Part shown: positions 1 through 64,000 of the stretch, one piece after another
How the letters are laid out: each line of letters starts with the position of its first letter
How positions within the stretch are numbered: the first letter of the stretch is position 1
Source of the DNA: Oikopleura dioica
Lineage: Eukaryota; Animalia; Chordata
Direction of reading: 5' to 3'
Length of the DNA: 64,000 nucleotides
NCBI GenBank assembly: GCA_907165135.1
Contig: OU015568.1
Span: 1,178,001 to 1,242,000 of the forward strand
Position numbers and translations under genes: made by a program
The notes under the pieces: generated by a model
The model's database searches: none
What the model was told of the DNA's origin: nothing
What the model saw: only the letters and a program-made list of their open reading frames with translations

Positions 1-1
1 T

Positions 2-124
2 CACGATGACAAGGAGTACGAGCACGGAAAAGCGATCGAAGGGATGAACATGTTCATGAATCGGTTTATTCAGGAAAATATGGACATTGTTCAAGGTCTC
101 CGGGCACAAAGCTTCAAGAAATAA
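2..124 (+). CDS. 3' end of an unknown protein-coding gene (partial)
   Basis: Open frame HDDKEYEHGKAIEGMNMFMNRFIQENMDIVQGLRAQSFKK* followed by AATAAA near 190. Confidence 0.55.
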   Translation, partial: HDDKEYEHGKAIEGMNMFMNRFIQENMDIVQGLRAQSFKK

Positions 125-831
125 AACCGACAAAATCTTCCTTCGCTTGTTTGATTCTTTCTTTCCTGCGTTTTACTGCCTCTTATTTGAATAAATTTGT
201 GTTTCAGTGTTTTCCATTTTTGCTATTTTTTGCCTAGACTCGTATGTTTGCGGATAAATAATCTTATATTCAACTTGATGAATTAAAGAGATATTTTTTT
301 AAACGATCATTTATTGCTTTTTCTTAATATAATTCAAATAAAATCATTAAATTGATTATTACCAATAAGAGACATAAATTATGTCACATAATCCCAGTCT
401 AACAAGCTCTAGACTTGGCCTCAGGCATATTTTTATCTGTATGTTAATATCAAGAACATATTCCTTCTGCTGAAAACAATATAGGAAACATTGAAAGGTC
501 AAGTAAAAACCTTTCTTACAGAGGTCGAATCCGGTTGGAACTTGGTTAATGACGAAAATGATGACCCCCCTAATTCATTGAATAAAATGGCCTGAGGGCG
601 TTTTGTGTGTGTGTTCTGCAAGTGTGATAGCGTATTTGGCGGTGGTGGTGCTGGTGTGTGGGCGTCCCGTCACTCAGAAGGCTGCTGCTGAAGTGAGCTT
701 GACCAGCATTCACTTTACCGCACCCAAATGCGCTTCCCCGGATACATCGCTTTTATAGGTTCGTTAATTTTGGTTCGAAAATTCATTGGAGAGAAAATTT
801 CATGAAAATTATAGAGATTTTACGAAGAAAA

Positions 832-3598
832 ATGAAAATTTTAAGCCATCTTTTCGCCGCTTCTGGCAAAATATCAAGACAGAAAACCTTTAAAATTTCA
901 TTTTTCAATTTTTTTTTTGAATATTTATGCCGTGATAAAAATCAAGAAAAAGGGGGAAAGGTTTCATATCTCTTTTAAGGTGCTGCCCGCGCTGAAGACA
1001 GTTGTCCCCCACCACCATCAGTCTCTTATGCTTCCTTTGATTATGTAACTGGAAGCAGCACTGCATCCTACTCCTGCCAGGCCGGTTTTTGCTTTGAAAA
1101 CGAGCGAACTCGAACAATCGACAGTAATTGCCAGGTGTGTTTTAGGATAAAATACTTAAGAATGAATCATCATTTTATGTCAAAATTAATTTTTTAAAAA
1201 TTCATTTTCAGGGAGGCGAATGGTCATCAGTTCCCTCTTGCAAGCCTTGTAATGCATGTGTCCTCCCCCAGGTCGATGCTAATCAGAATATCAACTGGAA
1301 CGTTGATGACTGGACAGCCTCGATCTCTTGTGTTGAGGATGGCGCTGTCCTCGAGCCAGGCACCGACATTACAGAGATGAAAATCAGCTGTATTGAAGGT
1401 GGCAAGTGGGCCCGAGACGTGCCAGTTTGCTCCCGACCAAGCAAAGTCACCTGTGGCGATGATCACATTGAAGTCGTCGTCGACAAGAGCCTTTTCCGCG
1501 CAAAAGGATGGGACGCAAGCACATCCAACGTCTTCCTTGCCGGACCTGGATCAAATTTAATGAGCATCAACGACGTCGACAACTCTTGCTTCGCAACTGA
1601 AGACGCTGATGGAAACTACCGAGTTCGAATCGAAGCTCCCTTCATGGGCCAGTGCGGTACCCAAGCTGCGATCGAAGACCAGGATTACATCTTTTCGAAC
1701 AAGATCAAGTGGCGAGTAGAGAACGATTTCACCGTCAAGGATGCTGAGGTCCTCGATTTCACCTGCAACTACCGAGGCGTTTTCATGGCTGGCCTTCCTC
1801 AACTCGTCAAGCTCGCTATTAATACCAAAACCTACTCTGATCCAAGGTAAACAAAGCCAATCTTCGCCCACATAATCCTCTTTATAGCACTGAGGAGGAT
1901 TTTACCGTCTCCATGTCCGTCTACGATCGCGCCAACTACACCGGATTGGTCGACAACATCCCCCTCCTCCATCGAGGAAAACGATATTTCGTCGATCTCC
2001 ACCTCCACAACCGAGAAATCGGAACTCCCTTCCTCAAGTACTGTTATGGATCGAAGAACTATGTGTCTGAAAGCGAGCTCAGAGAAAAGTACAAGACAGA
2101 AACTTCCAGGAAAGCGTTGAAAAATCGATTTCGTAATTTTGATCTTTTTCGGAGACGTGTTAGCCCTAAATTACTGTTTTGGCTGGTCTGAAGTTAACAC
2201 GTCAAAACAACCGCCAAAGGTGTTCTGTGGCCAGAAAGTTGGTTAAATGAAACTACGTTAGCATTTAGCGAAAATGTGAAAAGCAAAAATACTAAGTTTT
2301 CCAACGCAAAAAAGCTCTGGTCTTCGAAGCATGGTTGTCAATGGCTGCCCCGCTTCTGGAACTCTTGTTCGTCTTGAAGAGTCCCCAACGACTTATCAAT
2401 CCCGATACTCCTTTATGTTCCCAAAGATCGGAATCCAAGGTCGAGTTGATCTTCAGGTTCGTTTTTGAGGCTAATTTCGCGGATTGCTCTAACTGGTTGT
2501 CTTTTAGTTCGTCTACCTCCACTGCGAAATCGAAATTAAACCACTTGGTTTCGCGCCAAAATGCGACGACACTCTGTTCGAACAAGTGCTTCGACGAAAT
2601 TTCGCCTCCATCAATGGAGCTGGAAATGGCGGCCCTGGACCTTTCTCCCAAAAATTCGGTTAGAAAAATATTTGATAGAAAAAAACATCAACAAATTATC
2701 TTTCAAGGCCCCCGATTCAGCCAAGGCTCCAGCAGCGGCTCAGACTTGATCACCGGTCGATCCTTCGGCAACGAGGCCAAATCGAAGCAGGACGCCATCT
2801 GGGACATCAACTGTCAGATTCCACTTTTCAAGGCTGCCCCTCAATGCAAAGCACGAGAAGCCGCTAGGCAACGATCAAGAAGAAGCGCTGAAACTATTGC
2901 AGCTGCAGATATGGCCGTCGGATTTGGTATGTGAAGCGAAAATGAAATGCATTTTTCTTTACCGCAGGAATTTTTCATTCAATTTTCTTTTCTCTCTTCT
3001 GTTTCTTGACTCATTTCATGACTCATCAAAGACAATCTTAACCCTAATTTAGGGACCCTAACTTCCATTGAAATCAAGGAAGATTTTTGAATAAGTCTAA
3101 TAATCATTCTAGGCCCAATCGTTTTCCCCGAAGACGAAGAAACCGAGGTCGATGAAGAAGTCGTTGTCGAAGAGGTCCTCAAGTCGTCTAAACTCTTTGT
3201 TGAAGAAAGCCTCCGAGTCGAAGACATCATCGCTGAGCAAGCCGCTGAATTGGACAGCTCCGTCAAAGATCAAATCGAACAAATTGGTACGATAATTTTC
3301 AAGAGAGAAAAAATTAATAAGCCCATTTCTAGAGCTTCTCCGTGAGCAGCGACAGACCCGAAAATGCCTCATCATCGGAGGAATGGCTTTCGGATGCGTT
3401 CTTCTTTTCTTCTTATCGCTGATGATCACCAGCCGAGTCAGCTGCTTTTCCAAGTCGAAGGTAAGAAAGGCTGATCTTTTGGATCCGATCTTTTGTTTGA
3501 CATTTGAGCGTTACCCTCGTCCCTAGAAATCTAAATCCGGCTCCGACATTTTGGCAACCCAAATCCAGAAGGAACTGAACCGACCGTCCAAGATCTAA
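832..3598 (+). CDS. Multi-exon Sushi/CCP x2 + zona pellucida (ZP) domain membrane protein
   Basis: Signal-like MKILSHLFAAS; CPPPPSV..ASYSCQAGF..GGEWSSVPSC and SCIEGGKW..VPVC (Sushi); VTCGDDHIEVVV, CGT, FTCNY, NGCP, FRFV, VYLHC (ZP); furin site RSRRS; TM CLIIGGMAFGCVLLFLLSLMI; stop 3596-3598; AATAAA ~3755. Confidence 0.85.
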
Positions 3599-3941
3599 AT
3601 CAATTTTTTCCATCCCAATCATCAACATGCCAAATCACGTGTTACCGCTTCTCGTCTTCCACACAGCGTCATAGCAGTATAAAGTGACTTGTATACTGCT
3701 ACATTTTCCTTCTACTGTATCCCTCGAAAATAATCATATTCTTATTCCTTTCACAATAAATAAAAAAAGGGCTAAGAAATCTTTTATTCGTCAATTTGAT
3801 ATTATCAAACTGACTCAGGTCAGATCTCTTTCTCCTCTTGAAATCCTACCCCTCCGACTTTTCCTAATGATCGAAATCGCTTTCCTCGCGAGCTTCGAAA
3901 TCCTTTTCACTTCCTTTTTGTGCGATTTTTATTCTATTTTC

Positions 3942-5944
3942 ATGGAGGAGCTTTTGAAGAAAAATGAGGGTAAGGAACAAGATGATCTAAATGATAAGTC
4001 ATTGTTGATTTCAACTATAGATTATGCCATTCCAGGAGAGAAGAGACGACTTGGAACTTTCAGGCAAGAAGGGAAGCTCAATACATCGAGAGTAGTTTCT
4101 TCATTCGGTAAGAATAGAGCAGAAGAGCTGGGTCGAATGTTTTAAGTGTACATTGGTTTTTCATCTGCTTTTGCTGTCTCACCGCCACTTGGGTCTTGTA
4201 CCTGACCGAGGTCATGTTCGGCTCAAACCATGAGAAAATCAAGCTCCAGCTTGCTTCTGATAAAATCGGTGAATACTAAGCTTATGGCTCTTGTTAAAAT
4301 TTTCAATTAGAAAAAATTGATTGTGGCATTGGCGAAGAAATTTCATGCGCAGACCTTTTCATTATTGCTCCAGACAACGCGATTGTTGGGGACATCGTGT
4401 TCTTCACAGCGGAGGCGATGGAAGCCATAGAAGAAAAAATATGTGACCCGGTGGAAGACTTCAAAAGAATGTTTCTCTCGGCTTTTAAATTCAGCAGATT
4501 TTGCTTAGAGAGAAACAAAAAATAGCGTGTTTCTTCCGCGACCCTAGAATACCAATCAGAAATGAGTCGATAGACGAATTTAGCAACCAGACTGACATTG
4601 CCTACGGAATGGCGCATGTTATCTTGGATGAAGGATCGCTTGTTCATGGTTCCGTTTGGCTGATTCCAAGAGACAGCGAAGATATTCTTATCTTCCCCGG
4701 GATCAACGGGAACTTGGTGGAGCTCGATAGAACGATGGAAGAATACAGTTTTTATGCAGTTATGGATGGTAGGAAAATAAATGTAAATTTTTATGAAGAA
4801 TTTTAGGTTTTATTTTCATAACCCAACCAAAAGACTATCACATGGAAATACTGATTGATGATATTCCTGCGAATCGAATGATGCTACCACGAAGGTCTGA
4901 AATACGAAAAGCACAAATGCAGGCAACTTATGTTGATGTTGCTATGATTGACGCTCAAAACTCGCTCATAAAAATTGATGTCAAAGAAGGACAAAAAATT
5001 AAGATTAAAAAAGTCCGCACGACAGAGGCTCACAGATTTGGGGACCATAAATATCCTTTTAGTTTTTTGAAATTGTATTTAAAAATTTGCAATTTCTCGA
5101 GTATGTTTTTTGATTGTCAAGCAGCTGAAGAATCTAGAGTAGATGAATTACCATAAGAATTTTTCGACTAAAATTTTTATTAAGATAATTCCGGTATCGT
5201 TATCAAAATATTATTGGTCCCGAGAAAGCCTGAAAATGAATTTTTATACTGACGAATGGAAAACAAGCGGAAGTCTTATCCAGAAGATGTGCGACTTTTG
5301 CTCTGCTCAGCGTAGAATCGAACAAGCCCAAAATGGCTCAACCTGCGAGTAAGAATCCTTACATAAAATCAATATTAACACACATCTCTTCAGACAAAGA
5401 GAATGGTTTCGACAACAGCTAGAACCTCTGTGGTTCCCAATTCAAAACGGAAAGAGATGCTCCTTCGAAATACCGGGGCTCGGCAAAAAGGACAGCTTTT
5501 CCGTTGTTAGTAATCATGGAAATAATAAAAATACACCGAACATCATGATTTCTCCTGGCCTGGTGCTCGCACGAGATACTTATTTCCAACAGGTACTCGA
5601 GGTCCTCTGAGTCGACATGAAAGAATCTCTAGTGCCATCTATCCATGGAATTGAAAATCTCATCTGCCGCGGCCGACAGGTTTAATTTGCAGTTATCATT
5701 GCTTCAAGAAGCCAATCCGGCTAAACGAGATTTGATCAGGACATCCATTGAACGAATCGGTACGCAGAAAAACCTATCTTTTTATCTGAAAAATCGCTTA
5801 GAGAACAATCTAATGATAACTGGAGACTTCATCCCGTTTCAAGGAAGAAACTACATCCAAATATCGATTTCGGCAATTGGAAGCATGACGTTTGTGGCTA
5901 AAGGTGTAGAATCATTTATTTTCTTCCTTAATAATGGTTTATAA
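3942..5944 (+). CDS. Unknown multi-exon protein, probable type II membrane protein (may be more than one gene)
   Basis: Chain of plus-strand ORF pieces separated by short GT-AG introns; hydrophobic segment VLSVHWFFICFCCLTATWVLYL near 4140-4205; no recognisable domain. Confidence 0.45.
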
Positions 5945-6557
5945 TTTATAAATGAGTTCGTTTTATTGCAGGCTAAACGCTATGCATTTATCTTTAAGCA
6001 TTTATCTACTGATGTCAATTAACGATTATAATTTATAAATCACTTTTGAGACATATTGTCTCATCTTCAGGTAAAAGCTGGTGTCAAATTGTGACGTACC
6101 TGAGAAAGGCAAAAGTCAGACTGACTTCTCCGCCTGTCAACTTATGAATTTTGTTTTCGTCTTTTATTTTTCGAACAGTTCTCACTAAATAAGATTAATA
6201 GATCTTTAATCTTTCTTTAGAAATGACGATTTCCAAGTGCAAAATGATGAAAAGCCAACCTAGAGTTCCTTGACAATCTGACACCAATAGATTTTTGTTT
6301 CTGATATGCTTTGAATCATAGGCAAAATAAATCGTTCAAACTTGCTACCACTCGCTACAATTTAAAAAAAGACATCCGGGTATTCTGGAATAATAACAAG
6401 TTCTTGCGCCGCGGAGATAACTGACCATCAAAATCATGGGAACGAGCCGTCTTGGGAAGACGGGTTGATCCTTGATGTCAGCGCTTTTTTGTTTGTGACC
6501 TTCTTAAAACGCCATTTACCGATTTTAACCCAGGGCTCATTCGCGAAAATAAGAAAG

Positions 6558-9500
6558 ATGAGAATTAAACCAATAAAAGCTCAATGCGCTTTTTGCAAGA
6601 AAAAAGGATTATTGAGAAGAACGGAAAAAGGGAAAATTTGCTTGATTCCTGGTGAGTTGAATTGATTTAAACTGAGATCAAGGAGGAGAATTTCTTTTAG
6701 ACGAGGCGACAAAAAAACAAAGATTTGATGTTTTCACGAAATCGATGTTTGAGAGTCACGGTTTTGGGACGACGAAGCAAATGATCAATTTCGTGATCTA
6801 TGGGAGCATTTTTTGGATCATGACAATGGTTCTAGCGAATTTCGTGAATTACGAAAGGACGAAATTTCGCCCTGGAGTCGGCTCTTACTGCATCAGAGAG
6901 TTCAAAACATGCATTCAAAACTTCGAATACAATTCATGCTTAAATCCACTTTATAACTGCGCCAGTCTTTCGCACGACGATTACGGTAGTTTTCATTTTC
7001 CGGAGAAAATGGCCGAACTCAACTTCCCAGCGTCGGATGAAAAAGAAATTTTTACAGATGAAGAAAACGAGCTCAATCGAAATCTTTGCTTCCAAACAGC
7101 TGGTTTATCCAGAAATCTTTGCGAAAATCTTTGCTTTGAGTCGCAGTTTAGTTTTATCGAGGACGAAAAATTTATTGAAGCGATGAACAAGCCACCTGAA
7201 GAGTATCATTGGCAAGTTGACGAAAAATCTGCTACTTATAATCATTCAAAAAACTTCGAGTGCATGGAAATTTGCAAGTATGCTGCTGGAATTCAAGAGA
7301 GAGATGATTGCCCACAGGAAAAAAGGTGCCCAAACGGCTGTCCTTGCAAAGGCTACAAATGTACCAAAAATCACCCGAGAGACGACATTGTCTACATCGA
7401 AAAATATCACAAGGGCAATCGAATTGATTTCCCCGCTGACAAAGGGTTTTACAAAATGATGCCATCAAATATTCGATTTGAGAAAATTGAAAGTCCAGCT
7501 TTTATCTTAGGGTTGGAAAAATGCTCAAAGCGTGAACAGACTAAAGTTTAAAATTAAAGATAATTAAGATAAGAGATTCTAGTGAAGACGTCAAAGAATA
7601 GTGACGTGAGGGAGACAATAACTTAGCTTTTTCGAACGAAAAATGGTTAAGATATTCCTCTGCGTATTTTTACACGCCCATATAATGATTATATTATAAA
7701 TTATTAAGAAAATAAAGATAAAAACACAAGGCATTACGCAGTCGAAGATAAAAAGTTTTTTCAGGTGACAGTGTCACCGTGACACTGTAACTTTCCGATT
7801 TTGAACTGAAATTGAAGGGAACGTGGCCTTATAGTGGATTTTTTTAGGATGACAGATTTTGAGAATTTGTCGAAAAAGTGGCCTTAAGGCTAGGGTGGTC
7901 AATTTTGACCAAGTCTTAGATTCTTTTTTGACCCGCATTTTTGGATTCCTCAGGAAATTTGGAGCAAAAAACTCCTTATGCACTTTTTCGCTATCTCAAC
8001 TCTATCTCCGGGAAATTGCGATTAAAAGTGCAGAAAATTAGTGTATTTTGAAAGTGAACCCAATATTATGAAATTTCAATCCTTTACAATAGTGGCATAT
8101 GATACATTTTTGGAAAGCTCACATTCAGCACATTCATTTAGGGTAGGGCTGAGGGCGTCTAGGCTATGCCCGAAGGGCAATTTATAGGAATGAATAGTCA
8201 AATATAGGTACCTTGGTTTATTGAAAAAAATTCTTAAGAAAAAGTTATCAAATAAAAAAAAAGCTTCTGTAAATTTTAAGATTAGGGTCTAAGAAACCTA
8301 AAAAGAGTAAGAGTTGATAGGACCATTATGCAAACTTTGGAGCTTTGGAGCCCTGAAGATGGGCTATTTTCGCGATTTTAGCCGAGATGCCAACTTTGAA
8401 GCCGCCGGAAGTGGCTTTTTCCTTGGGATTACGGAAAAAGCTTCTGTTATTCAGAAGATCTAAGATAGATCTCTATTAAATGCTATTATGGGGTACTCTG
8501 GCATTCACAAGTCCAGAGTTTATGAGCCTTGCTTTGGGCCAAATCGACCACCCTAGCCTTAAAAGGGTCGGCCTTAAAAGTGTTTCACACTGTACTAAGA
8601 ATCTGGGGTTGAGTTAATCGTTAGGTTAGGGATCAAAGTTTGATCATCAAACTCAGCATTTACTCAGCGCAGTGTCACTGCTTTGAGCATTAACCGACCC
8701 CAGATCTAAGCGACCATGAAGATGCCGTATCGACATTTTGCTCAGTTTGGTTCCAAGGGAATCATTATATTCTCCGAGCATTGGAATCTACGTCACGATC
8801 AACTTTTGGTAGTTCAGATATTCAAGTTCTCAAAATTCTCGACTCAGGAAAACTTATTCTTTTGCAAACTTTTGAAATGCACATATCAGTCTTGTTTCCG
8901 CACAAACACAAAATATGTGGCACTGGAATTTACAAGCTTGATTTTGATGGCGAAACGAGACAATATATATTAAAAGAAAAAATCTTCTTTTGTCCAATTC
9001 TGCATTTTCACGCGCAGGACGGGGCGCACTGACTATGTCAGGAATGTCAGGAATATCAGGATTTTTCAATTTAGGGGTATATGATGTGGGAAATTTTTCC
9101 ACCAAAAAAATTTTTTTTCGAGCAGTGAGAGTTGGGCCCCGCCAACCCAATGAGTTTTCTACAAGAAAATTCATTCGTAAGGGCCTTTAGGCCCTTATGC
9201 ATGCCCAATATCGTCAAATTTTTTTCCCGATTTTGGCCAAATCCTGACATTCCTGACATTACTGACATACTCAGTATCCTCCCGCAGGACTGTTATTTTC
9301 TTGAATTCGAAGGGGAAAGCAATGTATATTTACGAAAACTGTCATCAGCAAGGCCAAGACCAACTTTTCTCGAACCCAGTTCTGGTCATGGTGTATCGAC
9401 GATGAATTTAAATGGCTTTTTTGTAAGCTCTTTTCCTGGGCTCGGCACCCTGAGTCAGGGTTTGAGAGATCGAAAATGATAAGCTGCGTAGCGGCTTTTT

Positions 9501-10258
9501 TAAAAACCCTTTGCGGCTTCGCCAGCAGTTAAAAATAAGATCGAATGATAATCTTGCGGCTTTTATTTTCGATTTTTCGTACCCTTATTCAGGTTGCCGA
9601 TCTCAGCCCTTTTCTTTTTTAAAAAATAAAACATATTCTTTCAGACGATAATAAGCTACGATTTTGTCACACAAAAAATCCAGATCGACAAGTTTATGGG
9701 ACTCGAAAATTCCCAAGTCGATTCATGGAGCCACGAATCTGTTTCTCGTTCACCGAACTATCGCTCGGAAAGGGACGAGTTCGGAAATATTGTCGAAGGG
9801 AGATTTTTTCTAGCAGCTTTGCCGGATAATGAAGGAGTCCTGTTGCTAACATCAAACTTTGAGTGGGGCTCGCCGGTCGACCGAATAACAGTGAATCGGA
9901 TTTATAAGAATAACTGGTTATATGTTGGCGTTTTTAATATTCCGAGACATAGAATACGGCATATGAGTATAAGGAAATGATTACTATTTGACGATTTTTG
10001 AAGATTTTATCAATTTTATTGGCAAAATAAATTTGATCATCTTGAAAAAGCGCTCTTGATACAGCATTTATTCTCCAAGGAAAAATCTATGTGGACCGCA
10101 AAATCGACACTTGTGTGCGATCATCTGCTTATGGATGCGGTAAATGGCTGGCTACTGGCTCAGAAATATTCCTCCTTGATTATGAAAGAAAAACACATAT
10201 AAAGCAAGAGTTACAGCTTGATTTGCCGAAAAACTATAACTACGAGCTGATACTGTAA
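6558..10258 (+). CDS. Type II membrane protein with Cys-rich domain (CPNGCPCxGYxC) and degenerate beta-propeller-like C-terminal region
   Basis: TM INFVIYGSIFWIMTMVLANFV; Cys-rich ORF 6745-7511; GT-AG intron 7512-8710 joins FILG/DHEDAVSTFCSVWFQGNHYIL; later exons to stop 10256-10258; exon interrupted by MITE 9021-9282. Confidence 0.65.
7888..8558. mobile_element. Non-autonomous DNA transposon, TTAA TSD, GG..CC ends (Kolobok-like)
   Basis: TTAA(7884-7887) GGCTAGGGTGGTCAATTTTGACCAA ... TTGGGCCAAATCGACCACCCTAGCC TTAA(8559-8562); intronic. Confidence 0.85.
8600..8705. mobile_element. ~105-bp MITE adjacent to a splice acceptor
   Basis: ATCTGGGGTTGAGTTAAT ... ATTAACCGACCCCAGAT imperfect TIR, flanked on both sides by CTAAG. 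Confidence 0.55.
9021..9282. mobile_element. 262-bp MITE with 8-bp TSD and GG..CC ends (Merlin-like), inserted in a coding exon
   Basis: TSD CGCAGGAC at 9013-9020 and 9283-9290; ~45-bp imperfect TIRs containing 9-bp ATGTCAGGA subrepeats. Confidence 0.85.
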
Positions 10259-10786
10259 ATAAGCTCGTGTAACTGTAAATAAATACGCTTGTTTTATTGC
10301 TCAATAGCACGAGAAATATTTATTGAGAATTTTCGTTTTCAGTATCAGTAAGAAAAATTGCAGTGAAAAGAGTGCCTATCAAGCTATACGAATAAATAGA
10401 GTAGCGGATGATATAGTAAAGAGGAACGAGAAAGAGGCGATTGTTGTGTTGCAGTCCTAAAAATCATCTTAGTCGGTCTCAAATACAGTCTGTTTGAAAG
10501 ACAAAGGGGAGAGATATGAATTACGGTCTGAAAAAATGAAGGAAAAAGAACGAAAAAAGCTTGAAGGAAATGAGAAGGGCCAGCTTTTAACAGATAGAAA
10601 TTCGACTCTTCTCATTTCCAAATCGAAAAGGAGTCATTTACAGGGAATCATGAGAAATACTGAGTCTTGATTTCGGAAATATCAAGAGTCATCGTCAAGA
10701 AGTTCGGAAGTTCAGGTAAAGTTTTCGGCATCGTTGAGATTTTTCAATGCAAAGCGAAGTTGAAGCTTGTTGACTTGAGTCGTAAC

Positions 10787-11101
10787 TTATTGAAAGGGGT
10801 AGAAGGCGGCCATTCTTTGTTTGGTAAATCTGCGGATTTCGGCTTTTTGGCGACGCTGGAGATTTCGGCGGATGTGACTGGGGAACTCGTCAAATGAAAC
10901 GCGAGAATCGACGAGGTTTTCGAGGTCTTCGATTTCGGGCTCCATTACTGAATGAAGAATGGTGAATTGATATTCTTACACGAATTTTTATTTGTGACAA
11001 ACATTCATTTTTTGAATGACAGTTCAACTAAGATTCATATATAAGGATGTCTTACCGGAAAATGCATTAGAGAAGGCGACGAAGAGCATCAGAAGGTTCA
11101 T
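10787..11101 (-). CDS. 68-aa secreted peptide precursor (2 exons: 11101-11056, 10947-10787)
   Basis: MNLLMLFVAFSNAFS/VMEPEIEDLENLVDSRVSFDEFPSHIRRNLQRRQKAEIRRFTKQRMAAFYPFQ*; canonical GTAAG..CAG phase-1 intron; hydrophobic N-terminus. Confidence 0.6.
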
Positions 11102-11722
11102 TTTTATCTTTTCTAGGCTATCAGCTGCTTTCTTGAATATGGTTTATCGAGGTTTAAAAGAGTTCTTGATTTCGGTATCAAAAAACTTTTAGTGAAAAAA
11201 TTTAAGTACAAAGATTTTCGTTTTATGGCAAAACAAAGCGCGGAAAGAGCCTTATCAAGTCCCGTCTTCGCGGTATTGCGCCAACTAGCGGGGCGCGTCG
11301 CGCGTTAGGAGCACAATCATCATCGCTTCTAAGCTAGTTTTGACTCGATCATTCTCGCGCGTCTTTCATGTGACGGTAATTATCTGATGACAGACTGCTT
11401 TGAAAGCTTCTTTTAACCTTTGTCCTATACTAATAGTCATTTGAGGTCAGGAACAAAAAATGTTTGAAAAATTCAAAGAAAAAATTCGAGTAATTTTCTT
11501 GCTGAAACAAAAATTTCTGATTTCTTTCGTTGAAAAATAAATTAACGAAAAACAGATCATCATGACTGCAGTACAGATGGTGTGCGACTGATTGCGTGCC
11601 CAATCGCCCCTCGGGCTGATAAGACCCTTCAGCGACGTGTTAGGCAAAATTTCAGGCACACTCACACACATTAAATCTCGCAAGTTTCACCTTTTTTTAT
11701 CCAAAAAAGAAAAGAGAAAAAG

Positions 11723-14700
11723 ATGTCGGATATATTTGGAGATGCAATTATGCAGTTTATTCCAGAAATGCGGGCTCCTATGCGCTCCGATCTGGTTCAT
11801 TCAGGTTCTTAGTGAATTTTTATTATAAAAATACATTCTCAAAGATATAAAACAATATCACATGTTTTCTTCTTTGTGACTAAAAACAATAAGAAGTGAC
11901 GCTGAAAGTCTAACCGCAACTTGACAGTAAAGCTCTTATTGTCTTAATAATATGAAGAATCTTTGGCTCTTACTGTTATAAAAACATCAAAATACACTAT
12001 CATACCTCTCAGTAGACTTTTGACTATCAGACAAAAACAATTATCGATACAGTATCCAAGATACTATCAAAGGCTCAACTATATGACAAAAGTATGGATA
12101 TCTGGAGCTGTGCCTATCTTTTTATATAGTTAGATACTTATAATTGGCAACAAAGGCTCTATTCTGACGCTGATATTCATCGTTAATTTCGTAAATCTAT
12201 GTTTGTATGAACCTTTATTCAGATGATAAAGTTTTATGTATGCAAATTACCCTTTTCTTCAGTCATCATCAAACAGCTCATTAAAGAGACTCTAAAACAT
12301 GAGGATAATAATTATGAAAATATTTGGCTTATTGCCAAAAATACTTAGAGTCCTAGTCACGTTTTCAAAACACATGTGCTAAAGTAAATTTTCATTTCAG
12401 ATGAGTCAATTCTTGGCTTCGAAACGGCGAATTCCGCTGGAGGCTTATTCATCGATCTCTTGACTTTTCATTCCGTCGGGTTGGCACATCTCGAGGCCTA
12501 TTGCGAAAAATTTGGTGGCGCTAGAATTTTCTTGAGAAAGAAGATACCTGCTGATTTTGAAGGAGAATATGAGTCGAGGGAGCAATGGAGCATTGTTGTT
12601 ATGCCTCAGAAGATCGAGGTGGATCTTGAAGAAATCGACAGAAACATCGAGTGCATACCAAGTCTGATGAGCATGACAATCGATGCCGTCATCTCCGCCA
12701 CTCCCGCACTCACCCGACTTGAGAACCGTTTCCTCTCCGCCCGCGAGTCGAAAAAGCAAGAACTAAACTTGGCACAGTACGAGTCGCCCCTGCCAGTAAA
12801 AGTTCAGCCAGGAAATATAAAAGAAAAAGATTGGTATTGCCAAGTTTGCGGGCTAAAAAATGAGAATCTCTGGCTCAATGTGATCGATGGAACGATTCTT
12901 TGCGGAAGAAAATATCGAGAAGGGACGATTTTTTACGAAAACGACGAGTTCAAGCCTTCCGAAGGGCATGGTCATGCATGGGAAAACTTCAAGCAAACGA
13001 ATCATCCTTTGGTCGTCAAGATTTCAAGCATTTCTCCGTTCGGGTAAGATTTTTGATCGACAAAATAGACATCTTTTGACCCCGCTTTTCGTGGAAAAAT
13101 GACGCGTGAGGAAAATTTAGACACAGTAAGACAAGCCCGTAATTGCTGTTAATTTAAGCTATTCCTAAGTATCTGAATACCGTGATTTTCAGACTTGTGA
13201 TCTACAATTATGCGCAAGACGAATTCGTTGATGACCCACAGATGGCTTCGATTCTCGCAAAAATCGGCGTCAAAACACTCGATTGTGCCAGCCACGAGCT
13301 ACCAATCTGGGAAAACGCTGAATCTCCACGTGAAAATGTCCGAGTCACGGAAAATCAATTCCTAAAGCCGCTAGAACAAGATCACGAAAGAATTGGAATC
13401 AGCAACACAAAGACCAGCAACTCGGCTATTATCGCTGCCGTGCAACTTTTGGCAAGATGTCCAGCGCTGAGAATTTACAGTAGCATCAGTAAACAAGTTT
13501 ATTTACAGTCAGAAGCGCCTGTGGAAGATTTTAACTTGCAGTTTTCGAAGATTGTATTAAGCTTGATGGATGATGATCCGCAAAACTGGGTCGAGTTCTA
13601 GATTAATATTTAAAAAAGGGACCATATTGCTTAATATTTCTGTTTATTTATATAATTTTTCTTTTTAAAAAGGGAGAGGAAAATAGGACAATCGTAGCCT
13701 TCATGTATGCCTGCTGACTATTTCGGAATTTTAGCCTATTTTTTAGTAGAGCTCTATAAAGATTTCGCACACATCAAAATCAATCAACTTAAAAATGCTT
13801 ATTCACCGCCTCCACTCAACCCTACCGGACATCGATCATATGCTAGACCCAACCCTTCTCGTCTCATCGCTTCTAAAATTAATTTCTACCGAACTAACCC
13901 CTTCGCCGGCGGAAAAATTCACCGGGCAACTTGACACGTTTACGAAATGTATAATTTCCGAGGCCGAGGCGCTGACAACGACAAGTTCTAATGTTCTGGA
14001 GATTGAAGCTGAAGAGTCGATTTCGAAATCGATTCAAGAATGGGCAAATTTTACAGGAAAAAGGCTAAAAATTTTAGTTTTCAAAGCATTCTCAAAAGTC
14101 TCAAAGGGTCAAACTTCGCACTCTTCGCGTCGACGGGTTAAATTTTTAACCTTATCAAGAACACAATTTTTTCTCGCCACATCTTCGCGAGCGATCCCCC
14201 GCTCAAATTCGCCGCCGATTCCGCTCATTTCCCTCAAAACTCCTCATATCCTGTCCTCGATACTTCAAAAACTCAGAATGGGTTGTTCAAGAAATCAGTC
14301 AAAAACTCCTCGTCGAAGATGTCCTCGATCTTGGCTGGTTAAAATCTGACGGCGAGATCTTTCATCCGACAATGGAACTTGGCGAGGATGGAGGAACAGG
14401 GCCTGTTTGCGAGGAAATACAGATGCTGTGCGAAATGGGCTTTGGACAGAAACTAGCGAGAAAAGCGCTAGATCGAAATGGCTGGGACGTGGAGGGCGCT
14501 GCCGAGTGGCTCCTGATGAATCCCGAAGAGGTAAGCCGCGGTTGACAGCGATTCTCAAAAACCGCAGTGAGGTGATATGACTCGCAGTCGTTATGAGTCA
14601 TAACTTATGACTCAGCATTCAATTTTGATGATAATGAATCTTTTCTGAGAATAGACGAGTTAGCTGTTTTTTGAGGCACCATAAATTTAATTTGAGTTAT

Positions 14701-17271
14701 CAAAATTGGTATTAAAGTAAGTCAAATTCGGTTGTTAAAAACAAAATACGAATCTCATCGAATTTAAGAGAACGACGACTATCTCTCAATTATTTAAAAT
14801 GATCATTAGGAAGTCTCCGATAAAGATGCCCAACCTTTGGAAAATCCTGCAACGCAGCCATTTTCTATCGAAAATTACGAAGGAGAACTTGTCTCTGAAG
14901 AAAATCCCGTCTTTCAAAAGATCACCCTCAGCCGCGAAGCAAGACAATTCACAGAGGAAGAATTCGAAAGACGACAAAGAGAATATGCCGAGTTTGTCTT
15001 TGATCCAGAAAGTGTGGCGCTTCTCGAATCTTTCGGCATTCCGACTGGTCTTGCTAAAAAAGCTCTAAGGTAAGAAATAAAAAAAGGTTTCTCGTTGGCG
15101 TGAAATTGTTGCAGAATGTTTCTAAATCAATTCGATTTTTGATATATTCAAAATTATAAATCGAACATAAATCAAGTATACTTATGGTTTCTTCAGAATT
15201 TGCCGAGGCGACATCGAGCGCTCCGCCGACTGGGCATTCAACAACTGGGACTCTCCCATCTACGAAGATGACACCGAACAAGTCGTTACAGAAGAAACAG
15301 TAACCCGCCAAGCCGAAAAAGTCAAGTCCGAGCTGACCGCGCTCCAACGTGAAGGACAAGAGCTAATGAGGCAAATGGCAAAAGAGAAACGAAACCCAAC
15401 GACAGATTTCGTCACCGAAATGGTGGAGCGATTGGAGGGTCGGAAATCGACCTCGACGACGATTCCTCGTCCGATGAAAATCGCGAAGAAATTGGAGACT
15501 CCGAGAGATGTGAGATGATAGACCTAGAGTGTTTTCTACAACAGTTGCTTTCAGAATATCGCTTCGTCAGCGAGTCCGACGACTCAAGCCATGATGGAGC
15601 TCATGGATGACCTTGAAATCGAGCCAGTTTCTGAGGAAAATCTTGAAATAGTTGCGCCGCCTGAGATCAAGGAAGAAAATCGTCAAAACGGCCAAGATCT
15701 GACGCTTGATTTGGACTTGACAGACCAATCAACGATAAATGATATTCTAGTGAATGAAAATGGTTGTATGGAGGATACTACAGGCATGGCTTAAAATAAG
15801 ACCATCCTTTTAAAATCTGCGATTTAAAATTGTGAATCCAAAACATCGTTTTTTTTTTTAAATTCGAATTTTAGCATTAAGATTTGTCTAAAAAGTATAA
15901 AAATGCCCATTTTTACAAAAGTAACTCTAATAAGCCAACATATCAGACTGTAACACGACCGATTACGACACAGGTAAACGATAAGTTCACATCCCAAAAA
16001 TACCCACCCACGAGCTCACCCCAGCGCGGAGAAATCAAAACACTTAATAATAACCATTTTCATCTAAGATTACATCGTGACCGATAATTTGACCGATTAT
16101 CACGAACAAGACTCGCGCGGAGAATCATCTCTTCTCGAAGAGCTTCAAGAGATTCCCGATGATAGACTCAGCCTGATCGATGAACTTATCAACGAATCCG
16201 TGTCGCAGATTGACAGGCAGATTGAAGAAAATGTGGTAAATTTTTCTCAAATCATTCTTTTCTTAAAATTCCAGACCGCCTCGAGCCTCGAAAACCTCAA
16301 AATGGCCGAACAACTTCGCCGTCTTCCAGAAGAAATCACCCCATTTGTCGACCCCCTTTCGATAATTTCCGAAGAAAATTCGCATCTCCCAACCGACTTT
16401 TGCACGAGTCCAGAAAACTCACTCAAGAGTGAATGCGAAGACTCCCAGCCCGTAAGTTTCTTTGGACTTATTCAAGATGCTTTCTTTAGATAGTTCAATT
16501 AAGAACTCATTTCGTAAGCAGCTTTATAAAAGAATGACGTAGGTTAATCTTTTGCTGATATAAATATCAAAATCGATATATTTTAAGTCTTTATCAAAAC
16601 TTCAATCCTCCTTTGTACCCTTAATTCAGACGGTGACGTTTCCTTCTGTTATAAATGGCAATCAAAATCAGTCGGTATCGGAGCAACTTAAAAGCAATGA
16701 TCCGACGCATGATACGCTTGATACGACAGTGACGAAATCAAGCTGTACGCCGAGCATGGATACGGTTCTTACCAACGGTACGAACCCGGAGAAGAAGAAA
16801 AAGAAGAAAATCGTGAAGAAAATTATCAAGAAAAAGGTCAAGAAGACAAGTGTTCAAAATGAAGGGGTGGCTAATCCGAATGAAAACGGGAATAATTCGG
16901 TTGAAGAAGCAAAGTATTCTCTAGGTAAGACAGAAAAAGAAATTCTTTCTAAAAAACTACATGAGCCCCATCACAAATGAGAAGCAAGAGATCCTAATAA
17001 TTCAATAAATACAAGATATAAAAAATTATTTAGATAAGAAAACATTATAACTTATGGTTCTTCAAAATCTCAATTCTTAATTCTAGTTTCCTTCATCTCC
17101 CGAACCGATGGAACGCCCATGCTTCCCCACTTCACCTACTTCGAAAAATCCGGCGACAACGAGTGGCTAATCTTCGACGATGCCAATGTCGGAATCGCCT
17201 CCGACGAACAAGTCGCCAGCGCAAAATCAACTGCTGTTCTGTTTCTCTACGACCGACTCAATCAACTTTGA
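11723..17271 (+). CDS. USP5/USP13-like (isopeptidase T family) protein, probably catalytically inactive
   Basis: N-terminal DESILGFETANSAGGLFIDLLTF; zf-UBP WYCQVC..NLWLNVIDGTILCGRK..GHGHA; UBA-like segments (LCEMGFGQKLARKAL, LESFGIPTGLAKKAL..ICRGDIERSADWAF); C-terminal PHFTYFEK..EWLIFDDANV; Cys box reads GISNTKTSNSAIIAAVQLL. Confidence 0.85.
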
Positions 17272-17408
17272 AGCCCTTGAACATTCCATTTGTTATACCA
17301 AAAAATTGTTTATTAGAAAATTCAATTGTACAGGTTGAAAATAAATACAGTTCGTGAGAAAACTCCGGTTAGGGTTTTTCATCGTCAGTTTTTAAAAATT
17401 CTTTTTAG

Positions 17409-19003
17409 TTAAAAATGTTGAAATATCCACTTTCGTACATCATTTTCTGCATTTGTTGGAAAAGGTCGAATGCTTGTACATAAACGCCATCTACAGTTTG
17501 ATTTTAAATTGGAGAAAAATGATGATTTTTTACCGTTTGAAGTTTTTGATCTCGATTCTGGCGCTGGAAAGTCAGGATATTGTGCACCTCTTATCTCAAA
17601 GCTGGAAAGACTTCCTTTTGAGATCTCTTCTTTATGTCGGTAGTGGTAGCAAAATTGGCTAAATGGCGCGTTCCAGAAGCAGTAGCCGTTGTGACACTCG
17701 CACGTGTTCGTCTCGAAAACATTCGGACACGTGACGCTGCACGCGCGGGTCGAGTCGAAGATGTTACATGTGAGATGGGCCAGTGGTGGAATATCTCGAC
17801 CGCATCGGGCAAACTCATCTGAAGAAAAAATCGAATTTGGCAAGAACCATAACTCAGAAATCAAAGTTATCGATAGGAAATTGAAAAAATGCGGTCTATC
17901 ATTGATATAATTTAGCTATATATTATACACGTTGTAGGATTTCGGCTGATATTTACACCCCTGGTAGCATCATACCTATGAAAATCTCGTCATGATTTGT
18001 TGAAATTTGTGGAATATCATCATCATCATCTTCTTCTGGTTCCTCCTCGTATCTTTGGATTTCGTCGAGTTCTTGGTCGAAAAGAAGCCTTGGTGTTGTC
18101 AATTCTGCTGTGGTTGAACTCGTAGTAGTTGTCGACGTTGTTGATGCTGTTGTCGATGTTGTTGTGGTTGTCGTTGATGTTGTCGTTGATGTTGTGGTTG
18201 ATGTGGTGGTTGAAGTCGTTGTCGTTGAAGTTGATGTGGTTGATGTTGATGTTGAAATAGGCGTTGTTGTTGTTGTAGGAGCAACTGTTGTCGTCGGTCT
18301 TGGCTGAAGCTTATCACTTATCACTGTGTTTACAAAACAAAAGCCTAATAAACATAAGTTCAATCAAATCAAATCACGATTACGATTGCAAACACGTTCC
18401 TGCGCCATTTGCAACCCGTGAAGAGTCTAAAACCCATCGAATTCATGTGGCACTGGCAAGATCGCCTGACTTTTTGGGCCGGATTGAAATGGGCTTTTTC
18501 GGGGTGGGTGAGTTCGAGAACACATTGAGAGAATTCTGTTCGTTTTGCTGGGCACTTCCATTCGCCGCAGATTTCATCTTTTTTAAGTTTTTAAGATTTT
18601 TTAAATGAATATCAAGGCACTTGTCCGTAAATACTACACTTGACACTCTTAGCTCGATTCTATCGCTAAATTGAGTGAGTTAAAAAAACCTAAACTGTTA
18701 TTTTTTTAGAAATTTTATGGTTTTGAAAAACTCTTCCTTCACAGAAAAATCGATCATCGCTAGAACATTCTTTCGAATTAATGTGCACTTTGAATTTTTC
18801 TTCTGAGTTCTTTCCTTCTTTGCTGTTAAAACTGACGCTCTGGGAAAGAATCTTCTTCATTCTCGGATTGTAGCTTCCGAAGCCTCCTGATCCCAGAGGT
18901 TTTAAAGTTGCAATCGGCGATGATTCTGATAGAACTGAAAAGAGAAATTCTAGAGCCGTCGGATGGGGGAAATCTTACGTGGAAGAAGAGCGAAACTTTT
19001 CAT
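17409..19003 (-). CDS. Secreted protein with Cys-rich modules flanking a Thr-rich mucin-like stretch
   Basis: Spliced start MKSFALLP/LLSESSP; Cys-rich exon DEICGEWKC..SCQC..GCKW (~18390-18580); poly-Thr/Ser 18100-18295; C-terminal Cys-rich exon CGRD..TC..CSVTC..TCECHNGYCFW. Confidence 0.65.
18100..18295 (-). repeat. Coding (ACA/TCA)n low-complexity repeat (TTST)n
   Basis: GTT/GAT triplet runs on the + strand. Confidence 0.9.
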
Positions 19004-20248
19004 TCTTTTCTTTTCTCTCTTGAAAAAATTCAAAAAATGTTTTCTCGAATATGAAGAGGAAAAAACGCAAAGACGGACTTTTATATCGTTCATTTTGGTG
19101 AGCGATAAAGGGATCAACCCAGGCGCTATTGAGCGCGCAAGATGTCGATGAAACGTGCGTAGCGCTATTATCACTAGCAGACTCGGCGGGAGACGATAAC
19201 AGAAATGGTTTTTCCGGCTTTTTTCTTACAGAAGGATTTGAAGACATTTTAAATGCCTCCTAGACGGACGTTGATATGGGTGGTAATAAAGGGGCTATTG
19301 GAAAGGACTACTCTTTGTGCAGTTATATTTCAAAAGTATGATCCCTCCATCAAGATTTATTTATTCAAAATTTTGTCTTTTTGGGTTCTTTAGACAACAT
19401 GGAGAAACTTTAATGTTATAAATTCTCACGTTCATTTTCACGATTCTTGATGGAGGCTTCATTATTGCCTCTCACAAGTTTACATTGTCTATGCTTCAGC
19501 TGGACGGAATAGTGCATGGCCAGGTCATGATCACCCGTAATTGGATAATACTTTGGATAAGATGGATTTACTCATGAACTTAGAAAGCAGATCATTTTTG
19601 CTCAAACAGCGGTGAACCTTGGCGCTCGCTTACGTATTTCTACAACGCTGTCTCGTTGATTATCAAATAAGACCATGAAAATTAGAACACGCTTTACCAT
19701 ATTATTCGGCGAAATTTTGACCGACAAAAATTAAATCAGGTGAACCTAAGTAAACGACCTTTCTAAAAGGCCTATTTTTCCAAATCCTCATGATTTCGAA
19801 TTTAAAATCCCTTTCGATAAAAAGCTAATCCACTTGGTTCTCCAAAGCACAGCTCTTTACTGTTGATAAACGGCGTTATCACGACTCGGCAGGGGTCGAG
19901 GCTCCGCCGAAAAAAAACGAGGAGCACGACGTGTGACAAACTCAAATCCGAATCCAATTCGAGAGGTGAGCGATAAAGATTGACCGCAAATAGAGATAAG
20001 CAGCTCCATCACTTGCGATTTGTCTGATGGGGCCTTTTTAAGAAGGGTCTGGAGGACTTATTAGACACAGCGTAAAAGTGGAGGCCGGATGGGAGGAGCA
20101 AGATAAAAATTGGTTCGGGCTAGGAACTCTCTACTTAATTCATAGGGGCACTTTAATTCGACTGTATAAAGTAGGTATTCATTAAGGGGTACACATCCAT
20201 CATCCGATTTTCTAGGAGCTCTCCTTATAAACTGTAGAATCGTAATCT

Positions 20249-20384
20249 GTGGTAATTCGTCGGGGTCGCCCCGATAAATGAAAGATGAAATAACAGTCAT
20301 TCGTCGGGGTCAATCCCGACAGATTGAAGATAAAAAACAGACCTATTCGTCGAGGTCGAACAATTGAATACGACGAATTACCAC
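20249..20384. mobile_element. Short MITE-like element with 14-bp TIR and three internal ~45-bp units
   Basis: GTGGTAATTCGTCG ... CGACGAATTACCAC; ATTCGTCGRGGTC recurs at ~20255, 20299, 20345. Confidence 0.6.
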
Positions 20385-20595
20385 GTACTACCTCTAAAAT
20401 CTAAAATTAAAAAGCTCGACTGCATGAAAAAAGCGCGTTCAACATCAATTTCCCTGCTAACCGAAAATTAGTGACGCTCAAAAAACAGTAAAAACTTGAC
20501 CCTCGATGACATTAGACCACATTTTTTCCTTGAAGAAGAGTTACTCTGGAATTCTTTCACAAAAAGAACATATAATTATTAAATTTTTGTCCTAA

Positions 20596-20926
20596 GGACC
20601 CCTTCCCCCGTCAGTTTTTTTAAATTAAATCTCGGAATTTTTAAATTTTTACACCTGAAATGGATTCTACGGGTCAAAAAAACGACTTTCAGGCTGTATT
20701 TTTTAGGGTCAATCTCGACTCCTTCACTCCCAAAATCATATTTGAAAATTAGAACTTTCGCTGAAAATTGACGAATTTGCCCTACTTTTGGCAAAAATAT
20801 TGATTTTTCTCTGTCAAAAATTCCTCATATCAAGTTATTAAGTTTAACCTCCGGACGCATTACATACCAACAATTTGGTGTTTTTTAAAATTTCCATTTT
20901 TCGAAGGAAAAAGCTGACGGGGGTCC
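20596..20926. mobile_element. MITE with GG..CC ends and degenerate TTAA-like flanks (Kolobok-like); second copy at ~39672
   Basis: (CTAA)GGACCCC..CCGTCAG ... CTGACGGGGGTCC(TTAG); interior similar to 39672-39877. Confidence 0.75.
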
Positions 20927-21292
20927 TTAGAAATGAAATTTTCAAATTATCAAATGTTTGATTTGAAGTTTGAGATTTCAAATAAAAAACTCGACCATTA
21001 TCTCGTTGTTCTTTGAGTTGAACAAATCTGAGATACGAGTTAGCAGCAGAATGACGTTACGATAGATAAATAAAGGATACGCGCTCCGTTTCCAGGTAAA
21101 TTAACTAAATACAAGAAGACTTTCTACTTCTTACACCGCTTTGTTCAATCAAAGCCAAATCTTTAAAAGACAGAGAGGCGGATTATGATTATGCCACTTT
21201 TCGGAAACCGATTATGAGAGAGAGAAAGAATAAAAAATAAAGAAAAGGCGTTATAAAGGCGTTAGAAGATCCCGATTAGCGAAAGAAGAATT

Positions 21293-24200
21293 ATGCTCGA
21301 ATCTAATTCGCTGCATATTCGATTTTCTGTCGGCTCACTTTCCATTTCGGGACGGAATTTAAAAACTCATTTCATCAAAAAATTTTACGAAAAAACTGAT
21401 CCGGAAATTTATTAAGAAAAAGAGAGGTTTAACCAATTTATGGAGGTGATTTTATGGGTTAGGGTTTTGATTGGTCAGTAGGCCAAATACAGCAATCTTA
21501 TTGGTCATCCAAAAATTCTCTTCCATAAATTGGTTTTGTCCGAAAAAAAAACATTTTGAATTCGAAAAATTATCGATTTTTTCATAAAATATTTAGTCTA
21601 TAAATATTTTTGTCAAAAAAAAATCGTGACATGGAACGCAAATAAACTTTCCGAAGAATTTTATCATAATAATTATTCAAGAAGAAATATATTCTTATAC
21701 AGAAGGCTTTACTGAAGAATAATCTAGAAAGAAAATTAAAAGATAAAAGCGTGTTTTTGCGGCTTTTAAATTTTTATAATTCAAAAGTAAATTTGACAAT
21801 TCCAAAAAAAGATTCGTGAGCTCGCGAAAAATGTCAAAGTCGCAGATTTGTTGGCGGAAATTGAGCTCAAAAGCGCTGTTCCTGCTCAGCTTCTGGAGCT
21901 TTTAAATCCAGGTAAAAGCCATCTGCAAATTTTCCGTTTTGAAAAAAGATTACATTTGAACACCAGACAAGTTCCGGGCAAGATTATGGCAAGCTTTATC
22001 AAAGCCGATAACAGAAAATCTGTCCATGGAAGCAAATAACCATGTTTTTGCGAAATCAATGGTTTCATCAAAAAACTGTTTTTATAAAATAAAACGGGCT
22101 TCCTTTCTTTCTTGAGCCTGGCCCAAAGAAGATAAGCTTGGTTCCACAAAAGCGTGACTTTTGAAATCAAAAGTGTCCGGCCTTGTTTGCACTGGCCATC
22201 AAAAGCTGTTTATACCACTTGATAATTCTCGTAAAATACACAAGCCAAATCAGCAACTGAATTTCAGGCATGGAAAAAATTTCTGTCAGCGGAGAGTTGG
22301 AGTTTGGAAGGGAGCTCAAAAATGGGGCTCTATTGACGGCTAGTGTTCATCCTGGATGGGCTCAGGAAAGGTTGAGGATATAACATCTTGATTAAAGAGG
22401 GTAGACGGATAATTATTAAGTATATTATATACGCTATCATGTGATCATTATTTCAACGTCACACATTCATACAAAAAGGGAAGTTTTGTTTCAGTTTATT
22501 TTCGTTGGTACTTTGCCATAAGCATTTTGAAAATTTTCTACAATATCATTTTTTGGTTGAAATCTCTCCTCGAAGGCATCTTTTATTCATGAAGCGCGCC
22601 ATCTTCCAGAAAATTACTTTTCTACGGCCATTTGTTATCAAGGTCAATATCTAGGGCAGCTATAGGGTTCGCAATGAAAAAACCAGCCGTGAACAGGAAA
22701 ATTTGTGTATAAGTAGATACTTTGTTCAGAAGTAAATAAGCTTTTAACTGATTCAACCAATTTGAAAGATAGTCGATCAAGGGGTTCTAGCGCGGTGGTC
22801 GGAAGTTTTGTCAATATCGCAGTCTATGGGTCCGGAAGGTAAGCTGTCTCATTATTTGGCCAAATTCGCATCTTCTGTAGCGACTGAAATTTGCACTTTT
22901 CTGGTTGTAAAGTACGGTTCGTTGGATGACCTTCGCAAATTGATCGAGCGCGGCGCGGCTGTTTCCGGACGGACGCTGTTTGAAAGGAGCACGCTCCATT
23001 TTGCCGCCTATCATGGAAGAACCGAGTTTATTCACCTGCTCCTTGGGGCTGGGGTTGGCGCGGGACACAAGGATTACCAAGGGCTGACTGCGAAAGAATA
23101 TGCGACGAAGAACGGATTTTACGAGACAGCTAGATGGTGCTGGCTTGGGCAGTTTAACTATGGCCGACATGGGGGAGTAATGATGCCCAAGGAGGATAAG
23201 AAGAGCTCTGCGGGGAGCAACAGGTCGGAGAAGAGGCCGAAAATGAAGGAGAAAGTCGAATCGGCGCCTGTGAAATCGTCGCAACTTCCAAGAGTAAGCG
23301 GATTAAGAAAAACCATAAAAGTCTTTTAGAATTTACTTTTTTTGTTTTTTTGGTAACAGATTACATTGAATTCGTAATATTTCTTACTTCCTTCTCTACA
23401 AATGTATTTATTTGATTATTATCAATGCCATCTTACTAAAAGATTCATCAATTAATTAAAGCAAAAATCACGAAAAATGGTCGTAAACTGGCTGCGAGAA
23501 AGTTCCGAAGCCATTCCAAATGTCGAAAAAACCGAATCCGTTGCAAAATCCGATTTTGTTCGTGGCAAAAACTACGAGCGACCCTCCTCCACCTCCCGCC
23601 CAAGAAGTTCCTCGAAGAAACAAAAAGCTCCAAAACGAGTCCAACTACTCGCTCCAGCTGGCGCAGGCGAAGGATCGACAGAATATCGCAAAACGCGATT
23701 TAGTCGAGAGCGCCCGCCAGAGCTGGACGAGGCAGTCAGAAGATCTCAGAATAATCATCTCACTGTCGATCCCCCTCCATCACGTGTTCGTTTCCCTGAA
23801 GAAAATGATGAGCCCGAAAAAACGAAAAAGAACTTTCGCAAGACGAAATTCTCCCTCAATCGTCCAGACGGCCTGGACGAACTTGTCAAATCCGTGGATA
23901 GAACTCCTGAACCCAAAGTATCCAAAGGCGTTTGCTTCGCCAGTGAAGACGAAAGCGAAGATGAAAGACCAGAAAAATCGAGGTTCAGAAAGACAAAATT
24001 CTCGAGAAATCGACCGGAAGGACTTGATCAGCTGATAGAAAAGACCAAGAAAGTTGAAGAACCGCAAGTGAGGGAAGAAAAAGGCGTTTCTTTCATGAGC
24101 GAGGAGCAAGAAGAAGATCAAGAAAAAATCAAGTTTCGAAAAACAAAATTTTCCCTTTCTCGACCAGAAGGAATCGACGAAATCGTCCAAAACACAAAAT

Positions 24201-27200
24201 CAGAAGACCCTTTCTTTCTCACTCAGAATGACGATCTGTCTGAGTCCGATTCTGAAAACAAGAAACAGCGGTCCATTTCATTCGCGGACGACGAAGAAGA
24301 CAATAACCGGTACCATAGAAAATATCGAAAATCAGTTTTTGTTTCTTCTTCATCTTTCAAAGAAAGTGATGAAGAGAAATCTACTTCGCATGAATTACAG
24401 ACAAGGGAAGAAAGAATCAATTTCAACCTCTTAAAAGTGCATGATAATGAGGATGATGATGTTACCTTCAGGTTTATAATCAATGTTGATTCAGCAAAAT
24501 ACTTTTTATTCAAAATTTTAAAGATTTTTTAGCTCGTCAAGGCCGAAAATAACAATCGCGGAAAAACCACCAAGGCCAGGTTCAGCATTTTTTTCCGCCG
24601 CTCTCGCTCTTGTATCTATTCACCCACTTCACTTTTTCTTTTTACTAACAATACCGCCCACTTCAATCACCACTTTCTCCAAGAACAGTATTCGTTTTCC
24701 CGAGAGCTGGGTACACCAGTCTGAATAAATTGAGCTTTTCTATTGATGACTGTTGATGGCTGTCAAATATAAATTTGCTCGTCAGAAAAGGCGAAATACA
24801 TTCAGACAAAAGACTGAGTGTCACAATGATAATTTACACAGAGATATATTTGGGTTCCCCTCTGATGGGAGAGGAATTCTAGCGCAGATTTTCAAAGAGA
24901 TTGTGGGAGAAAATGAAGAGCAGGAAAAAGAGTACGCTGGATATCTTGGACAGAATTTTCTCCAGCAGGGAGGTACATTCATTTTTGTCAGTTTTCAGCA
25001 GAAAAACCTTAAGAAAAGTCAATTTAAATTTACAGAGAGCCTTGGCAATAAGCGTATCCGATTTGCTGAACTTTTCAAGCCCCCAAATCTCCATCCAGAC
25101 AACACCAGCCGATTCAGTCGATCAATTTATCAAACTCGAAACCGATAAAATAAAATCGAATGAAATCAAGGAAGAAAACTCGGAACCAGAAGTCACTTTT
25201 ACAGAAGAACGATTCCAGCAAAAGGATTGGGTCTACCGACTTTCTTTTCTACAGTATGTTTTTTTCACGAACGAATCAAGATTCACAATTTGCATGCAAG
25301 CTGATTAAAATAAAAAAATTATTCATAAAAAAGGATATACATTTAAGATCCCGAAATAAGGAATTCACGCTTCCAGTTTCCGAAACTCGCGAAAAAACGC
25401 CCGAACCGAAGACGGAACTTACCGACCCAGAAGTATCATTTCGAGTTTCAATAACTCCTGCCGCCGGAGAATCAAAATTGCTAGACCAGCGACCTTCTAT
25501 CCCTCCAACAACTCTTCAAGGAAACAACCGACAACAGAGACCGACAAGTTCTAGTACTTCAAATGTTCCCCGGCCAAGGCCAAAATTGGTTCAGAGGGCA
25601 AAAACTTCGCATGGTAAGTCCTCATTGAAAAACCATAAAAATCCTTTATATTTTCACAATTAAGAATTAAAGCCATTCGACTATTTTCTGAATTATTCTT
25701 GACACGCCATCTCTTACAGCTATAGTTGGGAATTCCAACTTGGAATCGGGCAAAATTCGCTGTTGAACATTTGATAATTCTTAGATCTCCTGGAACAAGA
25801 ACGTCAAAAAAAAGAAGCCGAAGAAAAACGCCGTGCCGAAGCCGAAGCAGCTTACCAACAATGGGTCAAGGCAAAGAAAAACGTCAAGCTGCGTCGCTTG
25901 ACTCCCTCTCCTCCGCCGGAAAGAGATCTCAAATGGTATTTCTGTTTTCTATTTGATCAGTGCTTGTTGAAATCACAGATTTATCGGCATTCACAGAATT
26001 CATTGTGTGTAGAATTTTTGTTCAAATATGAGCTCAACGCATTGAAATGATGAGTTTGAAGGATATTCAAATTGTTGGTAAGAGTCTTTTCAGGTATGAA
26101 AACAAGAAGAGAATGTTTGAGCCTGGGTCTTACTCTGAAAGGTATTCACTCTTATTTGTCAAAATTTTGAATAAAAAATTAAGACCGCGACCGAAAACTC
26201 AACCGAATTCGACTCAAAATTCGCGACCCACACCGATCTACAGTGAAGTTCATAAGCCAAGAAAATATGACGGAAATGGCATCGCGTTCGAAGAATGGCT
26301 AGCCAGAAAGCAAAATGAACAAAGGTCCTCAAATCCAAATCACCAGGAGTCGCAAGAAGAAACGAAAAAGAAAAATGATGAGATGAGGCAAATGATGGCA
26401 GAGGAAAAATTCAAAGGTGCAGTAGTTATTTCTAATAGACGGTTATCTCGATTCTGAATGGGCTGAACTTTATCTAGAATGGCTGAACAAAAAGCTTGAG
26501 CAACGGCAAAAAGCAACAGCACAAGAAAACAAGGACAGATACGAAGCTCATAAGCGAAATACGACAAGCGAGAATCAACTGTCTTTCGACGCCTGGCTCG
26601 AGAAAAAGAACGACCAGCAGAAGCAGCTTCAACGCGTCCTTCGCCAAATCAAGTACACCCTTTTAGATCTCTCTTTTTAATGTTGATAAAGGAGGGAGGA
26701 GCAAAAACGAGCAGAAGAGGAACGAGAACGAAGACAACAAGGACTGTCTTTTGAAGACTGGATGTAAGAAAGAAAAATATTTTGGCACGTTTTTTTAACA
26801 ATTTTTTAGCGCTGTAAAATCTGGAAAAAGGTTGAGATACAAATTCACTCACAAAGCAAAAATAGCTAAACTAACTCACTCTAACTAATTTTCTAGCAAG
26901 TCCGTGATATTTCCTTAGGATTTATCAAATGGAAAACAAAGAATTGACACCCTTAATTTTACCCCTCTTTTTCAGGATTCGAAAAGAACAAGCCGAATTG
27001 TACGGGGACAAAGTTGCTCGAGACCTCGCTCAGCAAGATGCAGGACCGGATTATAAAACAAAAAGATCGCTCTTAAATATTAATAAAAAAGAGGATCTTT
27101 GAATTATCCTATGTAAAGCCGCGAAACTCGCAGAGATCGAAGAAAAGAAGCGGATGCGGTCTCAGCAGGAGATTGAGGAAAACCAAGCCGAAGAAACGGA

Positions 27201-27690
27201 GTTGGAAGATTCGAAAATTGAAAAATCAGAAGAAAGAGAAATGGTCGAAAGTCCAAAAGAAGAAGTTCTCGAATCTACTTCAAATTCACCGGAAATTCCA
27301 TCGAAAGAAAAATCACCCGAGGCTTCTGAAACCCTCATTTCGTCTCCAAACTCGCCGAAAATCCCTGATTCAAAACCCGAACCCTCTTTCGAACCTGAAC
27401 CAGCGTCCGAACCAGCGAATGACCCAGAACCAGAAGCAGTGGTTATAATTCACGAAGTCTCAATGGGCAAAACTACTGAAATCCTCGAAAACGGCCAGCA
27501 AAGAGTCTCAACTTCGCAGCAAGAAGATAAATTCATCGAAACACTTGTCGAAAACCAGATCGAAGATGCCCAGCCCTTCGACCCTCAAGATCCATTTGTG
27601 GACGACTACGACTCTGATCATACATCTCTTGCGTCGGACATTTCTTATCCGGAACTGCTGGATCTCATAACAAACTTAGACTCCGACTAA
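21293..27690 (+). CDS. ANKRD60-like Ubl + ankyrin-repeat protein with long repetitive charged/coiled-coil tail (single-gene model uncertain)
   Basis: Ubl-like NVKVADLLAEIELKSAVPAQLLEL; ankyrin LRKLIERGAAVSGRTLFERSTLHFAAYHGRTEFIHLLLGAG..DYQGLTA; repeated FRKTKFS..RPEGLD; AFEEWLARK-type coiled-coil repeats; acidic C-terminus to stop 27690. Confidence 0.6.
21431..21535. repeat. ~105-bp dispersed TIR element carrying paired ATTGG (CCAAT) boxes; related copy at ~41645-41750
   Basis: AACCAATTTATGGA ... TCCATAAATTGGTT; core GGGTTTTGATTGGTCAGTAGGCCAAATACAGCAATCTTATTGGTC matches 41675-41721. Confidence 0.6.
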
Positions 27691-28077
27691 AAATCTTCTT
27701 TGAAGAAAAAATATTTTTGTAGAAGAAAAAACTTTTTATTTTTGCACTGCACTTTCTTTCTGTAATGAAAATACAAGCACATTTTTGATAAAATCATCTT
27801 CTTCATCCCGAAAATTATTATCGTCCATTGAGCAAAATATTTTTTAACTTGAGCAAGTAAGCCGTTTTAAGCAGACTGCTTTAGTTCTGTTTCTCATGTT
27901 TCAATCACCAAATTGCCGGTTTTTTAACGAAAAAAATAAAAAAAGACGCAGAGAAAGAAAAATCAGAAGTTCATAATTTAATGTTACTATCCGAAATTGC
28001 CCAGAGGCAGAGTTCTTTCTAAATATTCGGAAGATTCTATCCCGCACGCTTCTAATTTTTAAATCCTGACAGGAAAA

Positions 28078-29698
28078 ATGCGGCTTCTGGTGTTTTTGCC
28101 TTTTGCCAAGGGAAAAACTGGATTGGAAGTTTTAGAAAAACGAGCCGATATTTTGAGAGAAACGTGCACTAGAGATTTTCATCGAACCCCCAGGCCGAGG
28201 AGCTTTACTGGAAATCATAATGCTATCGTCAGATTTGAAGGTAAATCATGAGAGAAGCAGGTTTTTCAAAAATTTTCGATAGCTTAAGGAGGGGTCGACG
28301 AGAATCGGGATTTCCGTGACCAAAAATGCGAGAAAACCTGATTAGATAGGCTAAATCTGATTTTCCTGGTGGATAGAAAAGGGTTGATAAAATAAGGCGG
28401 CGAAAACTAAAAAAATTTTGACCAGAAAAAGTCGGTCAAAAATGCCGTCAAAGTTGGGCCATTTTCGCGAAAATGCACCAAAAATGGTCAATTTTTTTAC
28501 AATTTTGTTCATTTCACCCCCTAAATCTAATTTTCATCAAATAATTTTAGGCTCAACAGATTCGAGAGGATCTTTAGATTCCAAAAATATAAGATTCATA
28601 TCCAGGCTATGCGTATAAGCGAAATAACGATCACCCCTGAAAAAATTCTCGTCGACCCCCCCCCTTAATTTGCAGCTCTCTTTCAGGATTTTGAAAGTTC
28701 ATGGTCTGAAAGTCACGTGTCTGATTCGTCTGACACATAAAAGATGCGCCATTTAAATGCCAAAACAAAAATTTTAGAGAGCGGCTTGCGAATATGCGTT
28801 CCATGGAAATGCGCGTCGCAATATGTAAAACACATCCACGACGTGGTGATTTCCGACTCCGAAGACAATCGGAGATTCGTCGGAGATACTCAAGAGAAGA
28901 AGAATTCAACGGTTTTGATTGCAAGGCATCCCTTTGTCAGACTTATTTCTTCGTGGAATGACAAGCTGCTGAGGGAAAATGTGCTTCAGAGCGGGCCAAT
29001 GATGCGGCATTTCAACATCGGTATAATAAAATAGCACAAATAATACTGATTGATTAGGTATTGCATTGTTGCATGAGCCAATTAAATTTTAGAAGTGTAC
29101 ATTGCTATCTAGGTGACCTAGATTTTAGGTCCATAACTTTTGGCACTCGGACCATAAGCCTCTTGGTAATTATGCGGGAAATCTAACAAATTCTTTCAGA
29201 CCGTTTCGTAACGTCCGACCACGAGACTCACCTAATCTCGTTTGAGGATTTCTTGAACTACATGGTTTACGCGATTGAACACGATGAGCCGATAAATCGC
29301 CACTTTCAGCCGCAGCATAACATGTGCGATCCTTGCTCTTCGGATTTTAATACGGTACTCAAGGTGGAGCATCTAAAGGATGAAATGGTGGTGCTCTTTC
29401 GAAGTCATGATTTACATGTAAAAGGAAAGTTTCAAAGATCATTCTCGGTTTCTTATCTCCCAATTTCTGTGATTGAAAAAGCCTTTGAGACACAAGAAAA
29501 GAACTAGAAGAGACATTCCACGAACAAACTGGCGGATTCGGCGCTGCAGAAAAAGACAAACTCATTGAAAAAGTTCGATCAACACTTCGACCAATTCCAA
29601 AAGAAACACTTTGGAAAATTTATGACTACTACAAAAACGATTTTGACATTCTTAACTATTCATTTGACATGGACATGCTTACAATTGGAGGCTTTTAA
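28078..29698 (+). CDS. Carbohydrate sulfotransferase (Sulfotransfer_2 / CHST8-14-like)
   Basis: 5'-PSB motif ICVPWKCAS; 3'-PB motif RHPFVRLISSWNDKL; NRHFQPQHNMCDPC; KVEHLKDE; YDYYKNDFDILNY. Confidence 0.9.
28288..28664. mobile_element. Non-autonomous DNA transposon, TTAA TSD, GG..CC ends (Kolobok-like), in sulfotransferase intron 1
   Basis: TTAA GGAGGGGTCGACGAGAAT ... ATTCTCGTCGACCCCCCCCC TTAA. Confidence 0.85.
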
Positions 29699-30013
29699 AT
29701 TATACTTTTTGCATTCTGCTGCCTACTATGACTTGAAATTGCACCTGTATCTATTAAAATAATTATTCAATAATCTATTTAGAGTTCTAAATTCAATTCT
29801 TGATTATTCTTGTTAGGTGTTTTTTACGGTTATTCCAAAAAAAAAATGCTGAAATCAATCAATTTTTTTCTGAAAACAAAAATAGTCTCGCATCTCTGCC
29901 GCTCATCTCCGGTCTCATTTATAAGCAAGGAAGAGTGAGGAAAATCATTAGCTTGAAATAAAGCAGCTTTAGTATTTCAGCTTTTAATTTTTCGACAAAA
30001 ATAGAGATAAAAG

Positions 30014-31304
30014 ATGAAACTTTTCGCTATCTGCGCTGGTGTTGCTCTTGGTAAGATAACTGAGCTCAAGTATCACTTCCAGGGGAGGGGTTCTAGAATC
30101 CTCTAGAGCTTTGAATTCTGATAAAAGGATTCATTCTGGAATCCTCTTTAGAATATCCCCTCCAATTCTCCTTTCGGCCTTTTGCATAAAAAAGATACAG
30201 TAGAGCACTGTATGTTTCTTTTCTGCCCCTCTCTCTAACTCGCCATTCTAGCCGTCGACTGCAACGATGGCAACAACGGTGGTTGCTCCCACAGTTGCAA
30301 ATCTGGTGTCTGCGAGTGCCCAACCTGCTGGGTCCTCACCGACGACGACATGACCTGCCAGCCCGAAGCCGGCAGAGCCTCCATCTCCTGCAGCTCTGCT
30401 GGTATGTCAATCTCTGTCGAACCATGCGTCGTCGATCCCGCTAGCTCCATCACCCTCGTTGACAACACATGCGCCGCTGTCACCGACGACGATGGCAACT
30501 ACAAACTCGCCACTGCTCTCGACGAGTGCGGCACCGAATACGTCGTCAACGCTGATCAGGACAACGTTGTCTTCTCCAACAAGCTCATCGCTGGCGCCGG
30601 TCTCCGAGACGGCATCATAGTCTCCCGACCACTCGCCATGGCCTTTGAGTGCGAGTTCTCTACCTACTACGAAGACGTCCAGCTCAACTACACCGCTGAC
30701 GCCGGCCTCGTCGATGTCTCATTCGACTTCGGTGATGAGCAGCCCGATGCCGCTTTCTTCTCCTATGGCCTCGAGTTCTACACTGATGACAGCTACGATA
30801 CCGTCTTTGATGTCGAGAACGACGTTGTCGTCGTCGGTAACACAATCTACGCCGCTATCGAGAACCTCGTCCCTGTTGATGGTCTCGTTTTCACCATCGA
30901 GGTATAAAATATACTCTTGTTTATCCTTTTATATCTTTCTAAGTCCTGCACCATCACCGACGATTCCATCGGAGCTGAATTCGCTCTCATCGACGGTCAG
31001 TGCCCCAACTCCATCGTCAGCGGCGCAGTCGACAACTTGTCCGATGCCGAGCAAGTTCGATTCAGCTTCATGTCCTTTCTCTTCCCAGGCTCCGGCGAAG
31101 AGTCCGTCTTGAACTTCTCTTGCGAGGTAACTTACTCACTCTTTTCCCCTCTCAACTTTTTCCTAGGTCGTCGTCTGCGACAGCTCCGCCGCCGATACCG
31201 TTTGTTCCACCGACCCCGGCTGCACCGCCCGAAAGCGACGATCCGCTAGTGCCGAGGAAGCTTATACTTTCACAGCATCGAAAAAGGTTACTTTCAGAAA
31301 GTAA
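30014..31304 (+). CDS. Secreted EGF-like + ZP domain protein, copy A
   Basis: Signal MKLFAICAGVAL; EGF CNDGNNGGCSHSC..CECPTCWVLTDDDMTC; ZP ISCSSAGM, ECGT, FSNKL, FECEF, DGQCP, RFSF, SCEVVVC; furin RKRRS; no TM. Confidence 0.9.
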
Positions 31305-31785
31305 ATCAACTTTACTGTCCTTTTCTTTTCAACTGTCCTTCATCTCCAATGACGATCATTCCCCGATCTGAGCGAGGAAAAAAGAAGCAAGAAAAAACCG
31401 AACATGCTCAGATTGACATTCATACAATCATCTCGCAACAAACAAATAAATAGATCTAAACAAAAATATCGGTCAACTGTGAGGCAAATTCTTTAGCAAT
31501 AAATCGGCTATATAAAATTTAAAATAATCTTATTCTCCTCTTATCTTTCACGAGATTGGTTCTTCCAACGATTCTGAAAACAAAACAGAGCGTTGTTTCC
31601 ATATTTCATCACTTACGGCAGAGTTCTTCCTTATCGCGCTTTCTAGTTTCCCAATCCTTTTCCGCGCATCATGGTGGCGCATCTCCGAGGGGTTAATAAG
31701 AGGTTGAAGCATTCAGAAACTTAGGAATTCGAAACAAAGCACCATTAGTTTTTTAATTTTTGCTTCAGAAGAGAGAGAAAAAAAT

Positions 31786-32918
31786 ATGAAAATTTTTGCA
31801 TTTTTGGCGAGTGTTTCTTTCGGTAAGAGAAATAAAATCTGGATTCTTCGTAATGAAATTCTAGCGGTTGATTGCAAAGATGGCAATAATGGAGGATGCT
31901 CTCACAGTTGCAAAGCTGGGACTTGCATTTGCCCTACTTGCTGGGTTCTCACAGCCGATAACATGACTTGTTTGCCCGAAGCTGGCAAAGCTACTGTCTC
32001 CTGTAGCTCGACAGACATGGCGATCACGGTTGATCCCTGCGTCGTCGACCTGGCAAGTTCAATAACGCTCATTGACAGTTCCTGTGCCGCTACCAGCGAT
32101 AGCGATGGTAACTACCACCTCTCAGCTGGACTCGACGAGTGCGGCGCTGAATATACAGTTAACAGCGATGATGATACAATTGTCTTCTCCAACAAGCTGC
32201 TGGCCGGTCCGGGTATTCGAGACAGACGAATCGTTTCTCGACCGATCACCATGTCCTTTGAGTGCACGTTCTCCACTTTCTACGAAGACGTCAATTTTAA
32301 TCAATCCGTCGATGCGGGTCTTGTCTCCGCCTCATTCGACTTTGGTGATGCGCAGCCCGATACAGCCTTTTTCTCATATGGACTCCAGTTCTACACCGAT
32401 GATAGTTACGATACTCTCCTTGATGTCGAGAACGCTGTCATCGCTGTTGGAAACACTATCTACGTCGCTGTAGAGAACATGGTCCCCGTTAGCGGACTCG
32501 TCTTCACGGTCGAGGTGATTATTAACTCATCTTTGAAAATTTAACCTTTTTTGAAAAGTCCTGTACCGTGAGCGATCCCTCGATCGGTGCCGAATTCAAG
32601 TTGATTGAAGACCAATGTCCAAATATCATTGCGTCTATGGAAAATTTCGCCGACGCTGAACAAGTTCGATTCAGTTTCACTTCCTTCCTTTTTCCCAATT
32701 CTGATGACGACACTGAGCTGAACTTCTCTTGCGATGTTTGAAAATCAAAAACTTTTTCTTTGATTAACTTTTTTTTTTAGGTTGTTATCTGCGATGGTGG
32801 GGATTCTGACTCAATTTGCTCGACAGACCCTAACTGCAGTTCACGAAAACGACGATCAAATGATGATCAAATTGGATATTCCGTCAGAACGGCGAAAACA
32901 TTAACTTTCAGAAAGTAA
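31786..32918 (+). CDS. Secreted EGF-like + ZP domain protein, copy B (tandem paralog)
   Basis: Colinear with copy A, same intron positions, RKRRS, ends TLTFRK*. Confidence 0.9.
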
Positions 32919-33780
32919 TTTGAATAAAATAATTTCGTTTTTTATTGTCCATTTTTTTCTCTACATAACGGACTCCTATCTTCGAAATCGAGCAAAGTTA
33001 CAAAATATTCTCGGATAATCAAAGTATGAATTCAAACTACCGTTTTATCAATATTGATACCGTTTTGAGCATTCCTTTGCCGTTTCTTTCCGGTCTACGC
33101 GTAAAGATATACGAAGAGTTATTTTTCAGTCTATTTTTATTCCAAACACCTTTTTTGGGTAACTTCCGGCTCATCAACTTAAATATGTTGCCTACTGAAG
33201 TATCTGAATTGACAAGTGCAGTATTAGTTCCCCTTCAAATATTGTCTATTGTCAGATATCGATGATATTGGAGAAGACATGGTTGATGTTGGTGAAGCCA
33301 GGATTGGCTTAGAAAAAGCCAGGATTGACATTGGAGAAGCCAAATAATGTTTTATTATCAATCAATATAAACTGGTTTACATCGCCGTTTGCCAAAGATC
33401 CCCGTTTCCCAAAGTTGGGCAAACGGCGATTTGGGTTTCAAAAGTTTCGCTTCAGAAGCAGACGTCGCGCTCCGGACGACCGGTAGCGTCTTTTTTGTTG
33501 TTTTTTTCTTCTCAAGGCCGAGTTCGCAGACGGACTCTTGAAGAATTGTTCTGAGCAGGCGGTGGTGGAAAAGGTTTGGAGTTGTTATGCTACTTATTAC
33601 TAATAAGTTATTAGCGATCGAAGATTCTGGACTCATCTTTTTCGTTGAAAAATGGTGAGAGCTAATGGAAAAACCCCACTGAAGGTTGAGATTGTGATTA
33701 ATACCCGAAGCACTTATGATATAAAATTGACCGTTTCCGCTTAAGTTCATTCACTTTTTAGACAGTGAAACGCCAAGAAA

Positions 33781-34162
33781 ATGACGAAGATTGTCGATTT
33801 GATGAGGGGAATCATTGCGATTTTCGACGAGCATGCCGGCGAGGACAAAATGCTTTCGAAAGAAGAGCTCATGAGGATGATGGGTGAAGGTAAGCGATTA
33901 AAAAAATGCTTTACATAACGGTTTTATTTAAGAACAGCACGAGATGTTCGCTTCTGAAGAAGTTGCAACTAAACTCATGAGTGAGTTGGACGAGAATCTC
34001 GATGGACAAATATCTTTTGATGAATTCATCAAGTCCATGGCTTTCATCTGCGCCCTCGTCAAGTACGGCCAGGAAGACGCAAGCGACTTCATCGGCAGAT
34101 GGCTCAGGAAACGGTTCAACAGAGATGATTGGAGACGTACATGGGAGATCATGACCTCCTGA
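33781..34162 (+). CDS. S100-like EF-hand calcium-binding protein (2 exons)
   Basis: MTKIVDLMRGIIAIFDEHAGEDKMLSKEELMRMMGE/EQHEMFASEEVATKLMSELDENLDGQISFDEF: S100-type pseudo-EF hand followed by canonical EF hand. Confidence 0.8.
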
Positions 34163-35396
34163 AAAAGAATCGTCTATTAAATGACAGCGATAATGATTTT
34201 CCCCTGATCACTTTTTCTCCTGTCGAGTATAAAATATATTCGGATTTTATTAAATTGCATTTCGATCATTGTCAAAATTAAAGAAAAAACTCCGTCCTCC
34301 GTTTTTTCTTTCCTTCTCAATCACCCTCATTATTTGGTCCATCATCGGCTTCTTACTTCGAATTCCAGCTGAATTAACAATTATCAAAATTGTAACTTTG
34401 AATACGCAAAAAGAAGGGTATCAGACAAACTTTCGAAATACAATATTTGATCATGAGCATCCTACCTAGCTATTGATCCCTTTCTAGCGCCGCTAATGAC
34501 ATTCTCCTTTGACCCTTGACTTTGCCGCCAGCAGCCTGCTTGATTGCGACTCAGCTGTCTTTAATTCCAAGCTGTCTGATCCTCCATCCGGCTTGCTCGA
34601 TATTTTGATTAAAGATCTCGACAAAATCACGACTTGAAATTTTTAATTTTCCAGAGAGTCGAGAAAGGTGGAAAATGGTGGATTTCCGATAATGTTATCC
34701 GTTGTCAAAATTTGATCTAGCTCCTGATTGTCGTCGATTTCGAGCATTTTGAGGATTTCCTGTTGATCGCAATCAGAATTTCAGATGGAAAGCTTGTTCT
34801 TTCGTGTAATATTCAGATTTCTTAAGTTCATTCATGTTTTGTTGACCTGCCAAATTCAAGAGCATGGTTTGAATAATGAAATGAGCTCCAGATTTGAGAG
34901 CTCACAAAACATTGTGGTCAAGGATAGCTTCCTCGTTTACAATAAAAATATTGATAAAGAAGATTTACACTAAGTTGATTTTTTTGTGCGTTATGCCTAA
35001 GCATACGACGTTCTTTAGGAATCTAACATAATTAACCTTATTATTGAAAAATCTGCTTCATTAGCAGACTTGCTGGTCTATAATTCTCAATATGTTCATT
35101 TAAAGCCAGAAGTTTCGAATTATTTGACATGATACAGTAGAACTGAAGTTGGGACAAAGCGTGATACAGTAAATTAACAGTTTTACAGTTTTTACAGTTT
35201 ATTTTCAAAATCAAAATAGAATATTTCTTTATAGCTTGAAGAAAATACTCTTGCATTGATCTTTGATTAGGTCGCCATGTCCATGATTATCCCTTCTGAA
35301 CTCCCCCTTTCATCCCGCCATCTGCTCATCTCCTCCCCGCCGCGCGCACCACCTGGTTCAAATCCCCCGCGCTCACTCCCTACCGCCACCCTTTAC

Positions 35397-35403
35397 TATA
35401 TAA
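35397..35403 (+). promoter_or_regulatory. TATA box upstream of FGF gene
   Basis: TATATAA about 65 nt before the ATG, downstream of a C-rich stretch. Confidence 0.5.
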
Positions 35404-35465
35404 CTGCGCGGTTCCTCCCACTTTCATTCAAAACGAACACAACAAACAGAAAACTCACAAAGAAA

Positions 35466-35936
35466 ATGTTCTCTCTTCTCTCAATCCTCCTCGCTTTCTC
35501 CAGCGCCCGAACAATCAAAAACGCCCAAACCGTCCAGCTCTACTCCAAGTCTGGCAAATTCTTGAACCTCAACCGCCGCGGTCATGTGACCCCAACGTCC
35601 AACAACAAAGAACTCTCCTCAATCTTCGAATTGAAATACAACTCGAATGGAGTCGTCATCCGACAGCCCCTCACTGGTTATTACGTAACCATGTCTCGAT
35701 CTGGAAAGCTCCGAGCAACAAACCATCAAGAAAATGCCGTCGCTTTTCACCAAGAATCCCTCGGCGACAAGTTCTTCACCTTCAATCTCGCCGATAACTC
35801 CGACTGCAAACTCACCGCCAGCAACAGAAGCTTCCGAGTCCGATGCTCCAAGAAACTTCCACGAAACAAGCTCGCTTTCTTGAGCAAAACTGCCCGCCTC
35901 CCAACAAAGCTTATGGAAACCGGCGTTCATTTTTAA
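35466..35936 (+). CDS. Intronless secreted fibroblast growth factor (divergent)
   Basis: Signal MFSLLSILLAFSSA; QLYSKSGKFLNL..GHV; SIFEL; VVIRQPLTGYYVTMSRSGKL (FGF beta-trefoil pattern); AATAAA ~35984. Confidence 0.85.
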   Translation: MFSLLSILLAFSSARTIKNAQTVQLYSKSGKFLNLNRRGHVTPTSNNKELSSIFELKYNSNGVVIRQPLTGYYVTMSRSGKLRATNHQENAVAFHQESLGDKFFTFNLADNSDCKLTASNRSFRVRCSKKLPRNKLAFLSKTARLPTKLMETGVHF

Positions 35937-36785
35937 AATTAACTGTACTCTTCCTTGATTTCTTTCCTTGTTCAAAAAGTTCAAAATAAAATAATACGAA
36001 TTCAACTCGATCTAAGTGTTTTTATTGTTTTCCAAAATTACAGTTTGAAGTTGAGAAAGTCATCAAATTTTGCTGATTCATCGTTTTGTAGCCCCGTTTG
36101 TTTTTCTTTAGCGAGTTGTAGTGCCATAAGATAATCCTGGATTCCCATGGCCGGAATGTCCCGAGAGGTCAAAAACTGAAGTTTAAATAGTGAAAAATAA
36201 AAGAACTAAATTTTAAACTACCATTTCAGGAGTCATTCCAGAGCAAAAATTGCAAAATAAAAGGTTGAAAAGAAAAAAGAGCATTTTTTCGGCGAACAAA
36301 CTTTTTTGGCAATATTTTATCTGCGATCTTTTATAAGCGCGGCGCATCAAATATTTAATGATTCGAGCATCTCTTGTCCATCGAGGACCTGATGTCATGA
36401 AGTTACTCTTGCCAATTCAAGGAACTGCTGTTACCTTTTTAATGCAGTGGATATTCATGTGCTATCTGATTGACCCAATTCAAATAGAATTTCAATTCTT
36501 CGGTTCATTTTGACTTATTTTTTCCAAAAACAAACATTTTTCCTCAGAAGCTTGCATTTAGAAAATCATGATTTCTTCCGACAAGACCAAATTGGTAGGG
36601 ACTGGGCGGCACAAGGCGGCAAGACACCCATAAAAGTTAATCATATGGGTTCAATGAGGGAGCCTTCAAGACGTCCCCAGAAACCACTTATGAATCATAC
36701 AGTGAAACGGTTTTAAAAAAATATTATTTATCACTGTATTATGGTGCGTATTTGTACAGATAAAAAGATTCAATAAAATAAATAA

Positions 36786-38905
36786 TTATTCATCCCGAGG
36801 AACAAGCAGGAATTTTCGTTCTTTCGGCTGAAGAAAATGATGCATCGGCGCATAGTGAGGATCCCTTGTCCAAAAGTTATTCCATCCTTCTTCAGTTTCC
36901 ACTACCGGCATTGGGTGATCAGGGTGGAGTTCGAATTTGAAATGCCTAAAATAAGTTAATATTTGCGCAGCGACATCTTGAGCGTACTTGACGAAATGCT
37001 TCATAAAGTGAAACAGTTCGATATCGGCCAAAATCTGTCCAGGGCAAGATCGCTTCCCAGTGTTGAATGGAGTTTGATATTGAGATTTTTGAAATTCTCC
37101 GGGTTCATTTAGATGCCTTTCCGGGATGAATTTCCAGGGGTCCTAAATTTTAAATCGATGATTTTGATCGAAAAAAAAATTCTCACCTTGAAATATTTTT
37201 CGTTCATGTTTGTCCCTGTTATACTGTAGCAAATAAGCTCATCCTTATGAAACGTCTCCCCTTAATTTTTTGATAAAAAAAATATTCAAAACAGTCATTT
37301 TTACCCATAATTTCTGTTGTTTCCGTAATGCTGTGAAGCAAGCTTCTGTAAATCATGGGGCAGTATCGATAAACTTCGTAAATGACAGCCATTAAATATG
37401 GGCAGTCTTTGAACTCATCCGCTCGGAAATCCTGAGATTCGAGAATTCCGTAAAGCTTCGCTTGCTTTTCGGGAAATCGAGCGAGAGTCATCATGATTCC
37501 TGATGCGACGGAAGCAGTTGTATCAGCTCCAGCTAAGGAAAATTTAACCTTTCTCAGTTTAAAAATCGTCTTACTCATGCAAAGCTGTTGGATAAGATTG
37601 ATAACATCCCATTCTTCCATTTTTCCTTGAGCATGATCAGTTTGAAGGATTGCAAGAAGAGTGTCACTTTCATCTCCAAGTACCCAGTTTTTGTTGTGCA
37701 TTTCTTGCAAGTCAAGAATATCATCGTATAGTCCCTGAATCGCACTGTCAGCAAGAGAATAAAAAATCTCTATTAGGTCTGTCAGCTTCTTTACTAAATA
37801 AAACTATTTATAAAAATAAAATAAAACTGTATTCTGGTGCTTATTTCACTAACCTGTTGAAAAGAAACCCAATCAGGCCAGAATCTTAAGGGTATCCACG
37901 CACGTAGCCAAGTCGGCAAGTTAATGAAGAACAGTTTGTACTTGTCCAATTTGACAGCGCTTTCCAAGGCATTGTTCGCGTACTTGCAGATTCTGTCCCT
38001 ATAATCCGTATGCTTCGACAAATCAATGTCGAGAGCGAAATCAAGGACGACTGTCAAGGCCGCTGGCATCGTATATTCAAATGTGTCGATCGGCTTGGTT
38101 CCGTTTTCTCCAGCTCGTTTGAGCGTCTCAACCACCCATGGAATCTGAGCGTCCACTTTTGCCACCCATTTTGGCTCGAATTGCTTTTTGATGCAAGTTC
38201 CATCAATCGGCGGCGACAGAGTTTGGAGATTTTGGTTCCTTTTGGGTCTGATCGGGTATGATCTCGCATGAGGCCGAGGGTTTCGTTTGTCATTGTTTCC
38301 CAGTTTCGACCTTTTGTTTTTCGCCTAAAATAGGGAACTCATTTTGTTGTTGATAAAAGGTTTCTTTTATAGTCATTATTTTATGGAGCTATCAAAATAT
38401 GGTAAATCTCAAGGAAGTTTCTCAAATCTTATTTACTTTAAAAAAAACCATATTTTCAGAATAAATCTTAATTTAAGGTGTTTTGCTCAGACTCCGGAAA
38501 TCTCTGTTCTATATAAAGTTATGTTTTATGATGTTAAATGACCTTTCGAAATTCGGCCCTAATTGCCTCGAACCTGTATTCCGCTAAAAGTTGCCACCAG
38601 CCGGTCAACTCAAAATGGCCCCCAACAGCTTCACTTTTTGAAAAAATTTCTTTCGACTTCACCGGATCGTTGATAATATGCAAGTTCATCTTCAAGAGTC
38701 CTCCCAGCGTTTCCAAAAGAGGGTACGAATGCATCGGTAGCTCTCTTTTATGACTCTCCAAAAAGCTCTGGACAACATAGTACGGTCCATCTTTTGCTAA
38801 ATCGGTTCCTGGACGAATGTGCGGCACATTCGGATGCTTATCTCGTCCCAGCCACCAGCGGAGGAAACCAAGGGAAACTGCTAGAGCTGATACTTCGGTC
38901 AACAT
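36786..38905 (-). CDS. Cytochrome P450
   Basis: N-terminal anchor MLTEVSALAVSLGFLRWWL; I-helix AGADTTAS; K-helix EVYR; PERH; heme motif PFNTGKRSCPG. Confidence 0.95.
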
Positions 38906-39671
38906 TTTTTCTCTTTGAAAAATCGAGCTCAATTCTGGCCCGCGCCAGCTAAAAGCAAATAGAAAAAATCCGATCAATTTTTATGAAATAAAAAGAATTT
39001 TGTTTAATGTCCCTAAGGCGAATCTCCTTTTTATGATGTTTCATTGATCAAGGACGATTTGACCTTGAGAAGAAAGGCCTTTGAATCTACTGAGAAGAAA
39101 GTTACGAATTCGTCAAGAATGATCGTTCTCATCAAGGCGAAAATTTCACCTCGCGCGCTTTTTTGTTTGAATTTTCGAAAATTTACAATTGTAGAATTTC
39201 AAAGACATACTATTTGCTCTTTTTTTTGGCCACGGAGGTGATCAGTTTCGCCGCTCTAGAATCCGTAAAACCTTGAAAGGAAAGCCTAATGGTCTCCCAG
39301 CTGATGCTCATTTCAAAATTCGAGTCTTCAAAATTGAACGTGAGTGGAACTTAAGTTCGAGCGACAAAAAAAACGAGACCTTGATTTTCGAAAAAAAAGT
39401 CCTCGAATCTTCAAGATAAGTTCTTAATTGGCACCTTTTAAATTTGACCATCATCGATTTGGGTAAATCGGTGATTTGAGCTGTAAGACCACTTTTGCGA
39501 TTTTCGATGACTCAGAACTTGTTCAAAAATGAGAATTAACATGCAGATATTTGTGTGATATCTGAACTTTTCAAACCTAATTTCTTCTAATTCAAAAAAG
39601 CTGACTCAGGCAACAAGTTTTTACAAGACCATCTTGAAATAGAAATTAGATAATTTTAATTTGGCTCTTAA

Positions 39672-39877
39672 GGAAACCTCCGTCAGCTATTTTCGGAAAA
39701 TCAAATTTCGGAATTTTCATAAAACGATTTTGAAGCTTCATTTTTTGGGGGTCTATCTCGACTCCTTCACCCCCAAAATCGTAGTTTAAAATTGGACTTT
39801 TCGCCGAAAATTGACGAATTTGGCCTGATTTTGGCAAAAATATTGATTTTTCTTGGTCAAAATTCTTTTTATCAAGT
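39672..39877. mobile_element. Truncated copy of the MITE family at 20596-20926
   Basis: TTAA GGAAACCTCCGTCAGC then shared ATCTCGACTCCTTCAC..AAAATTGACGAATT..TTGGCAAAAATATTGATTTTTC. Confidence 0.75.
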
Positions 39878-42800
39878 CGATCTTGGAGCTGGAAATAGTA
39901 ATTATCGTCTCAAAATTTAGGGTTCATAGGGAAAGAGGAGTTATATCCGGGGTCATCAGTTGGAATTTCCTTTTTCCAACTACTAGCATCCGGCCGAATC
40001 AATCAGTGTTCTCATCAGAAGCAGATTATTTGGATTCCAAGGACTAACAAAATCCAAAATGACCCAAGATGAATGAAACGGTCAGATAGAAAACCACAGA
40101 TATGAATAAGACGCAAATCGAACTTCAAACAAAGCTTTACCAAGAGAAACAATTGAAAATATATGTTTCATGTTATCTGCTCTAAGCGGATAGGGGTTTG
40201 GGTTCTATTGAAATTATGATTTTTCTGAAAAAGGCCAATTTCTTTTCTGACTCAAATTGGGAAAGAGGGAGGGAGAAATTTTAAATGATGATGGGGGGCA
40301 ATGAGTAGGACTTGCGTCTTGACTTGTGCAAGTGTTCAAGTCAAGCGGGAGCGAAGCCGAGTGCCAGATTCGTAAATGTAAACATGCGAAGAGAATGTGA
40401 GGGATCACCAGATTCGCAGTTTTGGAAAATTGGCACCTTTCATAAATTTCACGTACTTTTGGATGAAGAAATCAGTTTCAAGCTAAGCGCCCAATCTCGT
40501 AATTTTGGATCAATTTGATCCCTTTTTCTTACGCTCATTTTATAACAACAGCTTGATGAATTAACCCTTGTATCCGCTAAAATGTGGATCTTTTGGTAAT
40601 ATTAACCCGGAAAAAATTAATCTTACAATGTTATTAATTTTACTAATAAATAACTTAATTTGCTTGAATAAAAAATATCTAATAAGCTTATTTCAATACG
40701 AGAAGTTTGTTTATTATTTTGATTAAAAAAAATAATTAATTGATTTAAAAATAAATTTTTCATTGGAAAAATTTCGTCGATCAGTTTCGTCTTCTGATAG
40801 GTGGGCAAGCCAAAAACAGGCTTCTTATTGGCTCGAAATTTTTATCAAATTTAAAGTCAAGGAATCGAAGATACGTCTCCATTCTACTTCGATCTAGGTG
40901 GTTTATTTGATTAGCAGAATGGTCCTTTTAAAAACATGAGCATACACGAAAGTATTACTCGATGAACTTGTTTTACACGTGGACTGAGCGGAGTGATCAA
41001 ACCAGATTGAAGGGAAGCTGTCAGATTTTTTTTCTTTCCTCATCACTCACCGTTTAAAATTGCGATCGAGGGTTCATTGTCGAGAAAACGCGGTAAAAGG
41101 AGAGCAAACGTGCGTACGCAAAAATTTTTCGGCTCGAATTTCTGCTGCGCTCGTGTTTCTGTCTGTTCGCTTTCAAAAAATTTATAAGAGAAAAATCCTA
41201 GAGTTTATGGCCAACACGTTGGTCTATGGCCGATTTTGTCTACTCTGATAAACGACCCTCTTTCAACATTCTTTTTAACAGTTGAAAAATGATAAGAAAG
41301 TGATACTTCTCTGAAGTTCAGAGTAGTTGATTTTCTTGAAAGTCATTTTATTATAAAAAAAATAGGTAGAAGTTCCTTTTATTCATTCAAAAACAAAGAA
41401 TTGACTGTTTTTTACTAAGTACACCTGAAAATCTTCCACAAATTAAAGATTCATTTTATAAAAAAAAATCATTTTTTTTTTTCATCTTTTTTGACGTGAA
41501 GAACGAGGAACTTCACAATAAATACAGTCAGATAAAGATCTTTGAACCAGTAACTGTGACGATCAGATCCCCCAGTTCATGCTCTGGAAACCGTCATTTT
41601 TTCAAAAACAAAGGAATGCTTACTTATTAATTCATTAGGGCAGAACCAAGAAAAAGAAGTGATTTTTTGGAACTGGGTTTTCATTGGCCGTTAGGTCAAC
41701 TACAGCAATAACTTATTGGTCTTGAAATGATGCACGTCATTTTCTTGTTTTATCTCGTTCATGACGAAGACGTTAGGGAATTCATAATACAGAAATTATC
41801 TGATGGCAACATTAATCTGTTACTCAACTCCTTGGAGTGTTGCTCTGCGGGTAGCAGTACATACTAATTCGAGCATAAAACTGTCACCTTAAAAGCAGCT
41901 TTGCCCGGCCACAAGGTCAGAAGACCTTCCACTTGCAGATGCCTAATTCCCGCACTTCATTTTGTAAAATCGGTTCCATCATCGGGAAAAAAGATGACGC
42001 AAAAAAGATGATTTCATTATTAATCTGGCCAAGGTCGAAAAATCACTCAAGTTCGAGAAATTTTTTCAAGAGCGTGAAATTTGAAGATGCAGATCGGCGA
42101 TTTTCACGCTACTGATTTTGAAGACCTCTATCGCACTGTATATAAGTCCCTCTTTTCCTTTTCAGTTGCTATTCCTTTAAAAATGATGCATTTTCAATGC
42201 GACTGCCTCGTTCTTTTTGATTTTGACCATTATTTATAAAAATTTATTTTGATGTTATAAAATGAAGCCCAACTGAACTCGTTATTTCTGTAAGGGTAAG
42301 ATTCTAAGGTTTTTACTTGAAAATTCTCATCGACTGAATCATTTGCGGAAAATCACTTTATTTTTATTAAAAAATTCATTCTGTGCCCTTTTGTACTTTT
42401 GGTACTTCAATTCTTCCAAATATAATCAAGAAAGACTAAAAAACGAAGTATAAGTATTACTATTTCTTTTTGGTTGTATTTTGTTTCGATTGCGCAATCG
42501 TTCGTTCCGGATTTATTCATCACTCAAATTCCAGTATAATCTTGCTGCATAAAAAAGACATCGAAACCCGGATCACAAAGAAATGATAAAGAAAACAACG
42601 TGACTGGAAGTTTCAATCTTAATATTCTTACCGCGAGTCTTTGCCCAAACCCTAACCCTAGTGAACATCTTTCGAAGACTTTGAAAATGAATTTTACAGA
42701 AAAAAAACTTTGGTGAACCTTTGAGAACTTTGCGAAGCTCATCTGATAAGAAGATGCTCTACGTAAAAAGGCAGCATCTGAGTACGGCGCAAACAATTCA

Positions 42801-44629
42801 CACAAGCGCAGATAATCATAATCTTGCGTGCTCCTCGGCTGGTAACTCGATAGAGCGCGGAATGTCACCTCATCTGCCGGAATGTGTGAAACCTTGTGAT
42901 AAACACCGTCCACCCAAGCCGACCAAGCTCGTCATTCGTGGCCACTGTTCATGATTATCTAACCCCCCTTGAATTTTATCCCCCCGAAGAAGCAAATATG
43001 GTATGTTCCATGAAAACGAAACTTTTCCGAGCAAATCCGTTAAGAAAAAGTGGCTGATCTTGAACGTCATCATTGTCGTAGAAACTGCTGTCTTGATGTC
43101 GTCTCAAAATTATTGGTTCGAAATCAATGATTTTAAATCGTCTTGTTTTTTTTTAAATCTTAGTGGTGAAATTTCCAACTTTGTCGCACAATCCCGCCAA
43201 TTTTTCCGGTCTTACAAAGCTTCTTTGAACTTGGGAGGGTTTTAAGCTCCAAGATAATTTCTAGCGCTATTTGAAATTATAATTTTTGGAGAGCTGAAAA
43301 CCTCCTGATCGAAAAATACTGCAAATTTGAGAGAGGATGATCAAAACTTTGATTTTTTAGGAATATCAAAAATGTGACGAAATTGAAATTATTCACCAGT
43401 TCTAAGGATTGTAAACAATCTTCAAAATTGCTTGATAAGAAGCCGAATGGCCTTATCACTCGCCGGCAACACGCTGTGAAAAGTGACCCGTGTTCTAAAG
43501 TTGACAATTATTTGTCTGAATTTTCGATTTTGTATTATATTTCGTCGCTTATTTAAAGAAATTGAGGCAAATATTTAGTACTTAAAAACAGCCAGATGCC
43601 GTTGGCTGATAAGGCATTTTTACTTCTTATCGACAAATTTGAGAACAAAATAAAAGGATTATTTTCAAAAAAACAATTACTTCGCACGTTTTCATTTTCG
43701 ATGAAAAAATGTAAAGAACCTGTTTTTTTATTAAATTTAATTTAACGTAGACAAATTAAATTATGTCAAAAAAGTAAAAAAAAATGTGAAAAATTTGAGC
43801 TCTGGAGCGATTTATAAATTCGAATTTACAAGATAACATCAGCAGCGGTTTCTTCTCCCAACCAACTGTTCAGCTTTTGAGATTATCTCGAGTCCACAGG
43901 CTGGGAGAAAAGGTGTTATGATTATTCACCATATTCTACAAGAATCATTACGCAGTTCCAAAAAATTAGTTTGATGGTTTTCAAGTTGAATTGAATGCAT
44001 GCTGTCGTAGCTGAATTGAACGCAATAAGGGTTTCCCTCCATTAAAAATTGAACTTATTTTTTAAAATTTCATTTATTTTGGCGCTGAAAATATTCTTTC
44101 GTTTAAAAATTATTGAATGGTTGACCCTTCTAGTGACCAATTTGGATCCTTTTCAAGTATAAATCCTCTTCACAAGGAGTGGATATAATTTTATTATCCT
44201 CTTTTTTTTATTTTCGATTAGAAGTTATAAGTTTTTCCGCTGATTTGCAAGTTTTCAGTGAACATAAGAAAGACTTTCAAATAAAATTAAATATAAGACC
44301 TCTCGTTATTATGTACTTCATAGAACACTCGGACTGTGGAAGGGATAGAAAGATAGAGGTTGCTCTGAATTCCAGCGAGAAGAAAATTAGACCCATGCAT
44401 TTTTTCAATTAGACTCCCGAAAACTCACGATCGACAGCAAAAATGTCCATTCGGCATTTGTTCTCCCGACAACTCGACAATTCGACAATTTTCGCTGGTT
44501 TCTAGTGCGCTCGGGCGCCGCGCGCCCATTGATAAGCGCATCGCCGCCGCTTCTCGGCATCAAACATCGTCTTCGGACTCTCCAACTCGCAGCAAAAGCA
44601 AGTTTTTTTTAAAGAGCAGAATTTTCGAT

Positions 44630-45755
44630 ATGAAAATCGCCGCCGCCATCGTCGCCTTCGTTTCTGCCAATCCCAGCGGTAAGTTTAAAAATCAAAAAAA
44701 CCAAAGAAAAAATTTAAAATCTCGAAAACAAAAAAACTAAAATCTTCCTCAATAGATAAGCTGACGGCAGAAAACAACCCCTACATGCCTTCCCAAGAGT
44801 CTCGACGATACAAGCAATTCTCCACCATGTTCAACGCCCTATACACTCCTCAGCAGCTCACCCGAGCTTACGGATACGGTTGCTACTGCTTGAACCTTGG
44901 TGATCGACCTCTTTCTGGAACCATGACAGGTAAAAGCCTTTGGTTAATCCCAGCCTAATCTAAGGCCTTCCCCCAAATGAAGCCCCTTTCTTTTTCTTTC
45001 ATACTTGTACTCAACCTTTGTTCAGGAGTGTACCCAATGGACGACAAGGATAAACACTGCTTCGACTTTGTCCGATGCAATCGATGCGTCACCTTCGACT
45101 TTGGACCAGAGTGCACCCCAGAACAAGTTGCTTACGAGGTAAGCCCGCTTCATTTTTCTTCCCTCCTCCTAATTCTATCTCTAGTTCACTCAAAACGGCA
45201 CCGCCATCACCTGCACCAACGCTGAAAACACCTGCGAGCGAGCCATTTGCGAATGCGACAAGGACTCTGTTCTCGGCTTCAAGGACGTTATCGACATCTA
45301 CGACTCAAGCCTTCACGCTTTCAACGGATTCGATTCCTTCTCGGTAGAGTTTTGATATCAAAATCAAGTTGCATATCGAAATTTCTAGGAATGCACTTAC
45401 AGAATTCCACCACCTGGCCAGCCAAAACCTGAATTGGATTGCTGCGGAGAGTAAGTTCAAGAGGATTTTAACCAATAAGATAGCCCAATTTTTGAAAGAA
45501 CCAATAACAAGCTCAATAAATGAAACTAAGTTTTAACCAATAAAAAAAGCTTCAATTTTGAAATATGCTAATCAAAATGCTTTGATTTTCAATCAAAAGC
45601 TAGCCCTTCCTTGGACCAGAAAATACTCACTCATCCATTCTAGATACCCAAAACGACGACCATACAACAAGAACAAAGACGCAGTCGGCAAGTTCCAATG
45701 CTGCGACGGAGAAGTCACCGACGACAACGAGTGTGAAAACTCATCCTTCAATTAA
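44630..45755 (+). CDS. Secreted phospholipase A2-like protein lacking the catalytic His-Asp
   Basis: Signal MKIAAAIVAFVSA; YGYGCYC; PMDDKDKHCFDFVRC (canonical DxxDxCCxxHDxC); CERAICECDK; extra Cys-rich C-terminus. Confidence 0.85.
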
Positions 45756-46142
45756 CCATGTTCCAAATTAATATTAATTTAACGAAAAAGGAAAAAGTCT
45801 TGTTTTCAAATATTGAAAACTCGATTCTCTTTCCTTTGATTCAACTCATTAGCTGCAGATTCAAAACTACAGCATTACGAAAAGTGCTTTCTTACTGTTC
45901 AAGTCTTACTGTAACTGAAAATATTGCGCAACTTGGTCAAGATATCTTCGCGAAAAACAGAGCTCTGAAGATATTTTGGCGCGAGTTGCCTAACTGTACA
46001 TACAAACATAAAGCTTTAAATAAACTAACATCATTGCCCAAAAACAAATTTCAGAATCTTTTTTTTTTGCTCCGAAGAGACTTTATTTTATTTTTTTTAT
46101 GCAGCAACAGTTAAACACAGTAGAACTACAGAACAATCAGAT

Positions 46143-46646
46143 TTAAAGACCTTCTCTTGGCCAATTAAGCTTGGTGACAATATCTCCTTTTCGGTGCTCA
46201 TTTGTTTCGAATTTTCGGAAAACCTCCAGGTTGTTCTTTGGATCAGCCGATCGCCAACCAATTTGGCCTGGGAAATAAGAAAGTGTGCTTTTACGGGTGC
46301 TTACCTGTAGTAGTTTGAGGAACAGGTGGAGAAGGATCAGGCTTGGCGACTGGGAGGGATTCTTTCCAATCTTCAATCTTTCCTGAAATTGCTTCTTTGT
46401 CCGCGTGACATTCTTGAAGTTTTGTCTCCATCTAAATCGAGTCTCAAATTCTGAATCTAAATCAAGGTTCTTACCTCGTGAATTTCCTTGAGAATGTAGC
46501 CATGTCTGTTTTTCCAGTTTTTCTGAGCGTGGATTTCTTTATTCACGTGATCCTGAATAAAATCTTTTTAGAAAGTTGCATCGAAAATATGTTCATACCT
46601 TGTAGATATCGTCCATCCATGTGAGCGCTTCCTGAAAGACATTCAT
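46143..46646 (-). CDS. CIMIP1: Ciliary microtubule inner protein 1 (C20orf85/LLC1 family); 5' end may extend further
   Basis: Spliced ..DDIYKDHVNKEIHAQKNWKNRHGYIL..PSPPVPQTTTGQIGWRSA..KGDIVTKLNWPREGL* matches the C20orf85 signature PSPPVPQTTQGFIGWRS..WPxxG. Confidence 0.85.
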
Positions 46647-47136
46647 TTTTTCGGCGTGCTGCTTCTTCCTTGACGAATTTTCAAAACTGAGGAGCAATTT
46701 GATTTTTAAGTCAAAACAAGATCGAATTCTAGAGAAAGTATAAATTCTTGACTGTATTTTTGACACGGTATTGTCGATTATACTTCATATAACAGGCCAA
46801 ACATTGTGTTTCGCGGCAGAAAAGTTGCCAACTTTCGGGAATAGAGACATATTTTTTTCATTTTCTTTTGAGAAATTAGTCGTCAGCCCACGGTTTCTTA
46901 CGATAAAACTTCAGATGAAATATATTTCTTGCCATAAATGGACAGTTAATTGAGAATTTGCGTATGAATGAGCCCAAGGTGCTGGATATATCATCACTTT
47001 TTACGATCGGATGAGGTACTCTTAGCAAGATCAGATCGTAAACCTAGCGCGAGCATCATTTAAAGAGCGCGATCTCTTTCGTATCATCATTGTTAACGTA
47101 TAAACAGCTGCGAAAAAACTGCTTAACAGAGAGAAA

Positions 47137-50100
47137 ATGGGACTAGATAGATCAGATTCTGCGTATTACATTCGACCGAGAACAGAAGCTTACAAGATCA
47201 GAACAAGAAGAACGGAAGGAGAGCCAGTTTTTCAACCTGAGAATGTTATCGAGGAAGATTTAGGAACCGTGGCGCAGAGAATTAAGAGACTTCAAAGTTT
47301 GGAAGATGATAGTTTTTCGGGACACGATATTTCGGGGACATGGAGGAGAAGGAAGAGAACGCAATCCACAGGAAAGGCTTTCTAGAGAATTTTAATGAAC
47401 TCTTTTATGAAAGAAAAAGAGCTTCTGAAAACCTCTGTAAAGAAAATCTCGACAAACTCGACAACCTTGAAACCGAAATCCACCAAAATGCATCCGTCTC
47501 GACAGTGGAACTTTCCGAATCTCAAAATGATCATCCATCATCTCGCAATGGAAGCTCAAGCTCCAGCTCAAATACCAGCTCAAAGAAAGAAAATCGTTAC
47601 ATTGTCGAAGACGCCGAGTCTGCAACTTCCTCGAGCTCTTCTTCTTCCGACAGCGAGGACGAGAGAAAGATTGATGTTTCTTTTGAAAAGAAAGGAAAGT
47701 CGGTCGAGTCGAGTTTTCACAAGTTTTATACTGACTCTGAGGAAGAAAGTGCAAAAGTCGACAAATCAAGCTCAGAAAACGAGGATCAGCTCGAAGTCAC
47801 ATTCGAAAAAGAGCCGAAAAGAGTAGAAGCCTGCATTTGGGACGAGGAAACCGCCTCGGATGAGCAATCAGATGTCGAGATTTCGTTCCAACAAGCGCCC
47901 AAAAAGGTCGAATCAAGTTTCTGGGATGAAGAAACCGCCTCGGATGAAAAATCAGAAGCAGCGGATGAAAATGTTTTCCACAACGAAAAGTCCGAATTCA
48001 GAGCGCAAAAGCCCTCGGAGCCTGATTCTATCGCTGCTCCTCTGACATCTGCCAGTACGTTCTGCGACACAACTCTAGAAGATGACACTACAACAGGCTT
48101 TTCGCTGAAAACAACGACTGTATTCACTTCCGAATGCGAGAACAAAGAAGGTCTTGCAACTCGCGACATTATCCACACTGCGACGAATGAGGATGACAAA
48201 GACGACCTCGTTCTCAAATACGAGAGCTCAGCCCCTGGAACGATCACTTTTCCGAAGAAACAGACCTTCGGGGGTGTTGAAGAGTGCTTCATCGAATTTG
48301 AAGATCCACAAGAACTCAAGGTACGAAAAGAGCAGCAGAAACAGCTAAAGATTACAACAACAAGTCGCAAAGTCGAAACGGAAGTCGAATCTGAACCAGA
48401 ATTTACCTTTGAAGAGACGAAACAGGTTCACTCGAGAGTCAAACTCAAGGGCTCAGATTATGAAAATGACAAATCACCGAAGCTAAATCAATCTCTAACG
48501 GCGAACATGACTCTTCAAGGCTACACAACAGGTTTCACCGATGGCGAATCAACACACGATGAACTTGGCGACACGATCCAGCGACACTCCATCTTCATCT
48601 ACAAAGGTAGAAGTCTCCAATTGTGGCAGGGTGAAAAAAAAATTTTTTTTTCTGAATGGCTCATCTGAAAGAGCTTCTCAAACTGTATAAAAAACGTTTT
48701 TACAGTCTGCCCAAATCTTTGAAATTTTCGAGATTTGGACTTGTCAGAGGTGGAAATTCCGAAATTTTAACTGCTCGTAGAGCAAAATTTTTCCATAACA
48801 AATTTTTTTTTCTATTTCTTTTCGGAAACTCTATAGTCGAATCTATGTGCTCGCGAAAATTGAAGCAGATCGGGCAACATTTGGGCTGCAAAAATTTTTT
48901 TTTGAGGATTAGTTTTGCATTAATTTTGCAAATATAAAGCATATACTTTTATTTAATTACAAACTACAAAAAATTAATCAAATAATGCTCTTAAGTCACT
49001 TGAGGTCATTTGAGGTCATCTGAGGTCATTTGAGGTCAACTTTTTTTTGCCGGTAAATTACATATTTTTATTTATTTGAAACATGAAAACGATTATTTTA
49101 TCAATTTTAAAAACAAAAAATAATTTTTATACCGTGCATATGTGTAAGATGCAAATGTAAAAGCACTTTAAACTAAAAAGAATGAGGCATGTTGTGTTTG
49201 TTCCTTCTCGTTTTGTTCTTCTTTGAAAAATCTTCTCAGTCAGAAAATCCAGGCATTCTGCGATGAAAATTTCCTTAATATTTTTAAAATTTAAAAAATA
49301 AAGATACAAGCAATTACTTTTTTTTCTCGACGGCATAAGAGAGAGTTTAGAGCAGTCAAAGAAGATTGTTTGACGATCTGAAACTTTAACACTGAGGATT
49401 TCGACCATATTTTTCATGTTTATAAATACCTTTCTTTCGTTTAGGAAGACTCCGTGGTTCTGGATAACTGTCATTCGCTGTTAAAATTTGTTTTTCGACG
49501 CTCTATTAAAAATAATTTAAAAGGCAAAGATTTCAGATAGTAAGATATTTGAAGTTACTGTAAAATATTCTTTATTTAAGGACTTGTTTGCTAAATATCC
49601 ATTTTTCGAAAAGAATGATGCCGGGGGCAGGGTCCTTAAATCTAAGCTTCTATGAGTATCCTCAATTTTACCTGAATAATTGAGACGATTAATTGACGAG
49701 CATAATTGTCTTTCAGATGAACTTTATCTGGCGAAAAAAAATGCTGTTTGAGGCTTCTGAAGAATCGGTACTCAAAAACATTCAATTTTTTAGTTCTATT
49801 TCCAATTAAATGAAAACCTCTTCCTGTTTTACTCGATAATAGTTAGCTAAGCTAGGTACTTTTGCACTTAATATCTTCTTGAGCCATTTTTGTGTTGATT
49901 CTTCAATTGTTCTAAGCGGCTTAGCAAGTGGAAAAGGTTGAACAAAGAGGATTTTTCTTGCATTCGTAAACAGCGATGTAAGGGTTCTATGTAAAACCTT
50001 TGAAAAGTTCTTTTATTTTTATTTTATTAATTATCTTTATAATCGGACATAGATAAAAAAAATGTTCTTGCGACGATTTAGATAGAGAGAGAACTATCCT

Positions 50101-53100
50101 GAATTGCTTTATCTAGGTCAACATCTTGGAATGCCAGTGTTGATGCCTTCAGAATATTGTTGTGTCCAGCATAGACTAGAACTGTTCCGGAGACGCGCGA
50201 ATGACAATTTGTATGGCAATTTTCGCATAAAAATCTCTCCGGTAGATTTTCACCATAGTTCCAGGCATTCCGGCTCTTGATTTGAAGAATTGGTCTTCTT
50301 TCCTCATCGCAGATTTGTCCTACTTTCATCAGGACTGCTAATTCAGTTAAACAGGCACCAGAATATGACGTAATAATCCAGTTTTTTCTTTAATTTGTGT
50401 TTTCCGAAATATTTTATCTAAAGTGGTGTTTGAATAATTTCTTACTTTAGCTAATGAAACACATATATAAGGGGACTCCGCGGAAAACCAAAAGCAGGTC
50501 GCACCCTCATATTTTGAAAATTTTTACGCGTCTACTTAAAGATCTCAAGATGCTCATTCAGAATCGCGATTAAAAATTGTATCGGGGGCATCGGGATATA
50601 GAAATGATGGCCGCCGAAAAGAGGCCCACAAACCATAAAATCGAATTTTTCTCGAATTCCCAATACCCCCGATACGATGTTTATTCGCGATTCTGAACAG
50701 GCATATCAAGAGCTTTAAGAAAATGTGTTCAAAATTATCTCTCCATAAGGACGCCCCCATTAAAGTATTTTTTCCGCGTAGACCTAACTGTTCTATCATC
50801 TTTTTATATTCAAACAGTCCTGTGAATCTCCGAGAAGGAAATTTGTTTTTTCGTATCCGAAGAAACATGGTCGGCGCCAGCACTCTCGTTCATGCCCTTT
50901 GAACCATAAAGACTCCATAACTAATGTATGATATTAAGGATAGAACATGGATATTATGGATAGAACATCGGCTGAGCGCGGCTGCCCGTTTAGCGCCCCG
51001 CCATGACCGTTTTTTCAGAGACCCGTCAAATCTGAACGGTAAATGATTTTATCTTTATTATTTTAGCTTTATGATCATCAAAGCCTATTCTTTTATACAA
51101 ACAATTTGAAAATATCAAAATGGGATAACTTGGTCAAAGTCTCGGAATGAGAGCGACTCTTTCAAAGCCCTCTATTAAAATCTAAAGATTTATTTTGAAA
51201 CTCAGACTAGAAATAAAAGGAAAGTAGAAGTGAAATAGAAGACTAAAAGTGAAGAAGTCGGAGCTCTACAAAATCGAAGAATATAATTCATCGTTCAGAT
51301 TAGCCGGGTCTCTGAAAAATAGATAACGACGGCGCGCTAAACAAGCAGCCGATCTTATATTTTACGCTTAAGATGGAGAAAACAATTTTTCAATTAACTA
51401 GTTTTCCATTTTTCTAACATAGATATTGCGCTCATTTTTCTGACCTGTGTCGAGGCATCACCCATGTTCCGTTATGAGAACATACAGACAGTTTGAATCG
51501 ACGATAAATATTAAATATCTTCTGTGTTTCAGGATTTGATTGAAGAATGGCTGTTTTATTTTATAGTCACACGGGCAATAAAAAAAATTATAAGCATTCT
51601 GAATTCAATGATTTGATTTCTTCTTTCTTTTGCCTTTCTTTTACTCACAGAAAAGAGAATTTCAAAAACGAGAATTAACAATTAGGAATATTTGTATTTA
51701 ACAACGAGGAAAAAAAATGTAATCGTGATATTTCCAGATCAGGAAAAACGGACTCTTTTCGATTCAGCATTGACTTCACTTGAATGCTGTGCGACTCTTT
51801 TTGATGGAGTTGTTTTATTGCACACCCAATGACTTAAATTTATGAACTGTATTTATTCATATTGCCATACTTAATTTTTTTGAGTTGATTTTCCTTGATC
51901 TCAAGAATATTCGACGATGTTATTTCTGGTGTTCCAGCTTTGAATTCTTGCTCAATTCTATAATAATTTTTATAAATAATTTTAAGCAACAAATAATTTT
52001 AAAGATTTTTTTTAACCTGTTGAGCACATAGACCGCGCAATCACGATTCGTTTGCGGAACATTTTCGCGTTTTTTCTTCCAAGGGCCCTGATCATTCAGA
52101 ATTTTTCCAATAGTATCAAGAAGTTTTTTTTTCGAACTATCAATGGCGTTTTGATAATTTCCAATAGCCCCATTTGTATCATAGACAGTAACTGAGCGAG
52201 ATTTGACATTAACGATCAAGAGTGCCGCGTGGTTTTCATCTTTTGATGACAGCAATAATGGTGCACAAATTTTTTTCGTTTCTTAAGGCTTGGGTCATTA
52301 TAAGTGCCTTGAGTCATGTTTCCGACGGAAGATGTAGGATATGAGCAAAAATCTGTTTCTCGAATTTCAAATTCGGACAAGATAACGATTTTGACCCCGG
52401 ACTTTGGAAATTTCCGCTTTCAGAGAAGATTTTGATATTTCGCTTAAGAAAAACAGAAAATTAGGTTTTAAAGCTCTAGAGTCACACCTTTGGCGGGCCA
52501 CAGGGTAGAGGATACTGACTGTTTTATTTGTATTTTCTAATCTTAAGAGCGCAATCTTAATCAGGGTTCTCTAAAGCATATAGCCCTGTTTTAGTTAATG
52601 ACGTTCGGTCGTTAAAACCCTTAACTGAGCTTGAATATCTGTTGCAGAGTAGACGTAATCGCTGATTGTTTGTTTGTTTGATAATTCTCGAAGATTGACG
52701 GGTCTTCTTTGAGGCTTATTTTTATTATCAATAATTATTGTTCCGTCTTTCTGTCCGATTTTTCTGGAAAATGTGTTTCCAGAATTTCGAACACAGAGAC
52801 TAATTTTTCCACTGGAACAGAGATCGCAGCTGCAGACTATGTCTTTTGCATAAAGAGCTCCTCTTGCTGCGTCGAAGTTTATCATACGAATCGATTTAAT
52901 TGACGGTATGTTGAGATTTACGGAAGATTTCGTGGTCTCTTCATTTTTATTCTTGAGAATGGCATATTCTCGCCCAGCAAAATTTTGTTTTGCGCGTTTT
53001 TCTTTTTCTTCTGTCCGCAGCTTCTGCTCATTTTCCTTCAAGAATCCGAGGCATTCATCAAGAGTACCACAGCGATTTACAAGTTTCGCATTTTTTATCG

Positions 53101-56100
53101 TGGTAGCGCAGTGACTATGGGCGCCATCGACGAGGCCTCAGAATTCTAGAATTAGTTTCGCGGAAAAAATACCTTTTCCATGGCGGCTGGTTTTGAAAAT
53201 ATAAGTTCTCCGCAGGCCATCGTTATTTGAAATGGCATGGTGAAAATGTTCCCTCGATTTGAATTCAGAGCTCGCATTATGTAAAACAGGGTTCGGGAAA
53301 TTCAAAGATCTTATAAATCCGCAAGATCGAAATAGACCATTACCTACCGACGAGCCATAATGGAATTATCGTCAACATTAAAATGCAAATTTTAACCCTT
53401 TCGAACCCTTTCAGAAATCCTGTTAATGACTGTGAAATTTATGTTTCGATTTTTAAAATTTTCAACAATCATTTTTTCCGCCTCAATCGGCGCTCCGGCA
53501 AATTTCTTCTCCATAAGAAAATGAAAGTATTGCATTTTTTGTATTTCGTTTTCATTCCATCGAGCGACCGCCGTTAAAACGTTACAATTCAATCCAAGGC
53601 GCCCGGCTTGAAGATATTCATGCTATTTTTAGGGTTCATGTAAACAAGCCAAGCGAAATTAATGAATTTTCTGATCCCGAACTGTGACGCAGTATTATTT
53701 TGAAGAACAAACGTCGAGGCGTAGTCAAGCTTTCCACGGGTCTCAGAAAGTTCTTGCTTATAGACACACTTGACGTATTCATTCGATACAATTTAAGACC
53801 CTCGGCTCAAGATGAAGACTCCCTGGCTTAACATCTCCATGTTCATATACTTTAAGATCTTCTTTATTTCTGCTCTTGTCGATGCTATGGGCAAGTGTTT
53901 CTCTCGTCATACTTTTAAGCTGATCGAAGAATTGCCGTATTGGCATTTTACCGCGAGTTTCGCTACCAGAAACAAAAGCTGTCTCAGCTTTAACTCCAGC
54001 TTTGAGGAGTTCGAATCTGTCAAAGGCAACGGTCTCGTCAGGATGCATTTGTACGACTTTTTCGAATATTTCTCGATCAAAGTCTTCCATAAATTCATCC
54101 GGACCAACGCAACTCTTGTGAGTGCAGTCGCTGCAGGATGTTGAATTTTTTGGGTGAACAAAGCAACTTGTCTTCTTTTTACGATCAGTGACACAATATT
54201 GTTTGTCCGTTGTTGCACAGGTGCTCCTTTCCAAGATTTCTTTGAAATTGAAGCCTGCCAATGCGGGAACGTCTTATGGAGGGGGGCCTTTTTATCCTCA
54301 AGATCTTGTTAGGACCTGTTAACGGATTCTGCGATGAACTGTGATATCTAAGAAAAGAGTCTCCTGTCCTAATTTCTTTCCAAGGCTCTGCGCAGCCTTC
54401 TCATAAGTTCCCTTGTTAAGGCAGGACTAATAAGTGGTCTTAATCATATCATGGTGTGATTTCCATAACAGTGACAATAAATTTATAATAATTCACGATT
54501 TAAGACCCTATCTCGCAGTGTATATCCTCACTCACATTTTCATGACCATAACTTTGCAGGTGCGAAGAGCAATCTGCTTCCGCTCCTAATTCATTCACTG
54601 AAGACGTCGATAATTGAATTTCTGAATCCTCATCAATCGTAAGAGAACTTATATCTGGCACAGAAGGCGCTCGTTCGTTCATTATGTCGAAATCTGATGA
54701 AGATGGTACACTTGGAACGCATCCGTTCATTATGTCGAAATCTGATGAAGACGGTACACTTGGAACGCATTCGTTCATTGTGTTTATATGGTCAAGATCA
54801 GGGTCTCGAAAAATACGAGGCCAGGCGGCAGCCACAACCCACTCATACTCTTTTGGTTTCCACCTCTTAGAGACCCACCTCCGCTGGCCGCCAGGGTTCA
54901 GCGGCCACTTGGTGATTCATCTTGCGTTAACGCGACCCAGTCCGAATTTTACATTATCCGAGGCTGAAATTCGGTCTCCAGTGGAATCCAGCGGCCAGCG
55001 GCTGGCTTTGCCGCCAGAGCGTGGATTCGAAAAATGAATGGAGGCCGTAAGCGAAGGGCGCGCGGAGTATGAATAAATCCTCGCCGCCGCATGGCTGCCA
55101 ATTTTTCGAAACCCTGGTCAAGATTCATCACACTTGGAACTCGACCATAAAAACCTCCGTTAAATCAGTCAGTTCAGAGTTATTCGCCTGAACCTCATCG
55201 TGGGAATAAACAGAAATGGTGTCAATATTAAGAATTGACGGAGCTGTGCCAAGCGGTTCATTTAGATTATCAAGTCTCTCGAGATCAAGAACACTGAAAT
55301 GCAAAATTAACTTTAATTCAATCAATCTTGAACGAATAAAAACCTTGGTACTTGAAGAAGATTAACAGGAGCTTCATTGGGGTCAAAGTCATAGTTAGAC
55401 ACAGCATCAATAGAATCGATATTCATGACGCTTGGCGCTGGACCAAGTGCGCATAAATCATCTGGTGGTGGTTCAACAGGCATCATAGAGACGCCAAACT
55501 CGGACATCGTCTAAATACTTTAACAATTAATCCTTATCCAAGATTTTATCGAACAAATTGCTTAAGGGTAACAATCACGTAAGAAATAAGGAAAGAGTGA
55601 AAGAAAAGGATAAACATCGTAGAACATTGACATCATAACAGAACTTCTCATCCACGACGACGACTTAAAAAAAGAAAAATGAACTCCACATCATATAATT
55701 CGATTTTACCACAAGTTTTTTGGAAACAACGATGTGAGAGAGACAAATTTTCCACACAGTAATTCGTAATAACCCTGATGTCGTCCACCTTGATTGTAAG
55801 ATCGTCTTATTCTTTGTTGGAGACGTAGCTCATCATATGCACGATGAAGTTGATATATTCTGTAGTCTAAACACCTCGTCATTTCCAAAACATCTATTGT
55901 TTCTTTAGATATTTGATTCCAATTTGAAGGCTTGTCAAGTTTTTGGAAGAAAAAACTTTTAACCAATCGTTCAGCTTTTAATCTGAGCCATTCTTTCGAA
56001 GAGATCGTCTTAAATATAACAGCAAGCTCAAGAGGCCTCTTAACTATAAATTTTGCAATTTCTCGATCGTCTAGATCAGAGCTGGTTATTTGATAACTGT

Positions 56101-59100
56101 CGTCACTCGAAAAGAAAAAGAATTAATTTTTAGAGAAATTTTGGAGACTTTTAAAGCGCTTACTTCTATTATCTTTTTTCTAAAGCTTTCTGAAGATGAT
56201 TGAACGAGACGAACGCGAAAGATAGAAAAACGACGCGTAAATATTAATTCGCACACTAAAATTTTTTTGACAGATCATAGGACGCGAATTCGACAGCCAT
56301 GATCCCGATTATAATCGAAAATTCATATGATAAGCGGTACCGCACATTCAAAAGAGCAATTTATGACAGGCCCGCCCTGAAAATGGAAAACGAAAAACGA
56401 CTCGACAGTCATAGTGGCTTCGGTTCTTTCCAATATATCTTCTAATGCCCTGTACATTTGCTTTGGAGCAAACTCAGGGAGTTGGCTTTGCACGACACGA
56501 GACATCATAAAGGTAAGATTCGCCATGGTCCCCGAGCCATCATTTGACACTTCGAAGGAATTAAGGAATCGTGGGATTTTTCCAAGGTATTGTTTTCGAG
56601 CATCCATGGTTTTAACTAAGCAGATCAATTTTTATACTTTTGAAGCAATAATCAACGATCAGAAAGCAGAAAAAGCGGGTGTGCGCTCCGCGCCTGTCTT
56701 AAAGGAAACCCGCAACTTTCTAGAATTGATGGCCTTGAGGGCGTTGTTGAATTCAGGTTATAGGGACTTTTGCTGATTTCTAGAATGGTCTTTATAGCCT
56801 CGATGGCCATGATGTCCTTGATGGCCTTGTCGACAATCTCTTTTCTCTTATCGCCAGAGAGAAATGAAAAAATCGGTCAAAACGAAAAACACAAAGAAAC
56901 CGACTTAAGCCGACCACCCACCGACCAAACCCCACCACCGATCAAATCAAAAAAATCCATGGTAGGATCGTTCGGTGCCAATATAAACCCCACCATTTCC
57001 GACTAGGTCGAGTTTTTGGTCGGGTCGATGGCCTTGATGGCCATGCTGGCCGTGATGGCCTTGATTGCCTTGTTGACAATTTCAGGTTCATCCCTATTAA
57101 AGGTGTAACGAACGTAAGTGATCTTAATTCTCGGTCCGAGCCAGAGTTGCAGATTTTTGAAAATTTTTTGTGAGCTGAGCTAGCTGAGCTGTGGTCGAAA
57201 TTGAGCTGAGCTGGCCCCTTGAAAAGCAACTGAGCTGAGCTGGATTTTTCGAAAAAATGAGCTGAGCTGAGCTGAGCTTGGGCTAATTTGAAAATTTTTG
57301 AGCTAAGCTGAGCTGACAATTTTTTTAAGCTGAACTGAGCTGAGCTGGCCCCTTGAAAAGCAACTGAGCTGAGCTGAATTTTTTCGAAAAAAATGAGCTG
57401 AGCTGAGCTGAGCTTGGGCTAATTTGAAAATTTTTGAGCTGAGCTGAGCTGACAATTTTTTTAAGCTGAGCTGAGCTGAGCTGGCCCCTTGAAAAGCAAC
57501 TGAGCTGAGCTGGATTTTTTCGAAAAAAATGAGCTGAGCTGAGCTGAGCTTGGGCTAATTTGAAAATTTTTGAGCTGAGCTGAGCTGACAATTTTTTAAG
57601 CTGAACTGAGCTGAGCTGACCCCTTTGAAAACAACTGAGCTGAGCTGAGCTGAGCTGGATTATTTCGAAAAATTTGAGCTGAGCTGAGCTGGGGTTTATC
57701 TGTTAGTTTTTGAGCTGAGCTGATGATTTTTCAAACTGAGCTAGCTGAGCTGAGCTAGCTGAGTTGAGGTTAAAATTGAGCTAGCTGAGCTGATCTGACT
57801 TTTCTCGAAGAACCATTGAGCTGAGCTGAGCTGAGCTGGCCCCCTTGTAAAGCAACTGAGCTGAGCTGAGCTTGGGCTTATCTGAAAATTTTTGAGCTGA
57901 GCTGAGCTGACAATTTTTTAAGCTGAACTGAGCTGAGCTGACCCCTTTGAAAACAACTGAGCTGAGCTGAGCTGAGCTGGATTTTGTCGAAAAATTGAGC
58001 TGAGCTAAGCTGGGGTTTATCTGTTAGTTTTTGAGCTGAGCTGAGCTGATGATTTTTCAATCTGAGCTTGCTGAGCTGAGCTGACAATTTTTTCAAGCTG
58101 AGCTGAGCTGGGCTAGCTAAGTCGAGGTTAAAATTGAGCTAGCTGAGCTGAGCTGACTTTTCTCGAAGAACCATTGAGCTGAGTTGAGCTTGCTTTCTTC
58201 AGAAAAATTAAGCTGAGCTGAGCTGAGCTGACCCTCACCTCGAAATCGCTGAGCTGAGCTGAGCTGTAGCTCATCTAGCTCATATAGCTCACCTCAGCTA
58301 GCTCACAAAATTTGTAACTCTGGTCCGCGCTATTCCGATTTACGGAAAAATGTAAAATGAGGGAATTATAATGGCCTAAATTCCCTTTTATAATTTTAGA
58401 CTTGTAATAGATATATCTGTATAAAAAATAAGTCAAACGATAATTATAATAAATAAGTATAAGAAGGACCACCGAACATACTGTTTTTTCAGAATTTTTT
58501 TCTGCGCGAGGCCCATCTAGGCCAAAACCGTGGGGGAAGTCTTTAAAGCATACCTTCTGTCTTCGTTTGGATTCTACTTTCTTTGGAGTCAGTCGTTGGC
58601 AGGATTTCTTCTGTTTTTGATTTTTTCTGCAATTAACAAGCGTCTTATATAATTTTAAGAATAAATATATATATTTAGTATACCTGTCACTGGTATCGAA
58701 AATTATTAACAATCTTTCTCTTAGCTTTCTCTTCTTCTCTTTCAATTTTGTGTGTTTCACAGAATTAACTTTCTCGAAGTGAACTGCCAGCCAGAAATTA
58801 GTTTGGAAATTTTTTTTTCATACTGTGATTTTGATTGATGCATCCATTAAATAATCATTAATGAGCGAGGTAGTTCCGGAATCGCGAGCGCATGTGTACA
58901 CTTCACCGTCGATCGATATTGAAACAAAAAATTTTCAAAATCAAATGAGCAATATTTTTGCTCAAAATTATTATTTTCAAATTTAAAATAAATAAAAAAT
59001 TGTAATTTAACGGCAAAAAAAATTGTTCTCAAATGACCTCAGATGACCTCAGATGACCTCAAATGACCTCAAGTGACCTCAGAGCACTATTTGATTACTT

Positions 59101-60909
59101 TTTTGTAGTTTGTAATTTAATAAAAGTGTATGCTTTGTATTTGCGAAATTAGTGCAAAACTAATCCTCAAAAAAAAATTTTTACAGCCCAAATGTTGCCC
59201 GATTTGCTTCAATTTTCGCGAGCACATAGATTCGACTATAGAGATTCCAAAAAAAAATAAAAAAAAATTTTGTTATGGAAAAATTTTGCTCTATGAGCAG
59301 TTAAAATTTCGGAATTTCAACCTTTATCAAGTCCAAATGTCGAAAATTTCGAAGATTTGAGCAGACTCTAAAAACGTTTTTTATACAGTTTGAGAAGCTC
59401 TTTCAGATGAGCCAATCAGAAAAAAAAAAATTTTTTTCGACCTGCCACAATTGGAGACTTCTACCTAAAGGTCAAAATCCTACCTGGCGAGTTGGCCCGA
59501 TTCTAAATGATCCCCGCTGCTGGCTGTCGTCAAGCGCGGAAGGGGATTACGAGAGCTTCATGAAGGGAGAAAAGCAATGCCGAAGCTTTCACTACTGGAT
59601 GGAGTTTGGCCGCGGCGGTTGGGTTCGATCTGGAATCTTCAGCATTCGAGAATATGGTTTTGGCGCGCAAAATCTAGGACATTGCAATGGCACTTTTAAT
59701 GCGGCTTGGAAGTCAAAGGTCATTCCGGGCATTTACGATCGCAAAGTTGATGAAAACGGCGATCATTATTTTGAGCGGACGGCGTTTGCGAAGGGCACTC
59801 CAAGTATGGCTGGAATCGTCGATGGGGAAAGCAGCGATCTGCCTCCTTTGATGATGCGGGAGAAAGTGACAGTCAGAAGCTCTGCGGATTTCTTAGTCGA
59901 GAAATCAGGACGAGTAGACTTCAAGCCTAAAGAGCATGCACCAATTGTTCCGGCCGAAGATGCTGTTGATGGACCAGGTTTGAGAAAAACTCGAATGAAA
60001 AATCGTTAATAAATTGAAGGGCTTCAAAGAGGCGAGTCATTCAAACGCGAGGAAATGCGACTGAATTCAGACTCGCATGACATCGAAAAGGTAATATCTT
60101 TCCGAAGTAATCACTGAAACTGAAATTCTAGAGAGTTCCCTATTACCTCTACAAGCATTCGAACTGCTGGAAGATTGGCCTAACTGCCGGAGCCGCTAGA
60201 GCGGTTCTGATGACGTTAGAAACTGACTTCAGAAAACTTGACAGAGCAAAATGGATCGAGGTCGAAAGAAACACAAGAAACTCGAAAAAGTATTCACCAA
60301 TATTTTTCTATTTTATTTTAATTTTGCTTTCAGAATGAAGGATTCTCAAGTGTTGATCAAAAAACATCCCTTTGCTCACAATCTAGGTAACCAAACTTAC
60401 AAAATATCGTTCTGATAAAATTATTCTAGTGCAAATCGAAGCATCGTTGAGGTCCCAAGAGCCCATATCCGGAATTTACTACGAGCTTGAAGATCAGGAA
60501 AATGTTTGGAAGCTGACAACATCGATTTATGTCACTGGGAAATTCGCAACAGAGTGGAAAAACGCCACGCTTCCTGGTTGGTATGACCGAATAGGTCCGG
60601 AGATTTTCATGAGTCGCCATTTGGTGAGAGCTTTTTTTATATTTTTTTCTTTTGAAAAGCAAACTAAGAACGAAACTGATAAGCAAGAAATCTTCATTTA
60701 TAAAAAATCTGGAAGATGGCATGTTGGCCCAGATCCTCGAGAAAAGATTTGCTGGCTTTTCTCAGGTAAACCTGAAATTTCGAGTAAAAAATAATTCTGT
60801 TTTAGGTAAAAATGAGCGCCACCTTCACGTGCAAACGAGGTGGTTCGAAGCCGACCAGGGCCAAAAATGGATTCGCAATAGAAGCATTACTGCCGCGCTT
60901 CGTCACTAG
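47137..60909 (+). CDS. Unknown protein: long acidic/Ser-rich region plus two IFIYK..WxVGP..CWL..W repeats; interrupted by the 10.86-kb transposon
   Basis: ORF ends ..HSIFIYK at 48605 and resumes GQNPTWRVGPILNDPRCWL at 59470; second repeat EIFIYKKSGRWHVGPDPREKICWL near 60690-60760; stop 60907-60909. Confidence 0.7.
48606..49100. repeat. Left terminal inverted repeat with (TGAGGTCANY)n array at 48991-49040
   Basis: Reverse complement of 58965-59465 with scattered mismatches. Confidence 0.9.
49670..50380 (-). CDS. SGNH/GDSL hydrolase-like cargo gene (multi-exon; block I not located)
   Basis: ITSYSGA (block II), TVLVYAGHNNIL (block III), PDKVHL (block V), inserted CENCHTNCH. Confidence 0.55.
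50978..51351. mobile_element. Nested ~375-bp element with ~70-bp imperfect TIRs
   Basis: CGGCTGCCCGTTTAGCGC..TTTTTCAGAGACCCG..ATCTGAACG versus the inverse at 51280-51351. Confidence 0.65.
51739..55507 (-). CDS. Multi-exon DDE transposase, Sola2-like, with C-terminal Ulp1/C48 protease-like domain (ends uncertain)
   Basis: Cys-rich CSDC..C region; LDYASTF (first D); RIS[D]NASSEFKSR; YIFKTSRHGK/GLVDGAHS (HGKG..DG); CSCDLC; then HAALLIVN..VYDT..VPQTNRDCAVYV at 51920-52255. Confidence 0.75.
54640..54780 (-). repeat. 48-bp coding tandem repeat (MNxCVPSVPSSSDFDI) x~3
   Basis: CGTTCATTATGTCGAAATCTGATGAAGAYGGTACACTTGGAACGCAT repeated. Confidence 0.85.
55706..57100 (-). CDS. Additional unidentified minus-strand ORF pieces inside the transposon
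   Basis: ORFs 55706-55966 and 56323-56628, plus 9-bp repeats encoding GHQ-like triplets at ~56800 and ~57030; no domain recognised. Confidence 0.3.
57142..58322. mobile_element. Nested hAT-like non-autonomous element filled with a (GAGCT)n satellite
   Basis: CAGAGTTGCAGATTTT ... AAAATTTGTAACTCTG ends; 8-bp TSD GTCCGAGC/GTCCGCGC; ~135-bp higher-order units (GGCCCCTTGAAAAGCAAC at ~57212, 57346, 57482). Confidence 0.8.
58965..59465. repeat. Right terminal inverted repeat with five TGACCT units at 59034-59079
   Basis: Reverse complement of 48606-49100. Confidence 0.9.
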
Positions 60910-61136
60910 ATCGTTTTTTATACTGTTCCTATTTGTACGAGATCATGTAATAAAGAAGAAAGATCATCAAACTTTTTTTTGTGGGGTCTTTACTTTTTCG
61001 ACCATGTTCAAAGAAGTCTTGAGGCAGAAAGAGTTCATGTTAAGTTACGGAGTTCTGAGCAAAACATGTGTTGCAACTCATGAGCCGTAAATATATCCTT
61101 TTGGGAATATACCCTTTTTCATTTGAATGTGAATAA

Positions 61137-62617
61137 ATGGTCCGTTCAATTTTCTTGATAATTTTCACTGTTGCGGAATTACAGTTAGTAGAGATAGAAA
61201 AGACGCCTTTTCGGACTGTTGAGACTTCGTATCGTCATGTTGAACTGTATCTTCCTGTTGATTTCTTGAGCGAGATTCATGATCGTCGAACAGCACGGGA
61301 ATCCTGCATTGCAAAAGGAATGGTTTTGCCAGATCCACTGGATTTGAATGAATCGATCGCTTTTTTCAAAGATCAAAATGAAGAAAGTTATACGTTTCAC
61401 TTTTACACAGGTTGATTCTTATCCTCAGTTGATATTTACAAATTTTCAGACATTGTTAGAACGGTATCTAGTTTGTGGATCAGTGAGTCCACTAACCGTC
61501 TTGCGAATACATCTTGGGACCCCGAAAATATCTTTGAAGGGTTTGAAAATGACGTTCAAGAGCATACACGACCATTGTAAGATATCGTAATAATAAAAAT
61601 CATGAGCAGTTGTTTTTCAAGGCAAGACTTTGGACTATGCTTGCTCCGCGAATACACCTCGACAGCAGATGCTCTTCACTACCAGATTTGCGACAATCGA
61701 ACAGTGGCTTCATTTCTTTGTGAAAACGATGATTTGGACTTTGCAATCAAGACCTTTTTGAACAAGACTTTTCTTGACGAAAATTTGAATTCGATGACCG
61801 AAGAGGTTGAAGTAAAGCAATTTTGGAAGGAAGTTATTTCGAGGCCAGACAGCTTGCCTGCTGGTTGGGGCAAAATATGGAATCGAAGTCCTCGAAAAAT
61901 ACTGTAAGAGAAAAATTTTTTTTTCAGTTTCTAGAGCAAAAAATTAAGGGATGCGGCATCGCAATGCGAGAAAGAGGGATCAAGACTCTTTCACCCAGCA
62001 CGAATGAATGATAAGAATTTTAAACAGAATTATTTGCCGCATTTTACAATCGATATTCTCTGGCTTGATGGATATCAAATAGATGATCAGTTAATGCACT
62101 TTCAGACTAATGTTTGAAGTTATTTTTTTAAGTAAGATTAAATTATCACTAGGAATTTGTACGAGAAAAAGATCTTCAAGCTGTAAGATTTGCACCTAAT
62201 TGGGTATATCACACAGTTTCTTCTGATGGCCCCGAAGATGATCGTATTTATACGAATCCATACAAGGCAAGGATCCTTAAGTTAGTTACTCAGATATCAG
62301 ATCAAGTAGATCCATCTACAGTTCACTTTTTTCCAGAAGGGAGGCTATCTCAAATCGGCACCTGGGTTTTCTAAAGCGCAATTTATGTGCATGAAGGTGC
62401 CATCGAATGCCAAAAATAATTCAACTGATCTCTTTTTCAGGTGATCGAAGAATATCCTGCTATTGAAAAATTTCGAATGATTGAAACAAAAATAGAAAGA
62501 AATGGAAATGATGCTCTAAGTGAATCTGATCGAAATTTTGTGATTGCTATTTCTCTTGTTATCTGTGCATTTTTCTCGATTTCATCATTTATTGGCTTCT
62601 ACGTAAATAGCGAATAA
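61137..62617 (+). CDS. Type I membrane protein with divergent C-type-lectin-like domains
   Basis: Signal MVRSIFLIIFTVA; ARESCIAKGMVLP; C..C..FLCE; second repeat ..QFMC; TM FVIAISLVICAFFSISSFIGFYV just before stop. Confidence 0.6.
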
Positions 62618-62692
62618 AAAACAATTGAGGAAGAAAATTTATTTGAATAGGATAATATGAAAAGTGTCAAGTCTGAACAGTCATTCAGTTAT

Positions 62693-63843
62693 TTATAAGC
62701 TAACATCGTCTCGTTCCTTCGCAGGTGCAGATTCGTACGGCCAGTGCGCAGCAATAGCGAATTGGTATGTCAACGCTCCAATAAATCCTCCGATCAAGGG
62801 ACCAAACAATGGCACCGTAAAGAATCCGTCCCAAAGGGTCGCGTCGCCGGAATAGAAGATGGTTGCGAAGAGTCTGGGGCCGAAATCACGTGCTGGATTG
62901 ATCGCGCCACTGAAAATTAAAAGATTTGTTGAACAATAAGCGAAGAAACAAGTTTCGTATTTTCTTAGATAAAATCACTTACCCGCCATTAGCACCGTAA
63001 GCAAGGCCAGAAACAGCAGCAGCCATGCCGATCAAAAATGGAGCAAGCCCTCCTGGGTTCACATTTTGACCGTCGATCACCATGAAAATGACTGTGATCA
63101 GGATCCAAGTTCCGATGATTTGATCGATGAAGAGGGTTCCCTAAAATTGGAATGAAAGAAGAGAATAATCATTTTTTCTTACCATGCCAGGGTTGAAGTC
63201 GCCAGAAGGTCCAGTTACGTACAGTCGAGCCAAATCAGTAGCTTATGAAATAAACTTACATGTTTCTCCCTTTTAATAGGTACCTGTATAATTCATTTTG
63301 TCAACCAGATGAGCTTCAAGATCAGCATAGGCGGCAGAAACGAGGAAACAACTGGTAAACGCGCCGAGTATTTGGGAAAGAGAGTAAACAAAGAACATCT
63401 TTAAATTTTCCCCGAATGTGTTTCCTGAAGAAGTTGCTTAAATATGATTTGTTAACAAAAATACCGAGTTTTCCAAGGGTGAACATCGCCATCGTAACAG
63501 CTGGATTAATGTGCCCCCCTGAAACTCCGGCCGACGCATAGACTCCAAACGCTACTGCGAATCCAAATGCTAAGCAAACTCCAAGCGTTCCTATAAAAAT
63601 CATCAGTCAACTTATCTACCTTAAATTCTCAGTGTCGAATCAAGTTGGAATGCTAGAAAATTAACCTGTCGCTGCGATTTGAGCTTCATGAACGGCTCCT
63701 AATCCGATGAGGCATAAAATGAAAGTACCGAAGAATTCAGCAAGCGCAACTCGCAAGTAGATATTCTCCGTCCCGAAGAATCTCTTCAACCTGTTCTCTG
63801 AATATTTTTCTAGTTCGAGCACTTTTTCAATATTCTTACCCAT
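62693..63843 (-). CDS. Aquaglyceroporin (AQP3/7/9/10 group)
   Basis: LAEFFGTFIL; SGGHINPAVT; GAINPARDFGPRLF (Asp after second NPA marks glyceroporins). Confidence 0.95.
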
Positions 63844-64000
63844 TCTGAGCCGGTAAAGATAAAGCGCTAATACTCTCTGAGCTTCAAACTGTCAGGACAC
63901 AAATCGGTGCCACTTTCGGCGCTCAATATATACTATTTTTACGACGGTTTGAAATTTGCGAAATGCGTGGAGAGAATCCTCTCACATTCTTTCTTTCAAA

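Follow-up and report, generated by a model that had tools for sequence, protein, structure and literature searches.

Introners that carry their own 5′ splice site and draw the 3′ site from the target have been described (Gozashti 2022, 10.1101/2022.06.06.494994). Most introners are non-autonomous, and autonomous intron-forming TIR elements have already been reported (Gozashti 2025, PMC12130899), so being autonomous would not in itself be a novelty. In the larvacean Fritillaria borealis, MITE-derived introns are known (reviewed in PMC11282704). For another larvacean, Oikopleura dioica, the OKI2018_I69 assembly derives from a single male and comprises 64.3 Mb in 19 scaffolds, with heterozygosity of about 3.6% and a median intron of 49 nt (PMC8008620). 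Here, we analyse a window of 64,000 nucleotides from O. dioica in which a large DNA transposon interrupts a coding exon. Its position would permit exact removal as a GT-AG intron. We nonetheless put the probability at roughly 0.68 that the locus is a young disrupted allele, null or leaky, produced by insertion of a Sola2-like element into the host exon.

The transposon begins with GGTAG at 48606 and ends with CTACC at 59465, within a coding exon of the host gene. The features of the locus are as follows.

47340–48605, plus strand: host coding exon upstream of the insertion, acidic and Ser-rich
48603–48605, plus strand: left 3-bp TSD (AAA), its length taken from five sister copies
48606–59465, strand not assigned: Sola2-like cut-and-paste transposon, internally deleted copy, 10,860 bp
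48606–49099, plus strand: left TIR, 494 nt, bases 2–3 forming the putative GT donor at 48607
48607–59470, plus strand: hypothetical scarless GT-AG intron, 10,864 nt, by geometry alone
51920–52255, minus strand: Ulp1/Peptidase_C48 domain (E 1.5e-7 on a sister copy)
52598–54518, minus strand: remaining exons of a Sola2-like transposase, the catalytic part, with motifs DYAS, ..EFKS and HGKG.VD
54518–54519, strand not assigned: junction of a 2,732-bp internal deletion, from comparison with sister copies
54799–55116, minus strand: nested hAT-like MITE, 318 bp, 8-bp TSD, identical in all six copies
57170–58300, strand not assigned: GCTGA-repeat satellite block, found in all six copies
58964–59465, minus strand: right TIR, about 500 nt, about 90% complementary to the left TIR
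59466, plus strand: extra T between right TIR and right TSD, absent from sister copies
59467–59469, plus strand: right 3-bp TSD (AAA), which with the host G at 59470 gives the putative AAG acceptor
59470–60910, plus strand: remainder of the split exon and short-intron exons, with two further Y.YK..W..G repeats; exon limits by eye

When 48607–59470 (GT..AG) is removed computationally, the host exon is rejoined exactly and in frame, the first G of the element substituting for the host G that leaves with the acceptor. The host reading frame continues without a stop for 431 codons upstream of the insertion site and for 179 codons downstream of it, and the two later Y.YK..W..G repeats agree with the rejoined frame. 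In these respects, a preliminary description of the locus, which had proposed an exact GT-AG intron within a host exon and had supported the frame by a repeat later in the gene, is borne out.

The same description had assigned a 4-bp TSD (TAAA) to the insertion. Each of the five sister copies has a perfect 3-bp TSD (AAA, TCA, ATG, ACT and TCT), and a 4-bp TSD here would further require that a T on the left had since changed to C; this reading was rejected. Given the sister copies, the copy in the window is most plausibly parsed as AAA, element, T, AAA, the extra T at 59466 probably reflecting imprecise transposition. The empty site is identical under the 3-bp and 4-bp readings. With a TSD of 3 bp, the proposed rule for scarless sites keeps its splice-compatible A^G geometry and, as read from these junctions, is NNA^G rather than NNNA^G.

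DNA and pattern searches of the genome (64,281,565 bases, 19 contigs) recovered exactly 12 TIR ends, which correspond to six copies of the element. The five sister copies are 13,608–13,635 bp long and 99.6–99.8% alike, and identity across all six is 99.4–99.8%; the family has been very recently active. The same searches for TIR ends found no short derivatives, and the TIR pattern had no match in metagenomes. Because 12 TIR ends account for just six copies, with no short derivatives, the family is not a large-scale source of introns. ARAGORN detected no tRNA in 49320–59600. In motif counts and later alignments, positions 49275–49310 were masked or skipped.

The copy in the window was taken for a transposase-encoding parent. 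Owing to its 2,732-bp deletion, the transposase gene lacks a large part of its N-terminal half, including Cys/His-rich and presumed DNA-binding exons, so this copy is non-autonomous and not the autonomous parent. The 13.6-kb sisters are candidate autonomous elements, some with apparent homopolymer frameshifts. The remaining transposase exons had no Pfam match; they match an intronless relative on a metagenome contig at 39% identity, and this relative is grouped with eukaryotic DUF7869 clusters at 0.95 in the ESM Atlas. The Ulp1 domain is probably the C-terminus of the transposase protein, which would make the product a DDD-type transposase–Ulp1 fusion; a segment similar to Ulp1 lies in frame in the relative L023. 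Sola2 termini read GRG..CYC; the present family begins GGT, and a related family begins GGG, its GGGAG-ended element having a 3-bp TSD (ATT). The motifs favor, with moderate confidence, a placement that we word as Sola2-like rather than Sola2, because a 3-bp TSD breaks the 4-bp rule of that group.

The host gene is single-copy in the genome, where the only other match is a weak one of 30 amino acids. Its pieces were searched exon by exon, flank pairs being joined only for local translation to read frames. Protein searches, whose length limits make them silent on full-length kin, returned no homologs; the pieces had no Pfam match and no match in JGI metagenomes, and the best ESM Atlas score was 0.82. 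The host exon, in whole or in part, is present in six DNA sequencing runs and in no RNA run.

The preliminary description regarded the insertion as old, pointing to mismatched TIRs and nested insertions, and took the open host halves as a sign of tolerance by splicing. The left and right TIRs do differ at about 30 positions, and the set of mismatches is the same in all six copies, as are the nested insertions. These marks are family-wide and arrived with the element; they were ruled out as a measure of age. Since the supposed age marks occur in every copy, the indirect argument for tolerance fails, and open host halves are equally expected of a young null allele. Sequence divergence is a weakened guide as well. 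The window copy carries 39 private substitutions (0.36%), compared with 1–8 in its sisters, and these avoid the 1,676-bp transposase core (1 seen versus 6.1 expected, P=0.011). This avoidance suggests that much of the divergence probably arose on an active lineage before insertion. Selection is not the only possible cause of the avoidance, since all six window-private changes inside ORFs are non-synonymous.

Sister insertion sites bear on whether the geometry seen here is a property of the family. As classed from 1.5-kb flanks, four of the six copies apparently lie in coding exons and the remaining two look non-coding. The four exonic sites are these.

Host gene of the window: AAA^G, scarless-compatible
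Thioredoxin/PDI-family gene on C5: AAA^G, element genes antisense to host
Thr-rich protein gene on C2 (copy C2a): TGA^G, element genes sense to host, GAG acceptor
Ankyrin gene on C2 (copy C2b): ACT^A, nearest AG giving a −1 frameshift, not scarless

From contig sizes, we take C1 to be pseudo-autosomal, C2 X-specific and C3 the Y-specific region; the C2 copies are probably X-linked, hence hemizygous in the source male. The C2b site shows that exonic insertions exist without a scarless route. A G follows the TSD at nine of 12 strand-sites, and at 6/8 of the non-coding or antisense ones, where A is the last TSD base in 2/8. These two frequencies imply that about 19% of sites would be scarless from target preference alone. 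On the host strand, NNA^G is found at three of the four exonic copies, where target preference alone predicts about 19% (P=0.024); leaving out the pre-selected window copy raises the value to P=0.095. The excess is a weak hint, not a result, and leaves the splicing idea in play.

We favor the following account of the young disrupted allele. A member of the 13.6-kb Sola2-like family, with TIRs of about 500 bp and a 3-bp TSD, has interrupted a coding exon of a host gene that occurs once in the genome. The splice-compatible geometry would be a by-product of the G|GT terminus combined with a target preference, C-NNN-G, that mostly places a G after the TSD. Most host transcripts would probably be truncated through a nearer acceptor or poly(A) signal in the AT-rich element, and the allele would probably be heterozygous and not yet purged. 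This account is supported because the family consists of only six near-identical copies, because C2b has no scarless route and because competing signals are present on the host strand; a median intron of 49 nt and a heterozygosity of about 3.6% argue the same way. Counted against it are the location of four of the six copies in exons, which is many if all are harmful, the placement of three of four exonic copies at NNA^G, and the frequency of AAG acceptors in introns of the window.

The strongest rival, which we consider possible but doubtful, is that the element acts as a facultative giant intron. The spliceosome would use the TIR donor and the acceptor formed by the TSD and the following G in at least part of the transcripts, the stem of about 500 bp formed by the TIRs would perhaps join the ends and hide cryptic sites within them, and insertions at NNA^G would be partly tolerated. 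The exact geometry of the window copy is consistent with this possibility, as is the same geometry at C5 (AAA^G) and C2a (TGA^G), and introners with their own donor and a target-derived acceptor are documented (10.1101/2022.06.06.494994). AAG acceptors make up 13 of 22 in a rough, noisy automatic intron set from the window, so the scarless acceptor is not disqualified. According to folding calculations, base pairing between the TIRs can extend over some 460 bases (−677 kcal/mol), with the donor and most of the acceptor region inside a perfect 26-bp terminal stem. Such a stem could bridge the two ends, yet it also buries the donor, and it could form only once 10 kb more have been transcribed, all of it carrying competing signals. 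The modelled genes of the window copy are all antisense to the host, as first described, but this does not hide signals on the host strand, which within the element include 27 TTT[ACT]AG, 9 GTAAG and 11 AATAAA. Splicing to any AG in the first 260 nt past the donor would run into a stop no more than 88 codons on, and a T-rich CAG acceptor lies 64 nt upstream of the scarless AAG, out of frame. Other observations that weigh against splicing are the sense orientation of the element genes and the GAG acceptor at C2a, the exonic and non-scarless C2b copy, the lack of short intron-like derivatives in the genome, and the related GGGAG-ended family, whose termini have no GT. Because the spliced product would equal the empty allele, junction reads alone prove nothing unless phased.

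A stronger version of the splicing case, which we judge unlikely, is that the family is a working giant introner, with efficient splicing of 11–14 kb. With the G|GT terminus, the 3-bp TSD and the C-NNN-G preference, a high proportion of exonic insertions would then be scarless, and the long TIR stem would enable efficient splicing in an animal with 49-nt introns. If so, genes could carry full-length elements without harm, the PDI-family gene on C5 among them.

It is also conceivable, though very improbable, that this host allele no longer functioned or was not needed before the insertion, for instance because of a frame break near 47335, in which case neither splicing nor purging would be needed. 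An upstream ORF at 47137–47385 is coding-like and out of frame with the ORF at 47340, and sequencing run X1 contains all 153 of 153 words sampled from this upstream stretch, making a plain assembly error less likely (about 3% if evenly sampled). However, a canonical GT-AG intron of 74 nt at 47312–47385, with a typical T-rich acceptor, could bridge the two upstream frames; alternatively, the host gene may start at 47340. Moreover, all host exons downstream of the insertion are open. This scenario overlaps with that of a disrupted allele. Finally, that mis-assembly put a repeat copy into the exon is scarcely credible: the assembly is Nanopore-based with merged haplotypes (PMC8008620), but the locus-specific TSD, the 39 private substitutions, the private deletion and a host frame continuous across the insertion site all speak against it.

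What the locus means depends on whether the element is spliced. If it is, this would be a rare animal case in which a gene-sized, transposase-bearing element turns into an intron that is removed exactly, within a genome that has introns about 200 times shorter. Intron gain would then have been caught at the very start, and three sites would serve as natural tests. If it is not, the insertion is an ordinary young allele, and the finding reduces to a family of Sola2-like elements that has a 3-bp TSD and probably carries a Ulp1 fusion.

Compared with Sola2 elements DFa-2 and PPa-1 (PMC3627910), the transposase has a like order of motifs when matched by eye (F..P, Cys cluster, D[FY], D..xxFKS, HGK..VD), and the size of the element is comparable to the 12–15 kb given there. 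The family differs in its 3-bp TSD, which is 4 bp in Sola2 (PMC3627910), in its TIRs of about 500 bp, which are 12–22 bp in the DFa-2 and PPa-1 examples, and in its Ulp1 domain, probably fused to the transposase. Like TIR/TSD introners, the element supplies a donor, takes an acceptor from the TSD plus a host base, and would leave mRNA length unchanged. Known introners, however, are present in many copies as annotated spliced introns and are mostly short, whereas this family has six copies of 10.9–13.6 kb whose splicing is hypothetical. The MITE introns of Fritillaria borealis share with the present case a tunicate lineage and an origin in TIR elements. Those introns are short, non-canonical and spliced, whereas the candidate in the window has canonical GT-AG ends, exceeds the median intron length about 200-fold and is hypothetical. 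If it is spliced, the novel part would be the size of the element in a tiny-intron animal.

Full-length sister copies of the element appear to lie in other host genes of the same genome (G000):

G000:C5:4897297-4910926 (sequence handles L002 and L010), full-length family copy at an AAA^G site, element genes antisense to the host
G000:C2:5049829-5063436 (L005 and L012), full-length family copy in a coding exon of an ankyrin-repeat gene

The first copy interrupts what appears to be coding exon 1 in a gene of the thioredoxin/PDI family. Given its site and the antisense orientation of its genes, this copy is the best test case for scarless insertion of a full-length element. The second copy was inserted after 16 codons of an exon of at least 498 codons. 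Its site is not scarless, and the ankyrin-repeat gene is therefore probably broken, and hemizygous in this male; contig C2 is probably X-specific.

The element family also carries a nested insertion:

window 54799-55116, minus strand, hAT-like MITE of 318 bp with an 8-bp TSD

Its sequence is identical in all six family copies; the site of this MITE is a part of the element's large gene that codes for repeats. Potential splice sites lie close to both of its ends, the donor 4 nt in from the left and the acceptor 6 nt in from the right; removal through these sites would leave a predicted 18-nt scar, in frame. Should the surrounding stretch belong to the active transposase, splicing may remove the MITE as well. 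The frame here is uncertain, because a T-run shortly upstream differs in length (5 T in five copies, 6 T in one).

Upstream of the split host exon, and in a different frame, lies another segment:

window 47137-47385, coding-like ORF

The frame mismatch would be explained by a 74-nt GT-AG intron (47312-47385), by gain or loss of 1 nt in the run of G near 47335, or by a separate start. In the host protein (window 48567-60910) a short motif, Y.YK..W..G, occurs three times as a repeat, and Pfam, protein-database and Atlas searches with it gave no match above noise.

Other relatives were found as well:

G000:C4:5757697-5761158 (L062), distant transposase paralog, 29% identity, with an Ulp1-like segment downstream
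G000:C4:10707111-10709489 (L039 and L040), related element of 2.4 kb with GGGAG ends and the 3-bp TSD ATT

In L023, a 2.3-kb ENA metagenome contig, the transposase relative is almost free of introns and has its Ulp1-like segment C-terminal, in the same frame, making it useful for modelling the transposase protein. Ends like those of the GGGAG element also occur at C2:8303408 and C3:2277350. Unlike the window family, the GGGAG element has no GT after its first base.
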